DNA from: an uncultured Clostridia bacterium
GTDB lineage: Bacteria > Bacillota > Clostridia > Oscillospirales > Acutalibacteraceae
DNA: 64,000 nucleotides
Direction: 5' to 3'
Assembly: GCA_904420015.1 (NCBI GenBank)
Contig: CAJFTS010000033.1
Location: forward strand, 66,523 to 130,522
Below are positions 1 to 64,000 of this stretch, piece by piece; within the stretch, counting starts at the first letter, position 1, and the number at the start of each line of letters is the position of its first letter. A program made the position numbers and the translations under genes. The notes under the pieces are model-generated. The model was not told the origin of the DNA. It saw only the letters and a program-made list of their open reading frames with translations, and did no database searches.

Positions 1-311
1 TGAAGAGCCCGAAATGTCATTCCTTCAACTCTACCATCTACGTGGCCGAGGAGGACAAATGCTATACCGGCAAGGCCTATGAGGACATCGACGTGATCGA
101 CCGCATCGGCAGCGGCGACGCCTATGTGGCGGGGGTGCTTTTCGGCCTGATTCAGTACAATTCGGTGGTACAGGCCATTGAATTCGGAAACGCTTCTTCC
201 GCAGTCAAGAATACCATTCTCGGGGATATGCCCGCCAGTGAATTTGGGGAAATCAAGCGGGTGATCGACCTGCACAATTCCGATCACGACACCGGGGAGC
301 TCAATCGGTGA
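1..311 (+). CDS. PfkB-family sugar kinase (KdgK-like), 5' truncated by window edge
   Basis: Frame open from the window start; PfkB C-terminal signature VIDRIGSGDAYVAG and AASAVKNTILGD-like tail (NASSAVKNTILGD). Confidence 0.85.
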   Translation, partial: KSPKCHSFNSTIYVAEEDKCYTGKAYEDIDVIDRIGSGDAYVAGVLFGLIQYNSVVQAIEFGNASSAVKNTILGDMPASEFGEIKRVIDLHNSDHDTGELNR

Positions 312-339
312 GACGGAAAACAAGCGTTTGAAAACCAAC

Positions 340-374
340 AAAAGGGAGAAGGCCGTTGGCCTTCTCCCTTTTTA
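340..374. terminator. Intrinsic terminator, likely bidirectional
   Basis: aaaagggagaaggcc-gtt-ggccttctccctttt perfect inverted repeat between convergent genes. Confidence 0.85.
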
Positions 375-395
375 GGCGTTTTCTTTTTGCCGCAA

Positions 396-992
396 TTACA
401 GGTCTTTCTCAATAAAATGGGGCTGATATTTCTCCCAGTATTCCATATAGGTATCATCGCCAGCCCCGTCGAAATTGATCTGGTACATCCGGAAGGTAAC
501 CAGAATGTCCTTGGGCTGCCACCGCTCCACATACGAATAGCGATAGGTCATGCCAAGCTTTCTCATTACCGCCGCGCTTCGGGGGTTGTTGACGTCGTGG
601 GTTGCGGTAAGAAAGGGATAGCCCGCTTTCTTTACCCGTTCGGCCACCGCCTGCGCCGCCTCCGTTACCATCCCCCTGTGCCAGTATTCCTTGCAAAGCC
701 CGTACCCGATATCTCGGTTTTCCCCGTCGCTTACCGTCACATACCCGATGGGGAGATTGTCTTCTTTTAAGCAAACCGCATACCGGTAGGCCGAAGGCAG
801 CCCGTAAAAGCGCAGAAAATGGGTTTGCAGATGCGCTTGCGCTTCATCAAGCGTCTGAGTCGGAAACCATGGAAGGAACCGGTTGGTCTCCTCCTCCCCC
901 ATGATGCGCTGGTAAGCAGCCGCATCCTCTTTACAAAACCGGCGCAAAAGCAGCCGGTCTGTTTCTAAAATTGGGGTATTCTCCTGAATCAT
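396..992 (-). CDS. GNAT (RimJ/RimL-type) N-acetyltransferase
   Basis: LETDRLLLRRF, IGYGLCKEYWHRGMVTEA, NNPRSAAVMRKLGM; start moved to ATG 992 behind GGGAGA (track gives 1034). Confidence 0.85.
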   Translation of the reverse strand: MIQENTPILETDRLLLRRFCKEDAAAYQRIMGEEETNRFLPWFPTQTLDEAQAHLQTHFLRFYGLPSAYRYAVCLKEDNLPIGYVTVSDGENRDIGYGLCKEYWHRGMVTEAAQAVAERVKKAGYPFLTATHDVNNPRSAAVMRKLGMTYRYSYVERWQPKDILVTFRMYQINFDGAGDDTYMEYWEKYQPHFIEKDL

Positions 993-1154
993 GCGTATTC
1001 TCTCCCGTACGTCGCACATAAATTGCGTCATCACATCCGTGCCGGCACAAGCGTTCGGCTCGTTACCGAGTCCCTTTTATTGGTCGGGCTCATGGTGCTC
1101 CCTCAAAGCGGTAAGGCATCCGTGTTCTCCCCGTATACAAAGCCGAAAGCCTGC

Positions 1155-2996
1155 CTACAAGGTAAAATCGCTCCGATCCTGGCGGAAATTCGGATTGTAA
1201 TAGGGGTCTCCCTTGGCAATCCATTCCTTCCACCTCTGCTGAAACCGGCGTTCGTCCTCCTGGAATCCGCCGACCAAGCCCCCGTCTCCCTTTGCGGTAT
1301 GGCGGTAAAGCTGGGCATAGGGGGTGAACACATTGTGCTTTCCAGCCCTGCGCAGACGCAGGCAAAGGTCCACGTCGTGGTAGGCCCCCTCATACTCCTC
1401 GTCAAAGCCGCCCAGCGCATCAAAGGATTCCCTTGCAAGCATCAGGCATTCCCCCGACACCGCGCTGAAATCCTGCGCGTACATCAGGCGGCCCACGTAC
1501 CCCAGATTGCCCCGCGCCGCCCGGTAATGCGCCCGGCCGACGCTGCCGCGGATCCCGATGAAAAGGCCCGCATGCGCAATGGTATGGTCGGGAAAGTACA
1601 GCTTTGCACCCACTGCCCCCACGTCCTCCCTCTGGGCATACATGAGCATTTCTTCCAGCCATTCGTTCGAAAGAACCTCGGTATCCCCGTCGAGGAATAC
1701 CAGGTATTTCCCCTTGGCCTGGCCGGCGGCAAGGTTCTGCGCCGCCGGACGGGAAAGGGAAGCGTCCCAGTCCACAACCCGCAGCTGCGGCCCGGCGGGG
1801 AGCGGACTCTCCTCAAAGGAGCCGTCCTTTGTCAGCAGAAGGATTTCGATTTTCGGATAGGTGGTCTTTTGCCGGATGGAACGAATGCACCGGGCAAGGG
1901 CCTGCCTGTCTCCGGTCTCGGTAAGGACAAGGGAGATCAGCGGCATTTCCTTGAGGGTATATGCAATCCGGTAAAGCAAAGGCGCATCCGGCGCTTCCAT
2001 CGCCTTTCCCTCGATTCCCATCCGCTTGAGATAATCGTTGAGGGCACGGATTCCCGATGTGATGCAGTAGGGCTTAACGCTGATGTCTCCCGCCGTAGAG
2101 CCCGCATGGCTGCGCCAATAGTAAAGAAGCTTCGGGATATGGGCAACATGCCGGGCCTTGGCGGTCAGGCGCAGGATTATTTCAAAGTCCTGGCTGCCGT
2201 CGTAATCAGAGGAGAAATTCCCCACCTCGTCGAGCAGGGCGCGGCTGAACACGGAAAAGTGACAGATATAATTGTTGGACCGCAGATTGTCGATGGCAAA
2301 ATCCGGCTTAAAATGGGTGGAGACCGGCTTCTTTCTATCGGTGGAAAAGGTCATTTCATCGGTATAGATGAAATCGGCCCCCTGCTCCTCAATCACCTTT
2401 CGCACCTCATACAGCGCCGCCGGATGAAGCAGGTCGTCATGATCGAACAGGCCGATGTAATCGCCGTCGGCCATGGCGATGCACTGGTTGGTGTTCCCCG
2501 ATATCCCGAGGTTTTCCGCAAGCGCCTGATAGCGCACCCGCGGATCCTCTTTTGCATACCGGCGGCAGATTTCCCCGACATAAGAGTGGGCCTCGTCGCT
2601 GCCGTCGGCCAGGCACAGCTCCCAGTCCCGATAGGTCTGTTCCCTGACTGAATCGATCATCTCTTTCAAAAAGGGTTCGGGGGTATTGTACAGCGGGACC
2701 AGAACGCTGAACTTGAGCGGACGGCTGAAAACCGCCCCTTCCTGCCGCCGGCGTTCCTCCTCGGTGAAGCGGTAACGCTGCATAAATTCCTTTTCCCGCC
2801 TGAGCCGGTATTGCCGGCTGCTCACCTTTTGCAGGGTGGCGCGCAGCCCGTTGTCTTTGAGAAAATAGATCCCCTTCCGGGCCATCCCGGCCAGGCCGCC
2901 GGAATAAAGCCGTTTCGGCGCCCCTTGCTCCTTTTGGGAAGGGACGGCGGCGTTGGATTTGGCGGGGTAATCCCGTTCGTCCTGTTTCAACTGCAA
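1155..2996 (-). CDS. Two-domain glycosyltransferase family 2 protein
   Basis: FSVLVPLYNT..LADGSD..LFDHDD in domain 1; LVFLDGD, AVSGECLM, DVDLCLR in domain 2. Confidence 0.9.
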   Translation of the reverse strand: MQLKQDERDYPAKSNAAVPSQKEQGAPKRLYSGGLAGMARKGIYFLKDNGLRATLQKVSSRQYRLRREKEFMQRYRFTEEERRRQEGAVFSRPLKFSVLVPLYNTPEPFLKEMIDSVREQTYRDWELCLADGSDEAHSYVGEICRRYAKEDPRVRYQALAENLGISGNTNQCIAMADGDYIGLFDHDDLLHPAALYEVRKVIEEQGADFIYTDEMTFSTDRKKPVSTHFKPDFAIDNLRSNNYICHFSVFSRALLDEVGNFSSDYDGSQDFEIILRLTAKARHVAHIPKLLYYWRSHAGSTAGDISVKPYCITSGIRALNDYLKRMGIEGKAMEAPDAPLLYRIAYTLKEMPLISLVLTETGDRQALARCIRSIRQKTTYPKIEILLLTKDGSFEESPLPAGPQLRVVDWDASLSRPAAQNLAAGQAKGKYLVFLDGDTEVLSNEWLEEMLMYAQREDVGAVGAKLYFPDHTIAHAGLFIGIRGSVGRAHYRAARGNLGYVGRLMYAQDFSAVSGECLMLARESFDALGGFDEEYEGAYHDVDLCLRLRRAGKHNVFTPYAQLYRHTAKGDGGLVGGFQEDERRFQQRWKEWIAKGDPYYNPNFRQDRSDFTL

Positions 2997-3060
2997 TTCG
3001 CTCCTCTTAAACCATACGCGGCCGTATAAACGGCCGCGTATCGGTTCCTATTTGTATTTT

Positions 3061-3789
3061 TTACATGCTTTTATACGCGTCGCAAACCGTCTTCATGTCA
3101 CCGAGCATCTTCACATGGCCATGGTCAAGCCACATTACATGCTTGCACAGCCGCTCGATTTGTTCGATGGAATGGGATACGATCAGTACGGTGGTGTCGT
3201 TGGCCATCAGCTCCTTGATCCGCTCTTCGCATTTTTGCTGGAACAGATAATCGCCCACCGCCAAAATCTCATCCACAATCAGGATATCCGGCTTGGTAAT
3301 GGTCGCCACCGCAAACCCCAGCCGGGCCACCATGCCGGAGGAAAAGTTCTTAAGCGCCACGTCTACGAAATCCTTGAGCTCCGCAAACTCAATGATTTCC
3401 TCAAACTTTTCCTTCATGTGCTTCTTGGTGTATCCCAGCACCAGGCCGTTTAGGATCACGTTTTCCCGGGCGGTCAGCTCCATATCAAAGCCGGCGCCCA
3501 GCTCGATGAGCGGCGAAATGGTCCCATAGGTCGTCGCCGAGCCTTCGGTGGGCTTTAAGATCCCGGACACCACCTTCAAAAAGGTGCTTTTTCCTGAACC
3601 GTTGAGTCCCACGATCCCAAATACATCCCCCTTTTCGATGGTGACGCTGACGTCTTTAAGGGCGGTAAATTCTTCAAAATGCAGCTGCCGCTTGCAAAGC
3701 TTGATAAAATATTCCTTGATGGAGTCCACCTTGTCCTTGGACATGTTGAACTTCATGGTGACGTTGTTGACTTCAATCGCATTCGGCAA
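3061..3789 (-). CDS. wzt: Polysaccharide ABC exporter ATP-binding subunit (Wzt), no C-terminal carbohydrate-binding domain
   Basis: Walker A GLNGSGKST, FSSGM signature, ILIVDE Walker B; TTG start 3789 behind AGGGGAGG. Confidence 0.9.
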   Translation of the reverse strand: MPNAIEVNNVTMKFNMSKDKVDSIKEYFIKLCKRQLHFEEFTALKDVSVTIEKGDVFGIVGLNGSGKSTFLKVVSGILKPTEGSATTYGTISPLIELGAGFDMELTARENVILNGLVLGYTKKHMKEKFEEIIEFAELKDFVDVALKNFSSGMVARLGFAVATITKPDILIVDEILAVGDYLFQQKCEERIKELMANDTTVLIVSHSIEQIERLCKHVMWLDHGHVKMLGDMKTVCDAYKSM

Positions 3790-3806
3790 AGTCGATTCCC
3801 TCCCCT

Positions 3807-4601
3807 TTATACATACAGAATAAACTTGTCCTGCTTGCGCTTGAACGCCCATACGCCGAGCACCAAAAAGAACAGGGAACAACCGATACAGAGCAGATTC
3901 ACCTTGAGGCCCGGGACGATTCCATCCATCACCACCCGCCTAAAATAGGTCACATAGTAATACATCGGATTGAACTGCACAATGGACATCAGCGTAAAGC
4001 TGCCAAGCTTAACCTCCGTCAACAGGCTTTCCGGATAAATGAGGGGAGTCAGGTACATCCACGCGGTGATGAAAACCGAATAGAGATGCCCTACGTCCCG
4101 GAAAAATACGTTTAAGGTAGCCAGCAGCAGGCTCAGCCCCACGGTAAAGACAAAGACATAGAGCATAGGAATCGGGAAAAGGACTACCGTCCAGGAGATC
4201 GGCACCCCGTCGATGAGCATCATAACGATCACCGCCACCAGGGAAAACAGCATGTTGACAAAGGCAAACACGGTTTTCTGCAGCGGGAAAATATACTTGG
4301 GCAGATACACCTTTTTAATCAATGACGCCCCGCTGATCACCGATGTCAAAGAATTGGAGGTCGCCTCCGACATAAAGTTAAAAATCAGCGCGCCGGTCAG
4401 GTAATAGGAAGCAAAGTAAGCCTGCTGAAACCGGAACATCTTGCTGAACACAACGGAGATGACCAGGGCCATCAAAATGGGGTTTAGGACGCTCCAAAGA
4501 AACCCCAGCGCCGACCGGCGGTATTTTACCTTCAAATCCCGTGCCACCAGGTCCATCAGCAGATGGCGGTACCGGGCGAATGTCTGTAAATACGCTTTCA
4601 A
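3807..4601 (-). CDS. wzm: Polysaccharide ABC exporter permease (Wzm)
   Basis: RDLKVKYRRSALGFLWSVLNP, multiple TM segments, NPMYYY motif. Confidence 0.9.
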   Translation of the reverse strand: MKAYLQTFARYRHLLMDLVARDLKVKYRRSALGFLWSVLNPILMALVISVVFSKMFRFQQAYFASYYLTGALIFNFMSEATSNSLTSVISGASLIKKVYLPKYIFPLQKTVFAFVNMLFSLVAVIVMMLIDGVPISWTVVLFPIPMLYVFVFTVGLSLLLATLNVFFRDVGHLYSVFITAWMYLTPLIYPESLLTEVKLGSFTLMSIVQFNPMYYYVTYFRRVVMDGIVPGLKVNLLCIGCSLFFLVLGVWAFKRKQDKFILYV

Positions 4602-4615
4602 AACGCTTCCCTACC

Positions 4616-5167
4616 TCATTTATTCAAGTCTTTGAACGCCCCGTTTTTCTTGTCCTTTTCGCTCAGGAGCACTTCCATCCCCTCCGGGATAGGCCATTCA
4701 ATCCCGATATCCGGGTCGGCATAATAGATTGCGCCTTCGTCGCTGGGGTCATAGAAGCGGGTGCATTTGTACACGAATTCCGCCACATCCGACAGCACCA
4801 GGAAGCCGTGGGCAAACCCTTCCGGCACATAGAACTGACGCTTGTTCTCCTTGGAAAGGAGGACGCCGTACCATTTGCCATAGGTCTTGCTGCCGGGACG
4901 GATATCCACCGCCACGTCGTAGACCTCCCCTTCGATGACCCGCACCAGCTTCCCTTGGGGGTTCTTCTTCTGGAAATGCAGCCCCCGCAGCACGCCTTTC
5001 TTGGAACGGGACTGGTTATCCTGGACAAAGACCATATCCAGGCCCGCCGCCTTAAAGTCGTTGAAATTATAGGTCTCCATAAAATAGCCCCGGTTGTCGC
5101 CGAATACCTTGGGCTCAATGATATACAAGTCGTCGATTTCCGTTTTCAAAAAGGTAAACTGTCCCAT
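4616..5167 (-). CDS. rmlC: dTDP-4-dehydrorhamnose 3,5-epimerase
   Basis: FGDNRGYFME, QDNQSRS, LRGLHFQ, GFAHGF motifs. Confidence 0.95.
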   Translation of the reverse strand: MGQFTFLKTEIDDLYIIEPKVFGDNRGYFMETYNFNDFKAAGLDMVFVQDNQSRSKKGVLRGLHFQKKNPQGKLVRVIEGEVYDVAVDIRPGSKTYGKWYGVLLSKENKRQFYVPEGFAHGFLVLSDVAEFVYKCTRFYDPSDEGAIYYADPDIGIEWPIPEGMEVLLSEKDKKNGAFKDLNK

Positions 5168-5282
5168 ATGCTTTCCTTCTCACCTTTCCAGGCCCGCCGC
5201 CCTGCGGCAAAGCCGCTGTGATATGGACAGGTTCGGCCCTTGCCTGCCTTCGCATACAAAAGCCAAACCTCAATCCTGTGTT

Positions 5283-6341
5283 TTACTTTCCCGCGTACAT
5301 CTTCTGGTAATACTTCTGGTATTCCCCGCTGGTGACGTTTTTCATCCAGTCCATGTGATCCAGATACCACTGAATGGTCAGCTTGATCCCGTCCTCAAAG
5401 CAGGTTTCCGGGTACCAGCCCAGATCCCTCTTGATCTTTTCAGGGTCGATGCCGTAGCGGCGGTCATGCCCCTTGCGGTCCTCTACGTGCTTCATCATAT
5501 GCTCGCCCACCGCCGGATCCACATGCTCCTGGATGTAGGCGAGGATGGTCTTGACAATGAAGAGATTGGGCCGCTCGTTGTGGCCGCCCACGTTGTACAC
5601 CTCTCCGATTTTGCCGTCCCGCACCACCATATCGATGGCCTTGCAGTGGTCCTCCACATACAGCCAGTCGCGCACCTGCATGCCGTCGCCGTAGATGGGA
5701 AGGTCCTTGTGGGCCAAGGTGTTGTTGATGATAAGAGGGATGAGCTTCTCCGGGAACTGGAAGGGGCCGTAGTTGTTCGAGCAGCGGGTGATGTTCACCG
5801 GGAACCGATAGGTATCGTGATAGGCCTTGACAAAGAGATCGGCGCTGGCCTTGCTGGAGGAATAAGGGCTGTGCGGGTCAAGCGGGGTGGTCTCCATAAA
5901 ATAGCCCGTTTCCCCCAAAGAGCCGTACACCTCGTCGGTGGACACCTGCAAAAACTTGCAGCCGTCCTTATACCGGTCGTCGCCGGTCTGCCAGGCGAGC
6001 TTTGCGTTGTTTAAGAGATTGACCGTACCGAGCACGTTGGTTTTCACAAAGATTTCCGGGTCGGCAATGGAGCGGTCCACATGGCTTTCCGCCGCGAAGT
6101 TGACCACATAGTCAAAATCGAATTCCTCAAAGAGGGCGGCCACCGCAGCCTGGTCGCAGATGTCCACCTGCCGGAAAACGTAATGGGGATGGTTCTCCAC
6201 CTCCTTGAGGTTTTCCAGGTTGCCCGCATAGGTCAGCTTATCAATGTTGACGATCTTCACATCGTCGTATTTCTTGAGCATATACAGCACAAAGTTCGAG
6301 CCGATAAAGCCCGCGCCGCCGGTTACCAGATAGGTTTTCAT
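5283..6341 (-). CDS. rmlB: dTDP-glucose 4,6-dehydratase
   Basis: TGGAGFIGSN, AAESHVDRSI, STDEVYG, YSSSK, RKGHDRRY. Confidence 0.95.
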   Translation of the reverse strand: MKTYLVTGGAGFIGSNFVLYMLKKYDDVKIVNIDKLTYAGNLENLKEVENHPHYVFRQVDICDQAAVAALFEEFDFDYVVNFAAESHVDRSIADPEIFVKTNVLGTVNLLNNAKLAWQTGDDRYKDGCKFLQVSTDEVYGSLGETGYFMETTPLDPHSPYSSSKASADLFVKAYHDTYRFPVNITRCSNNYGPFQFPEKLIPLIINNTLAHKDLPIYGDGMQVRDWLYVEDHCKAIDMVVRDGKIGEVYNVGGHNERPNLFIVKTILAYIQEHVDPAVGEHMMKHVEDRKGHDRRYGIDPEKIKRDLGWYPETCFEDGIKLTIQWYLDHMDWMKNVTSGEYQKYYQKMYAGK

Positions 6342-6359
6342 CGTCCTTGTCCGCCTTTC

Positions 6360-7244
6360 TTACATATCCTTGAGATTGGTCAGATAACATTTCAGGGCCG
6401 CCTGCCACTCGCGCATCTCATCCCCCACCGTACACCGCAGCATCCGGTTGTCCAGCGACGAGAAGGCGGGCCGCTTGGCCTTCTGCACGTATTCCTGGGA
6501 GGTCACCGGGCGGACCTTACAGTCGATCCCCGCGTACTCCACGATCTTACAGGCAAAATCATACCAGGTGCATTCCCCGGTCCCCGTGCAGTGGTAGACG
6601 CCGTACTGCTCGGTAGCCGCCGCCTTGAGGATGTGGTGAGCCAAATCCACGGCGTTGGTGGGATTACCTCTCTGGTCGTTGACCACGGTAATCTCGTCGT
6701 TTGCTTTGGAAATCCGCAGGATGGTTTTGACAAAATTCTTCCCCACATAGCCGTAAAGCCAAGAGGTGCGCAGAATGAAATACTTCGGGCAGAATTCCCG
6801 CACATACTGCTCGCCCAGGTACTTGCTTTTGCCGTAAATACTCTGCGGATTGCAAAGATCCCATTCCACATAGGGAACGGTCCCGTCCCCGCCGAACACA
6901 TAGTCGGTGGAAACGTGCACCAGCTTTGCGCCCATCTTAGCCGCCGCCAGCGCCATATTGCGGGCGCCCAGGGCGTTGGCCCGGAACGCCGCGTCCTGGT
7001 TGTCCTCGCAGCCCTCCACATTGGTCATGGCGGCACAGTTGAGAATCAAATCAAAGGGATTGCCTTCAAAGAAGCGGCTGACCGCATCCTGGTCGGCAAT
7101 ATCCAGCTCGTCTACGTCTACGCCGGTCACCTGGGCGTTTCGATAGCAGGTGGGGATGCCCCCCAGTTCCGATTGCCCCGCTTCGAGGATCTTTGCAAGC
7201 TCATTGCCCAGCTGGCCGTTGCGGCCGGTAATCAAAATCTTCAA
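6360..7244 (-). CDS. rmlD: dTDP-4-dehydrorhamnose reductase
   Basis: ITGRNGQLG, STDYVFGG, YGKSK, RPAFSSLD; TTG start 7244 behind GGAGAGG. Confidence 0.93.
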   Translation of the reverse strand: MKILITGRNGQLGNELAKILEAGQSELGGIPTCYRNAQVTGVDVDELDIADQDAVSRFFEGNPFDLILNCAAMTNVEGCEDNQDAAFRANALGARNMALAAAKMGAKLVHVSTDYVFGGDGTVPYVEWDLCNPQSIYGKSKYLGEQYVREFCPKYFILRTSWLYGYVGKNFVKTILRISKANDEITVVNDQRGNPTNAVDLAHHILKAAATEQYGVYHCTGTGECTWYDFACKIVEYAGIDCKVRPVTSQEYVQKAKRPAFSSLDNRMLRCTVGDEMREWQAALKCYLTNLKDM

Positions 7245-7264
7245 TGAAACCTCTCCGTCCTTCC

Positions 7265-8140
7265 TCAAACCTCAATGGTTTCGGCGATATGGAACAGATA
7301 ATCGCCGTATTCGCTCTTTTTCAGCCGCTCCGCCTGTAAAAGCAGCTGCTCTTTGTTGATGAAGCCCTGGCGGTAGGCGATCTCCTCGATGCAGGATATG
7401 TACAATCCCTGCCGCGTCTGGACCGCTTCGACAAAATTGGCCGCATCCAGCATCGCCCGGTGGGTGCCGGTATCCAGCCAGGCCATCCCTCTGCCGAAAA
7501 GCTCCACCTTCAGCTTGCCCTGCTCGAGATAAGCATTGTTGACGGCGGTGATCTCCAGCTCGCCGCGGGCGGAAGGGGTAATGGACTTGGCAATGTCCAC
7601 CACCTGGTTGTCGTAAAAATAAAGGCCGGGAACCGCGTAATTGGACTTGGGATGCTCCGGCTTTTCCTCAATGGAAAGAACCGTGCCGTCCTTGTCGAAC
7701 TCCACCACGCCGAATGCGCTCGGCTCGCTGACATGGTAGCCGAAGATGGTGGCGCCCTCCTTGCGGTTGGCCGCAGCGGCCAGCCGGCCGGAAAAACCGT
7801 AGCCGTAGAAGATGTTGTCCCCCAGTACCAGGCATACATTGTCGCCGCCGATAAAATCCTCGCCCAGGATGAACGCCTCGGCCAGGCCGCGGGGCGCTTC
7901 CTGCACCACATAGGAGAACTTCAGCCCCAGATGGCTGCCGTCCCCAAACAGCTCCTCAAACATCGGAAGGTCCCGCGGGGTGGAGATAATCAGGATTTCC
8001 TGGATCCCCGCCAGCATCAGGGTGGACAGCGGGTAGTAAATCATCGGCTTATCGTAGACGGTCAGAATCTGCTTCGAGCAGGCGATGGTAGACGGATAGA
8101 GCCGGGTTCCCGCGCCGCCGGCAAGAATAATGCCTTTCAT
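7265..8140 (-). CDS. rmlA: Glucose-1-phosphate thymidylyltransferase
   Basis: [40 protein letters not shown]. Confidence 0.96.
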
Positions 8141-8167
8141 CGTAAAACCTCATTTCCCATTATTTCT

Positions 8168-9094
8168 TTATGCAAACAAGAGCTGCCCGGCCTTGCGGAC
8201 CAGCCCGTTTTTCCCGTGTCCATGCAAAAGCAGATGGGCCATCCGCTTGAGCTTGCCGTATTCCGGCATCCGCGCGTAGCCGAGCACCAGATCCGCTTCC
8301 TCCTTGGGAAGCCGGTCTTGGTACCGCTCATAAAAGCCCGCCGCCTGCCGGTAGGTGTCCGACAACACCTTGCGGATCTGCTCGGTCTTTTTCAGGCGCG
8401 CCGCTACATATTTGGGATCGCGCACATTTTTCGCCCCTACCTCATTGTTCCCATGCTGCCGGTAAAGGATGGTAGGCTCCGGTACAAACCCGATCTTTCC
8501 AAAGGCCGCCGCCACCAGCGCCAGCCACCAGTCGTGCATAATCGCGCTTTCCGGCGCCCCCCGCGCCAGCTCCAGGAGCGGGCGGTTTGCCAGCATCGTA
8601 CAGCCGGTGACCACGTTTTGCGCCAAAAGGCGGTTCAGCGTCACCCGGCGGCTGTCCAGGTTTTGCAGCCGGAACATGGAGGAGGCGACGGGACGCAGGT
8701 TCTCGTCCACAACCGTCAGGTCGGTATGGACCAAAACCGGCGTTTCCGGCGGGCTTTCCCGCTCAAGCCGCTCCATTTCCCCCATGGTTTTCTCCACCTT
8801 GTCGGGGAGCCATACGTCGTCGTGGTCGCAGGTCATGGCATAGTCCCCGCCGCTTCGGGCAAGCAGGCGGAAAAAATTCGCCTGGGCGCTCCCGGAATTA
8901 ACCTGGTTTTGATATACCTTTATTTTGGACGGGTATTCCGCTTCATATGCCGAAAGGATCTCCATGGTGCGGTCTTTTGAACCGTCGTCCTGAATCAGTA
9001 GGCTCCAGTCCGTCCTGGTTTGCTTGAGGATGGATTCGATCTGCTGCCCGACAAATTCCTCTCCATTGTAGACCGCCAACAGAATGTCGATCAT
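8168..9094 (-). CDS. GT2 glycosyltransferase (RgpB-like rhamnosyltransferase)
   Basis: ILLAVYNG, DDGSKD, CDHDDVW, MHDWW, YRQHGNN. Confidence 0.88.
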   Translation of the reverse strand: MIDILLAVYNGEEFVGQQIESILKQTRTDWSLLIQDDGSKDRTMEILSAYEAEYPSKIKVYQNQVNSGSAQANFFRLLARSGGDYAMTCDHDDVWLPDKVEKTMGEMERLERESPPETPVLVHTDLTVVDENLRPVASSMFRLQNLDSRRVTLNRLLAQNVVTGCTMLANRPLLELARGAPESAIMHDWWLALVAAAFGKIGFVPEPTILYRQHGNNEVGAKNVRDPKYVAARLKKTEQIRKVLSDTYRQAAGFYERYQDRLPKEEADLVLGYARMPEYGKLKRMAHLLLHGHGKNGLVRKAGQLLFA

Positions 9095-9975
9095 GCTTCG
9101 GCCTTCCCTTCCTTGTCCGGGCTCATCTTTCTTTTCAGCAAAGTAAGCCCGTATTTCGCATAAATCCCCGTGTACACCACAGCGGTGACAAGGGGGTTGT
9201 ATTTTTTGCGGTAATGCTTTCGGTAGAACAAAAGCATCGCGTGGTGGAAGTGGTAGATGATGGCTTTGGATTTCTGGTGCAGCCCGCTTTGCCCCTTCAA
9301 ATGGGTAATGGTCCCGTCGGCGAAATACACCACGCGGTACCCTTTTTCCTTAATGCGGTAGCAGAGGTCCAGATCCTCTCCATACATAAAAAATTCCTCG
9401 TCAAATCCCTTTACCGCCTCATACACCCGCTTTGGAATGAGCATACAAGCGCCGGACACCGCATCCACGTCGCTGTTTTTGTCAGGATCCACAAAGGTCT
9501 GGTGGTAGGCGCCGTATTTTGGGCTCTCCGGATGCTTTTTGTCCCGGCCGGTAAAGTAGTAAAGGGAAGCCGCCGGGGTGGGAAACCCCCGCTTGCAGCC
9601 ACAGTCCAGCGTTCCGTCGGGTAGCACGGTGCGCAGGCCCAAAACCCCGATGGCCTCATCCCGTCTGAGATAGGATACCCCCGCGTCGATGGCGCCCTCG
9701 TGAACAATGGTATCGGAGTTTAAAAATAAGAAAATCTCCCCCTGCGCCCTCTTCGCGCCATAATTGCAGGCATGTCCGAACCCTCGGTTTGGGACCCCGG
9801 AAAAGACCCGAACCCGCTCGTCCTGCGGCGGGGCGTACCGCTCGCTCTCCCGGCTGGAGTTATCCACCACCACTACCTCAAAGGACACCCGATGGGTGGT
9901 GCGAAGAACCGATTCCACCGTCTGGGCGGTCAGCTCCTTGGTATTGTAATTGATGATGATTACCGATACGTCCAC
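9091..9975 (-). CDS. GT2 glycosyltransferase (WbbL-like rhamnosyltransferase)
   Basis: VSVIIINYNT, NRGFGHACN, LNSDT, GACML, FMYGEDLD; start moved to GTG 9975. Confidence 0.88.
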   Translation of the reverse strand: MDVSVIIINYNTKELTAQTVESVLRTTHRVSFEVVVVDNSSRESERYAPPQDERVRVFSGVPNRGFGHACNYGAKRAQGEIFLFLNSDTIVHEGAIDAGVSYLRRDEAIGVLGLRTVLPDGTLDCGCKRGFPTPAASLYYFTGRDKKHPESPKYGAYHQTFVDPDKNSDVDAVSGACMLIPKRVYEAVKGFDEEFFMYGEDLDLCYRIKEKGYRVVYFADGTITHLKGQSGLHQKSKAIIYHFHHAMLLFYRKHYRKKYNPLVTAVVYTGIYAKYGLTLLKRKMSPDKEGKAEA

Positions 9976-10011
9976 ACGGCACACTCCTGCATGTAAATTC
10001 GGGAGGAGGGC

Positions 10012-11376
10012 TTACTCCTCCGTCGTTTTTTTCGCCTGCGCCATCCGCTCTCCCTTTTGGATGCCTTCGGTCTTGTCCGGCATCATAACCACGCGCAGCG
10101 TCAAGATCATCAGCTTCAAATCCAGCAGCAACGAGTAATTCTCAATATAAATCAAATCCATCAAAAGCTTGTCGTAGGCGGTGGTGTTGTACTTTCCATA
10201 TACCTGGGCATAACCGGTCAAGCCTGCCTTCGCCTTCAGGCGATACGCAAACTCCGGCATAGTCTTTTCATATTCCGCCGCAATTTCCGGCCGTTCCGGA
10301 CGGGGACCGACCAAGGACATGTCCCCCTTGAGGACATTAAAAAGCTGTGGAATTTCATCGATACGCAGCTTCCGTATGACTTTTCCCACAGGCGTAATCC
10401 GGTCGTCGTCCACCGTGGCCAGCTGCGCCCCGTTGCGTTCCGCATCCACAATCATGGACCGGAACTTGAGCACCTTGAACACCTTTCCATCGATGGTCAG
10501 GCGGTCCTGGGTATAAAACACATTTTTGCGGTCGTAGGCCCAGATGGCCAGGGCCGTGAGCAAAAAGACGGGGGACAGCACGACAATGCCGCAAAAAGAA
10601 CCCACAATGTCCAAAAGCCGCTTATACAGCCGTTTTTCATTGGTCAGGCCCTGATTGCGCAGAAAGAGCATGGGGGTATCCACCACCCGGATGTCGGTCG
10701 CGCCGTTGACCAGTATATTAGTGATGGCCGGCACCACATACAGGCGCTTGCTCTTTTTGTAGCAGACGTTCATCATCCACTGCCGCATCTCCATGCTGTT
10801 GACGGAGAGGACAATGGAATCGAAGGGCTCAATGGCCGCTTCAATGGCCTCTTTCCCTTCGGTGACGTTGATTTCCTTGAGGATGCGGTATTTATCCACA
10901 ATCCGGTTGAGCTTTCCCTTGATGGCGCGGTTGATTTCATCGTCGTAGATGAGGATCATATCATGGGGCGGGTAAATCTGGTAATAGACCCGGTTGGCGA
11001 TGCAGGCCCAAAAGGTAACGATAATCATCTGTATCACCGTCAGCCAGACAAAGCCCACGAAGTCCACAAATTCATAGGACAGCAGGGATGCTAAGAAAAA
11101 CATGACGGTATTGCACAGCCCCAGCGCGATGGCATGGGAAAGAAGGATCTCGGTGATGCGGTTCTGCCCTACCTGATGCCCCTTCATCAAAATGACCGTC
11201 ACCGTCACGATGAAGGCGTACACCACGGCCAGCAGATAGTTTCCGTTGCGAAAGAAGGGGTTTGGAATATCGCTGTTATAAAGGCTAATCCACAGAAAAT
11301 AAAACGCACCGGACAATATTACGATATCAAACAACACCATGATGGTGCGGATCGTCTGTTTAAATTGAAATCTCAT
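10012..11376 (-). CDS. Polyprenyl glycosylphosphotransferase (WcaJ/CpsE-type initiating sugar transferase)
   Basis: N-terminal TM segments; KRLLDI, FKVLKFRSM, DEIPQLFNVLKGDMSLVGPRPE, GLTGYAQV. Confidence 0.92.
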   Translation of the reverse strand: MRFQFKQTIRTIMVLFDIVILSGAFYFLWISLYNSDIPNPFFRNGNYLLAVVYAFIVTVTVILMKGHQVGQNRITEILLSHAIALGLCNTVMFFLASLLSYEFVDFVGFVWLTVIQMIIVTFWACIANRVYYQIYPPHDMILIYDDEINRAIKGKLNRIVDKYRILKEINVTEGKEAIEAAIEPFDSIVLSVNSMEMRQWMMNVCYKKSKRLYVVPAITNILVNGATDIRVVDTPMLFLRNQGLTNEKRLYKRLLDIVGSFCGIVVLSPVFLLTALAIWAYDRKNVFYTQDRLTIDGKVFKVLKFRSMIVDAERNGAQLATVDDDRITPVGKVIRKLRIDEIPQLFNVLKGDMSLVGPRPERPEIAAEYEKTMPEFAYRLKAKAGLTGYAQVYGKYNTTAYDKLLMDLIYIENYSLLLDLKLMILTLRVVMMPDKTEGIQKGERMAQAKKTTEE

Positions 11377-11706
11377 GTTGTCCTCACTTCACACCTATTC
11401 CGCCCGCCCGGATTCCCGGCAAACGGTTGCTTTCATACGTTTTTTCGATTGAGCCTACACGCATGCAAAAACGCGCCGGTTGTGTCTGCGGCGAACGAGG
11501 AGTCCCTTGAAAAGAGGAGCGGAATCTGGGATATTTTGTATATCCCCCGCATTCCATAAGCATTATCATACAACATTGCCGCCTTGAATTCAACCTCCCA
11601 GACAATTTCCTAGGAGAAAAACCTTCCAGTCCTCTCCTTATTGTCCCGGTGGGAAGGCAAATTATGAGTGCAGGCAGGAGAAAGCTTCCTATGCGTTTCC
11701 TTCTCC

Positions 11707-13122
11707 TCAGGAGGGCAAACCGTCGAAATCGCCGCCGCTTAGCACCAGCTTATCCCCGGGCAAAATTTCGGTGGACCCCTTTGGAACCACCACCTCTTCC
11801 CCCCGCTTAATCATCACCACTAGGATTTCCTCGGGAATATCCGCGTCGGCAATGGTTTTGTTCGCAAGGACGCTGTCCGCCTCAATGAGGTATTCCTTGA
11901 GCACGGCCCCGGTCTCCTCCTGGTAGTCGGTAAAGGTCTTGAGCACGGTGGAGGATTCCTCCACCAGATCCAGCTTCTTGGCAAAGAAGGGGATCAGAGT
12001 CCCCTGGACGGCCACCGAGAACAGGGCGACAAAAAACACCATGTGGAACAGATCGTTCTCCATCCCGGAAATCCGGGTCACGGCCATTATCGCAAACACG
12101 ATGGAGGCGGCGCCCCGCAGCCCCACCCAGGATACCAGCAGCTGCTGCTTGACGGGGCGCTTAAACCAGCACAGAATCCCAAAGACCGCCACCGGCCTTG
12201 CCACCAAAATGAGAAAGAGGGAAACCAGGATGCCGGGAACCAGGACGCTGGGCAGATGGGAGGGGAAGGAGAGCAAGCCCAAGGTAAAAAAGAGCATAAT
12301 CTGCATCAGCCAGGAAACGCTGTCGAAAAAGCGTACTAGGCTTCTTTTATGGACAATCTTGCTGTTGCCCACCACGATGCCCACAATATAGACGCACAAA
12401 TACCCGTTCCCGCCGATGGATTCGCACAGCGCATAGGACAAAATCGCGATCGCGGTAACAAAAATCAAATAAAAGCTTTCGATTTCAAATTTGATCCTCT
12501 TGAGGATAAAGACCGTCAGCTTGGCCAGGCCGAAGCCCAGACCCACGCCGAACACCAGCTGGCGGACTATCATGAGCACAATCGAATCCCCGCCGCCCGC
12601 CGACATCAGCGACAGCACCACCATCGTCATCATATACGCAAACGGGTCGTTGCTGCCGCTCTCCACCTCCAGCATGGAGGCCAGCCCCCCTTTGAGATTG
12701 AGCTTGCGGGAACGAAGGATGGAGAAAACCGACGCGGCGTCGGTGGAGCCGACCACCGAGCCGACCAGCAGCCCCTCCAGCCAGGTAGTCCCCAGGACAA
12801 AATGACAAAAAAGCCCCGTCAGCACCGCTGTCACCACTACGCCCACCGTAGACAGCAAAATGGATGGCGCCGCCACCGGCTTAGCCATCTTCCAGTTGGT
12901 TCCAAGGCCGCCGTAAAACATGATGAATACCAGGCCAAATGAACAAAGCTGCTGCGCTAAGTCAAAATTGTCAAAATAAATTCCCACCGGCCCGTCCGAG
13001 CCGAAGAACATACCCAGCACCAAAAAGATAAGCAGGGCCGGTACGCCGAACCGGTACAAAAGCTTGCTGGACGTAACGCAGACGAGCAAAATCAAGGCGC
13101 CCAGAATCATCATGGTTGTCAT
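11707..13122 (-). CDS. K+/H+ antiporter (CvrA/NhaP2 family) with C-terminal RCK_C domain
   Basis: TDAASVFS, ESGSNDP, GLRGAASI motifs; TrkA-C-like tail (VVPKGSTEILPGD). Confidence 0.9.
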   Translation of the reverse strand: MTTMMILGALILLVCVTSSKLLYRFGVPALLIFLVLGMFFGSDGPVGIYFDNFDLAQQLCSFGLVFIMFYGGLGTNWKMAKPVAAPSILLSTVGVVVTAVLTGLFCHFVLGTTWLEGLLVGSVVGSTDAASVFSILRSRKLNLKGGLASMLEVESGSNDPFAYMMTMVVLSLMSAGGGDSIVLMIVRQLVFGVGLGFGLAKLTVFILKRIKFEIESFYLIFVTAIAILSYALCESIGGNGYLCVYIVGIVVGNSKIVHKRSLVRFFDSVSWLMQIMLFFTLGLLSFPSHLPSVLVPGILVSLFLILVARPVAVFGILCWFKRPVKQQLLVSWVGLRGAASIVFAIMAVTRISGMENDLFHMVFFVALFSVAVQGTLIPFFAKKLDLVEESSTVLKTFTDYQEETGAVLKEYLIEADSVLANKTIADADIPEEILVVMIKRGEEVVVPKGSTEILPGDKLVLSGGDFDGLPS

Positions 13123-13370
13123 GCCGCCATTCCTCCATCCCTATCGGTCTTTGTTGTTTATCAAATCACACACTTCCCGTCTTGTATGAAAATGCAGAAT
13201 TTATTATTAGTTTACCATGTTTTCTCTTTCCTCACAATGCGCTCGGGGCAATTGTTCGAAAAAGTTTACATAATGGTCATTTGTCCTCTATTTTATGAAG
13301 AGGAAGGCCCATTTGTTCTGAAAAATCGCCGAAAAATCCGAAAAAGATTCCATCGGCAAAGCGCACAAAA

Positions 13371-13620
13371 GGCAAAACCACCGGCTTTGCCGGAGGTATG
13401 AAGCGCCCTAGAAGGGCTTATTGCCAGCAAGCGTCTCAAGATGCACGGAAATTTATTTCACTGGCATGACTTGCCCCGCGGCCTGTAAACAGGAGAATCC
13501 CCATTTTAACCGGAAGCCCCCCGTCACCGTTAGGCCGGCTCTTCGCAGCCCGCTTCCCTCGATGCTTATAGCGAACGCTTTTTTGCGGGACATCTCTGCC
13601 GGCAGAGCCGGTGGTTCCCG
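13371..13620 (+). mobile_element. Non-coding palindrome-ended repeat, copy A (IS200/IS605-like non-autonomous element)
   Basis: Colinear with 43394-43645 and 45461-45710; terminal hairpins accaccggc-ttt-gccgg and gccggc-aga-gccggtggttccc. Confidence 0.75.
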
Positions 13621-13684
13621 TTAAAGGAAGGACGGCGGCAAAAGCCAAGCCGCCGCCGTCCTTCTTTTTTCTCCTGCCGGCAAA

Positions 13685-13722
13685 AAATCCCCCTGATTTT
13701 GTATGAATACAAAATCAGGGGG
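13685..13722 (-). terminator. Terminator hairpin downstream of cysK
   Basis: tccccctgattttgta-tgaa-tacaaaatcagggggat inverted repeat with an A run on the left (U tract on minus strand). Confidence 0.75.
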
Positions 13723-13748
13723 ATCGCAGACACAATGAAAACCGCCGT

Positions 13749-14681
13749 TTATTCGGCGAACAGGCCGGTGGAAAGATACCGCTCTCCGGTATCCGGCAGG
13801 AGGACGACAATGGATTTGCCCGCATTTTCCTTGCGTTTGGCCACCTGAGAGGCGGCGAAAAGGGCAGCGCCGGAGGAGATGCCGCACAAAAGCCCTTCGG
13901 CGGCGGCCAGCTTGCGGGCGGTTTCAAAGGCGGCCTCATTGCCGACCGGAATCACCTCGTCGATGAAATCCCGGTTGAGCAGCTGCGGCACAAAGCCGGT
14001 GCCGATCCCCTGGATTTTATGGGGGCCGGGCTGTCCGCCGGAAAGAACCGGGGAAGCGGCCGGCTCCACCGCCACGATTTTCACCGCCGGGTTCTTTTCC
14101 TTGAGCGCCTCGGCCACGCCGGTGATGGTCCCGCCGGTGCCCACCCCTGCGACGAAGAAATCCACATGGCCGTCGGTATCCCGCCAGATTTCCTGGCCGG
14201 TGGTGTGGTAATGCATCCGGACGTTGGCGGGATTGGTAAACTGGCCCAGCGTAACCGCGCCGTCGATTTCCTTTCGCAGCTCCTCCGCCTTTTCGATGGC
14301 GCCTTTGATACCCCTGGCGCCTTCGGTGAGCACCAGCTCGGCGCCCAGCGCCTTGAGCAGGCTGCGCCGCTCCAGGCTCATGGTATCCGGCATGGTGAGG
14401 ATGACCCGATAGCCCTTAGCCGCCGCAATAAAGGAAAGGGCGATACCGGTATTTCCGCTGGTAGGCTCGATGATGGTAGAGCCGGGGCCGAGGACACCTC
14501 TGGCCTCCGCGTCGGCAATCAGGGCGTAGCCCAGCCGGTCCTTGACGGAGGAAAGGGGGTTGAAGCTTTCGAGCTTGGCAAGCAATCTCCCTTCGGCCTC
14601 CTCCCGCCGGGCATACCGGGAGAGATCGAGAAGGGGGGTGTTTCCGATCAGCTGGGTCAGGTCTTGTGCAATTTTCGGCAT
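13749..14681 (-). CDS. cysK: Cysteine synthase A
   Basis: IGNTPL, SVKDR (PLP lysine), [28 protein letters not shown]. Confidence 0.96.
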
Positions 14682-14692
14682 ATAAGCGCCTC

Positions 14693-15976
14693 CTAATCGA
14701 GTTTTGAAAAAGCTTGCTCCAGGTCGGCGATCAGGTCGTCGATATGCTCGAGGCCGACGGAGAGGCGGATCATATCCGCGGTGACCCCGGCCTTTTCCTG
14801 TTCGCTGGGAGAAAGCTGCTGATGGGTGGTGGACGCCGGATGGATGACCAGCGATTTTGCATCGGCCACGTTTGCGAGCTGGGAGAAAATCGTCAGGCTG
14901 TCGATAAGGGCCCGGGCGGCCGGTTCGCCCCCCTTGACCCCAAAGGTAAAGATGGAGCCGGCTCCCTTGGGCAGATATTTTTTCGCCAGGGCACGGTAAG
15001 GGTTTTGGTCCAGTTCAGGATAGTTCACCCAAGCGACCTTATCCTGTCCGACCAGATACCGGGCGAGCCGGCGGGCGTTTTCCACATGCCGCTCCACCCG
15101 GAGGGAAAGGGTCTCCAGCCCCTGCAAAAGAAGGAAGGCGTTAAAAGGGCTCAGGCAGGCGCCGGTGTTCCTCAAAAGCTGGACCCGGGCCTTGGTGATA
15201 TAGGCCGCCGGGCTTGTATCGGGAACATAGCGGATGCCGTGATAGTCCTCGTCCGGCTCGGTGAATTCCGCAAACCGCCCGCTTGCCGCCCAGTCAAACC
15301 GGCCCGCGTCCACAATCACCCCGCCGATGGAGGTGCCGTGACCGCCGATAAACTTGGTCGCCGAATGCACCACCACGTCGGCGCCGAATTCAATGGGACG
15401 CAGCAGATAAGGGGTGGCAAAGGTATTGTCCACAATCAAGGGAAGGCCGTGGCGGTGGGCAATGCCGGCCACCGCCTCGATGTCGATGAGATTGATGCCG
15501 GGATTGCCGATGGACTCGATATACAGCGCCTTGGTCTTGCCGGTGACGGCGGCTTCAAAGTTTTTTGGATCGTCCGGGTTTACAAAGACGGTGCGAATGC
15601 CCAGCTTTGCAAAGGTGGACTTAAATAAGGCGAAGGTTCCGCCGTAAAGGGTGGAGGCGGCGACGATCTCATCCCCTGCCGAAGCGAGATTTAGGATCGA
15701 ATAGGTGATGGCGGCCGAGCCGGAGGCCGTGGCCAGCGCCCCTACCCCCCCTTCCAGCGCGGCGATGCGCTTTTCGAACACGTCGGTCGTAGGATTCATG
15801 ATGCGGGTATAGATGTTGCCCGGCTCTTTGAGGCCAAACAGATCCTCCGCCTGCCGGGTATCGTCAAAGACGTAGGATGTGGTCTGATAGATGGGCACCG
15901 CACGGGACTTGGTCACCGGATCGGGCGTCTGCCCCGCGTGCAGCTGGTTGGTTTCAAAATGAAAAGATCGGCTCAT
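14693..15976 (-). CDS. metY: O-acetylhomoserine sulfhydrylase / aminocarboxypropyltransferase
   Basis: [47 protein letters not shown]. Confidence 0.92.
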
Positions 15977-16088
15977 TGTTACAATTCCCCCTGTGTGATG
16001 ATTGATGCATGTATTTTTCGATACACAGGCACATTCGCCGGCTGGTTACCGTGGCTTGACGGGCAAAGGCAGCGTACTGCCGCTTCAT
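15954..16088 (-). CDS. Putative 44-aa leader peptide ([44 protein letters not shown]) overlapping the metY start
   Basis: Hand translation; AGGGGAG 7 nt upstream of ATG; lies between the consensus promoter and metY; below the ORF-track cutoff. Confidence 0.5.
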
Positions 16089-16110
16089 GGCCGGTCTCCC
16101 CTTTCGCTTT

Positions 16111-16169
16111 ATTTCCTAGTGATTTGATAAAGATTATATCCGCGAATCCTTACTATGTCAATAGGAATT
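16111..16169. promoter_or_regulatory. Two related 25-bp imperfect palindromes (16111-16135, 16145-16169), candidate Rrf2 operators
   Basis: Box at 16111 matches the reverse complement of the box at 16145 at 18/25 positions; they overlap the -35 and +1 of the metY promoter. Confidence 0.6.
16133..16161 (-). promoter_or_regulatory. sigmaA promoter for leader-metY-cysK
   Basis: TTGACA-17 nt-TATAAT perfect consensus on the minus strand. Confidence 0.9.
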
Positions 16170-16181
16170 ATAAAATTTCTC

Positions 16182-16210
16182 TTGCGCCGGGTCCCTTTCT
16201 GCGGTATCAT
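16182..16210 (+). promoter_or_regulatory. Probable sigmaA promoter for the Rrf2 pair
   Basis: TTGCGC-17 nt-TATCAT. Confidence 0.6.
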
Positions 16211-16242
16211 AACAGCAGATACCAAGCAAGGGAGGGAGAGGA

Positions 16243-16671
16243 ATGAAGCTGTCCACCAAGGGAAAATACGCGGTGGAAGCGCTCTGCTGCCTGACCGTCG
16301 TCAGCGGGGAGGGGCCGGTTAAGGTGAGGCGAATCAGCGGGCTTACCGGCATCACGGAAGGGTATCTAGAGCAGCTCTTCTTCCGGCTGCGCAGGGCGGG
16401 GCTGCTGACCACGGTGCGGGGACAGAAGGGCGGTTACCTGCTGGCACGGCCTGCGCACACCGTCACGGTGGGCGACGTGCTTCGGGCGGTAGAGGGGGAG
16501 CTGGTGCCGGTGGCCTGCATCCGAAATCCGGACGGCTGCCCAAGCGGCATGGCCTGCCGCTGCGCCACCCGCCCGGTCTGGACCCGCCTGGCCGACGCCA
16601 TCGACGGGGTGGCAAACTCGATTACCCTTGCCGATTTGGCCGCGTCCTTTCCAAAGGAGGAGATTCCATGA
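16243..16671 (+). CDS. Rrf2-family regulator with Cys motif (IscR-like)
   Basis: MKLSTKGKYA, YLEQLF, RGQKGGY; VACIRNPDGCPSGMACRC. Confidence 0.92.
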   Translation: MKLSTKGKYAVEALCCLTVVSGEGPVKVRRISGLTGITEGYLEQLFFRLRRAGLLTTVRGQKGGYLLARPAHTVTVGDVLRAVEGELVPVACIRNPDGCPSGMACRCATRPVWTRLADAIDGVANSITLADLAASFPKEEIP

Positions 16672-17096
16672 AGCTGTCCACACGGGGGCGCTACGGTCTG
16701 CGCGCCATGATCGACCTGGCCATTCACGATGAGGGGGAGTATGTCTCCCTGGGTTCCATCGCCCAGCGGCAGAGGATTTCCCTCAATTATCTTGAGCACA
16801 GCTTTGCGGCCTTAAAACACGCGGGGCTGGTGCGGGGGATGTCCGGTTCCCAGGGGGGATACCGGCTGGCCGCACCTGCAAACGCCGTTTCCATCCGTCA
16901 GGTCCTTGAGGTGCTGGAGGGGGACCTTTCCATTGTGGGGCCTGGGCAGGGCAAAGAGGAATCCCCTTATGCGCGGGTGGTGCGGCGGCTGGTTTGGGAC
17001 CGGATGGACGAGGAAATGGACGGGGTTTTGTCCGGTCTGACCTTAGAGGACTTGGCGCAGGAGTTCGCGCGGCTGCAAAAAAGGGTTGACAAATGA
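16668..17096 (+). CDS. Rrf2-family regulator, cysteine-free (CymR-like)
   Basis: MKLSTRGRYG, YLEHSF, GSQGGY; ATGA overlap with the upstream paralogue. Confidence 0.92.
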   Translation: MKLSTRGRYGLRAMIDLAIHDEGEYVSLGSIAQRQRISLNYLEHSFAALKHAGLVRGMSGSQGGYRLAAPANAVSIRQVLEVLEGDLSIVGPGQGKEESPYARVVRRLVWDRMDEEMDGVLSGLTLEDLAQEFARLQKRVDK

Positions 17097-17114
17097 AAAA
17101 TAGGCGCATATAAT
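17086..17114 (+). promoter_or_regulatory. sigmaA promoter of the trp operon
   Basis: TTGACA-17 nt-TATAAT perfect consensus. Confidence 0.9.
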
Positions 17115-17138
17115 AGCAGCAAATCCGATAGGTGAAAT

Positions 17139-17450
17139 CCGTTGAGCAAAAGTGAGTACTCCGCAACACGGTGTTCAGAGAGCCGGCGGCTGGTGAGAAG
17201 CCGGTACATACGCTGCTTTGGAGGAATGGGTTTGTGAGGAGCAAGGGGAAACGGCCTTTTTCAGCGGGCCGGAGTAGCTGCCGCCGTGATCCGCACGTTA
17301 CGCGGAGGGGGTATCCTGCATTTTTCTGCAATGTACCTTGCCGATTTGCCGCGTACCCTGCAAGGAAGGAGAGCTTTTTTGGAAGGCTCTTGAATTTGGG
17401 TGGCACCACGAGTCGATCGTCCCATGGTTTGGACGACCGGCTTTTTTTGT
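17139..17450 (+). ncRNA. T-box riboswitch, Trp specifier
   Basis: AGAGA and GGTGAGA stem I loops; GAA-TGG specifier at 17227-17229; T-box AATTTGGGTGGCACCACG at 17393-17410; terminator with T7 tract; directly upstream of trpE. Confidence 0.92.
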
Positions 17451-17536
17451 TGTCAAAAACGGCCGCCCCTCCCCTCTTTCCCGCGCAAAGAGGGGGTGCG
17501 AGAAAATCCCGCCGCGCGGAGAGAAGGAGCGCAGAT

Positions 17537-19003
17537 ATGTATCCGAGCAAAAAGGAAATCCAGGAGCTTTTGAACGACTATGATCTGGCGCCGGTCTTTT
17601 ACGAGGTGCTTTCCGACACCTATACGCCGGTCCATCTCTTCAACGCCCTCAAGGCAGGCAACGAAACCTGTTTTATTCTAGAAAGCGTGGACAATTCCCA
17701 GCAGTGGGGCCGCTATTCCTTTATCGGCATCCGCCCGAAGATGGAAATCCGCATCGAGCAGGGGGAGGGCGTGGTGATCCGCGGCGGCGGGGAGACCCGC
17801 CGGAAGGTGGAAAACCCCATCTCCTTTCTCAGGGAGATTCTCGCGCGCACCCATTCCCCCAGCGTCCCCAACCGTCCGAAATTCACCGGCGGGCTGGTGG
17901 GCTTCTTCGGCTACGATACGGTGCGGTATCTGGAAAAGAAGCTCAAAAACGTCCCCGAGGACGATCTGCATCTGCCCGACTGCCATCTGTTCCTGTTCGA
18001 CGAGGTGGTGGCCTTCGACCATCTCAGCAACAAAACCGTCATCATCCTCAACCTCTATAAGGACGGGGATCTCAACGCGCAGTACGCCGCCTGCCAAGCC
18101 CGGGCCGAGGCGCTTTCCGAGCAGATCCGCGCCTTCCGCCCCGCCCCGCACAAGCAGCCGGCTTCACAGCCCTGCCGCATCACCTCCAACCTGACCAAAG
18201 AGGAATTTATGGAAAACGTTAGGAAGGCCAAGGAATACATCCGGGCCGGGGACATCTTCCAGGTGGTGCTTTCCCAGCGGTTTGAGGCGGAGAATCCCCC
18301 CGATCCCTTCGACGTCTACCGGGTGCTGAGGGCGACCAACCCCTCCCCCTATCTCTACTATTTGCAGTGCCCCTCCTACCAGATTGTAGGCGCCTCGCCG
18401 GAGATGCTCGTCAACGTCACCAAAGGGGTGGTTACCACCCGTCCCATCGCCGGCACCAGCCCGAGAGGGGTCACTCCGGAGCTGGACGCCCAGAATGAGA
18501 AAGCCCTCTTAAGCGACCCCAAGGAAAGGGCGGAGCACACCATGCTCGTAGATTTGGGGCGCAACGACGTGGGCAAGGTGAGCAAATTCGGCACGGTGGA
18601 GGTCACCCGCCTGATGCAGGTGGAGCGGTTCTCCAAGGTGATGCATCTGGTCAGCGACGTCAAAGGCATCCTTCAGGAGGACAAAACCGCGTTGGACGCC
18701 TTGATGGCGGTTCTGCCCGCCGGGACCCTTTCGGGCGCGCCCAAGGTAAGGGCCATGGAAATCATCGACGAGCTGGAAAACAAGAAACGGTGCCTCTACG
18801 GCGGTACGGTGGGATACTTAGGCTTCGACGGGAACATCGACACCTGCATCGCCATACGCACCGCGCTTTTCAAGGGCAACAAGGCTTACATCCAGGCGGG
18901 AGGCGGCATTGTGGCCGACTCGGTCCCGGAACAGGAATACCAGGAATCCAAAAACAAGGCACAGGCGGTTATCCACGCCATTGAGGAGGCGGCAAAGCTA
19001 TGA
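17537..19003 (+). CDS. trpE: Anthranilate synthase component I
   Basis: ILESV, GRYSF, GDIFQVVLSQ, TNPSPY, KERAEHTMLVDLGRND, LSGAPK; start ATG 17537 behind AAGGAG. Confidence 0.96.
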   Translation: MYPSKKEIQELLNDYDLAPVFYEVLSDTYTPVHLFNALKAGNETCFILESVDNSQQWGRYSFIGIRPKMEIRIEQGEGVVIRGGGETRRKVENPISFLREILARTHSPSVPNRPKFTGGLVGFFGYDTVRYLEKKLKNVPEDDLHLPDCHLFLFDEVVAFDHLSNKTVIILNLYKDGDLNAQYAACQARAEALSEQIRAFRPAPHKQPASQPCRITSNLTKEEFMENVRKAKEYIRAGDIFQVVLSQRFEAENPPDPFDVYRVLRATNPSPYLYYLQCPSYQIVGASPEMLVNVTKGVVTTRPIAGTSPRGVTPELDAQNEKALLSDPKERAEHTMLVDLGRNDVGKVSKFGTVEVTRLMQVERFSKVMHLVSDVKGILQEDKTALDALMAVLPAGTLSGAPKVRAMEIIDELENKKRCLYGGTVGYLGFDGNIDTCIAIRTALFKGNKAYIQAGGGIVADSVPEQEYQESKNKAQAVIHAIEEAAKL

Positions 19004-20661
19004 TCTTACTCATCGACAATTACGATTCCTTTACCTATAACCTCTACCAAATGGTGGGCCAGCTTTACTCGGATGTTAAGGTGGTAAGGAACGACGAAAT
19101 CACCCTGGAGGAAATCGAGGCGCTTCAGCCTGAGGCCCTCCTCCTCTCCCCCGGCCCCGGCTATCCCTCCACCGCCGGCATCACCATCGACGCGGTCCGC
19201 CGGTTCTCCGGACGGGTCCCGATTCTGGGCGTCTGCCTGGGCCATCAGGCCATCGGGGAAGCCTTCGGCGCAAGGACGGTGCCGGCGAAGCGGCTGATGC
19301 ACGGCAAGGCGAGCACGGTTCATCTCGATTCCCGCTGCCCCTTGTTTTACGCGCTGCCTTCGGAGGCGCCGGTGGCACGGTATCATTCCTTAATCACCGA
19401 GGAGAAAAGCCTCCCCGCCTGCTTAAAGATCGCCGCCAGCGATGAGGACGGGCAGATTATGGCGGTGATGCACCGGGAGCATCCCACCTTCGGCGTGCAG
19501 TTCCATCCGGAATCCATCCTGACCGGCTGCGGCAAGCAGCTGCTGGAAAACTTTCTCGGCCGGGTGGCCGGTCTGGCCATCACCCCCTTCGATACCCCCA
19601 AAACGGAAATCGAGCCGGCCAAGCGCAACGCCCTCAAGCCCTATATCTTTAAAGCCATTGATGGGGAAAACCTCAGCCAGGAGGAAGCCTTTGAGGCTAT
19701 GGACTGCATCATGAGCGGCGGGGCCACCGACGCGCAGATCGCCTCCTTCCTGACCGCCCTTCGCATGAAGGGGGAAACCACCGACGAAATCACCGGCTTT
19801 GCCCGGGTTATGCGCAAAAACGCCGTGCAGGTAGGACACTCCACCTCGGTCATCGACATTGTGGGCACCGGCGGGGATATGGCCAATACCTTCAACATCT
19901 CCACCACCGCCTCCTTCGTCATCGCTGGGGCCGGCCTGAAAGTTGCCAAACACGGCAACCGCAGCGTATCCAGCAAGAGCGGGGCGGCGGACGTGCTCGA
20001 GGCGCTGGGGGTCAGCATCAACATGACCGCGCCCCAGGCGGAACGGTGCATCAAGGAATGCGGCCTTTCCTTCCTGTTCGCCCCCTGCTTCCACAGCTCC
20101 ATGCGGTTTGCCGCCGGGCCCAGGCGGGAGATTGGGGTGCGAAGCGTCTTTAATATCCTGGGCCCTCTTGCCAACCCCGCCTTCGCATCCTATATCATTC
20201 TGGGCGTGTACGACGAGGGGCTGATGGAAACCATGGCCCGGGTGCTGATGAATCTGGGGATCAAGGGGGCCATGATCGTCCACGGCCACGACGGCCTGGA
20301 TGAAATCACCGTTTCCGATCAGACGAGCATTTGTGAAATCCGAGAGGGGAAGATCATCAAATACGACCTGGATCCGCGGGATTACGGCATCCCCCTTTCG
20401 GACAAATCGACCGTTGTGGGCGGTACGGCGGCGGACAATGCGAAAATCACGCTGGACGTCCTCTCCGGCAAGGAAGGGCCCCAGCGGGACATCGTGGTAC
20501 TAAACGCCGCCTGTGCCCTTTACATCGCCCGCCGGGCCGACAGCATTGCGGACGGGGTGGCCATGGCCAGGCGCTCCATTGATACCGGGGCGGCCATACA
20601 GAAGCTTCATTCCCTGAAAGAGCTGACCGGCTCCTTTGCAAAGGAGGGAAAAAGCGCGTGA
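19000..20661 (+). CDS. trpD: Fused anthranilate synthase component II / anthranilate phosphoribosyltransferase (TrpG-TrpD)
   Basis: IDNYDSF, SPGPG, GVCLGHQ, QFHPES followed by DIVGTGGD, KHGNRSVSSKSG, GHDGLDE. Confidence 0.95.
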   Translation: MILLIDNYDSFTYNLYQMVGQLYSDVKVVRNDEITLEEIEALQPEALLLSPGPGYPSTAGITIDAVRRFSGRVPILGVCLGHQAIGEAFGARTVPAKRLMHGKASTVHLDSRCPLFYALPSEAPVARYHSLITEEKSLPACLKIAASDEDGQIMAVMHREHPTFGVQFHPESILTGCGKQLLENFLGRVAGLAITPFDTPKTEIEPAKRNALKPYIFKAIDGENLSQEEAFEAMDCIMSGGATDAQIASFLTALRMKGETTDEITGFARVMRKNAVQVGHSTSVIDIVGTGGDMANTFNISTTASFVIAGAGLKVAKHGNRSVSSKSGAADVLEALGVSINMTAPQAERCIKECGLSFLFAPCFHSSMRFAAGPRREIGVRSVFNILGPLANPAFASYIILGVYDEGLMETMARVLMNLGIKGAMIVHGHDGLDEITVSDQTSICEIREGKIIKYDLDPRDYGIPLSDKSTVVGGTAADNAKITLDVLSGKEGPQRDIVVLNAACALYIARRADSIADGVAMARRSIDTGAAIQKLHSLKELTGSFAKEGKSA

Positions 20662-21437
20662 TCTTAGACGACATTGTGGCCGCCCGCCTCGAACAGCTGG
20701 CCAGAGAAAAAACGGCGCGGCCTTATCAAGAGATTCGGGCCCAGGCCGAAGGGATAGCCGGCCCGGCCAGGGACTTTGCCGGCGCCCTTCGGGGGGAGCG
20801 GCTGGCCGTCATCGCGGAGGTAAAAAAGGCATCCCCCTCCAAGGGGCTCATAAGGCCGGATTTTGATCCGGTGCGGTTCGCCAAAGCCTATGAGGCGGCG
20901 GGGGCAAACGCCCTCTCGGTTTTGACGGAGGAGCGGTACTTTCAGGGATGCGGCCGGTATCTGGCCCAGGTGCGAAGCGCCGTTTCCCTTCCTCTCCTGC
21001 GAAAGGACTTCATCTTCGACCCTTACCAGATCTATGAGGCCAGGGTCTTGGGAGCGGACGCGGTTTTGCTTATCGCCGCGCTGCTCGAGACCGAACAGAT
21101 CCGGGAATTCCTGGAGGAGGCAAGGTCGGTGGGGCTTTCCTGCCTGACGGAAGTGCATAACGAGGAGGAGCTCGGCCGGGCGCTGGACGCCGGATGCCCC
21201 ATCATCGGGATCAACAACCGCAACCTGAAAACCTTTGAGGTAGACCTAGGCACCACCGCGCGCTTGGCGCGTAAAATCCCGTCCGGCCTCATCCGGGTAG
21301 CCGAAAGCGGCATGAAGGAAGGGAAAGACCTGCGCTTTGTCCGGGAACAGGGGGCCGACGCGGTACTCATCGGGGAGACCCTGATGAAAAGCGGCGACAT
21401 CGCGGCCACCCTGTCCGCCCTGCGGGAGGAAGCATGA
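20658..21437 (+). CDS. trpC: Indole-3-glycerol phosphate synthase
   Basis: IAEVKKASPSKG, LSVLTE, LRKDFI, GINNRNL, VAESG. Confidence 0.96.
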   Translation: MILDDIVAARLEQLAREKTARPYQEIRAQAEGIAGPARDFAGALRGERLAVIAEVKKASPSKGLIRPDFDPVRFAKAYEAAGANALSVLTEERYFQGCGRYLAQVRSAVSLPLLRKDFIFDPYQIYEARVLGADAVLLIAALLETEQIREFLEEARSVGLSCLTEVHNEEELGRALDAGCPIIGINNRNLKTFEVDLGTTARLARKIPSGLIRVAESGMKEGKDLRFVREQGADAVLIGETLMKSGDIAATLSALREEA

Positions 21438-22060
21438 AGGTAAAGCTCTGCGGCCTGAGCCGCATGGAAGATGTCCGGTATGTCAACGAATTTCAGCCCG
21501 ATTATGTGGGCTTTGTCTTTGCGAAAAGCCGCCGGCAGGTCACCCCCGCGCAGGCGGCCCTGCTTCGCGGCCGGCTTGCCCCCTCTATACGGGCGGTAGG
21601 GGTCTTTGTCAACGAGACCCCGGAGGAAACGGCGCGGATTGCCAGGCAGGCGGCGCTCGACGGCGTGCAGCTGCATGGGGATGAGGACGGAGATTCCATC
21701 CGCCGCCTGCGCAGGCTTCTTCCTGCGGGGACTGCCGTTTGGAAGGCGGTTCGGGTAAGGACGCCGCAGGACCTGCAGGACGCAAGCCGGTTTGGGGCGG
21801 ACCTGCTGCTGTTCGACGCCTTTTCCAAGGATGCCTACGGCGGCACCGGAAAGACCGCCGACTGGGGGCTGCTCGAACGGTTGAGGCCCCCACGGCCCTT
21901 TTTTCTGGCCGGAGGGCTAAACGCCGGCAACCTGGAGGAGGCGGTCCGCCGGGTCCGCCCGGACGGGGTGGACCTGTCGGGCGGCATTGAAACCGGCGGC
22001 GTGAAGGACCGGGAAAAAATCAAAGAGATTCTGACGATTATAAGAGGGGTTTCGATATGA
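21434..22060 (+). CDS. trpF: Phosphoribosylanthranilate isomerase
   Basis: [35 protein letters not shown]. Confidence 0.95.
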
Positions 22061-23244
22061 GCAAAATAGGAAGATTCGGCGAATTCGGCGGGCAATACGT
22101 CCCCGAAACCGTCATGGCCGCCGTGCAGGAGCTGCAGGCGGCCTACGAGCACTACCGGGAGGACCCGGATTTTCGCAAGGAGCTGCACGGGTATTACCGG
22201 GACTATGCGGGACGGCCCTCCATGCTCTATTATGCACAGAAGATGACCCGGGACCTGGGCGGCGCCGCCGTCTACATCAAACGGGAGGATTTGAACCACA
22301 CCGGCTCCCACAAGATCAACAACGTCCTTGGACAGGCGCTGCTGGCCAAAAAGATGGGCAAGCGCCGCCTGATTGCCGAAACGGGCGCAGGCCAGCATGG
22401 GGTGGCCACCGCCACGGCGGCGGCGCTGTTTGGAATGGAGTGCGAGGTGTTCATGGGAGAGGAGGACATGGAACGCCAGTCCCTCAACGTCTATCGCATG
22501 GAGCTGCTGGGGGCGAAGGTCACCGGCGTGTCCAGCGGCACCCGCACCCTCAAGGACGCCATCAACGAGGCCATGCGGGACTGGACCACCAATGTGGAGA
22601 ATACCTATTACTTAATCGGTTCGGTGATGGGGCCTCACCCCTATCCTACCATGGTACGCGACTTCCAGAAAATCATCGGCGAGGAAACCCGCAGACAAAT
22701 GCTCGAAAGGACCGGCCGGCTGCCCGACTGCGTGGTGGCCTGCGTAGGCGGCGGCTCCAACGCCATGGGGATGTTCTATGACTTTATCAAGGAACCGTCG
22801 GTGCGCCTAGTCGGGGCCGAGGCCGCCGGCAAAGGGGTGGACACCGCTTTGCATGCGGCCACCATCACCAAAGGCACCAAGGGGATCTTCCACGGGATGA
22901 AGTCGCTGTTTTTACAAAACGAGGAGGGACAGATCGACCCGGTTTACTCCATCTCCGCCGGGCTCGACTATCCCGGCATCGGCCCGGAGCATGCGCATCT
23001 TTTTGAAACCGGGCGGGCAGATTATGTGGATATTACCGACGAAGAAGCGGTGAGCGCCTTCGAGTACCTGTCGCGGACGGAAGGCATCATTCCGGCGATC
23101 GAATCGGCCCATGCGGTGGCGGCGGCGCGCAAAATCGCCCCGCAGATGGGAAGAGAGCAGAGTCTGGTCATCTGCCTGTCCGGACGGGGGGACAAGGACG
23201 TATACCAGGTAGCGCGATACAGAGGGGTGACCATTCATGAATAG
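22057..23244 (+). CDS. trpB: Tryptophan synthase beta
   Basis: [47 protein letters not shown]. Confidence 0.97.
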
Positions 23245-24025
23245 AATCGACGAGACATTTGCACAGCTGAAAAAAGAGGGGCGCAAGGCGCTGATTACCT
23301 TTGTAACGGCGGGAGACCCCAATCTCGAGGTGACCGAAGAGGCGGTGCTGGCCATGGACAGGGCGGGGGCCGATCTCATTGAGCTGGGCGTTCCCTTCTC
23401 CGACCCGCTGGCGGAGGGACCGGTTATCCAGGAGGCCTCCCAGCGGGCCTTGGATGCGGGAACCACGCAGGTCGCCGTCTTTGACCTGGTTCGCCGGCTG
23501 CGCAGACAGACGCAAAAGCCTCTGCTTTTGATGCTCTATCTAAACAGCATCTATCGGTTCGGCAAGGAACGCTTTTTCTCTTTGTGCGAGCAAAGCGGGG
23601 TGGACGGGGTCATCGTCCCGGATATGCCCTATGAGGAAAAGGATGAGATCGAAGGGGTAGCCGATGCCCACGGGGTTTACTCCATCCGTCTGATCGCCCC
23701 TACCTCTCATGAGCGGGCGGCCACCATTGCAAAGGGAGCCAAAGGTTTTCTTTACTGCGTTTCTTCCACCGGCGTCACGGGAATGCGTTCCAGCTTCTCC
23801 ACCGATTTTGACGAATTCTTCCGCCAGATCAAGCCTTACGCCTCCATCCCCTGCGCCGTCGGCTTCGGTATTTCCGGGCCCCAGCAGGCGCGGGATATGC
23901 AGCGCTACTGCGACGGGGTGATTGTGGGCAGCGCCATTGTCAAGGTAATCGCGGAGAAAAAAGAGGCCGCCGCAGGCCCGGTCTATGATTTCGTCCGGTC
24001 TTTGCGGGAGGGAATGGACGGATAA
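23237..24025 (+). CDS. trpA: Tryptophan synthase alpha
   Basis: [45 protein letters not shown]. Confidence 0.96.
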
Positions 24026-24188
24026 ACCGAAAAAACGCGCTCAAAATGGACGGCGGGATCCGGACCATTTTAAGGGACGGCTGTGCGCCGTCCCTTCGTA
24101 TTTTCTTAAAGCAACGCCCCAAGGGAGCTGCCCATGAAACCGTATCAACGAACAAGCTGAAATAGGGCAGCTGCCATACCGGATGCGA

Positions 24189-24413
24189 GTCAAAACCACC
24201 CGTTTTACGGGTGGTTTTCCTAAGCCCCCGGAGGGGTCGGGCTTTGCCGCCCCGCCTAACCCCCAAAAGGGGCAGGGAGACATCGAACCGTTCGCCCTGT
24301 AAGTGGGAAACCAGTTGCAGCGCTCTCATTCATCCGATTCCGTTTGTCTGACTACCGGCTTCTGCTCTTTTCTTTCCCGAGGCTTTTTCCCTACCCCCGG
24401 TAGAACCGGGAGG
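24189..24413 (+). mobile_element. Divergent copy (E) of the palindrome-ended element
   Basis: gtcaaaaccacccgt-ttt-acgggtggt left hairpin, aagcccccggagggg second hairpin, ccccggt-aga-accggg right hairpin. Confidence 0.55.
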
Positions 24414-24427
24414 ATGCTGTAAGCGAC

Positions 24428-24471
24428 AAGAAAAAGGCACGCGGCTTTAAAAAGCCGCGTGCCTTTTTCTT
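24428..24471. terminator. Bidirectional terminator
   Basis: aagaaaaaggcacgcggctt...aagccgcgtgcctttttctt perfect inverted repeat. Confidence 0.85.
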
Positions 24472-24544
24472 GTTGTGCCCTCCGCCCTACGGCTGTCAAA
24501 AACGCATGTCCGCTCTGGTCCGAAGGACAAAAAGAAAGAATCTT

Positions 24545-24904
24545 CTATTTCTCCGGTACGATCTCAATCCAGTAGCCGTCCGGATCGCTGATAAAATAAA
24601 TCCCCATCTGCGGATTTTCGTAGCAGACGACTCCCATCGCCTTATGCTTCTGATACAGCTCCTCATACCGGTCGGTGGTAAAGGCCAGATGATATTCCTT
24701 TTCCCCCAGATCATAGGGTGTTTTGCGGTCCTTCAGCCAGGTAAGCTCCAAGCTGAAATCGCTCTCCCCGTCGCCCAGGTAAACGAGGCGGAAGCCCTCC
24801 TCCGTATGCTCGCGCACCGGATGCAGATCAAGTGCGTCGGCATAAAACTGCAAGGACTTCTCCAAATCGAGGACGTTGAAGTTAAAATGGTTGAACCGAA
24901 TCAT
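24545..24904 (-). CDS. VOC family protein (lactoylglutathione lyase-like)
   Basis: FNHFNFNVLDLEKSLQFY, LELTW, HLAF, FISDPDGYWIE. Confidence 0.88.
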   Translation of the reverse strand: MIRFNHFNFNVLDLEKSLQFYADALDLHPVREHTEEGFRLVYLGDGESDFSLELTWLKDRKTPYDLGEKEYHLAFTTDRYEELYQKHKAMGVVCYENPQMGIYFISDPDGYWIEIVPEK

Positions 24905-25206
24905 AAAAAAGCTCCTTTCTATCTTCCCTTGGTTTTTTCATTCTTCTCTGTGCCGGCTTTCGTCACAGTGGGGCCGACAGCCCATAGAGGCGGATGGAGA
25001 AGAAAAGCCCTATGCTGCCCACGCCAGATATAGACGCATCTCCCCTCGGCCCATGGGGCGGGTGCATCCGCCAGAGCATAGACGCCGCCTGCAGCCAGTA
25101 AAGCAAGCCTCCGGCTGAAAAATCCATCCATGAACAGTCAAACCCCATCCGATTCCTTTTTTACCGCCTGCCTTCCATTCCAAAAGAGGGACGGTCAAGC
25201 CCGCCT

Positions 25207-26100
25207 TTATTCCGGCAGGCCGGTCAGGTCAAAGGCCGGGATAAACTTCGCGGCAGCGGAGGTCCTTTCCTGTACAAAGCCGTTGTCCAATCCCAGCGCA
25301 AACAGCCGGTCGAGCACCTTGTCATACTCCCGCCGGGTGACCCGCCGGGAAAGCTCCGGATACCCGTCCAGGTTCCCTAAGGGGGTGTACTGGCACATCA
25401 GGCTGACATAGGTTTTGCTGGGCAGCTCGGATTTTATCCATTCGAGCACGGCGATGGAGTCCTTGGTATGCCCGGGCAGAAGCAGATGCCGGACAATCAG
25501 CCCCTTTTGCATCATCCCATCCTCTCCCAGCACCGGCGGCCCCACCTGTTGAGACATCTCCAAAATCGCCCGGGAGGCCACGGCAAAGTAGTCGGGCGCC
25601 GCAGAATACCGGGCGGACGCCGCCGGATCCACATATTTCAGATCGGGCAGGTAGATGTCCACCAGCCCCTCTAAGGTGCGCAGGGTCTCGGGCCGCTCAT
25701 ACCCGCCGCAGTTATAGATAACCGGTATCTGCGGCCTATTCTCTCGCAGGATTTCCCGAATCACGTGGGTAAAATGGGTGGGGGTAACCAGGTTGAGGTT
25801 GTGTACCCCCTTTTGCACAAGATCCGCGAAGCAGGCGGCCAGCTCTTCCTTAGAAAGGGCCTTTCCAAAGCCGCCGGCCGATATCTTCTGATTCTGGCAA
25901 AAGCGGCATTGCAGCACGCAGCCGGAGAAAAAGACCGCGCCCGAGCCCCTTGTCCCGCTGAGCACCGGCTCCTCCCAAAAATGGGGCGCCGCCCGTGCCA
26001 CCACCGGCCGGGCAGGCATCCTGCAAAAGCCCTCTCCAGCCGTTTCGGTGCGCAGGGCCCCGCACCCTCTCGGGCACTGCCGACATAAATACGCTTCCAT
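25207..26100 (-). CDS. PflX-like radical SAM protein
   Basis: CRQCPRGC, HFWEEPVLSG, FSGCVLQCRFCQN, NLNLVTPTH, VRHLLLPG. Confidence 0.88.
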   Translation of the reverse strand: MEAYLCRQCPRGCGALRTETAGEGFCRMPARPVVARAAPHFWEEPVLSGTRGSGAVFFSGCVLQCRFCQNQKISAGGFGKALSKEELAACFADLVQKGVHNLNLVTPTHFTHVIREILRENRPQIPVIYNCGGYERPETLRTLEGLVDIYLPDLKYVDPAASARYSAAPDYFAVASRAILEMSQQVGPPVLGEDGMMQKGLIVRHLLLPGHTKDSIAVLEWIKSELPSKTYVSLMCQYTPLGNLDGYPELSRRVTRREYDKVLDRLFALGLDNGFVQERTSAAAKFIPAFDLTGLPE

Positions 26101-27519
26101 CTAGCTTCGCATCCTTTGCCGCTTCTTTTTTCCCCGCCTCTGCGCTGCCAGGGCCCGGCGGCCGGGAAACTCTTCTTTGGTCAGCCGAAACACCATCCCG
26201 CTTAAAGCAAACAGGCCGATGAGATTGGGAACCGCCATAAAGCCGTTCAAGGTGTCCGACAAATCCCATACCAGCGTCAGCTCCAGCACCGCGCCCACCG
26301 CCGTCATCAGCACATACACCACCTTGTAGGGCAGCAGGAATTTCCCGCCGAACAGGTATTCGCCGCACCGCTCCCCGTAATAGGACCAGCCGATGATGGT
26401 GGCGAAAGCGAAAAAGATGATGGACACAGCGAGAAAGCCGCCGCCGAAGGAGCCGAATACGCTCTCAAAGGTTTTCTGGGTCAATGTCACGCCGGTAATG
26501 TCCGGGTTCTCCCACAGCCCGGCGGAAAGGACCGCCAGCGCCGTAATGGTGCAGACCACCAGGGTATCGGCGAACACCTCAAAGGCGCCCCAGAGCCCTT
26601 GGCGGGCCGGGTGAGGGGTATCCGCCGCCGCATGTACGATGGAGGCGCTGCCGAGGCCCGCCTCGTTGGAAAAGACGCCCTTGGAAATCCCCACCTGAAT
26701 GGCGCGGGCCATAGCGGCGCCGGTAAGGCCGCCCGCTACCGGCTCGAGGGCGAAGGCGCCGGAAAAAATCGCGCCAAAGGCGGCCGGCACCGCCTGATAA
26801 TGCACTACGATTACCGCACCGGCGCCCAGGATATACAAAATCGCCATAAAGGGGACGATCTTTTCGGTGACGCTGGCGATGCGTTTGATCCCGCCGATGA
26901 TGACAAGGCCGGTAATGGCCGCAATGATGACGCCGGTGACGGCGGTGGGAACCCCGAATACATTCTGGGAATAGGAGGAAATGGCGTTTGCCTGGGTCAT
27001 ATTACCAATCCCAAAGGAGGCGCAGACGCCGAATACCGCAAAAGCGCCCGCTAAAAACTTGGAATGCAGCCCGTTTTTCAGATAATACATCGGGCCGCCG
27101 ACCCATTCGCCCCGGCTGTTTCGCTCCCGGTAATGGACCGCCAGCACCACCTCGGCATATTTGGTCATCATCCCGAAAAAGGCGGAGACCCACATCCAAA
27201 ACACCGCGCCCGGGCCGCCGATGGTGATGGCGGTGGCCACCCCCACGATGTTGCCCACCCCCAGTGTCCCCGCCAGCGCCGCGGACACCGCCTGAAAGGG
27301 GGAAATGGCCCCGGCGTCCCGCTCCTTCCTGCGTTTCAAAACGCTGCCGAGGGTGCCGCATATAGCCCCGATTTTGCGCACCTGAAAAAAGCGGGTCCCG
27401 ATGGTAAACCAAATGCCGGCCCCCACCAGGATGCAGATCATAACCGGCCCCCATATAAAAGAGTGGACCGCGCTGTTTACCTGTTCGATCCATTGTTCCA
27501 AACCGTCCAACGGCGACAC
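26101..27519 (-). CDS. Alanine/glycine:cation symporter (AgcS/AlsT family)
   Basis: GTLGVGNIVGVA, GGPGAVFWMW, GGPMYY, FSNEAGLGS, MAVPNL; start may be TTG 27510. Confidence 0.92.
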   Translation of the reverse strand: MSPLDGLEQWIEQVNSAVHSFIWGPVMICILVGAGIWFTIGTRFFQVRKIGAICGTLGSVLKRRKERDAGAISPFQAVSAALAGTLGVGNIVGVATAITIGGPGAVFWMWVSAFFGMMTKYAEVVLAVHYRERNSRGEWVGGPMYYLKNGLHSKFLAGAFAVFGVCASFGIGNMTQANAISSYSQNVFGVPTAVTGVIIAAITGLVIIGGIKRIASVTEKIVPFMAILYILGAGAVIVVHYQAVPAAFGAIFSGAFALEPVAGGLTGAAMARAIQVGISKGVFSNEAGLGSASIVHAAADTPHPARQGLWGAFEVFADTLVVCTITALAVLSAGLWENPDITGVTLTQKTFESVFGSFGGGFLAVSIIFFAFATIIGWSYYGERCGEYLFGGKFLLPYKVVYVLMTAVGAVLELTLVWDLSDTLNGFMAVPNLIGLFALSGMVFRLTKEEFPGRRALAAQRRGKKKRQRMRS

Positions 27520-27703
27520 CTCCGAACCGGATTCTTACCCAATCTATATGTCGTCCTGGGCGCCGAATATCCGGCAAAACCATTTTTTTGTCCATAAGCC
27601 GCCGGAGTTTCGGACAAAAGGTCCCCGCAGCGGAGCAACCGTGTCCCATTCCCGCGCGGCAGCCTGATCCCACCCCTGTGCAGACGCATCCCGCCTGTCC
27701 TGC

Positions 27704-28585
27704 TTATCCGCCCGTTTTCTCCTTCTCCTCCTGTTGGGAGGCCGGAAGCCTTTCGAGCACGATGCGCTTGACGGTCACCCCGTCAAACTCCTGCTTAAAT
27801 TGCAGCTGGACGTCGAATTCCTTCTGACAGCTGCGGCAGACAAAGCCGGCCTTGAAAAACCGCCGCCGAAAGGCCCATTTTCCTTTCCGCCGCATCCGTC
27901 TTTGACAGACCGGGCAGGTCACCGCCAGCTCCTGCCGGTCAATCAAAGGAGAGCGGATGTCGTCGATTACCTTATTTTTAAAGGTCAGACGCCGGTAAAA
28001 ATCCTCCGTCAAGGCATTCTGGACAAAGGAAGCCAGCCGCCCCTCGTCAAACATGCGCGCAAACACCTTTGCCGCCAGACGGCTGTCGTCCAACGCCCGG
28101 TGAAGGCTTTCTTCGTCCACCAAAATTTCCAAGGACTGCGCCGCCTTTAACAGGCCCAAATGATTGCCGCCGCCCAGGTTCATCTCCCGCTGGCAATATT
28201 TTTGCAGATCCGCGTACCGGCTTAAAAACCGGATGCGGCCGTTTCCATAATAGTAACGAAAATTTTCAACCAGCACAAGCAGATCGGTGTTTCCCCAGGT
28301 CATTACCAGATTCTGCGCCTCCCCCACCCACCGGCCGAACCGCTCCATGGCGCGGCAAAAGGTGGTGCCGCTTTTGAGCTCCTGATCGGTGATGCTGGTC
28401 AGGTCGCTGACCAGCGTGGTCAGCTTTCCGCTGACACGGGGGCGGATGAGGGCCTGGTATTCGTCGACCACCCTGCGCTCCTCGTCTAAGCGGACAGCGC
28501 CGATCTCGATGATTTCGTTGAAATATCTCCCGGTGCGTTTGGACCACGCACCGTTCCACTCCAAATCCAAAATGATGTATTGCAT
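27704..28585 (-). CDS. DEDDh 3'-5' exonuclease with C-terminal zinc ribbon
   Basis: ILDLEWN, EIIEIGAV, TWGNTD, HRALDD; CPVC...CRSC; start ATG 28585 (track ORF extends into the neighbouring gene). Confidence 0.85.
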   Translation of the reverse strand: MQYIILDLEWNGAWSKRTGRYFNEIIEIGAVRLDEERRVVDEYQALIRPRVSGKLTTLVSDLTSITDQELKSGTTFCRAMERFGRWVGEAQNLVMTWGNTDLLVLVENFRYYYGNGRIRFLSRYADLQKYCQREMNLGGGNHLGLLKAAQSLEILVDEESLHRALDDSRLAAKVFARMFDEGRLASFVQNALTEDFYRRLTFKNKVIDDIRSPLIDRQELAVTCPVCQRRMRRKGKWAFRRRFFKAGFVCRSCQKEFDVQLQFKQEFDGVTVKRIVLERLPASQQEEKEKTGG

Positions 28586-28626
28586 ATATTGCTTCTCCAA
28601 ACTCCCCATCCGATGGGGTGCGGCAT

Positions 28627-29970
28627 TTACCAAGGGTATTCCCTGCCGTCGTAGCTGTAAAGGGCGAGCGCATCTTCGTTTTGCCGGTCGGACAGGAAAT
28701 ACGAAAGGGCCAGCCTCGCCCCCTCTTCCGGCTCCAAGTCCGCCGCCAGGTTCTTTTCTCCCAGCATATAGGTGCGCAGGTATCCCGGATGGTAAAGGCG
28801 GAAGGTGTATCCCTTCGGACGCAGGCAGTGAAACCAGATCTGCGTCCCCATGTTGACCGCCGCCTTGGACATGCTGTAGCCGAACGCATTGTCCCGCCAG
28901 CAGGCCCCGATGCTGCCCGCTTCCGAGGAGACCACGCAGACCCGACGCAATCCGCTTTGCTCCATCCGCGGCGCAAACGCTTCTAAGAGCAGCACCGGGC
29001 CTAAGGCGTTGACCCGGTAATCCCACAGCATTTCGTCGGGATGCAGCCCGCTTTCATACCGGTCGTCCTCATGGCGGCCATAGACGCCGGCGTTGCTGAT
29101 GAGAAGGTCGAGAGTGCCCACCGTACCTGCGGTATATTTCCCGGCCGCCTGGATGCTGTCCGGATCGGTCACATCCAGCGGCGTGACCCAAAGCCGCTGG
29201 GGGAATTCCTCCGAAAGCCGCGGCAAAAAGGAGGCCGTGGAATCATATTCCCCCGCCACCACCTGCCAGTTACGCCGCAGCAAAGACTCGGTTAAACCGA
29301 AGCCCAGGCCCCGGCCTGCGCCGGTAACCAGCGCCGTCCCCACCGGCTTTGTACAAAATTGCACGGCGTTTTTCAAAAGCGTTTGAAACCCGGGCGCGCT
29401 CCACGACTGTGGGTTATGGGCCGGGGTAACGCAGCAAACCCTTCCAAACCCATATTCCTTCGTCCACACCGCCGGCTGGCTTCCATGCGCGCTTTCCAGG
29501 GTTGCGTGCACGGTTGCCGTCCGATCGCAGAGGCGCATGACATAAAACTCATCGGTGATGGGGAACGGGGGCACCCCTTCCATCAGGGGGCTTTCCTCTT
29601 CACAGGGGGTCAAGGTGACCGGGCACTGAGCGGGATGGGTCAAAAAGACGCCCCCCAGCAGCCGTTCCATCCGTTCGTTGCCGTCGTAGCAGGTGCCGGA
29701 ATGAACCGCCAGCAGCCCGCCGCCTTCCTTCACAAATTCCTCCAGCGCGTTAAGGCTCTCCCCGGTCAGCCACGGGGTATCGTCCTCCATCGTGCGCTGG
29801 TCCGATTTGGACAGGATGACCAAAGAGTAAGGGTCGAGCCCTTGTGGCGTGAGCCCGCGGCCGTCCTCCCAAAACACAAAGGAAAGCCCTCCTTCCTCCA
29901 AAGGCGCCAGCCCCTCTCGGACGGTCTTTCCCGCGTGATAGGTATCGTCGCAAAGCACCAAAACGCGCAT
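28627..29970 (-). CDS. ThuA-like domain fused to short-chain dehydrogenase
   Basis: N-half GGGLLAVHS, DEFY, GFGRV..PAH; C-half TGAGRGLG, SNAG, YSMSK; start ATG 29970. Confidence 0.8.
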   Translation of the reverse strand: MRVLVLCDDTYHAGKTVREGLAPLEEGGLSFVFWEDGRGLTPQGLDPYSLVILSKSDQRTMEDDTPWLTGESLNALEEFVKEGGGLLAVHSGTCYDGNERMERLLGGVFLTHPAQCPVTLTPCEEESPLMEGVPPFPITDEFYVMRLCDRTATVHATLESAHGSQPAVWTKEYGFGRVCCVTPAHNPQSWSAPGFQTLLKNAVQFCTKPVGTALVTGAGRGLGFGLTESLLRRNWQVVAGEYDSTASFLPRLSEEFPQRLWVTPLDVTDPDSIQAAGKYTAGTVGTLDLLISNAGVYGRHEDDRYESGLHPDEMLWDYRVNALGPVLLLEAFAPRMEQSGLRRVCVVSSEAGSIGACWRDNAFGYSMSKAAVNMGTQIWFHCLRPKGYTFRLYHPGYLRTYMLGEKNLAADLEPEEGARLALSYFLSDRQNEDALALYSYDGREYPW

Positions 29971-30136
29971 CGGTATCCTCCCCTTCCCTTCAAGTGAGTT
30001 TATTCTATCATTTCGCCGCCGCCAAGGCAATCCCTTTTCCCGCGCCTCTATTTTTATTCCAGACTTGGAAACAAACGCCTTATAAGAATATTCACAATTC
30101 CTTTACAAACAGGCAATCTTATACAAGCGTTTAATA

Positions 30137-30165
30137 TTGACACCTCCGCCGCAGCGTGGTATCAT
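30137..30165 (+). promoter_or_regulatory. sigmaA promoter of TetR-MMPL operon
   Basis: TTGACA-17 nt-TATCAT with TG extension. Confidence 0.8.
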
Positions 30166-30213
30166 AAATTTGTAATAATGAACGCTTGTTTAACTTTCCA
30201 AGTCTTTTAGGAG

Positions 30214-30798
30214 GTGAGCCATATGCAGGTGCAAAAGGACGATGTGCGCAACAAAATCATCGCCTCCGCTACCGAGGAGTTTCTCAACGCAGGCTACCAG
30301 CAGTCGTCCATGCGCTCCATCGCCGCCAAGGCCGGCATTACGGTGGGAAACGTCTACGCCTATTTCGGCGGGAAGGCCGCGCTCTTTGAAAGCATCATCT
30401 CTCCGGTATGGGAGTCCCTCAACGAGCTGATTTCCATCCAGGTGGACCCGACGGAGCCCATCACCCTCCCCACCATCCGCCAGATCACCGACCGGATTAC
30501 CGAGACCTTTCTGGAAAACCGGCCCCAGTTTCTGATCTTGATGAACAAAAGCGCAGGCAGTCCGTATAAAAATGCAAGGGGGGAGCTTTCGTCGCTGGTC
30601 AGCCGGAGGCTGTACCGGGAAATTCTTCCCCAGCACGACCCTCTGCTGGCCGACGCCATGGCGGGGGCAATCCTGGAAGGGATCTTCACGGTATTCAACC
30701 ATTGCGGCGCCGACGCCGGACGGCTGCGCACCCTGATTCGTGAGCTTTTGGGCATGCTGCTGGGCGGCATTCCCTGCAAAGCGCACGATCCGGCATAA
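30214..30798 (+). CDS. TetR/AcrR-family regulator
   Basis: SATEEFLNAGYQQSSMRSIAAKAGITVGNVYAYF HTH; start may be 30223. Confidence 0.92.
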   Translation: MSHMQVQKDDVRNKIIASATEEFLNAGYQQSSMRSIAAKAGITVGNVYAYFGGKAALFESIISPVWESLNELISIQVDPTEPITLPTIRQITDRITETFLENRPQFLILMNKSAGSPYKNARGELSSLVSRRLYREILPQHDPLLADAMAGAILEGIFTVFNHCGADAGRLRTLIRELLGMLLGGIPCKAHDPA

Positions 30799-32921
30799 TG
30801 GGGAGGTGGTCGAATTTGGACCGGATTTTGCATTTCATTCTCCACCACCGGATCTTGATCGGCTGTATCTTTCTGGTGATGGTAGCGGCGAGCCTTGTGA
30901 TGATTCCGATGGTGCAGGTCAATTACGACCTGTCGGAGTATCTGCCGGAGGAATCCACCACCAAGCAGGCCATTACCGTGCTGGAGGAGCAGTTCAGCTA
31001 TCCCGGCACCGCCTCGGTCATGGTGGAGGACGTATCGCTGCAGGAGGCGGCGGCGATTAAGAAATCCATCGAAGGGGTGGAAAACGTATCGGCGGTGCTG
31101 TGGCTCGACTCGGTGGCCGACCTCAACCAGCCGCTGGAGTTTATCGACCAGGCCTACCTGGACGCCTACTATAAGGACGGGGCGGCCCTGTTTACCGTCG
31201 AGTTTTCCGAGGGGAGCTATTCCCTCAACACCGGCGCGGCTTTGGAGGAAATCCGCACCGTGACCGACAAGCCGATGTACATCACCGGCGCGGCGGAAGA
31301 AAACCGCAACATGAACGGCGTTATGAGCCAGGAGATCGCCACCATCGTGATGGTGGTCATCCCTCTTTGCATCCTGATCCTCATTCTGGCCTCTTCCACC
31401 TGGATCGAGCCGTTCATTCTGCTGTTCGTCATCGGCGTGTCCATTGTCATCAACATGGGCACCAACCTTTTCTTTGGGGAGGTTTCCTTCATCACCCACG
31501 GTATGGCCGCGATTTTACAGCTGGCTATGTCTATGGACTATTCCCTCTTTTTGATGCACCGGTATCTGGAGGAGCGCAAAAAGACCGATCGTGTTTACGA
31601 CGCGGTGGTAACCGCCACCAAGGCCTCCGTCTCCTCCATCGCCGCCTCCAGCCTGACGACGGTGGCGGGCTTTCTGGCCCTGGTATTCATGCAGTACTCC
31701 ATCGGCGCGGACCTGGGGCTTGTACTGGCTAAGGGAATCGTCATCAGCTTTTTCAGCGTCATCATTCTGACCCCCATCATCATCGTGACTTTCCACAAGG
31801 CAATCGAAAAGAGCGCCCACCGGCAGCTGATGCCTCAATTCGGAAAACTGGGACGAGGGGTGCTCAAATCCCGCTGGGTCATCATCGGGGTGGTACTGGT
31901 GCTTTCGGTCCCCTGCTTCCTGGCCCAAAACAACAACGCCTTCCTTTACGGGGATTCCTCGGGCAGCTCGGCCCAGGGGGAGGTGGCTGTGGCCAAGCAA
32001 AAGGTGGAGGACACCTTCGGCATCAGCAATCCCGTCATCCTTTTGGTGCCAAACGACAGCGTCGCAAAGGAAACCCAGCTGGCAAACGAGCTGGAGGGGC
32101 TGGACGCGGTGGGAAGCGTACAGGCGTTGGCTACCATGGCCGACCCGGCCATTCCCCGGGATATGGTACCCAAAGCGGTGCAGGATATGTTCGTGTCGGA
32201 GGACTACAGCCGTATGATCGTTTCGCTGAACATCGACGGCGAGTCGAACGCCACCTTTGCGGCGGTGGAAGAGATCCAGGCCGCCGCCCAGCGGTATTAT
32301 CCGGACCAGTGGCTGGCCGCCGGCACCTCCACCAGTGTGTTGGACATTAAGGACACGGTATCGCAGGATATTATGGTGGTCAACCTCTTCTCCATCCTGG
32401 CGGTGGGACTGATTATCCTGCTGATTCAGAGGTCGGTGTCCATCCCGGTGATCCTCGTTTTCGTCATTGAGGCGTCCATCTGGATCAATATGAGCGTGCC
32501 GTATTTCTCCGGCTCTAAGCTGCTGTTCATCGGCTACTTGGTGGTAAGCTCCCTGCAGCTGGGCGCCACCATCGACTACGCCATCCTGCTCACCACCCGC
32601 TATACGGAGTTTCGCAGGCTCCAGCCGCCCAGAGAAGCAGCCGTATCCGCCATCAAGACGGCGGGGCCGTCGGTGGTCATTTCCGTCTTGATTCTGGCGA
32701 CAGCCGGCTTCTCCTACGGCCTTCTTTCCCAGATCGGGTCCATCAGCGAGATCGGGACCCTGCTCGGACGGGGCGCGGCTCTCAGCGGCGTGCTGGTGCT
32801 GACCCTTCTCCCCGTCCTGCTGACGCTCCTGGATCCGGTGATCCGGGTCACCACTCTGGGCACCAAGGAGTTTGTGAAAACCTCCCGTTTACAAAAACGG
32901 ATGGAAAACAAAAAGAAATAA
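30798..32921 (+). CDS. MMPL/RND-family transporter
   Basis: Two repeats of TM plus extracytoplasmic domain; MSMDYSLF and GATIDYAIL motifs. Confidence 0.88.
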   Translation: MGRWSNLDRILHFILHHRILIGCIFLVMVAASLVMIPMVQVNYDLSEYLPEESTTKQAITVLEEQFSYPGTASVMVEDVSLQEAAAIKKSIEGVENVSAVLWLDSVADLNQPLEFIDQAYLDAYYKDGAALFTVEFSEGSYSLNTGAALEEIRTVTDKPMYITGAAEENRNMNGVMSQEIATIVMVVIPLCILILILASSTWIEPFILLFVIGVSIVINMGTNLFFGEVSFITHGMAAILQLAMSMDYSLFLMHRYLEERKKTDRVYDAVVTATKASVSSIAASSLTTVAGFLALVFMQYSIGADLGLVLAKGIVISFFSVIILTPIIIVTFHKAIEKSAHRQLMPQFGKLGRGVLKSRWVIIGVVLVLSVPCFLAQNNNAFLYGDSSGSSAQGEVAVAKQKVEDTFGISNPVILLVPNDSVAKETQLANELEGLDAVGSVQALATMADPAIPRDMVPKAVQDMFVSEDYSRMIVSLNIDGESNATFAAVEEIQAAAQRYYPDQWLAAGTSTSVLDIKDTVSQDIMVVNLFSILAVGLIILLIQRSVSIPVILVFVIEASIWINMSVPYFSGSKLLFIGYLVVSSLQLGATIDYAILLTTRYTEFRRLQPPREAAVSAIKTAGPSVVISVLILATAGFSYGLLSQIGSISEIGTLLGRGAALSGVLVLTLLPVLLTLLDPVIRVTTLGTKEFVKTSRLQKRMENKKK

Positions 32922-32988
32922 GCTTCCTGCTGCGGGGCCGTCATCCGGTCCCGCCGGGCAGATCCTCAACGCGAAAGGAGCGATTGCA

Positions 32989-34611
32989 ATGAAACGGGTT
33001 TTATCCATCTTGCTCACGGCGGTGCTGCTGCTTACCACCGCCACCTTCGCCTCGGCCTCCACCCCCTCGGTCCAACTGACGGCAGTCCCTGAGCAGACGG
33101 AAGAGGAAACGGCGGGCGCAGCCAGTGAGGCGCAGGCCATCGACAAAGACGAAACGGTTTACGTCACGCTCAACAACGACGGCTCCGTCGCCTCCATGTA
33201 TGTGGTCAATCACCTGGAGACCCCGGCCAGCGGCGTATACACCGACTTCGGCAGCTATTCGGACATCCAGAATCTGACCGACTCGCAGACGCCGGTGGTG
33301 GAGGGAGACGCCATCTCCTTTACCCTGGAGGAAAGCGAAAAGGGCTTTTATTACCAAGGTACACCGGTTTCCGGCGAGCTTCCCTTTACCTATGAATTTC
33401 TCTATTCCTTAAACGGGAAATCCATCGATCCCCAGGATCTGATCGGCCAATCGGGGAAGGTGGAAATTACCATTCTGGTACATCCCAACCCCAACGCCAA
33501 GCCCTATTTTGCGGAAAATTACCTCTCCCAGATTCAGCTGCCTTTAAACCTGGACATCTGCTCGAAGATCAACGCGCCCGGCGCCACCACCGTGATCGTG
33601 GGGCGTACCGCCACCTTGGCCTATATGGCTCTGGCCGGGCGGGAGGGCGAATACCACCTGTCCTTTGAAGCGAAAAACTTTTCCATGGACGCCGTCAGCA
33701 TTACCTGCTCCTATTTCGACGTCAACAGCTTTGTGGATGTGGACACCCAGGAAATCAAAGACGCCGTGAACCAGATGTCCGACGCCACCGGCCAGCTTTA
33801 TGACGGCACCATCCAGCTCAAGAACGGGCTTTCCGCCCTCTCCGGCGGGCTCGATCAGTTGGCGCAGGGCGCGCAGCAGGCCCAAACGGGCGCCGGCGCC
33901 CTCAGCGGCGGCATCGACGATTATACCGACGCGGTCAAGGCCCTGTCAGACGGGTGCGATACGATTACCGCCGCCGTCGACGGCTTCCTCGTGCAGGGAG
34001 AACAGATGCTCGGCTCTTACACCGAAATCAAGGAATGGGCGGAGGAAGCCCTCTCCTATGTCAGGGAGCTCATCACCTCCCTGCTTCCACAGGCCATGCA
34101 GCCGGAAATCCTGGAGCGTCTCGCCGAAGCGGAGGAACAGCTTGCGGCTATGGATGAAAAAATTACGATGCTTTCCAGCGGCATCGAGCAGCTGGCAGGG
34201 GGGATTCGTTCTCTCAACGACGGCCTGGCCCAGCTCAAGGATAACAGCGGCAGTCTGAAGGATGGAGCGGCCCAAATGCAGGAGGGCCTCGCGGCCCTGT
34301 CCGCCGGCCTTGACCAAATTTCCACCCAGAGCGCGGCCATTCCCTCGGAGGTACAGAAGCTGGCCGACGGCCAGCAGCTGCTGCACGAGGGGATCGGGGA
34401 ATCCTCCTCTTATCTGGATCAGTTCGATTTCCTGGAGAAGAGTGGGGAGGCCGCCGTTCCGGTTTCCTTTGTCTCGGACAAAATCGTTCCCAACTCGGTG
34501 CAGTTTGTCATCCAAACGCCGGCCCTGTCCCAGGAAACCACGAAGGAAGCGCCGGAGGAACCCCAGGAGGACAAAAGCTTTTTCGACCGTTTGCTTGACC
34601 TTTTCCGGTAA
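32989..34611 (+). CDS. Secreted YhgE/Pip-like coiled-coil protein
   Basis: Signal peptide; DKDETVYV N-domain; LxxGxxxLxxG heptads; VSFVS...VQFVIQT tail. Confidence 0.75.
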   Translation: MKRVLSILLTAVLLLTTATFASASTPSVQLTAVPEQTEEETAGAASEAQAIDKDETVYVTLNNDGSVASMYVVNHLETPASGVYTDFGSYSDIQNLTDSQTPVVEGDAISFTLEESEKGFYYQGTPVSGELPFTYEFLYSLNGKSIDPQDLIGQSGKVEITILVHPNPNAKPYFAENYLSQIQLPLNLDICSKINAPGATTVIVGRTATLAYMALAGREGEYHLSFEAKNFSMDAVSITCSYFDVNSFVDVDTQEIKDAVNQMSDATGQLYDGTIQLKNGLSALSGGLDQLAQGAQQAQTGAGALSGGIDDYTDAVKALSDGCDTITAAVDGFLVQGEQMLGSYTEIKEWAEEALSYVRELITSLLPQAMQPEILERLAEAEEQLAAMDEKITMLSSGIEQLAGGIRSLNDGLAQLKDNSGSLKDGAAQMQEGLAALSAGLDQISTQSAAIPSEVQKLADGQQLLHEGIGESSSYLDQFDFLEKSGEAAVPVSFVSDKIVPNSVQFVIQTPALSQETTKEAPEEPQEDKSFFDRLLDLFR

Positions 34612-34642
34612 ACGATCACAGAATAAGCCTTCGCAAATTTAT

Positions 34643-34683
34643 AAACCGGCTTTCCATCCAATAGAGATGGAAAGCCGGTTTTT
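34643..34683 (+). terminator. Intrinsic terminator
   Basis: aaaccggctttccatc...gatggaaagccggttttt. Confidence 0.85.
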
Positions 34684-34689
34684 GCTCCC

Positions 34690-35385
34690 AAAGTTCCTTT
34701 TCGGACAGAGGATGCAAAGGGTGTCTCCTATTTCCCTGCCGATTGTTCTTCCCGCTTTTCCGGCCGCAGCCTTTGTACAATCCTTTTGCGGTTTTGAACG
34801 CTTTGCACGGCTTTTGTAATTCCAAGATCCCATAGTCAAAACCAATACAACGGCAAAGCGGCCGGGCCGGATCGTGCCGAAGCCAGCCTATCCGCGCCAA
34901 GCGTGTCACAAAGCACGGCATTTTGTCCCTCTTGCCCCACAGCCTGTAACAGGCGGCCATCGCTGCGCCTTCTGCTTTTCTGCCCGGCCGCGGCTGTTCC
35001 ACCCCCTTGCGGCGGAAAGGAAACCGGTTTTAGCGGCGCCTCATTTCTGCCGGCGCCGTTCTCCGCAAATCAAAACCAGCAGGGGCGGAAGGGCACAGTT
35101 GCCAGAAGGGAGGGAAGATAACGGAGGGGTAATGGATTGCGAAGGGGTGCCCTGCGCCGTCCCGTCAATGGGGAATCCCCCCTCCGGTTCCGGCAGTTGA
35201 AGCACAACCTGCCATCTTCCGCATTGCAAAAACGGATCCTTTTCCGCAACCCTGATGCCAAAGCTTTCACCGTCCGAAACCAGAACCAGGGGGACATCCT
35301 GTTGCCTGCTGGCAAGAATCATAACCACCGGCCGTGCCGGTGGTTTGCACAGGCCCCCTTAGGGCCTTTTGCCAGCCGAGCCTAT
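34690..35385 (+). repeat. Head-to-tail array of degenerate palindrome-ended elements (unit starts ~34835, 35069, 35318, plus a partial unit before 34835)
   Basis: (g/a)tca(a/t)aacc starts 234 and 249 bp apart; interior blocks colinear with copy C. Confidence 0.6.
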
Positions 35386-35588
35386 AGGCTCACTAATAAT
35401 ATTTCTTTTGCATGTGGTGCCCCATTGCTATTAAAAATAGCGGTGGGGTGTATCCCTTTCAGTTTTCCATATCTTTCATGCTCTGCCATTTTGTTTTTGT
35501 AACGTTTCCTCGCTTCGCTCGAATATTTTTTCTGGGCATCGCTAAACGCTTTTTGGAACCACCAGCACAGTTGATGGTATTCTATAAC

Positions 35589-35632
35589 AAAAAAACCGCG
35601 CGCTTCCAATAAAAGAAAGCACGCGGTTTTTC
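35589..35632 (-). terminator. Terminator downstream of DHHW gene
   Basis: aaaaaaaccgcg.gctt...aagc.cgcggttttt inverted repeat. Confidence 0.75.
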
Positions 35633-35651
35633 TTTTTTCCGTGATCGTCTT

Positions 35652-37061
35652 TTAGATAATGGATTCCAGCTTGGAAAGATAATTCTTCTCCTGGGCGGCG
35701 AAAGCGTAATTCATCACCAGCACGTCGTCAATTTGATGCTCGCGGACAAAGTCGGTGATATGGAAGCTGTCGCCGAACACCTTGGACACATGCCGCGGAT
35801 CCACCACGTACACCTCGGAATAGTGGTCCATCAGGAAGGGGATGAAGGCGTTGCCGAAGGAATCCTTGGTCATAAGCAGCTTTTTGCCGGTGCCGCAGTC
35901 GCTGGTAAACTTAATCAGCGCCGAGTCCCCGCAGAAGCAGTCGTAAGCATAAGAAGGATTGTCAAGCCCGGTCTTAACCGCCGGGATTTGATATTGAACC
36001 GTGAAATTTGCATCGCCGTAAATCTCTCCACTGTGACTGCTCAGCGGTACATAATAATCCAGGTAATCGGGATTGTCCCGCACCTTGTCGGACTGGGGAT
36101 AGTTCTTTGCGGCCTTATAGAGGGTCCCCAAGAAATTGTCGTACCGCCCAGTCTGGTATTCGCTCAGGTCGTGGGCCTGGAACCCGGCCGATTCGCAAAA
36201 GGCGGTATAGGCGTAGTAGGCGCCCAGCTGGGTCCAGTGGTGGTCGGAGCGGAAATAGATATACTCGTCGGTGTGGTTGCGCAGCTTTCCATAGGCGTTG
36301 ACCTGGATGACGTCGTCGGACAGGTTCTCCTTGAGGATTTCCAGCGTGCGCAGCTGGGATTTATTCCCTGTGTGATATTGATTGGGGGAATAAAACTCCA
36401 CCGCCGTGGGGGCCGTCAGCGAAAAGACACGGCATTCGGGCAGCTGCTCCTTGATGGAATTGACCAGCTGCGCATGGATAGGCAGATAGGTGGGGCTGAC
36501 GGTATACAGCTCCATAATGCGGTCCTTGAGAATAATGGTATAATTTTCCTTGACCTCCGCATCCACATTTCCTTGGATGTCCACCGGCGTGTTGTTGTCC
36601 GGCTCGGAGGAGGACGCCTCCTGCGAGGAGGAGGGCGCCTGCTGGGAGCTGGAAGGATCGGAGCCGGACGAGACCTGTGAGGAGGAAGGCGCGGAGCTTT
36701 CTTCCTCCCCGCCGATCCCCTCCTGGTTTCCCTTGATGATGGTCATATCATCCCCGGTGGGAACGTAGTAGAGGTTATTGAGAAACTTATTGACCGACAG
36801 AAACATGTTCCGAAACGGAAACTGGTCGGTATAATAGGCGTCGAGCTGCTGAAAGTATTCGCCGGAAAACAGCGTTTCCAAAGAAAAGCTGGGCCATTGG
36901 GACAGCTCCCGGTTTTCATCCTCCGACACCTGCGCCTGTCCGTCCACCAAGGAAACGACGCCCAGGAAGAGCAGCGGAATGATGAAGGTCAGGCACAAAA
37001 TGCCGGTAAACAGGCCGCGGCGGCGCCGCCGCGCTTCTTTTTCAAGCTGCAAATCTCGCAT
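35652..37061 (-). CDS. DHHW-family (AlgX/AlgJ-like) membrane-anchored protein
   Basis: N-terminal TM, ENRELSQWP, DQFPFR, SDHHWT, KDSFGN; Ser-rich linker. Confidence 0.85.
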   Translation of the reverse strand: MRDLQLEKEARRRRRGLFTGILCLTFIIPLLFLGVVSLVDGQAQVSEDENRELSQWPSFSLETLFSGEYFQQLDAYYTDQFPFRNMFLSVNKFLNNLYYVPTGDDMTIIKGNQEGIGGEEESSAPSSSQVSSGSDPSSSQQAPSSSQEASSSEPDNNTPVDIQGNVDAEVKENYTIILKDRIMELYTVSPTYLPIHAQLVNSIKEQLPECRVFSLTAPTAVEFYSPNQYHTGNKSQLRTLEILKENLSDDVIQVNAYGKLRNHTDEYIYFRSDHHWTQLGAYYAYTAFCESAGFQAHDLSEYQTGRYDNFLGTLYKAAKNYPQSDKVRDNPDYLDYYVPLSSHSGEIYGDANFTVQYQIPAVKTGLDNPSYAYDCFCGDSALIKFTSDCGTGKKLLMTKDSFGNAFIPFLMDHYSEVYVVDPRHVSKVFGDSFHITDFVREHQIDDVLVMNYAFAAQEKNYLSKLESII

Positions 37062-37076
37062 GTTGTCCTTCCCCCC

Positions 37077-38492
37077 TTAAAACCGAAAATAAAGAAACGG
37101 GTTATAGCTCTGCCCCACCAACGAAGCGGTGCAGAAAAAGAGCACACCCACCATATAGACAAAGTTGAGCGAAAACTGCACCGCCATGCCGGCATTGCTT
37201 TTTTGGCCCATATAATTGACAAGCTTTTTGGCATACTTCGACAGCGGCAGGCAGGCGATCACCGCAATGACGGCGAACAGAGAATTGTTGATAATCAGCG
37301 TCTGGGAGGTGGTATCGATCAGGCCGTTGGGACTGGCGAAGAAGAAGCTTTGGAAAAAGGTTCCCAGCTGCCCGAGATCGGTAAAATAGAAGAAGGCCCA
37401 GCCGATTAATACCACCAGCAGCGAGTAGGGCCGCTTGACATACCAAGGCATCTGCTCCATCCTTCCCTTGAGCACCACCTTCTCAAAGAAGAGGAAAACA
37501 AAATAATAAAGCCCCCAAAGGATGAAGTTCCAGCTGGCGCCGTGCCACAGGCCGGTCAGCGACCAAACCACCAGGAGGTTGAATACCAAATGCCTGCGGT
37601 TGCCGCCCAAGGGGATGTAAACGTAGTCCCGGAAGAAGGTGCTCAGGGAAATGTGCCAGCGGCGCCAGAAATCGGTGATGGAGGTACAGATATACGGGTA
37701 ATTGAAATTCTCCGGATACTGGAACCCGAAAATCTTACCCAGGCCGATGGCCATGTCGGAATAGCCGGAGAAGTCGAAATAGATCTGGACGGCGAACATA
37801 AAGATGCCGAACCAGGCCCCCGCCGTGGTCAGCTCCGGCAGGTTGCTGGAAAGAAGCTGCTCACATACCGAGCCGGCATAATTGGCGATAAGCACCTTTT
37901 TGGCCAAGCCGGTTAGGAACCGGATGGCTCCGCTTTTAAACCCGGCCAGGGTGGTGGTGCGGTTGTCGATCTGCTCGGCTACGTCGGTATAACGTACAAT
38001 CGGCCCCGCGATCAACTGCGGGAACAGCGAAACATAGAGCAGAAAATTGGAAAACTTCATCTGTGCTTTGGTATTCCCGCGGTAGACGTCGATGGTATAG
38101 CTTAACGTTTGGAAGGTATAAAAAGAAATGCCGATGGGCAGGGCGAATTCGGCATAGGGCAGGTGAGCCGAAAAAAGGCCGTTGATGCTTTGGATAAAGA
38201 AGGCCGAGTATTTAAATACACCCAAAAGCCCGAGATTGATGACAATGGAGGAAACAAGCGCCATTTTCGCATATTTGGTTCCCCGGTTTGCCTCAATAAT
38301 CCGGCCGTTGAAGTAGTCGACAAACCCGGAAAAAATCAGAAGGATCACCCACACCGGTTCGCCCCAAGCGTAAAAGAGCAGGGAAAGGACCAGAAGGATG
38401 ACGTTTTTGACCCGTATCTTTTTTGCAAGAAAATACAAAATCAGGCAAATGGGAAGAAACAGGTAGAGGAAAATCAAGCTGGAGAAAACCAT
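37077..38492 (-). CDS. MBOAT O-acyltransferase (AlgI/DltB-like)
   Basis: MVFSS, LPIGISFYTFQ, FPQLIAGPIVRY, YFDFSGYSDMA, FWRRWHISLS, GLWHGA. Confidence 0.93.
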   Translation of the reverse strand: MVFSSLIFLYLFLPICLILYFLAKKIRVKNVILLVLSLLFYAWGEPVWVILLIFSGFVDYFNGRIIEANRGTKYAKMALVSSIVINLGLLGVFKYSAFFIQSINGLFSAHLPYAEFALPIGISFYTFQTLSYTIDVYRGNTKAQMKFSNFLLYVSLFPQLIAGPIVRYTDVAEQIDNRTTTLAGFKSGAIRFLTGLAKKVLIANYAGSVCEQLLSSNLPELTTAGAWFGIFMFAVQIYFDFSGYSDMAIGLGKIFGFQYPENFNYPYICTSITDFWRRWHISLSTFFRDYVYIPLGGNRRHLVFNLLVVWSLTGLWHGASWNFILWGLYYFVFLFFEKVVLKGRMEQMPWYVKRPYSLLVVLIGWAFFYFTDLGQLGTFFQSFFFASPNGLIDTTSQTLIINNSLFAVIAVIACLPLSKYAKKLVNYMGQKSNAGMAVQFSLNFVYMVGVLFFCTASLVGQSYNPFLYFRF

Positions 38493-38971
38493 AAAGGAAT
38501 CCATTCTGCCGCTGCCGCAGGCGGCGCCCTATGCGGTCGGTTTCTTCGGCCGGATTTGAAACCCCCGATTCTTTGATCCAATCCCGATTTCTCCTACTGC
38601 TTTTCGATAAAGCCGCAAAGTTACAGAGGTTAACCGGAAGATTGGAACAAAAGACGGCGCACAGTATCTTAAATTAAAGCATGCCTGCGCTTCATTTTCA
38701 ATAGCTTGTCCGGTTAAAAAAGGATTACAAAATTCCCGAAAATCTGTCATATTGCGGCGAATATACGCTTGTTCCTCTTCCCCTTGAGTCCGGCTCTCAA
38801 AAGAAGAAAGAGCTGCATGAATATTATAAACCAATGTGTTTTTCCAAATTATTGTGTAAAAGCTTTCCCGTTCCCCTTTAAGCAGCAGACTCCTAAAAGA
38901 CAAAATCAGGGAGATGCGGCATTGATCGGCCGTATCTCCCTGATGTATTTTGCCCTTCCGTCCATAGGCTT

Positions 38972-40057
38972 TTACAGCTTTTTCCGGATTTTTCCCGTCA
39001 CCAAAAGCAACAAGGGGATCCCCGCCCCCATCACCAGATTGACCGGCAGCAGCAGGTCGTTGTACAGGCGGCGCAGCTCCAGGGTGTTGGAGCCGAGGGC
39101 CAGCGAAAGGATGAATACCAGAATCATAAAGACATTGGCATAGGAATTGGGCTTATGAGAGCCGGATAGGAAGCCGATTAGCTTCAGGCATAAAAAGGAG
39201 AGCAGGGTAACAATGACAAAATCTCCCACCGTCAGGGCCGCCACTACGGCCGACTCCACCCGTTCGAAGTTGCTGAACAGAGAAATACTTTTGGAAGCGG
39301 CAAAGAAGGGAAAGCTTATCCTCGACACCGTCTCGAAGCCGAAAAGCCCCACCGGCACCGCTATCACCAGCACCATAAATACGGCCAGGATTCCGGTGGT
39401 AATCAGCCCGCCCTTTTGAAACCGGTGCCGGTCGCGCAGATTGTCGGAGAAAAAAAGGAGGATGACCATATAGCAGAGGATGGCGGTAAAGATAACCCCT
39501 CCGCCGAGAACCGGCAGGGTATCCTTCCAGGAAACGGGGGTGAGGTTTTTCGTCTCCACCGATTGACTGAGGACACCGTAGCAGACCGCATAAATCGCCA
39601 AAATGAAGAAGAAAAAGATCGTGCCCGCCCGGGCGATGGATTTCAGCCCCAGCTTTACCGCATAGAGGGCGGCGAACAGCATTACCACTAGGAAGATGGC
39701 CACATTCGTTTCGGTAAAGATGGTGGTGATAATCCGTTCGCCGAACTGCCGCAGATAGAAGGCGCACGCAAAGGTCCCCCAGATCAGATAGAGTGCATTG
39801 ACAACCATTCCCACCGGCTTTCCGAATACCTGACAGAAAGCCTCTGACAAACTTCGCTCCCCCATATGCCGTACCAGATAGGCAAATAGAAAAAACAGGG
39901 GCAAAAACAGCAGGCCGCCGGCCAGCGGAATCAGCCAGGACGCTGTCTTTGCGATTTCGGCGGCCGACGGAACCAGCAGCGGCAGGGACGGCACACCCAG
40001 AAACAGCAAAAACAGCACGAACATCTGCCGCACCGACAGGGTATTTTTCTCATTCAT
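38972..40057 (-). CDS. Spore germination receptor B subunit (GerAB/ArcD/ProY family)
   Basis: Multi-TM; SWLIP, FERVES motif; ger operon context; start ATG 40057. Confidence 0.85.
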   Translation of the reverse strand: MNEKNTLSVRQMFVLFLLFLGVPSLPLLVPSAAEIAKTASWLIPLAGGLLFLPLFFLFAYLVRHMGERSLSEAFCQVFGKPVGMVVNALYLIWGTFACAFYLRQFGERIITTIFTETNVAIFLVVMLFAALYAVKLGLKSIARAGTIFFFFILAIYAVCYGVLSQSVETKNLTPVSWKDTLPVLGGGVIFTAILCYMVILLFFSDNLRDRHRFQKGGLITTGILAVFMVLVIAVPVGLFGFETVSRISFPFFAASKSISLFSNFERVESAVVAALTVGDFVIVTLLSFLCLKLIGFLSGSHKPNSYANVFMILVFILSLALGSNTLELRRLYNDLLLPVNLVMGAGIPLLLLVTGKIRKKL

Positions 40058-40091
40058 AAAAGCACTCACACCTTTGTTAAAGCAATGGGGC

Positions 40092-40271
40092 TCAGCCCAA
40101 CAGCAGATGGGCAATACTCATTTGGGTGGGGTTGAGAAAATAGGCGATTCCCAGTCCCAGCGCCAGCAACGCAAAAATCAGATAGGTAACGACCGCCCGC
40201 TTCTCCCTGCCGCATTCCTTCCATAGGTCGTAGGCGGCGACGGCAGCGAGGGTCAGAATAAAAATGGCCAT
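40092..40271 (-). CDS. Small membrane protein in ger operon (59 aa)
   Basis: AGGAGG 8 nt upstream of ATG; two hydrophobic segments; between gerC and gerB. Confidence 0.7.
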   Translation of the reverse strand: MAIFILTLAAVAAYDLWKECGREKRAVVTYLIFALLALGLGIAYFLNPTQMSIAHLLLG

Positions 40272-40291
40272 TGGGCATTCCTCCTGTGGGC

Positions 40292-41503
40292 TTACTCCTC
40301 CATACCGAGGCCCTGGTTGATGGTATAGAAATTTTGAATCTGCGGCTCCACTTCCACCTGAATGGATAGCTGCGGGTAGAGGGACTCCCAATCTTCCTTC
40401 ACCCGTTCCCATTCGTCCGGATCGCTGCGGTAAAGGTGATCGGCGAGGCCAAGATAATCCACGCCGTCCGACTGGGATTGGGCAATGACCCGCTCCATCT
40501 CCCCTTTGAGCTGGTTGGTTAGATCCTCCTCCAGCGCATGAAGGGTCTCTTCGGTAAAGCGCAGCTCCTCTGCTTTCGGGTTTGCATTGTTGCTGACGCG
40601 TTCGGTAATGTTGGCGGTCAGGTCGACACGAAAGGTAAACGCCGGCTTTCCATCCTTGGTATCGGTAGAAAGCTCCACGCTGGAATTGAGCAGCTGGGCC
40701 GACATTTTCCCAATGTCCTGGGCGTTTATCACCGCCACCGAATACTCAAACCGCCCGGTCAGCAGATTAAACGCCTTCGCCCCATCCTCCTGTAGGAAAC
40801 GTATCAGCTTTCCGTCATGGAATATGCCGTATCCGACCAGTGAGATGGTGGCGGGGCCGCCTTTGGACTCCTCCTGCTTTGCAATGGTGACGGCGGGCAG
40901 GATGGGGACCAAGGTTTCCTCCTCCATGGCCTGCACCACCTGGCGCATCTTGACTTCACTGGAATAGGACATCTCCCCGGCATCGAGCAGCAGCGACTCA
41001 ATGGCCTCAAAGGAGGTGGCGCCGTCGTCGCTGTCGCAGCGCAGGACTTCCTCAGCCGTCGTGTCCTTTGCCACCACGATATGCAGGTCCATCCGCATGT
41101 CCTGGTTGCGGGTGACAAAATCGATGTATTTGGCCAGATCCTCCCTCGCAGCCGCTTCTCCTATGACGAGCAGATCGGTCTGCCCCAGGTAGACGGTGTT
41201 GCTTGAGAAAGTCTGGGCCTTCTTGACCGCTTCGTAAAAGGTCTCCCCATCGCTGACGATCACGTTGTTGATCTCCTCGGTGGACCCCTGCAGGCTTTCC
41301 TGGTCCCGGCTCATAGCCGGGGCAAAGGTTATCCGCATCCCGCCGCTGCCGTCCTCCAGCTGATCCACGCCGATGGCCTGCACCACCGTTTTGCGGGTAA
41401 TCTCTTCCCGCCTCGGCATGTTGGTTTTACTGCCGGCATTGACGGAAAACACCAGGGCAAAGACAAAAAGGCTGCCCAGGAGCGCTTTGGTATTCCGTTT
41501 CAT
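40292..41503 (-). CDS. Spore germination receptor C subunit (Ger(x)C)
   Basis: VVQAIGVD, VYLGQ, IGEAAAR, DYLGL; no clear lipobox Cys. Confidence 0.82.
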   Translation of the reverse strand: MKRNTKALLGSLFVFALVFSVNAGSKTNMPRREEITRKTVVQAIGVDQLEDGSGGMRITFAPAMSRDQESLQGSTEEINNVIVSDGETFYEAVKKAQTFSSNTVYLGQTDLLVIGEAAAREDLAKYIDFVTRNQDMRMDLHIVVAKDTTAEEVLRCDSDDGATSFEAIESLLLDAGEMSYSSEVKMRQVVQAMEEETLVPILPAVTIAKQEESKGGPATISLVGYGIFHDGKLIRFLQEDGAKAFNLLTGRFEYSVAVINAQDIGKMSAQLLNSSVELSTDTKDGKPAFTFRVDLTANITERVSNNANPKAEELRFTEETLHALEEDLTNQLKGEMERVIAQSQSDGVDYLGLADHLYRSDPDEWERVKEDWESLYPQLSIQVEVEPQIQNFYTINQGLGMEE

Positions 41504-42984
41504 CCCTTTGACACCCGCCTTGTCTTATTTTTGTTTCCTAAAAATTCCGGCCGTTTCTTATCCTGTACAAAGGGCCGGCGGAAATAGCTGTCCTTCGTCT
41601 TGGTGTGCCCCCCGATCAGCGGCGCCATATAGGGCACTCCCAGTACCTCTAGGCTGCAGATGCGCAGGGTCAGCAGGATTGCGCCGATCACCAAGCCCAC
41701 CAGCCCCAGCATCCCGCTGAAAAGGAGCAGTACGAACCGCCACACCCGCACGGCGTTGCTTAAGTCCTGGCTTGGAAGGGTAAAGGAGGCAATGGCGGTG
41801 ATGGCCACCACAATGACCACCGCCGGGGAGATCAGCTTGGCGCTCACCGCGGCCTCGCCGACGATAAGCGCGCCCACAATGGAGACCGCCTGGCCGATGT
41901 TCTTCGGCATCCGCAGGCCTGCTTCAATGAGCACCTCAAAGGCGATAAGCATGACAATCATTTCAATGATTTCGTCAAACGGGACCTCCAGCCTGGCCTT
42001 CATAATGGATTGCACCAGCCTGGAGGGGAGCATCTCCTGGTGAAAGGAGAGGATGGAAACGTAAAACCCGGGCAAAAGCAGCGTTATCCCCATCATAACA
42101 AAACGAAGCACCCTTATGGCGGAGGCAAAAACCGAATGGCGGGCGTAATCCTCCGGCGCCTGCATCTGCTGCAGGATGTTCCCGGGCACCAGAAGGGCAA
42201 AGGGAAAGCCGTCGATGATGATACCGATATAGCCTTCGTTGATGTCGGCACAGAAGGAGTCGGGCCGTTCGGTGTTGGTCACCTGGGGAAAGATGGAGTT
42301 GTCGTCTCCGCAGAGGGCCTCCTCCACAATACCCAGGGAAGAGATGGAATCCACGTCCAGCTTGGACAGGCAATCCTTTGCCCGCTGGACCAAGGCGTCG
42401 TCCGCCGTATTTTTCAGGTAGACAACGGCGATGTTGGTCTGCGACTGACGCCCCGCCAATACCGATTCCACGACGATGTCGGGAGAATGCAGCCGGCTGC
42501 GTACCAGGGCGGTATTCATCAGCCAGCGCTCTACAAAGGCGTCCTTTCCCCCCTTGGTGATGTTTTCATTGGTGGGCTCGGTCACGCTTCGCACAAAGGT
42601 GGACTTGATCTCAAAGGTGTAGGCATCGGCGGCGCCGTCGAGAAAGAGCGCCGCACTGCCGGTCAGCATCTGTTTGATGATATCGTCGGCCTTTTGCTGT
42701 TTTTTCTGGTCGGGGCAATAGATCCCGCCTCCGTCAATATAGGCGAAAAGGTCCCCGGCGGTGGCGTCGGCGGCGAACCGGTGCTCCACCAAAGAACGCA
42801 TGACCAGCTCGCTGAGCTGGCCGGAATTGATCATTCCGTCCACAAAGGCAAACGCCCCGCGGAATTTCTGCCCAATGAGAATGGGGCGCACGCGAAAATC
42901 GCTGTTCCTTTGAAGGCGGTCGCAAACCTCTTCAAAGAGCGGCGTTTTATGCTGAAAGTTGGCCTTTTTCTTAAAATCCTCCAC
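41500..42984 (-). CDS. Spore germination receptor A subunit (GerA)
   Basis: FVDGMIN, RSVTEP, TERPD, AVSIVGALIVGEAAV, GVPYMAP; start GTG 42984 behind GGAAGGG. Confidence 0.92.
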   Translation of the reverse strand: MEDFKKKANFQHKTPLFEEVCDRLQRNSDFRVRPILIGQKFRGAFAFVDGMINSGQLSELVMRSLVEHRFAADATAGDLFAYIDGGGIYCPDQKKQQKADDIIKQMLTGSAALFLDGAADAYTFEIKSTFVRSVTEPTNENITKGGKDAFVERWLMNTALVRSRLHSPDIVVESVLAGRQSQTNIAVVYLKNTADDALVQRAKDCLSKLDVDSISSLGIVEEALCGDDNSIFPQVTNTERPDSFCADINEGYIGIIIDGFPFALLVPGNILQQMQAPEDYARHSVFASAIRVLRFVMMGITLLLPGFYVSILSFHQEMLPSRLVQSIMKARLEVPFDEIIEMIVMLIAFEVLIEAGLRMPKNIGQAVSIVGALIVGEAAVSAKLISPAVVIVVAITAIASFTLPSQDLSNAVRVWRFVLLLFSGMLGLVGLVIGAILLTLRICSLEVLGVPYMAPLIGGHTKTKDSYFRRPFVQDKKRPEFLGNKNKTRRVSKG

Positions 42985-43049
42985 GGCCGTCCCTTCCTTT
43001 CCTTCAAAAAAGCGCCCCGTAATTCCCTGCCGTCGGCGCATTCTGTCTT

Positions 43050-43079
43050 TATTGTGTACGGCTTTCGGGCCAAACATGC
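43050..43079 (-). promoter_or_regulatory. Candidate sigmaG/F forespore promoter for ger operon
   Basis: GCATG-18 nt-CACAATA resembles GCATA-N17/18-CATACTA. Confidence 0.45.
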
Positions 43080-43143
43080 ATATCGTTTCCTTAATTCCCT
43101 TTCAATTGGATTTTAAAAGCAGCCGTTTCGGGCCTGGTTTTTA

Positions 43144-43393
43144 AGCTGATGCGCCACCCACAGCTAAGAACGGCGGCTTCCATTGGCCCTGGAAGGGCCT
43201 TTTCCCGGCCGCCGAAAACCTTTTGCCGCTGAAATCCAATGTCCTTTCTCCCGCGAACGGGCTATTTGCCCTCGAACGCATCGTTTTGCTCATACACGCA
43301 CTTTTGATTAGCGGCCCGCTTCGCTCAAGCCTGGAAGCGAACGCTTTTTTGCTGGATTTTGCCGCCTTCAAAGCCGGCGGTTCCCGAAACAAA
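43144..43393 (+). mobile_element. Partly degenerate copy (B') of the palindrome-ended element
   Basis: ggcggctt...ggccctggaagggcc left motifs; last 83 bp match copy B at 80/83. Confidence 0.6.
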
Positions 43394-43645
43394 GTCAAAA
43401 CCACCGGCAAAGCCGGCGGCTTGAGTAAGCCCTAGAAGGGCTTATTATCAGCAAGCGTCTTAAGACGCGCGGAAATTTATTTCCCTTGCATCACTTGTCC
43501 CGTAGCCCGTAAACAGGCGAATCCCCATTTTAACCGAAAGCCTTCCGTCACCGTTAGGCTGGCTGTCCGCGGCCCGCTTCGCTCAAGCCTGGAAGCGAAC
43601 GCCTTTTTGCTGGATTTTGCCGCCTTCAAGGCCGGCGGTTCCAGA
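43394..43645 (+). mobile_element. Palindrome-ended element, copy B
   Basis: gtcaaaaccaccggcaaagccgg start; interior colinear with A and C. Confidence 0.75.
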
Positions 43646-43706
43646 AACAAAAAGAAAAAGCCCGCGGAACACAAGTCCCGCGGGCCCTTTTTCTTTTTTC
43701 TCCGGC

Positions 43707-44717
43707 TTACACCACGCCGTTTAAAATGTCGTCAATGCTCTTGAGCTCCTCCTCGGTAAAGGTCAGCTTCTCAATGGCCTTGACGTTTTCCTCGATCTGG
43801 GATACCCGGCTGGCGCCGATGATGACCGAGGTCATCCGGCTGTCCCGCAGATCCCAAGCCAAAGCCATCTGCGCGAGGGTCTGATCCCGCTCGGCGGCGA
43901 TGACGTTGAGCTTTCTCGACTTCTCGATCAGCTCCTCGGTTACGGCATTCTGGCCGATGGAGCCGTTCATCGGATGGGTGATCCGGGAATCGGCAGGGAC
44001 GCCCCCTAGGTACCGGCTGGTGAGCACGCCCTGGAAAAGCGGGCAGAAGGCCACCAGGCCCATCCCCTCTTCCTCCACCACATCGAGAAGGCCGTTTTCA
44101 ATGTCCCGGTAATGCATGTGGTAGCGCTGCTGCTGGATGGTCAGCGGCACCCCCATCTGCCTGATGATGCGGGCGGCTTCCTTCGTCTGCTCGGGAGTGT
44201 AGTTGGAAACCCCTACATACAGCGCCTTGCCCGCCTTGACGATATCCGCCAGCGCACCCATGGTTTCCTCCAAGGGGGTATCCGGATCGGGGCGGTGATG
44301 GTAGAAGATATCCACATAGTCAAGGCCCATCCGCTTCAAGCTCTGGTCCAGGGAGGAGATCAGGTATTTGCGGGAGCCATGGTCGCCGTAAGGCCCTTCC
44401 CAGCCCTTATAGCCGGCCTTGGTGGTAATCACCATTTCATCCCGGTGAGGCTTGAAATCCTCCCGGAGCACTTTGCCGAACAGCTCCTCCGCGCCGCCGG
44501 AGGGCGGGCCGTAGTTGTTGGCAAGGTCGAACTGGGTGATGCCCAGGTCAAAGGCGCGCAGAAGCATCTGACGGCAGTTGTCGTACTGGTTGACGGTGCC
44601 GAAATTCTGCCACAGGCCGAAGGAAATGACCGGGAGCATCAGCCCGCTGCGCCCGCAGCGGCGGTAGGGCATGGTATCATACCGGGCCGGGTCTGCTTTA
44701 TAAACTTCGTAAGGCAT
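43707..44717 (-). CDS. Aldo/keto reductase (YghZ/MgrA-like)
   Basis: CGRSGL, GLWQNFG, FDLANNYGPP, STKAGY-like TTKAGY, DIFYHHRPD; start ATG 44717 behind AGGAGG. Confidence 0.92.
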   Translation of the reverse strand: MPYEVYKADPARYDTMPYRRCGRSGLMLPVISFGLWQNFGTVNQYDNCRQMLLRAFDLGITQFDLANNYGPPSGGAEELFGKVLREDFKPHRDEMVITTKAGYKGWEGPYGDHGSRKYLISSLDQSLKRMGLDYVDIFYHHRPDPDTPLEETMGALADIVKAGKALYVGVSNYTPEQTKEAARIIRQMGVPLTIQQQRYHMHYRDIENGLLDVVEEEGMGLVAFCPLFQGVLTSRYLGGVPADSRITHPMNGSIGQNAVTEELIEKSRKLNVIAAERDQTLAQMALAWDLRDSRMTSVIIGASRVSQIEENVKAIEKLTFTEEELKSIDDILNGVV

Positions 44718-44830
44718 GGGAATCCTCCTTTTCTTTGCTGCAAATGGATCAGCGTTCGCTGTTACTATACCACATCTGAAACCGATTTTCCAGAGGGCGG
44801 CAAAGCAAGCGTATGGAAATATCTTGCCGG

Positions 44831-45166
44831 TCATGGGATTGAAAGAAGATAGACTTGTGTTCTGACCCCTTGCTTTTTCGCGTAATCGATGGTGTACTTC
44901 GTCCCCTTGGATGCTCCGTCCCACAATGCGACGACCATCTCCGCCTGCTTTACGATTTCCCGATTTCGCACCAAAGGCGCCGCCCGCCCATAACGGATAG
45001 AATCGGGGCGGATGTTTTGAACCGGTACGCCGTGTTCTCTAGCCCATCTCTCCGCCAACTGGTCGACGCCGGCCGCCCCGCCGGAAATCAGCAGGGTAAT
45101 GCCCTGCGGGATATAGCGGCCGATATCCACCTTTATCTTCCTTGATCCAATCACCGCAATTTTCAT
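44831..45166 (-). CDS. Stand-alone SLOG-family protein (YspA/DUF2493-like)
   Basis: IAVIGSR, SGGAAGVD, RNREIV, WDGASKGT. Confidence 0.8.
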   Translation of the reverse strand: MKIAVIGSRKIKVDIGRYIPQGITLLISGGAAGVDQLAERWAREHGVPVQNIRPDSIRYGRAAPLVRNREIVKQAEMVVALWDGASKGTKYTIDYAKKQGVRTQVYLLSIP

Positions 45167-45227
45167 ATGCGCCTCCGAAAAAACAATTCGTCAATACTTA
45201 GTCATAATTGCGTCAATATTACAAAAT

Positions 45228-45256
45228 ATTATACTGCGGCGTTATGATAATGTCAA
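45228..45256 (-). promoter_or_regulatory. sigmaA promoter for the SLOG gene
   Basis: TTGACA-17 nt-TATAAT perfect consensus on the minus strand. Confidence 0.85.
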
Positions 45257-45278
45257 TCTGATGTCGGAGGCGTATTTT

Positions 45279-45491
45279 ATGGCAGACAATCTTGCTCGCT
45301 TCACCTTGCGAATTTCCCCATATCTATTAGAAAAGCTTACTGTTGTCGCCGACTACAATGGCCGCACCAAAAACAAGGAAATTGAATGGCTCATTCGCAA
45401 TTGCATAAAAGAATATGAGAAGGAATTCGGCGAAATTAAGAGTTCTCATTCCGCTATCGAGTCAAAACCACCGGCAAAGCCGGAGGCATGA
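45279..45491 (+). CDS. Arc-like ribbon-helix-helix DNA-binding protein
   Basis: RFTLRISPYLLEKLTVVADYNGRTKNKEIEWLI; ATG 45279 behind GGAGG. Confidence 0.8.
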   Translation: MADNLARFTLRISPYLLEKLTVVADYNGRTKNKEIEWLIRNCIKEYEKEFGEIKSSHSAIESKPPAKPEA

Positions 45492-45710
45492 ATCGCCCTA
45501 GAAGGGCTTACTACCAGCAAGCGTCTCAAGACGCACGGAAATTTATTTCCCTTGCATCGCTTGCCCCGCGGCCCGTAAACAGGCGAATCCCCATTTTAAC
45601 CGGAAGCCTTCCGTCACCGTTAGGCTGGCTGTTCGCAGCCCGCTTCGCTCGATGCTCAAAGCGAACGCTTTTTTGCGTGACATCTCCACCGGCTAAGCCG
45701 GTGGTTTCCG
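45461..45710 (+). mobile_element. Palindrome-ended element, copy C (best preserved)
   Basis: gtcaaaaccaccggc-aaa-gccgg ... ccaccggc-taa-gccggtggtttcc. Confidence 0.78.
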
Positions 45711-45780
45711 TTCCCAATAAAATAAGCCACGGTAAACCGTGGCTTATTTTATTGGGTGTAAGAATGGCTTTTTCCCAGCA

Positions 45781-45817
45781 AAAAAGTGGCTGCCGTACCA
45801 GACGGCAGCCACTTTTC
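45781..45817 (-). terminator. Terminator of ispH-rpsA
   Basis: aaaaagtggctgccgt...acggcagccactttt. Confidence 0.85.
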
Positions 45818-45827
45818 CTTAAGTCTC

Positions 45828-47912
45828 TTATTCCTCGGTTGCAGCCGGCTCCTCAGCAGCAGGAGCTTCCTCCGCCGGGGCGGCCTCATTCGCATCCTCA
45901 TCCGCGAAGGGGGACGGCACAATGCCTTCCTCAATCAGCACGCGGGTAGAGAGGGAAATGCGTTTCTTCTCAAAGTCGATATCCGTGATGCGCGCCTTGA
46001 CCACCTGGCCCACCTTCAGGACATCCTGAGGCTTTTCAATGCGGCGGTCGGCAATCTGGGAAATGTGGATCAGGCCGTCGATGCCCGGAATGATGCGGGC
46101 AAAGGCGCCGAAGGTGGTCAGGCCCACGATGGTCACATCGCAGTCGGTGCCCACCGGATAATCCTTCTTGAGGATCTCCCACGGATTGTCCTCATCCTTG
46201 CGGTAACCCAAGGAAATGCGCTTCTTTTCCGGATCGATTTCCTTAATATACACCTCCACCGTGTCGCCGATGTTGACGACCTCGGACGGATGCTTGACGC
46301 GGCTCCAGGAGAGCTCGGACACGTGGATCATCCCGTCCACGCCGCCGATGTCGACAAAGGCGCCGTAAGAGGTCAGGGACTTGACCACGCCGGTATACTT
46401 CTGGCCGGCCTCAGCGGTCTCCCAGAACTTCTCTTCCAGCTTTTTGCGCTCCTCGCTGGCCACCTTGCGGATGGAACCCACCGCGCGGCGGCGGCCGCGG
46501 TTGACCTCGATAATCTTAAACGAAGCTTCCTTATTGAGCAGGCCCTCCAGCGGCTCATTGCGGGAAAGGGTGGCCTGAGACGCCGGGATAAAGACGCGCA
46601 CACCGTGAGACACCGCCAGCACGCCGCCCTTGATGATCTCAACCACCTTGCCTTCGACCACCGTATCCTCCTCGTTGGCCTTGACAATCTCTTCCCAGCC
46701 CTTGATCGCGTCGAAACGGCGCTTGGAGAGCATGATGGTGCCTTCCTGGTCATTGGTGCGCATAATGAGAAGATCCAACTCGTCGCCGACCTTCACAAGA
46801 TCCTCGGGCTTGGCGTTGGGGTCGTTGGAAAGCTCATCCGCCGGGATGTAACCGGCCTGTTTCCTGCCGACATCGACCTGCACCTCGTTGGGCGCAATGG
46901 AAACGACAACGCCGTGCACCTTTTCACCTGTATTATAATTTTTGAAAGACGCCTCCAGCGCTTCCTCAAAGGTCATTTCGTCGAAGGATTTCTCGGGCGT
47001 TTCCACGGTCTCCTCCACCGTAACCTCAGGGGTCTTTTCGAGCTCCTTCTCGGGCTCGTTGTTCAGAATTTCGGACATGGCGAATAGTACCTCCTTTATG
47101 ATGCTGGCAGGCGTGGACGCGCCCGCCGTAACGCCGATGCTTTTCGCCCTTCTAATGGGCCCTTGCGGCAATTCCGCCGCGGTTTCCACCAGAATGGTAT
47201 CGCAGTTTGCCGCGCATACGTCGCGCAGCTTTGCTGTGTTAGAGCTTTGGCGGCCGCCAATAATCACCATCAAATCGGAGCGGGAGGACAGTTCTTCCGC
47301 CTCATTTTGACGCTTGGACGTGGCACTACATATTGTATCAAAAATCTTTGCGTTTGTATAGACCTTTTTTGCACTTTTGATGCAGTTTCTCCATTCATTT
47401 AGAGAAAAAGTCGTCTGCGCCACGATGGAAATCCGGCTTTTTTCCTCTATTGACATGGTATGAGTCAATTTTTCGAGCTCCTGGGCGTTTTTAAACACAT
47501 AGGATACGCCTGTGCAATGGCCGCGGATCCCCTCCACCTCCGGATGATTGCGGTCCCCCGCGATCAGAACCGTCCGCCCGACGGCCGACTCCCGGGCTAC
47601 AATCCGGTGGATTTTCGCCACAAACGGACAAGTGGCGTCGGCGCAGGACACCCCTGCCGCCTCCACCCGGCGCAGCACCTGGGCGGGAACCCCGTGGGAG
47701 CGGATGACCACCGTGCTCCCCTCGGGCGCGTCCTCGGGCCTTTCCACTATTTCGACGCCGCGGCCGGCCAGCTCCTCCACCAGCTGGGGGTTGTGGATGA
47801 TGGGGCCCAGGGTCACCACCTGTCTGCCCTCGTCTAACAGATCATAAACCAAATTGACCGCCCGGTTTACCCCGAAGCAGAACCCGGCGGTTTTTGCAAC
47901 GGTAATGCTCAA
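45828..47912 (-). CDS. ispH: Fused 4-hydroxy-3-methylbut-2-enyl diphosphate reductase / ribosomal protein S1
   Basis: AGFCFGV, DATCPFV, DTICSAT, SSNT, TAGASTP, then S1 repeats (YGAFVDIGGVDGMIHVSELSW; FGAFARIIPGIDGLIHISQI). Confidence 0.93.
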   Translation of the reverse strand: MSITVAKTAGFCFGVNRAVNLVYDLLDEGRQVVTLGPIIHNPQLVEELAGRGVEIVERPEDAPEGSTVVIRSHGVPAQVLRRVEAAGVSCADATCPFVAKIHRIVARESAVGRTVLIAGDRNHPEVEGIRGHCTGVSYVFKNAQELEKLTHTMSIEEKSRISIVAQTTFSLNEWRNCIKSAKKVYTNAKIFDTICSATSKRQNEAEELSSRSDLMVIIGGRQSSNTAKLRDVCAANCDTILVETAAELPQGPIRRAKSIGVTAGASTPASIIKEVLFAMSEILNNEPEKELEKTPEVTVEETVETPEKSFDEMTFEEALEASFKNYNTGEKVHGVVVSIAPNEVQVDVGRKQAGYIPADELSNDPNAKPEDLVKVGDELDLLIMRTNDQEGTIMLSKRRFDAIKGWEEIVKANEEDTVVEGKVVEIIKGGVLAVSHGVRVFIPASQATLSRNEPLEGLLNKEASFKIIEVNRGRRRAVGSIRKVASEERKKLEEKFWETAEAGQKYTGVVKSLTSYGAFVDIGGVDGMIHVSELSWSRVKHPSEVVNIGDTVEVYIKEIDPEKKRISLGYRKDEDNPWEILKKDYPVGTDCDVTIVGLTTFGAFARIIPGIDGLIHISQIADRRIEKPQDVLKVGQVVKARITDIDFEKKRISLSTRVLIEEGIVPSPFADEDANEAAPAEEAPAAEEPAATEE

Positions 47913-48505
47913 TGTCCTTCCTCCAAAAGCTCGCCGATCAGGCGCATCAGTTCCCGGCTGGCATTCCGGATTTCCGTGCCGCTTCCGGTGGTAATCCCCA
48001 GCTCCTGCGGGGTCACCGGCTTTCCATACCGAACGGTGTGCTTTTTAAACGGGCGTACCCGCCCCTTGGCAATGATGGCGGCGGGAAGGATGGGGGTATT
48101 GGTGCGGTAGGCGATCATCACCGCCCCCGCCTTGGCCTTCAGAAGCGTCCCATCCTTGGAACGGGTCCCTTCCGGAAAAATCCCCATGACCTCCCCGTTT
48201 TCCAGCACGTCGAAGGCGCTTCGCACCGACTGGGCGCCGGTGGCCTCCCGGTTGACCGGGAAGGCGCCGAGCGCCGTAATCAGCTTGCCGAACCAGCCGT
48301 GGAACAGCTTGTCGTAGGCCATAAAATGCACCTGCCGCTTAATGCCCACCCCCACGAACACCGGGTCGCAGTAACTGCGGTGGTTGGAACAGAGCATCAG
48401 CGCGCCCGATGCCGGGATGTTCTCCCGTCCGATCAGATGCAGGCGGAAAAGGAGAAAGGCCAGCGGCTTTACCACACAAAAGGCAAACCGGTAAAAGGGC
48501 GTCAT
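47909..48505 (-). CDS. plsC: 1-acyl-sn-glycerol-3-phosphate acyltransferase
   Basis: SNHRSYCDP, GAFPVNR, FPEGTRS. Confidence 0.9.
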   Translation of the reverse strand: MTPFYRFAFCVVKPLAFLLFRLHLIGRENIPASGALMLCSNHRSYCDPVFVGVGIKRQVHFMAYDKLFHGWFGKLITALGAFPVNREATGAQSVRSAFDVLENGEVMGIFPEGTRSKDGTLLKAKAGAVMIAYRTNTPILPAAIIAKGRVRPFKKHTVRYGKPVTPQELGITTGSGTEIRNASRELMRLIGELLEEGH

Positions 48506-49167
48506 TTCAGCTTCCCCCTTACAATGCCCAGCAGCAGCTTGACCGACTCCTCCAGGCTGAGGGTGGTCGTGTTGACCACCGCCGCGTCGGTGGCGGGCTT
48601 TAAGGGTGCGACCGCACGGTGGGAATCGTCGTAGTCCCGTTTCTTCAGATCCTCCAAAACCGCGCCGTAGCTGACCGTTTCGCCCTTTTCCAAAAGCTCC
48701 CGGTGCCGCCGTTTGGCCCGTTCCTCCGGAGTAGCGGTCAGAAAAATTTTCACCTGCGCATCGGGGAGCACCACCGTGCCGATATCCCGCCCATCCATGA
48801 CCACGTTGTTATCCTTGGCCATGGACTTTTGCAGCTCAAATAAAAAGGCGCGCACCCCCGGCAGGGCGGACACCCCCGAAGCCGCCATGGAGACCTGCGG
48901 CGTGCGGATCTGCTCGCTGACGTCCTCACCGTTTACCAGCACCCTCTGTTCGCCGTTTACAAAGCAAAGGCGCACCGACAACCCGGCCAGCAGCGGGGAG
49001 ACCTCCTCTTCCTTTTTCGGATCCGCCCCCCGCCTCAGCGCATAAAGCCCGATGGCCCGATAAAGCGCGCCCGTATCCACATAAAGAAACCCAAGCTCCT
49101 TCGCCACCGCCCGCGCGATGGTGCTTTTGCCCGCCCCTGCGGGCCCGTCAATTGCAACCGCTGTCAT
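48502..49167 (-). CDS. cmk: Cytidylate kinase
   Basis: IDGPAGAGKST, DTGALYRA, MDGRDIGTVV, RDYDDSHR. Confidence 0.95.
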   Translation of the reverse strand: MTAVAIDGPAGAGKSTIARAVAKELGFLYVDTGALYRAIGLYALRRGADPKKEEEVSPLLAGLSVRLCFVNGEQRVLVNGEDVSEQIRTPQVSMAASGVSALPGVRAFLFELQKSMAKDNNVVMDGRDIGTVVLPDAQVKIFLTATPEERAKRRHRELLEKGETVSYGAVLEDLKKRDYDDSHRAVAPLKPATDAAVVNTTTLSLEESVKLLLGIVRGKLK

Positions 49168-49193
49168 AAAGCTGGCCTCTCCTTCACGTTGTG

Positions 49194-50444
49194 TCAAATT
49201 TTCCCCTTGCGTTCGAGGATTTCCTTGGCCGCCTGGCGGCCGGTGGAAAAGGCAATCTGCAGATTGTACCCGCCGGTATACCCGTCCACATCCAGCACCT
49301 CGCCTGCAAAGAACAGCCCCCGCACCAGCTTGGATTCCATGGTTTTGGGGCTGACCTCCTTTACGTTCACCCCGCCGGAGGTTACAATCGCCTCCTCGAT
49401 GGGGCGAAAATCCTCGATGGTCACCGTCAGGTTTTTCAGAAGCTCCGCCAGCTGCAGCCGCTGCCCGCGGGTAATCTGATGCACCTTTTCCTCCGGCGGA
49501 ATCAGGCTCAGCTTTATGATAACCGAAATCAGGCTCCTGGGCAAGAGGTCACCCAGGGCATTGGCAAAATCCCGGTTGGAAAATTTCTCAAAATCCCGCT
49601 GCAACCGGGCGTCCAGCTGCTGGATGGTCAGCGCGGGCTTTAAATCGATGATGACGCTGTACCGCCCCGGCTCCATCTCCCGCATATGGGAGCTGGCGCT
49701 TAGAATCACCGGCCCCGACAGGCCGAAATGGGTAAACAGCAGCTCGCCGAAATCGGTATACACCGTCTGTCCCTTGCTGTTGTCATAGACCCGCACCGAT
49801 ATGTTCTTCAGGGAAAGGCCCTGCACCTTTCTGCACCAGTCGTTCTTGGCCACCAGGGGGACCAGGGAGGGCTTAAGCCTGGTGACGGTATGCCCGGCCT
49901 GCTTGGCCAAGGCATAGCCGTCGCCGGTAGACCCGGTGGCCGGGTAGGACATGCCGCCGGTGGCGACCAGCACCGCATCGGCGTAATACTTTTTTCCATC
50001 CCCCGTCTGCACCCCCGCGATCCCCACCCGGTTGAAAAGGAGCCGCTGGGCCCGGCCCTGCCGGATTTCGCCGCCGTTTTTGGCGACAAAGCGGGTCAGC
50101 GTATCCACCACGTCCACCGCCCGGCCGGACTGAGGAAAAACCCGGTTGCCCCGCTCGGTTTTCAGCCCAAGCCCCTCCTCCTCAAAAAAACAGATGGTGT
50201 CCTGGGGGGTGAAATTGGCCACTGCGCCATACAAAAAGCGGCCGTTTACCGGCACCGCCTTGATAAAATCCTGGGCGTCGCAGTTGTTCGTCACGTTGCA
50301 CCGGCCCTTGCCGGTAATCATCAGCTTTCTGGCCGGGCGTTCGTTCCGCTCAAGCACCAGCGTGCGAAGGCCGCCCTTGGCACAGCATCCTGCCGCCATC
50401 AGCCCGGCGGCGCCGCCGCCGACGACAATCACATCATATTCCAT
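49194..50444 (-). CDS. HI0933/YhiN-family flavoprotein
   Basis: GGGAAG, ITGKGRCNVTN, GELLFTHFGLSGP, TSGGV, GYTGGYNLQ. Confidence 0.92.
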   Translation of the reverse strand: MEYDVIVVGGGAAGLMAAGCCAKGGLRTLVLERNERPARKLMITGKGRCNVTNNCDAQDFIKAVPVNGRFLYGAVANFTPQDTICFFEEEGLGLKTERGNRVFPQSGRAVDVVDTLTRFVAKNGGEIRQGRAQRLLFNRVGIAGVQTGDGKKYYADAVLVATGGMSYPATGSTGDGYALAKQAGHTVTRLKPSLVPLVAKNDWCRKVQGLSLKNISVRVYDNSKGQTVYTDFGELLFTHFGLSGPVILSASSHMREMEPGRYSVIIDLKPALTIQQLDARLQRDFEKFSNRDFANALGDLLPRSLISVIIKLSLIPPEEKVHQITRGQRLQLAELLKNLTVTIEDFRPIEEAIVTSGGVNVKEVSPKTMESKLVRGLFFAGEVLDVDGYTGGYNLQIAFSTGRQAAKEILERKGKI

Positions 50445-50481
50445 CCAATTCCTCCCACACAAAAGAACAAAAGCGGCGTCA

Positions 50482-51339
50482 TTACCGCTTTTCGTAAACC
50501 TGGTATTCCTCCCAGAGCCGCTCGAGCTCCTCAAAGGTATCGTTGACCTCCTGCCGGCAGGACATGGCCACCCCCGCAATCACGGCGTTGAGCATACTCA
50601 GCGGCGCCACCAGGGAGTCGACAAACGAAACCATGTCGCTTCTCGCCAGCAGCACCTGCCCCGCCCGCTCCGCCAGAGGAGAACGGCGGCTGTCGGTGAC
50701 GGCGATGACGTGAGCCCCCCGGTCGGCCGCAAACCGCAGCGCCTTGGTGGCCCGCTTGGAATACCGCGGGAAGCTGATGCCGATCACCGCATCCTTCTCG
50801 CTGATGCGGAGCATCTGTTCAAAGATCGCCGTTTCGCTGGTGGTATCCACCTGCACCACATTGTCGAACATGAGGTTGAAATAATAGCTCAAAAAGACCG
50901 CCAGCGCCTTGGAGCTTTTGACCCCGATGATATAGATGCGCCGGGCGGACGCAATGGTTTCCACCGCCTGGGCAAACTCTTCCCGGGAGGTTTCCTCCAT
51001 GGTGTGCTTGAGATTCTCCATATCCTGGGACAGGACGCTGGAGATGATGTCCTCCGACCCGATGCGGGTATCGGTCACCTCAATGCGCTGCAAGGAGGTG
51101 AGCTTGGAGCGGATCATCTCCTGCATGGCTTTTTGCAGATGGGGGTAGCCGTCAAACCCCAGCTCCATGGCAAAACGCACCACCGTCGATTCGCTGACCC
51201 CAACGGTAGCGCCCAGCTTGGCCGCCGTCATAAAGGCAGCCTTGTCGTAATGCTCGGAAATATATGCCGCAATCCGCCGCTGTCCCTTGGAAAAGGTGGG
51301 CGAAAGCTGTTCGAGTACGGCCAGTAATCCGCCGTCCAT
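50482..51339 (-). CDS. MurR/RpiR-family regulator
   Basis: VSESTVVRFA HTH, SIS domain (ISFPRYS, ITD-like VTDSRRSPL); start ATG 51339. Confidence 0.92.
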   Translation of the reverse strand: MDGGLLAVLEQLSPTFSKGQRRIAAYISEHYDKAAFMTAAKLGATVGVSESTVVRFAMELGFDGYPHLQKAMQEMIRSKLTSLQRIEVTDTRIGSEDIISSVLSQDMENLKHTMEETSREEFAQAVETIASARRIYIIGVKSSKALAVFLSYYFNLMFDNVVQVDTTSETAIFEQMLRISEKDAVIGISFPRYSKRATKALRFAADRGAHVIAVTDSRRSPLAERAGQVLLARSDMVSFVDSLVAPLSMLNAVIAGVAMSCRQEVNDTFEELERLWEEYQVYEKR

Positions 51340-51473
51340 GGTATATGCCTCCCTGTCGCCGGCCTGCATCCGTTTCCTTGCCCGGATGGGGCCGGCCGAA
51401 ATGATCTTTTTCCATGATAGCCGCCAAAGCCCAAACACGTCCTTTTCAGGCCGGCCGCTTTGATTTTGATTCG

Positions 51474-52046
51474 TCAACCCAAGAATTGCTCTCCCGCCCG
51501 GCGGGCCGCCGCCAGCGCCGGTTCCCTGCGGAGGGCCCGGTCGGGCAGGTCGGTCCCCAAAAAGGGGACGCAGGCGGTCAGGCGGCAGTTGAGGACGCTC
51601 ATCAAAAGCCTCGTCTGCCGCTCGAGGATATCGCCCCCGCTTTTGTCCACCGATCCCGCCGTAAAAAGCAGTGCCCCCGCCTTAGGCCGCTTGACCGCAG
51701 GGCGAAGCCCCAGCAAAAACCGGCGGCTCCAATAGCACTGCATCCGGTCGACGACCGCCTTGAGGGGCGCCGGAAAGGACAGATTGTATACCGGGGTGGC
51801 GATCACCAGCCCATCCGCTTCCTCCATCGCCCGGTAGACCTCGTCCATCCCGTCCCTTACGACGCACGACCCGTTCCTTTCACAGCCGCCGCAGCCGGTA
51901 CAGGGCCGAACCGGCCGGGCAAAGGCGTCGAACACCTCCACCCGGGTATCCGCCGCAAGCCCTTTGCAAAACGCATCCAGCATCGCCCCGGTAGGCCCGT
52001 CCCTCTTGGGCGAGCCGTAGAGCGCCAAAACCCGTTTCCCGCTCAT
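51474..52046 (-). CDS. Flavodoxin-like / Fe-S flavoprotein family protein
   Basis: GSPKRDGPT, CTGCGGC..C, ATPVY. Confidence 0.85.
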   Translation of the reverse strand: MSGKRVLALYGSPKRDGPTGAMLDAFCKGLAADTRVEVFDAFARPVRPCTGCGGCERNGSCVVRDGMDEVYRAMEEADGLVIATPVYNLSFPAPLKAVVDRMQCYWSRRFLLGLRPAVKRPKAGALLFTAGSVDKSGGDILERQTRLLMSVLNCRLTACVPFLGTDLPDRALRREPALAAARRAGEQFLG

Positions 52047-53116
52047 TCCACCAGCATCCGCTCGTCGCAGAAGTCGCAGGTGAGCATATCCCCGCTGCCG
52101 GAGAATAACCGGGGCAGGTATCCCTCCTGCCCGGTGATGCAGTTGGGGTTTTGGCAGCGGTGCTGGTGGGTGGAAGCGGGGCAGGGCTCCAGCATCCGCC
52201 CGCTTCCCTCCAGCATGGTAAGGATGAGCGCCATCCGCGCATACATGCCGTACTCGGTCTGCTCAAAATAGATCGCCCGGGGATCGTCGTCCACCTCCAC
52301 CGTGATCTCATCCACCCGCGGCAGCGGATGAAGCACCCGAAGGCCGGGCTTGCCCTTTTTCATCTTAGGCTTGTCCAGTACAAAGACCCCCTTCTGCCGC
52401 TCATACTCCTGCGGCGAAGCGAAGCGCTCCCGCTGGATGCGGGTCATGTACAGCACGTCGAGAAGGGGCATCGCCTCCTCCAGAGTGGGCACCTCGGTAT
52501 AGCTTACCCCCCGCGCGTCCATGTAATCCTTTAAGTAGCTGGGCACCCCCAGCTGGGGGGTGGAAATGAGTACGAAGGAATTTCCCGGATACCGGGACAT
52601 CTGCTTGATGAGGGAGTGGACGGTCCGGCCGTTTTTCAAATCCCCGCAGCAGCCGATGCACAGGTCGGTCAGGCGGCCGGTTTCCTCATTGAGGGTGACA
52701 AGGTCCGTCAGCGTCTGGGTGGGATGGAGATGGCCGCCGTCGCCGGCATTGACCACCGGGACCCTCGAATACAGGGACGCCGCCTTGGCCGCGCCCGCCT
52801 TGGGATGACGCATGACGATGATGTCGCTGTAGCCGCTGACCACCCGCACCGTATCCTTAATGCTCTCCCCTTTGGCGACGGAGGAGCTGTTGGGATCGTC
52901 GAAGCCGATGATCCGCCCGCCCAGCCGAAGCATGGCCGCCTGGAAGGACATCTGGGTACGGGTAGACGGCTCGTAAAACAAGGTGGCCATGATTTTTCCA
53001 TGGCAGGTTTCGGCAAACCGCCCCGGTACCCGCCGGATCTCTCCCGCCAGGTCCAGCAGCTCCGAAAGCTCCGCCTGCGACATGCTGTTCAGGTCGATCA
53101 AATGTCTGTTTGTCAA
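52043..53116 (-). CDS. pyrB: Aspartate carbamoyltransferase with C-terminal PyrI-type zinc domain
   Basis: FYEPSTRT, HPTQ, GDLKNGRTVHS, YMTRIQRER, HPLPR; tail CQNPNC...CDFC. Confidence 0.95.
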   Translation of the reverse strand: MTNRHLIDLNSMSQAELSELLDLAGEIRRVPGRFAETCHGKIMATLFYEPSTRTQMSFQAAMLRLGGRIIGFDDPNSSSVAKGESIKDTVRVVSGYSDIIVMRHPKAGAAKAASLYSRVPVVNAGDGGHLHPTQTLTDLVTLNEETGRLTDLCIGCCGDLKNGRTVHSLIKQMSRYPGNSFVLISTPQLGVPSYLKDYMDARGVSYTEVPTLEEAMPLLDVLYMTRIQRERFASPQEYERQKGVFVLDKPKMKKGKPGLRVLHPLPRVDEITVEVDDDPRAIYFEQTEYGMYARMALILTMLEGSGRMLEPCPASTHQHRCQNPNCITGQEGYLPRLFSGSGDMLTCDFCDERMLVE

Positions 53117-53214
53117 GACCGCTCACCTCAAATTTCATTTTTGGCGCCTGCCGCGTCCGCCGTGCCTGGGCTCAAAGCCGCAAAAGAACGCCTTTTTCGC
53201 CCGATATTTTCAAT

Positions 53215-53243
53215 ATCATAGCATTTTCTTTCCCTTCCCGCAA
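53215..53243 (-). promoter_or_regulatory. Probable sigmaA promoter for pyrB operon
   Basis: TTGCGG-17 nt-TATGAT with TG extension. Confidence 0.6.
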
Positions 53244-53367
53244 GACCAAATAATGAAGCGGACCCGATTTCTCCCTGCAAAGCCGCCGTCTTTTTCTCCT
53301 TCTTCCTCCCAGGACACGGGCAAAACCCCCGGGAGGGGCCGTCCTGCCGGGAGGGCCGCCCTTGTAA

Positions 53368-53583
53368 GTCATAAGCCACCGGCTTTGCCGGCGGCTTGAA
53401 CCGGCCTTATAAGGGCCGATTACCGGATGGGTCTCAAGGCGCTGGAACAGCGGCCGGACGTTTAGGGGCAGCAGGGCGAGTGAAGCGGGCTAAAGCCTTC
53501 ATCCCTGATAACTCCCTTCGCCCGGCGCTTGCAGCGAACGCTTTTTACGGGGCGCCTCAGCCGGCATTGCCGGTGGTTTCCCT
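53368..53583 (+). mobile_element. Palindrome-ended element, copy D (same ends, different interior)
   Basis: gtcataagccaccggc-ttt-gccggcggcttgaa start; gcgaacgcttttt...gccggc-att-gccggtggtttccc end. Confidence 0.65.
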
Positions 53584-53671
53584 TAGCAAAAAAACGGCGG
53601 GGACAACACCAGATTGTCCCCGCGCCTTTATTCCGGATTCATTCAAATCCCGTTGAGAGAAAAACAGCTTG

Positions 53672-53878
53672 TTAGCCGTTGTTCTTAATGCCATCCTCGT
53701 AAGCCTTGATCATTTTCTTGACCATCTGGCCGCCGACGGAACCAGCCTGACGAGAGGTCAGGTCGCCGTTGTAACCCTGCTTGAGGTTCACGCCCACTTC
53801 GCTGGCGGATTCCATCTTAAACTTATTGAGGGCCTCGCGGCACTCCGGCACTACTAAATGATTGCTTCTGTTAGACAT
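53672..53878 (-). CDS. alpha/beta-type small acid-soluble spore protein
   Basis: ALNKFKMESASEVG, GDLTSRQAGSVGGQMVKKMI. Confidence 0.95.
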   Translation of the reverse strand: MSNRSNHLVVPECREALNKFKMESASEVGVNLKQGYNGDLTSRQAGSVGGQMVKKMIKAYEDGIKNNG

Positions 53879-53998
53879 AATCGTGTTACACTCCTTAAAT
53901 CGATTTGAAAAATTTCTTTTGCGTTTGCAATCATAGTGTACACCGATCATCTACAGATATAAGAAGAAATTTTTTGGTTTGTTTCCAAATAAAAGAAC

Positions 53999-54805
53999 TT
54001 ATGCCTCCCGGGCCAAATCCCCCACGCCGTTTAGAATATGCCGAGGCCGATAGGGGAAGGTGCGGATGGTATCCCGGTTGGTCACACCGGAAAGCACCAG
54101 CACAGTGTCGATTTCCGATTCAATGCCCGCGATGATGTCGGTATCCATCCGGTCGCCGATGATGGCCGCATCCTCCGGCTTACAGCCCAAAAGCCGCAGG
54201 CCGGTTTTCATCATTAAGGGATTTGGCTTTCCAATATAATAGGCGTTGTAGCCGGTTACCATTTCTATGGGGGACATCAGCGCCCGGCAGGCGGGGACAA
54301 TCCCGTTTTCCACCGGCCCGGACAGGTCGGGGTTGGTTCCGATGAGCTTGGCGCCTGCCTGCACCAGCTCTACCGCCTTGACGATGCTTTCAAAATTATA
54401 GCTGCGGGTTTCGCCCACCACGACGTAATCGGGATTGACATCGTTCATGGTGATGCCCGCTTCATACAAAGCGTTGAGCAGGCCCGCCGCGCCGATGCAG
54501 TAGGCGCTGCAGCCGGGCATTTGGTTGTGCAGGAATTCCGCCGTAGCCAAGGCGCTGGTATAAAAATGGCTTTCGTCTACGTTGAGCTTCATCCGGGAAA
54601 GCTTTTGGGACAGCTCCTTGGGCGTGCGCTCCGAGCTGTTGGTCAAAAACAGAAAGTTCTTGTTCTCCCGATAGAGCCAGTCGATGAAATCCGTCACACC
54701 CGGCAGCACATGGTCGCCGTGGTAGATGACACCGTCCATATCGCAGAGGAAGCCTTTCTTCTCTCTTATTTTGTCCATACCGCTTTTCTCCATACCGCAC
54801 TCCAT
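53999..54805 (-). CDS. HAD-IIA (NagD-like) hydrolase
   Basis: CDMDGVIY, LTNSS, IGKPN, IGDRMDTDI; true start may be 54793 or 54778. Confidence 0.9.
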   Translation of the reverse strand: MECGMEKSGMDKIREKKGFLCDMDGVIYHGDHVLPGVTDFIDWLYRENKNFLFLTNSSERTPKELSQKLSRMKLNVDESHFYTSALATAEFLHNQMPGCSAYCIGAAGLLNALYEAGITMNDVNPDYVVVGETRSYNFESIVKAVELVQAGAKLIGTNPDLSGPVENGIVPACRALMSPIEMVTGYNAYYIGKPNPLMMKTGLRLLGCKPEDAAIIGDRMDTDIIAGIESEIDTVLVLSGVTNRDTIRTFPYRPRHILNGVGDLAREA

Positions 54806-55036
54806 TCTCCATGCCGTTTCTCATGGGACTGTGTTTTTCCTTATTATAAAGGTGCGCTCCTCTAACATCAACCCAATGCAGGCCCTCTTTTGCATCTTTA
54901 GCTATTTTCCCTTATCCATCAAAAATGCTACGATTTTTTGTATAAATTGAAGTGTTTTTTCGATGGCATCTATGTGCAAAACAATGTATACTTTGGATAC
55001 AATCTGGTTCTTCGGAACAAAAAAGAGGGGATTTTG

Positions 55037-55867
55037 ATGAAAAAGAAAGCGGCAACCATATTTTCCCTGGCACTGGTCCTCTGTCTATGCCTGGTTTCCT
55101 TGAGCGGCTGCTCGCCGGACGTTTATGAGATGTACATCCAGGCGGCGGCGAAAAACAACCAGCTGCAACAGATGGATGTGGACGTGGATATCGACGTGTC
55201 CATCGGAATCGCCGGCTCCACCTTCCAGACCACCGTCACCGGCTCCGCCAAGGCGGACAATTCCGGTCCTTCCCCCGTGATGGACATGGACCTGAGCATG
55301 TCCCTTCTGGGGCAAAGCATGGATATGCAGGTCTATTATGCCGACGGTACGGCCTATTATGACACCAACGGCGTCAAATACAAAATGGCGCTTCTTTACG
55401 ACGACCTGACGGCGCAGGACAACCCCGTCGACACCAAGCTGCTGGAATTTGAGGAAAGCGCGGTACGCAAATCCAGGATGGAATCGACGGCGGACGGAAC
55501 GCGCTACACGGTAACGGTTTCCGCCGACGCCGTCAACGATTATCTGAAAGACGCCATGGGCAAGTCGATGCAAAACAGCAGCTTTGATTCTTCGATGAAT
55601 CTGGACAGCCTGGAGATGAGCTTCTCCGACGTGGACGCCTCCTTTCTGATCGGCAAGGACGGCTATATCCACGAACAAACCCTGCTTTTCACCTGTACGG
55701 CGGATATGAGCGCCATCAGCAGCGGCGCTCTCACCGGGGAGATGGAGATGACCTATGACGCCTCCCTCACCTTCCGCGAGCCCGGCGAGCCGGTAACCAT
55801 TACCCCGCCCAATCTCAACGATTATCCCGCCTATGAAGATTTGCTTTCCGGCGCCGCCGTCAGCTGA
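55037..55867 (+). CDS. Lipoprotein (DUF6612-like)
   Basis: MKKK signal peptide with lipobox LSGC; beta-rich body; start ATG 55037. Confidence 0.7.
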   Translation: MKKKAATIFSLALVLCLCLVSLSGCSPDVYEMYIQAAAKNNQLQQMDVDVDIDVSIGIAGSTFQTTVTGSAKADNSGPSPVMDMDLSMSLLGQSMDMQVYYADGTAYYDTNGVKYKMALLYDDLTAQDNPVDTKLLEFEESAVRKSRMESTADGTRYTVTVSADAVNDYLKDAMGKSMQNSSFDSSMNLDSLEMSFSDVDASFLIGKDGYIHEQTLLFTCTADMSAISSGALTGEMEMTYDASLTFREPGEPVTITPPNLNDYPAYEDLLSGAAVS

Positions 55868-55893
55868 TCCCGCCTGTTTTTCCGCACCCGCCC

Positions 55894-55933
55894 AAGAAGG
55901 CCCGCCCCATAGAATGTGGGCGGGCCTTCTTTT
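55894..55933 (+). terminator. Intrinsic terminator
   Basis: aagaaggcccgccc...gggcgggccttctttt. Confidence 0.85.
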
Positions 55934-56160
55934 CGGTTTCCAGCGCTCCTATTAAAACGCAGTCGTTTTCCGGCTGCGGCCTGCTCCCATCTATCCTTTG
56001 TTCGTATTTTGCGCCGAAAATCCCGTAAAACTGTGATTTTTCTCCCAATTCGGCCTTTTATCAGGGGGGAAAACCTGCTATAATAAACGATAATCGCCAA
56101 GAACGCACATGGGCGACCAAGGCGGATGGCCGGTTATATTTTTAGAAGGGATGTGGTCTT

Positions 56161-56709
56161 GTGCATGAGGAACTCAAACAGATTCCCGCAAGGATCCGGG
56201 AGCTGCGTGAAATTTTAGACATTGGGATTTCCGATATGGCCCGTATGGTAGAGGTTTCGCAGGAAACCTATCAAAAATACGAAAGCGGCGAACAGGATAT
56301 TCCAATCAGCATGCTTTATAAGATTGCGGCGGTTCTTCATACCGACATGACGGTGCTTATTACCGGGGACGCGCCCCGCATGGAGCATGCGTCGGTGGTG
56401 CGGGCAGGCACGGGCGTCGACGTGGAGCGTTTCCCGGGCTACGACTTTTCTTCCCTGGCTTACAACTTCAAGGGCCGGGTAATGGAGCCGCTGCTTGTCA
56501 ATATTGATCCGTCCAACGAAACGCCTCCTTTGGCGGTGCACGGCGGACAGGAATTCAACTATGTATTGAAGGGAACCGTGAAGGTTGCCGTCGGCGCGCG
56601 GGAGTACCTGCTCAAGGAAGGCGACTGCATCTACTTTAACCCGCAGTTGCCCCATTCGCAGACTGCGGTGGGAGCGCCGGCCACCTTTTTGACGGTAATC
56701 CAAGAATAA
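56161..56709 (+). CDS. XRE HTH + cupin regulator
   Basis: RIRELRE, YQKYESGEQDIP; HGGQEFNYVLKG, GDCIYFN. Confidence 0.9.
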   Translation: MHEELKQIPARIRELREILDIGISDMARMVEVSQETYQKYESGEQDIPISMLYKIAAVLHTDMTVLITGDAPRMEHASVVRAGTGVDVERFPGYDFSSLAYNFKGRVMEPLLVNIDPSNETPPLAVHGGQEFNYVLKGTVKVAVGAREYLLKEGDCIYFNPQLPHSQTAVGAPATFLTVIQE

Positions 56710-56724
56710 TGGTGAGGATAAAAT

Positions 56725-58404
56725 ATGAGTGAATTATTAAAACGGTACTGTCCTCGTACCGAGTTTGAATCGTATGAGGATTTTTTTGAACATTACACCT
56801 GTGTGGTTCCGGAGAACTTCAACTTCGCCTACGACGTGGTGGACGAATGGGCCCGGATCGACCCGGAAAAGCCGGCGCTGGTATGGACCAATGACGCCGG
56901 GGATATGAAGCGCTTTACCTTCGGCGACATGAAGCGGCACAGCGACCAGGCGGCCAACGTTTTCGCCGCCCACGGCATCAAACAGGGCGACGTGGTGATG
57001 CTCATTTTAAAGCAGCGCCCGGAGGTGTGGATGTGCATGGTGGCGCTGATGAAACTGGGCGCCAAATGTATCCCCGCCACCTACCAGCTCACCCCCAAGG
57101 ACATCGTCTACCGCTGCAACCGGGCGCAGGTAAAGATGATCGTCTGTGTGGACGACGACGTGGTTCTCGACCATATCAAGAATTCCATCGACGAATGTCA
57201 GACCTTGGAGACCGTCGCCACGGTAGGCACCCATCCCCATGAGGGCCTTGTGGACTTCTGTAAAGAGCTCTACTCCGCCAGCGACGTGTTCCCTCGCCCC
57301 ACCGGCGACGCGGCGACAAAAAACAGCGATCCGATGCTCATCTATTTCTCCTCCGGCACCACCGGTATGCCCAAGATGGTCTGGCATGACTACGCTTACC
57401 CGCTGGGGCATATTGTCACCGCCAAATACTGGCAGTGCGTGCAGGACGGCAAAATCCACATGACCCAGACCGATTCGGGCTGGGCGAAGTTTGCATGGGG
57501 CAAAATTTACGGCCAATGGATCTGCGGCGCCTGTATCGGCGCTTACGACACGGAAAAGTTTAAGCCCCATTCCATGCTGGAAGCCATCCAGCGCATCAAG
57601 CCCACCACCTTCTGCGCCCCGGCCACCATCTACCGCTTTTTGATAAAGGAGGACCTGTCCGGATACGACTTCAGCTTCATCAAGCATGCGAGCATCGCAG
57701 GGGAGCCGCTGAACCCGGAGGTTTATAAAAAGATCCAAGAGCTCACGGGGCTGGAGCTGCACGAGGGCTTCGGCCAGTCGGAATCCTCGGTGCTTCTGGC
57801 GAATTTCCCGTGGATTCAGGTGCGCCCCGGCTCGATGGGAAAGCCCGCGCCTCTCTACGGCATCAAGCTGCTCGATGAGGACGGAAACGAGTGCGAGGAC
57901 GGCGTGACCGGCGCCATCTGCATCACCGGCACCGATAAACAGCATCCCACCGGCCTGTTCCGCGGCTACTGGAAGGATGCGGAGATTACCGACGCCTGCT
58001 GGCACGACGGGGTGTACTGCACCGGAGATATGGCCTGGCGGGATGAGGACGGGTATTATTGGTTCGTCGGACGCAACGACGACGTGATCAAATGTTCCGG
58101 CTACCGCATCGGCCCGTTCGAGGTGGAAAGCGCCCTGCTCGAGCACCCGTCTGTGCTCGAATGCGCGATCACGGCGGTGCCCGACCCGGTCCGCGGGCAG
58201 ATCGTGAAGGCCACGGTGGTGCTGGCCCGGGGCTTCTCCCCCTCCGACGCCCTCACGAAGGAGCTGCAGGACCATGTTAAAAAGGTCACCGCTCCCTACA
58301 AATATCCCCGTGTGGTGGAATATGTCGACGAGCTTCCCAAAACCATCAGCGGCAAAATCCAGCGCAACGTCATCCGCAGGAACGACATGGAAAAGAGAAA
58401 TTAA
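56725..58404 (+). CDS. AMP-dependent acyl-CoA synthetase (ACSM-like)
   Basis: YFSSGTTGMPK, EGFGQSE, TGD, GRNDD, GYRIGPFEVE, PKTISGK. Confidence 0.92.
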   Translation: MSELLKRYCPRTEFESYEDFFEHYTCVVPENFNFAYDVVDEWARIDPEKPALVWTNDAGDMKRFTFGDMKRHSDQAANVFAAHGIKQGDVVMLILKQRPEVWMCMVALMKLGAKCIPATYQLTPKDIVYRCNRAQVKMIVCVDDDVVLDHIKNSIDECQTLETVATVGTHPHEGLVDFCKELYSASDVFPRPTGDAATKNSDPMLIYFSSGTTGMPKMVWHDYAYPLGHIVTAKYWQCVQDGKIHMTQTDSGWAKFAWGKIYGQWICGACIGAYDTEKFKPHSMLEAIQRIKPTTFCAPATIYRFLIKEDLSGYDFSFIKHASIAGEPLNPEVYKKIQELTGLELHEGFGQSESSVLLANFPWIQVRPGSMGKPAPLYGIKLLDEDGNECEDGVTGAICITGTDKQHPTGLFRGYWKDAEITDACWHDGVYCTGDMAWRDEDGYYWFVGRNDDVIKCSGYRIGPFEVESALLEHPSVLECAITAVPDPVRGQIVKATVVLARGFSPSDALTKELQDHVKKVTAPYKYPRVVEYVDELPKTISGKIQRNVIRRNDMEKRN

Positions 58405-58422
58405 AATCCGCCTGAGAAACGG

Positions 58423-58459
58423 AAAAGCGGCGTGCACAAAAAACGTGCACGCCGCTTTT
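58423..58459 (+). terminator. Intrinsic terminator
   Basis: aaaagcggcgtgcac...gtgcacgccgctttt. Confidence 0.85.
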
Positions 58460-58798
58460 ATTTTGAACGAAAGCCGCCCCCGATCTCCACTGTGCACAAA
58501 CGTACCCGCCGTCCCGCCAAGCAGCCATTGCAAAAGCCGAGGGAAATGATGGGCTGCCTTTTTCTCGGGTCCATCAAAGATAGCGGCACAAAATACAACT
58601 GTGAATCCCGTTAAGCCAAGGCTTTGTGAGGGATTGCAAAGATGAATGGTATTTTATGGAAAATACTGTATCAGAAGCACTGGGCGGCACGAGATTGCCG
58701 CTAAGTTTGGATGCATCCGAAAAAGCCTCCTTGCAAGCTTCGCCTTTTCCCGCCGATACCGGCCGCCGCGTGAAAGGCCGGCCCTTCAGGCCAAACCG

Positions 58799-60094
58799 TC
58801 AATCCCCTCTTGTAGCCGGGCGGCGTTTTTGATAAAACCGCTTCTCCATCTGTCTTACCGCTTCCTCCGGCCGGGAGGGGAATGGATCGGGGTACCCCTT
58901 CTCAGCCGCCCGGATTCTCCCCTGTGCCCATTGAACCTGAAAAACAGAGCGCAGCCCCTTCTGCCTGCACAGCCATTTGGCCGCCTTCTCCCGCGTCGCC
59001 TCCCGGTCCCGCACGGTCAGAAAGGAAAGCCCGTCATGGGCGGTGTCGTCGAGCACATCCACACGGATGGACGCAGAAAAAGGGGCGCTTTCCAGCCGCC
59101 TTTTCAGCCGGGCAATGTTCTCTTCGGTGTCCAGCGTCATCAGGCAAAGGGGCGCGGCCTCCTTCGGAGGCGCCCCGTATACGCTGCTTTGATGGGCAAG
59201 GGTGCGCATGGAATGGTAGAATTCCTCCTCTTCGGCGGCGGTAAAATCCCCGTGAAAGATATGCAGCACCTCATGAATCACGGTGTAGACAAAGGGCGTG
59301 CGCCCATGCTCCTGCAAAACGGCCAGAGCCTGCTGGGCGGCCTGCGTATCCAGGGGGACGGTATGAGGATAGGTCTTTTCCGCCGCGTCGAACAAGGCCG
59401 CGCCGGACAGGACGATGGCCGGAAGCTTTTGCTCCACCCCCTCGCTTTTCGTCAGCAGGGAAGCAGGCGTCCGGGCGGTGGAAAGGACAATCGACGCGCC
59501 CCTTCCAACCATCTGATTGAGCTTCACCTTGCAGTAGGAGGGAATCGCCCCCTCCCTAAGGAGGGCCGCATCCTCCACCACCATCAAAAGCCCCCGATCC
59601 CTATGCCGGGGCAGGTGGAAGGAGTTTACCCCCAAGGAAACAGCGATCCCGATCAAAGTGTCGACCATGCGGTCCACCGCAAACAGATAGGGGTTGACGT
59701 CCGCTCCGTGGGATACGGTGATGGACATAAACACCACACAGGTAATGTAGGACGCGGAGGATTTCTTGACCAGCAGGGTAATATAGATCAGCGGAATAAT
59801 CACCAGGGAAATGACCGCATATTGCAGCACCGGCAGGTCGTGCGGCAGGCAGCTTTGTTCAAACAAAAGCACCAGCATCCCGAAAATACCGCCGATAAAG
59901 GTCCCCACGGTGCGGTTAAGGGCTACCTTGATGCTGCCTGAAACATACGGCTGCATGCAGAGCACCGCTGCAATGACGGAATAAAAGGGCATTCCCTGCC
60001 CGCGCAGCAGATAGACGGCAAAGCACAAAAAGACCGCGATCGCGGATTTGACGATCCGCAAGCCGATGGGCGGCAGCCTGTTTGCCTTTTTCAT
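58799..60094 (-). CDS. Aromatic acid exporter (FUSC-like) domain fused to degenerate Cof-type HAD domain
   Basis: IGLRIVKSAIA, NRTVGT, RMVDTLIG; C-half STARTP, LSGAALFD but no DxD. Confidence 0.75.
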   Translation of the reverse strand: MKKANRLPPIGLRIVKSAIAVFLCFAVYLLRGQGMPFYSVIAAVLCMQPYVSGSIKVALNRTVGTFIGGIFGMLVLLFEQSCLPHDLPVLQYAVISLVIIPLIYITLLVKKSSASYITCVVFMSITVSHGADVNPYLFAVDRMVDTLIGIAVSLGVNSFHLPRHRDRGLLMVVEDAALLREGAIPSYCKVKLNQMVGRGASIVLSTARTPASLLTKSEGVEQKLPAIVLSGAALFDAAEKTYPHTVPLDTQAAQQALAVLQEHGRTPFVYTVIHEVLHIFHGDFTAAEEEEFYHSMRTLAHQSSVYGAPPKEAAPLCLMTLDTEENIARLKRRLESAPFSASIRVDVLDDTAHDGLSFLTVRDREATREKAAKWLCRQKGLRSVFQVQWAQGRIRAAEKGYPDPFPSRPEEAVRQMEKRFYQKRRPATRGD

Positions 60095-60687
60095 TCCTCG
60101 TCCTCTCCTTCCGCATCCTCAAACAGGAAGCCGAGCGCATCGTCAAAATAATATACGGTGTATTCCGGCTCAATGGTCGCATGCCATAAGGGCAGCCCCG
60201 CATTCTCGTACACCCGGTCGACCAGCTTGTCCCGCTCCCGCCGTTCGGCCCGCTGATGGCTGCTGTCGTCGAGCTCAATGCCGCATAAGGGCGCAAAGCT
60301 TTTGGGGTCGCAGAGCAGGAAATCCACATGCTTGCGGTTGATCCGGTTAAAGTAGCTGAGGGTTTCCTGCCCCGCCGACCGGCTCACCTGAAACACGTCC
60401 CGCAGGGAAACCTTTGCGAATAGGGCCAGCCGCCCGCCGATATAGCTGTCCAGATACCGGTAAAAGCGCCGTTCCGCCGGGGTGAGGAAATTGCGGTTGA
60501 TCTCGTAGGGAAGGGTCCGCAGGCCCAGGTCGTACCCGTCCTCCTCTTCCTTCGCCTCCCGCCGGCGGCGAAAAAGAGGCGGCAGGGAGATCAGCAGGAT
60601 GACCGCCAGCACCCCCAGCAGCAGAAAAAAGACCAGGAGAGGCAATACGCCGCTCAGCTCGTCCCACCATTGCTCCAGCATCCCCAT
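60091..60687 (-). CDS. Membrane-anchored DUF2726 (PD-(D/E)xK-like) protein
   Basis: N-terminal TM; FLTPAE, AKVSL, HVDFLLCD, IELDDSSH. Confidence 0.8.
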   Translation of the reverse strand: MGMLEQWWDELSGVLPLLVFFLLLGVLAVILLISLPPLFRRRREAKEEEDGYDLGLRTLPYEINRNFLTPAERRFYRYLDSYIGGRLALFAKVSLRDVFQVSRSAGQETLSYFNRINRKHVDFLLCDPKSFAPLCGIELDDSSHQRAERRERDKLVDRVYENAGLPLWHATIEPEYTVYYFDDALGFLFEDAEGEDEE

Positions 60688-60826
60688 CCGTTTCCCTCCC
60701 TGTCTGCACGTTCCTTCCAAACGGCTCCCGGACAAAAGCCATGCCCTGCTCTTGCGCCCGGGGCCTCTATGTGCGCTTTTCCGGACAAAAAACCAGGTAA
60801 GAACACGTTCTTACCTGGATCTCAGC

Positions 60827-61543
60827 CTACCGCTTTTCCATTATTATAGCAATGACGTCCGCCGCCGTCAATCGGGGGACTGGAAGGAACTCCCTTGGTT
60901 CAGGCATCTGTTCCAAATAATGGGCGTCCGAATCCCGTAAAATCCGCATGTTCTGCAAAACCGGATGGGCCTTCAGCAGGGCGGGGACGTCCCCGCGGCC
61001 GCTTACCTCCGCCGCGGTGAATTCCGCCTCCGGCGGGATTTCGCCCAGCGCCGCGAGGACGCTGAAGCTCGGCTTGTCGATATGAGCCGGGAAGCAGGCC
61101 CCGTCCAGCTCCCGCACCAGCCGGGCCGCCTCGGTAAGGGAGTACCGGCAGGAGTTGACCAGGAGGATTTCCTCCTCCCCGATCTGCTCGTCGTTTTCGT
61201 CCAGAATCCGCTGGGGGCCAAACACCTCCGGCCGGTTTGGGATCGGCGGCATCGCCTCGCGTACCAATCCCGACAGCTCCAGCGCCCGTTCCAAATCCGG
61301 CAGAAGGCAAACCATATGGATGTCCTCCGCCGTTTGCAGCTCCATCCCCGGGATGACCAGCACCCCCGCCTGTTCCCCTACCTTCACGGCGGCCGGACAG
61401 TTGAGGCAGGAATTGTGGTCGGTCAGGGCAATCACATCATAGCCCTGCAGGGCCGCCATATTCACCAGGTTGTTGGGCGTCATATCCTCGTCGCCGCAGG
61501 GGGAAAGGACCGAATGCATGTGAAAATCATACCTTGCATTCAT
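60827..61543 (-). CDS. PHP-domain phosphoesterase
   Basis: DFHMHS, LTDHN, AHID, SDAH. Confidence 0.9.
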   Translation of the reverse strand: MNARYDFHMHSVLSPCGDEDMTPNNLVNMAALQGYDVIALTDHNSCLNCPAAVKVGEQAGVLVIPGMELQTAEDIHMVCLLPDLERALELSGLVREAMPPIPNRPEVFGPQRILDENDEQIGEEEILLVNSCRYSLTEAARLVRELDGACFPAHIDKPSFSVLAALGEIPPEAEFTAAEVSGRGDVPALLKAHPVLQNMRILRDSDAHYLEQMPEPREFLPVPRLTAADVIAIIMEKR

Positions 61544-61872
61544 GAAAGCAGCCTTCCAATTGCAACGGCCAGATCGTAGGTGGGCCGGTCGCTCTGCAAT
61601 ACCGTTACCCCTTCCTCGTCCGCCTTCCGCCGGGCGTCCTCATCGAGCACGGCGCTTTCCGACAGCAGGATACAGGACACGTCCGCCAGCACCGCCACCG
61701 CGATGGCGTTCAAATTCCCCATTACGGTAATCCAAACATCGTCCTCCTTGGCCCGGCCCATCACCCAGCTGAGCAGATCGCCGCAGTATCCCCCCGTCAC
61801 CAGCCGGTCAAGGCCTTCCTTTCCCGCCGCCAGCTTCAAATCCAAAAGCTGCGCCATCTGTGCCACCGTCAT
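61540..61872 (-). CDS. Stand-alone DRTGG-domain protein
   Basis: GGYCGDLLSWVM, VWIT, NAIAVAVL. Confidence 0.85.
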   Translation of the reverse strand: MTVAQMAQLLDLKLAAGKEGLDRLVTGGYCGDLLSWVMGRAKEDDVWITVMGNLNAIAVAVLADVSCILLSESAVLDEDARRKADEEGVTVLQSDRPTYDLAVAIGRLLS

Positions 61873-63200
61873 TCCTCTTCCTCCTTCCCGGCAGACTCCC
61901 GGTTTTTGGGCAGATACCCTTCCATCTCGATCAGCTGGTCGGCAATCACCTGGATTTTCTCCCGCATCTTGAAAATACAGTCGCTCTCCTTGGCTTCTCC
62001 CAGCACGATATCCTCCGCCAGCGACCGGCAGGAGGGCGCCCCGCAGGAACCGCAGTCAAGCCCCGGCAGCCGGTCGGTGATCTCCTCGACCATGCTCATC
62101 CGCTTCATGGCTTCCTCCACATTGTCCGCCAAATTGAGCACCGGCGCAAACTCCAGCTCGCCGGTCCATTTCATCCGCTCCGGCACCTGTCCCTCGGGCA
62201 GATGGTTGCAGGATACGGGCAGGTACTTGCGCAGCCGCTGGATGCGCGCCTGGGCCACATAGGGGTTTTCCACCGTGAACACGCCCCCCACGCAGCCGCC
62301 CGGGCAGGCGTTTAATTCGATGAAATCCAGCTCGCTTAAACGCTCGTCCTCCAAATCCTCCAACACCTTGATGACGTTTTCAATCCCGTCGGCCGCCAGA
62401 TGCTTCTCATTGAGCAGGGCCGCCGCCTCGCCGCCGATGCCGGCCCAGCTGACCCCGATGACGCCGGAATTGGAGATGGCTTCCGGCTCCTCCACCTTAT
62501 TCATGCAGCCCACCAGCTGCGGATAGATTTCACTGATCGCAATGGCCCCGTCCACCGACGATTTATCAATGCCGATGGGCACCTTAATGTCGGTGACCTT
62601 GGCCGCGCAGGGGGTAATGAAAAAAACGCCGATGTCCTCCGAGGGAAGGCCGGTCTTTTTCATCGCCTCCTCACGCGCCATCCGGGCCGCGGTCTCCATC
62701 GGCGCGCGCAGGGCGAGCACATGGTCGCACAGATCCGGGAAGCGCACCCGGATCAGCCGCACCACCGCCGGGCAGGCCGAGCTGATGACCGGCTTTTGCA
62801 GCGTGCCGCCCGCCATCAGACGCCGGGTAGCGTCGGATACCATTTCCGCCCCCCGCGACACCTCGAACACCTCGTCAAAGCCTACCATCTTCAGGCCGGT
62901 CAGCACAATATCGATGATATCCAAATTATTAAACTGCCCGTATAAAGCCGGCGCCGGAAGGGCGATTTTATACCGGAAGTTTTTCATCATCTCCAGCGGG
63001 TCCGACTTGGCTTTCTTCGCATGATAAGGACACACCCGGATGCAAACCGAGCAGTCGATACACCGCTCCGGGGTGATGACCGCCTTGCCGTTTCGTACCC
63101 GGATGGCTTCCGTGGGACAGCGCTTGATACAGTTGGTGCAGCCTTTGCATTTGTCTTTATCCAATGTAACCGAATGAAAAAAACGATCCATCGGAATCAC
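61869..63200 (-). CDS. [FeFe]-hydrogenase-like Fe-S protein (putative sensory)
   Basis: 2x[4Fe-4S] N-domain; SSACP, TPCAAK, ELNACPGGCVGG; C-terminal LPGLDCGSCGAPSC. Confidence 0.88.
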   Translation of the reverse strand: MIPMDRFFHSVTLDKDKCKGCTNCIKRCPTEAIRVRNGKAVITPERCIDCSVCIRVCPYHAKKAKSDPLEMMKNFRYKIALPAPALYGQFNNLDIIDIVLTGLKMVGFDEVFEVSRGAEMVSDATRRLMAGGTLQKPVISSACPAVVRLIRVRFPDLCDHVLALRAPMETAARMAREEAMKKTGLPSEDIGVFFITPCAAKVTDIKVPIGIDKSSVDGAIAISEIYPQLVGCMNKVEEPEAISNSGVIGVSWAGIGGEAAALLNEKHLAADGIENVIKVLEDLEDERLSELDFIELNACPGGCVGGVFTVENPYVAQARIQRLRKYLPVSCNHLPEGQVPERMKWTGELEFAPVLNLADNVEEAMKRMSMVEEITDRLPGLDCGSCGAPSCRSLAEDIVLGEAKESDCIFKMREKIQVIADQLIEMEGYLPKNRESAGKEEEE

Positions 63201-63229
63201 CTCGTTTCTCTGGAAAAAGGCCCTGCTTA

Positions 63230-63652
63230 TTAGACAAGGATGACCATAAATACCTTTGTCCCCTTGCCGATCTCGGTTTCAATGCGCATTTCATCGGTGT
63301 ATTTTTTAATATTGGGCAGCCCCATCCCCGCGCCGAATCCCAGCGACCGCACATGGTCGGGCGCGGTGGACCACCCTTCCTTCATGGCAAGCTCCACATT
63401 CGGGATGCCGGGCCCATGGTCGGCGAGAACAATGCTGATCTTGTCCGGTTCGATCTCCACATCCGCTTCGCCGCCGCCTGCGTGGATGACCATATTGATC
63501 TCCCCTTCATACATGGCGATGGCCACCCGCCGGACGGCGGACGGGTTAAAACCCATTTGCTTTAATTTGCGCTTGACCGCGCCGGAGGCTTCCCCCGCCC
63601 GGGTAAAATCATCCCCCGGAACGTCGTAATGCAAGTGTAACGCTTGACTCAT
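63230..63652 (-). CDS. RsbT/SpoIIAB-like Ser/Thr kinase (anti-sigma type)
   Basis: YEGEINMVIH, DHGPGI, GFGAGMGLPN GHKL motifs. Confidence 0.88.
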   Translation of the reverse strand: MSQALHLHYDVPGDDFTRAGEASGAVKRKLKQMGFNPSAVRRVAIAMYEGEINMVIHAGGGEADVEIEPDKISIVLADHGPGIPNVELAMKEGWSTAPDHVRSLGFGAGMGLPNIKKYTDEMRIETEIGKGTKVFMVILV

Positions 63653-64000
63653 TCCTTTTCACAGCCTCCCCTCAGCCCCCGCTGATAGAGGCGGCCGCAG
63701 GCGGTAAACATACGAAACCGGGTCTTGAGCAGCACGATGTCCCGCTCCTTGGCCAGCTCAATAATGGAATCGTCCGGCACCTTGCCGCGTACAAATACAA
63801 TACAGTGCATCTCCATCATGTCGGCCGTGCGCACCACCTGGGGGTTGACCAGCCCCGTCAGCAGCACCGACTGGTCCTTGACAAAGGCCAGCACGTCGCT
63901 CATCATATCGCTTCCGCAGGCGGTGTGTACCTCGGCCGCAAGACCGGTTTCACTGGCCCAAATGATATCGGCCTCTAAGATTTCCATAATGTCGCGAACA
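63649..64000 (-). CDS. DRTGG-domain protein, 5' end beyond the window
   Basis: CGSDMMSDVL, LLTGLVN, IVFVRGK; frame open (VRDIMEIL) to the window edge. Confidence 0.85.
   Translation of the reverse strand, partial: VRDIMEILEADIIWASETGLAAEVHTACGSDMMSDVLAFVKDQSVLLTGLVNPQVVRTADMMEMHCIVFVRGKVPDDSIIELAKERDIVLLKTRFRMFTACGRLYQRGLRGGCEKE

Follow-up and report, generated by a model that had tools for sequence, protein, structure and literature searches.

The repeats in the DNA studied here, a 64-kb stretch that we call the window, are very probably non-autonomous miniature derivatives (PATE/MITE type) of an IS200-group insertion sequence (IS) of the IS200/IS605 family; we put the probability of this reading at about 0.9. 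Their ends are homologous to those of elements that carry tnpA, their hairpins covary, the flanking motifs are fixed, all copies in the window share a single orientation, and the elements are multi-copy and polymorphic between strains. The earlier note on this DNA had proposed non-autonomous elements of the IS200/IS605 type resembling PATEs, and this proposal is borne out by autonomous relatives of ~720 bp, which carry the same end module together with a Y1_Tnp, IS200-family TnpA.

Three colinear copies with a set of shared motifs had been described before, and all of the motifs could be read at the places given. By repeat search and alignment, the copies span 13370-13622 (A), 43394-43646 (B) and 45460-45712 (C), and the gap-free identity to A is 74% for B and 89% for C. 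The description of copy A needed two corrections, as it starts with GGCAAAACC instead of GTCAAAACC and its third hairpin contains a G-T pair (GCGTC..GATGC). The family itself is larger than these three copies, as shorter repeats pointed to further members at 35322, 43155 and 53373. A family profile HMM searched against the window matched six full copies (A, E, B0, B, C and D) on the + strand at E = 1e-69 to 5e-29, and two further weak matches, at 24198-24426 and 34834 to ~34990, were recognized on reading as a variant (copy F) and a decayed remnant (relic G). The window thus holds at least eight members (A, B0, B, C, D, E, F and relic G), all matched on the + strand. The interior is common to A, B and C, and B0, D, E and F have other interiors within the same end architecture. 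The core palindrome CCGGCNNNGCCGG, with one mismatch allowed, was found 36 times against 8.5 expected, a number reached in no shuffle, so its abundance is not due to chance. The copies, of 220-270 bp, contain no transposase ORF. The earlier statement that the window lacks a transposase was confirmed by tblastn with three TnpA sequences, which detected no Y1 transposase in the 64 kb (best E = 0.011, a 24-residue match). The features are as follows, where the strand is that of the IS (tnpA-sense) orientation unless indicated.

13370-13622, minus strand: copy A, defined by repeats, alignment, profile and hairpin comparison.
13378-13396, read on the + strand: IS right end of copy A, AGGCA followed by the hairpin at these positions (7/8 pairs, with an A-A mismatch).
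13405-13417, 13431-13444 and 13482-13493: hairpins 2, 3 and 4 of copy A.
13551-13584: left-end module of copy A, CGCTTCCCTCG..AGCGAACGC and a T-run.
13596-13614: IS left-end hairpin of copy A, with 6 pairs and 2 G-T.
13630-13672: an example of the flanking intrinsic terminators (hairpin and T-run), preceding copy A in IS orientation.
24198-24426, minus strand: copy F of a variant subfamily (nhmmer E = 0.005 for the left end only, the remainder read by eye), with the hairpins AACCACCCG-tttta-CGGGTGGTT and CCCGG-tagaa-CCGGG; CAAG and a terminator hairpin come next on the + strand.
34834-34990, right boundary uncertain, minus strand: relic G (profile match, E = 8e-4), which starts with AGTCAAAACCA; it has lost its terminal hairpin, and hairpin 4 (GCCTGTAACAGGC) can still be made out.
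35317-35587, minus strand: copy E, with a different interior (profile, alignment), a perfect 10-bp IS right-end hairpin (AACCACCGGC-cgt-GCCGGTGGTT) and a weakened IS left-end hairpin (ACCACCAGC-aca-GTTGATGGT).
43150-43389, left boundary approximate, minus strand: copy B0, which has a decayed IS right-end hairpin and forms a tandem with B.
43393-43647, minus strand: copy B, whose right end and interior are of the A/C type and whose left-end module is of the B0 type.
45459-45715, minus strand: copy C, which interrupts a small RHH-type ORF (45261-45491) at its final codons.
53366-53586, minus strand: copy D, short (221 bp) and with a different interior.
~24431-24470, 35591-35640, 43653-43700, 45716-45763 and 53590-53630: the other flanking terminators.

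The deviating right end that had been noticed in copy B is of the type carried by its neighbor B0, a copy previously overlooked. On the + strand, the last ~90 nt on the right side of B are 93% identical to those of B0, which explains why B differs there from A and C. The spacer between B0 and B consists only of CAA (43390-43392), exactly TTG in IS orientation.

Relatives with a transposase gene were found in a viral contig collection, in which the left-end module, searched as the pattern CCGGCNNNGCCGGNGGNNTG..GCCNNNNNAGGGC, matched 21 contigs. In about 10 of the 21, the module is followed by an antisense ORF of 150-156 aa, and the whole unit is ~720 bp long with a second hairpin at its far end. 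The ORF product matches Pfam Y1_Tnp ('Transposase IS200 like') at E = 1e-41 and NCBIfam transpos_IS200 with 153 bits (153.5; cut-off 55), and shows homology to TnpA of IS608 and of ISDra2, whose structures have been solved. Judging from their sequences, the ~720-bp elements are IS200-group elements with tnpA only and neither tnpB nor iscB.

We compared the ends by using profiles built from the autonomous elements only. The right-end profile matched copies B, C, A, D and E over 77-110 nt at E = 2e-20 to 7e-12, and the left-end profile matched E and C at E of ~2e-5 and ~5e-5, covering the right ~60 nt on the + strand. The left 80-110 nt of copies A-E on the + strand are homologous to the non-coding right end of the autonomous elements, and a middle segment of ~50-75 nt is the sole subfamily-specific part. 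The earlier idea that the interior of ~190 nt is a non-IS sequence and might be a functional RNA in its own right is accordingly not supported. The window copies are gene-less counterparts of the tnpA elements, and therefore what had been called the left end is the IS right end; in tnpA-sense the elements lie on the minus strand, opposite to the orientation first assumed. In support, contig L090 carries a tandem array made up of a miniature's end, one full-length IS and one complete miniature, and its full-length and miniature forms have the first ~95 and the last ~55 nt in common.

No autonomous partner with the ends of copies A-C turned up in the collections scanned. The viral scan for an A-C-type hairpin 3 together with a tnpA 3′ end gave 0 hits, so that no autonomous element with exact A-C-type ends was recovered there, and the A-C-specific hairpin-3 segment likewise gave 0 hits in the metagenome scan. 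The miniature-type left-end module retrieved only miniature elements and two chance hits from the viral scan, and the module CGCTTCGCTCG..., typical of miniatures, is present in none of the autonomous elements found. In metagenome X1, where the organism is at ~10x, no contig was ≥80% identical to the L090-type tnpA when compared over the tnpA 5′ third; by the same comparison, other chicken-gut samples do contain L090-type elements.

Read in IS orientation, the 5′ flank of the elements consists of an intrinsic-terminator hairpin and a T-run ending in (A/T)TTG. The left-end head that follows is 10-11 nt long in the window type (e.g. GGAACGGAAA) and ~25 nt in the L090 type; as it is inherited with the subfamilies, it belongs to the element. 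The left-end hairpin, CCACCGGC-nnn-GCCGGTGG, is followed ~12-20 nt inward by a small palindrome, AGCNAANGC or more generally AGC(T/G)AA(A/C)GCT, which changes symmetrically and occurs in the covarying variants AGCTAAAGCT, AGCGAACGCT, ACTAAAGT and GGCTAAAGCC. Miniatures then carry CGAGCGAAGCG, the reverse complement of the CGCTTCGCTCG seen in the window, and the subfamily-specific middle of ~50-75 nt. The tnpA gene is missing, and the IS right end is a non-coding region of ~110-135 nt with four hairpins, finishing with hairpin-NNN-TGAYT. This long four-hairpin right end is kept in both the autonomous and the miniature forms. The multiple alignment puts CCCGTAAACAGG at right-end hairpin 4, a position occupied by other hairpins in other subfamilies; the segment could represent either this hairpin or the final codons of tnpA, at which the autonomous elements encode DPFTG by GACCCGTTTACGGG.

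The terminal hairpins appear from sequence comparison to be local structures kept by compensatory changes, the signature of IS200/IS605 sub-terminal hairpins. Among 29 metagenome miniatures, the right-end hairpin occurs as CCACC/GGTGG, CCTCC/GGAGG, CCGCC/GGCGG, CCCCC/GGGGG and CCACCAGC/GCTGGTGG, such that position 3 is A-T, T-A, G-C or C-G and position 6 is G-C or A-T, with a constant left-end hairpin (CCACCGGC/GCCGGTGG). The mean number of Watson-Crick pairs is 7.85 and 7.62 of 8 within the two local hairpins and 5.8 between the ends, the latter value being lowered by register shifts in some rows. Hairpin 3 also has three pairs with compensatory changes. In the autonomous elements L035, L036 and L040, the two end hairpins differ from each other and each is a perfect local palindrome, as exemplified by L035 (CCTCCGGC/GCCGGAGG vs CCACCAGC/GCTGGTGG). 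None of the window copies has two perfect terminal hairpins, and for this reason they may be fossils.

To define the insertion site, the flanks of 79 unique complete copies with enough flanking sequence were compared. TTG is located at a fixed distance from the hairpin across these copies. A strict terminator-like site, defined as a GC-rich stem followed by at least 5 T in 8 nt, is present in the IS-sense 5′ flank of 43/79 copies and in the 3′ flank of only 3/79 and 4/79 (two strands). At the other end, TGACT terminates all of the commonest end sequences tallied from the 79 copies, and TGATT or TGCCT is found in some window copies. The flanking terminator hairpins lie outside the element, since their sequences are unrelated between copies. 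Copy D is directly behind the terminator of the minus-strand SASP gene 53672-53950. Removal of copy C (45459-45715) joins ...TCC GCT ATC G to CA ATA AAA TAA and restores the in-frame TAA of the RHH-type ORF just before its terminator. This restored stop is consistent with element boundaries immediately after TTG on one side and immediately after TGACT on the other, positions which we infer to within 1-2 nt. No flanking direct repeats were found at the copies, in agreement with the earlier observation that the window copies show no target duplication. Taken from these sequences, the insertion target would almost always be the TTG at the end of a terminator T-run. As a natural data set, the copies cleanly illustrate the target rule of an IS200-group element, and they fit a 2026 survey in which IS200/IS605 showed the strongest enrichment of terminator-like sequences directly upstream of ISs (PMC13548323).

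By analogy with IS608 and ISDra2, a Y1 HUH transposase (TnpA) made elsewhere would bind the two sub-terminal hairpins on one DNA strand while this strand is single-stranded at the replication fork, and would excise the element as a single-stranded circle. The circle would then be inserted 3′ of a short target ending in ...TTG, without duplication of the target. Because this TTG would mostly be situated at the T-run end of an intrinsic terminator, copies would pile up behind terminators in intergenic DNA. The copies could subsequently become substrates for homologous recombination and gene conversion, which would generate mosaics, tandem arrays and synteny breaks exactly at element borders. On this model, we infer that the window copies were mobilized in trans by a single-strand mechanism. 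As a rule from the IS608 work, the active strand lies on the lagging-strand template. All eight window copies are on one strand, and the GC skew of the + strand is mostly negative, a value confounded by gene orientation; as weak evidence, this fits the IS-sense strand being the lagging-strand template.

The elements are abundant in the organism and beyond it. In three chicken-gut metagenomes, Logan contigs are 25-100 times as deep within the element as in its unique flanks, which suggests roughly 25-100 copies' worth per genome, an upper estimate to which related species in the samples may contribute. The miniature-type left-end module was detected at no fewer than 120 metagenome loci, many of them labeled human gut. 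Among the 120 matches listed, 92 have the second hairpin 200-250 bp away; the remaining matches listed are at a contig end, shortened or with variant hairpins, and none is full-length. One relative resides in a plasmid-like record of Subdoligranulum variabile (Oscillospiraceae; OY725837.1) that bears no annotation, and the elements were likewise unannotated in the other public records examined. The right-end pattern gave a single match in 185,579 species genomes, a chance match inside a Pygmaiobacter membrane-protein gene. Metagenome assemblies from the chicken gut and from other gut samples contain proteins encoded in the window, as does the MAG GCA_944384935.1.

Strains carrying the window region differ at the elements. 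Copies A, C and E were seen in all strains examined; between strains their sequences are mosaic, with 92-100% identity, and the proteins encoded in the flanks are identical. B and B0 each occur in some strains only: L014 has B0 without B, and L013 has B without B0 and a different neighbor (CorA). In L005, copy A has recombined with another copy and acquired a new right flank, and in L172, copy E has a different flank that starts exactly at the TGATT end. These strain differences fall exactly at the element borders. They are evidence that the elements have recently been sites of rearrangement, through recombination and perhaps also through a transposase; for the B/B0 polymorphism, homologous recombination would be a sufficient explanation. 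The search for empty sites in related strains, proposed in the earlier note, yielded no clean one in the strain contigs around A, B/C and E or in the divergent-run contigs over copy C, and the SASP gene beside D returned only 500-bp contigs when used as a query.

It is very improbable that the copies constitute a multi-copy family of independent structured small-RNA genes with their own terminators, in which the end-to-end stem is a closing helix. They do fold better than shuffled sequences (RNAfold, z = -3.5 to -4.9) with a ~20-bp terminal stem, several internal hairpins covary, an A-tract and a GC hairpin follow every copy on the + strand, and copy A is covered by metatranscriptome contigs. 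However, the downstream hairpins are unrelated in sequence between near-identical copies, and those after B, D and E read as terminators that belong to convergent genes of the minus strand, on which the T-run lies. The repeat unit begins sharply at TCAWAACC with no shared promoter, the sequence changes preserve the local hairpins but break the end-to-end pairing, and both ends are homologous to tnpA-bearing IS200 ends. Two RNA-directed checks proposed in the earlier note lent the idea no weight either: in the Infernal comparison with Rfam, HEARO included, no family matched anywhere in the whole window at its gathering score, only terminator look-alikes appearing at E up to 10, and the metatranscriptome contigs over copy A, which are shallow, were no deeper than those of the neighboring genes. 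A structured RNA with a long closing stem had been our first idea and was rejected on comparative grounds. Integron attC sites were also considered, and their core-site motifs do not fit. Still harder to sustain is the reading of the copies as PATEs that supply a guide-RNA scaffold (omega RNA or HEARO-like) to a TnpB or IscB encoded elsewhere. PATEs of the IS605 type often carry omega RNAs (PMC10055086) and the interior of the copies is structured, yet neither HEARO nor IS605-orfB matched the copies at E up to 10 or 5, and all autonomous relatives found are ~720 bp long with tnpA only. The structure belongs to the non-coding tail that follows tnpA, and it is on the other strand from the one on which a resemblance to HEARO/IscB RNA had been noted; this resemblance is not upheld, given the missing Rfam match and relatives that have tnpA but neither iscB nor tnpB.

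A classical MITE with ~20-bp terminal inverted repeats, moved by a DDE transposase through double-stranded cut-and-paste, would account for the reverse complementarity between AACCACCGGCnnnGCCGG at one end and CCGGCnnnGCCGGTGGTT at the other. The sub-terminal hairpins previously reported do exist, but the claim that terminal inverted repeats are absent must be qualified, as the near-identical end palindromes also read as an inverted repeat of ~20 bp. The inverted repeat simply follows from the presence of one and the same palindrome at both ends. In the autonomous relatives, the end hairpins diverge independently and each stays a perfect local palindrome, and the sole gene of these full-length elements encodes a Y1 HUH transposase. 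The flanks of the copies are asymmetric, with TTG on one side and TGAYT inside the other end, and the target site is not duplicated; we consider a DDE origin highly unlikely. Co-option by the host deserves somewhat more weight but is still unlikely: like REP/BIME, the IS200 derivatives would serve as terminator boosters, insulators or stabilizers of mRNA 3′ ends, or would give an art200-like antisense RNA that restrains TnpA. The copies consistently adjoin terminators, are kept at the same sites in all strains sampled and belong to a widespread, conserved miniature lineage. IS200 itself has a left-end hairpin that acts as a bidirectional terminator and makes the antisense sRNA art200 (PMC4513863), and the miniatures have a hairpin with a T-run (GCTTCGCT..AGCGAACGC-TTTTTT) antisense to the tnpA 5′ side. 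The position at terminators is, however, equally explained by the choice of TTG after a T-run as the target and by the neutrality of such sites, and the hairpin mismatches and mosaic changes are expected of drifting selfish DNA. The covariance model of STnc490/art200 (Rfam RF01405) had no match on the window copies; its sub-threshold matches (22.9 and 25.3 bits; gathering score, 56) all came from the full-length element of L090 (5′UTR), and expression at copy A, in shallow contigs, does not exceed that of its neighbors. It is similarly doubtful that the miniatures form a distinct, old, horizontally spreading lineage with a module of its own, CGCTTCGCTCG..AGCNAANGC and a T-run, and possibly an acquired function.

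As non-autonomous derivatives of IS200-group elements, the repeats can be placed among known systems. The autonomous relatives resemble IS200 of Salmonella and IS1541 of Yersinia in length (~720 bp), in carrying tnpA only and in their TnpA of 150-156 aa (Y1_Tnp/transpos_IS200), the anatomy of IS200 being taken from PMC4513863. In contrast to the IS200 group, the window elements have no tnpA and possess a long right end (~110-135 nt) with four conserved hairpins, and the hosts are gut Clostridia (Oscillospiraceae such as Subdoligranulum) rather than enterobacteria. PATEs, non-autonomous IS200/IS605 derivatives described in Haloquadratum, Halanaerobium and Geobacillus (PMC3119063, PMC7290912, PMC10055086), are likewise short and gene-less, bear only hairpin-containing ends and are presumed to be mobilized by TnpA in trans; the PATE-like element of Halanaerobium is 271 nt long. 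The PATEs described are mostly derived from IS605-type elements bearing tnpB and often contain omega RNA, whereas the window family derives from the tnpA-only IS200 group, shows no omega-RNA signal and belongs to a lineage that is very abundant over many gut metagenomes (≥120 loci). REP/BIME and REPIN sequences with their RAYTs are also high-copy intergenic hairpins, often near gene ends, that are associated with a Y1 HUH enzyme related to IS200 TnpA (PMC3333891, PMC3116915). However, REPs are ~20-40 nt and REPINs are pairs of ~100 nt, while the window units are 220-270 bp with distinct IS ends, and the TnpA of the ~720-bp elements scores 36.8 bits on REP_Tyr_transpos, below its cut-off of 80. 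The likeness to HEARO/IscB omega RNA and IS605-orfB is confined to a structured non-coding region beside an IS200/IS605-family end; unlike HEARO (RF02033) and IS605-orfB, the copies have no covariance-model match, and their structured segment is downstream of tnpA and kept as DNA or RNA hairpins.

The repeats are an ordinary, already known kind of bacterial selfish DNA and not a new RNA gene, and these data leave unchanged what is known of how IS200-type elements work. Within this kind, they are a new, abundant PATE-type member derived from tnpA-only IS200-group elements of gut Clostridia. If the miniatures were indeed a separate lineage with an acquired function, their module could give an art200-like antisense RNA restraining TnpA, or a REP-like terminator or insulator retained by gut Oscillospiraceae, and the symmetric covariation of the small palindrome would mark a site acting at the protein or RNA level. 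For annotation, the eight stretches in the window, and the roughly 25-100 copies' worth that contig depth suggests for the genome, should be labeled as IS200-derived non-autonomous elements and not as RNA genes. The elements break metagenome assemblies, with many contigs ending inside copies, and they mark recombination and synteny breakpoints between strains of this chicken-gut species.

Two members of this family of gene-less, IS200-type mini-elements lie in the window beyond those listed in the earlier note, a variant (copy F) and a decayed relic (G), and copy C overlaps a small ORF. The features considered here are as follows.

24198-24426: copy F, a variant whose hairpin sequences differ from those of the other copies; the copy is followed, as elsewhere in the family, by CAAG and a terminator
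34834-~34990: relic G, a decayed family member 330 bp upstream of copy E
41500-43077: GerA-family spore germination protein (Pfam label)
45261-45491: small ribbon-helix-helix (RHH)-type ORF
45459-45715: copy C
53672-53950: small acid-soluble spore protein (Pfam label)
13570-13579, 43336-43345, 45660-45669 and 53533-53542: small palindrome inside the IS left end

The palindrome lies 12-20 nt inward of the left-end hairpin and is also present in the public contigs L035, L030, L040 and L090. Its variants across subfamilies are AGCGAACGCT, AGCTAAAGCT, ACTAAAGT, GGCTAAAGCC and GCTTAAGC. As the changes between subfamilies are symmetric, this sequence suggests a conserved hairpin or a putative dimeric binding site.

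Copy C supplies the final 8 codons and the stop codon of the RHH-type ORF, with an overlap of 33 nt. When copy C was deleted in silico, the ORF regained the end ...SAIAIK-TAA. A left flank resembling that of copy C, ..AAATTCGCTGACGAGT|CAAAACC, was found in several chicken-gut contigs. These contigs may represent the same site in a related species, or else the insertion may also be present in a paralog of the gene.

Miniature elements were also found joined to full-length, IS200-like elements. At L085 780-2043, one of each is fused tail-to-tail with a single right-end hairpin in common. At L090 500-1700, a full-length, tnpA-bearing IS stands in tandem between two miniature elements, the units being separated by only 1-2 nt plus TG of the target. 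The L090 contig gave two matches to the Rfam family STnc490 (art200), the antisense sRNA of IS200, at 1167-1275 (minus strand) and 542-662; they scored 22.9 and 25.3 bits, both below the gathering threshold of 56. Within the full-length element, one match falls at the tnpA 5′UTR and the other, oddly, at the right end.

The host is a spore-forming member of the Clostridia, because the window encodes the GerA-family germination protein and the small acid-soluble spore protein. Subdoligranulum variabile harbors MITE relatives of its elements.

Many viral and metagenome contigs (viral L021, L023, L026, L027, L029, L031 and L033) stop within 50-200 nt of an element hairpin, which is most simply explained by assembly breakage at the repeat rather than by true genome termini. 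We compared window regions 13370-13760, 43150-43700 and 35300-35600 with the strain contigs L005, L013, L014 and L172, and synteny between strains breaks exactly at the element borders or within the elements. The element copies are recombination hot spots in this chicken-gut species.
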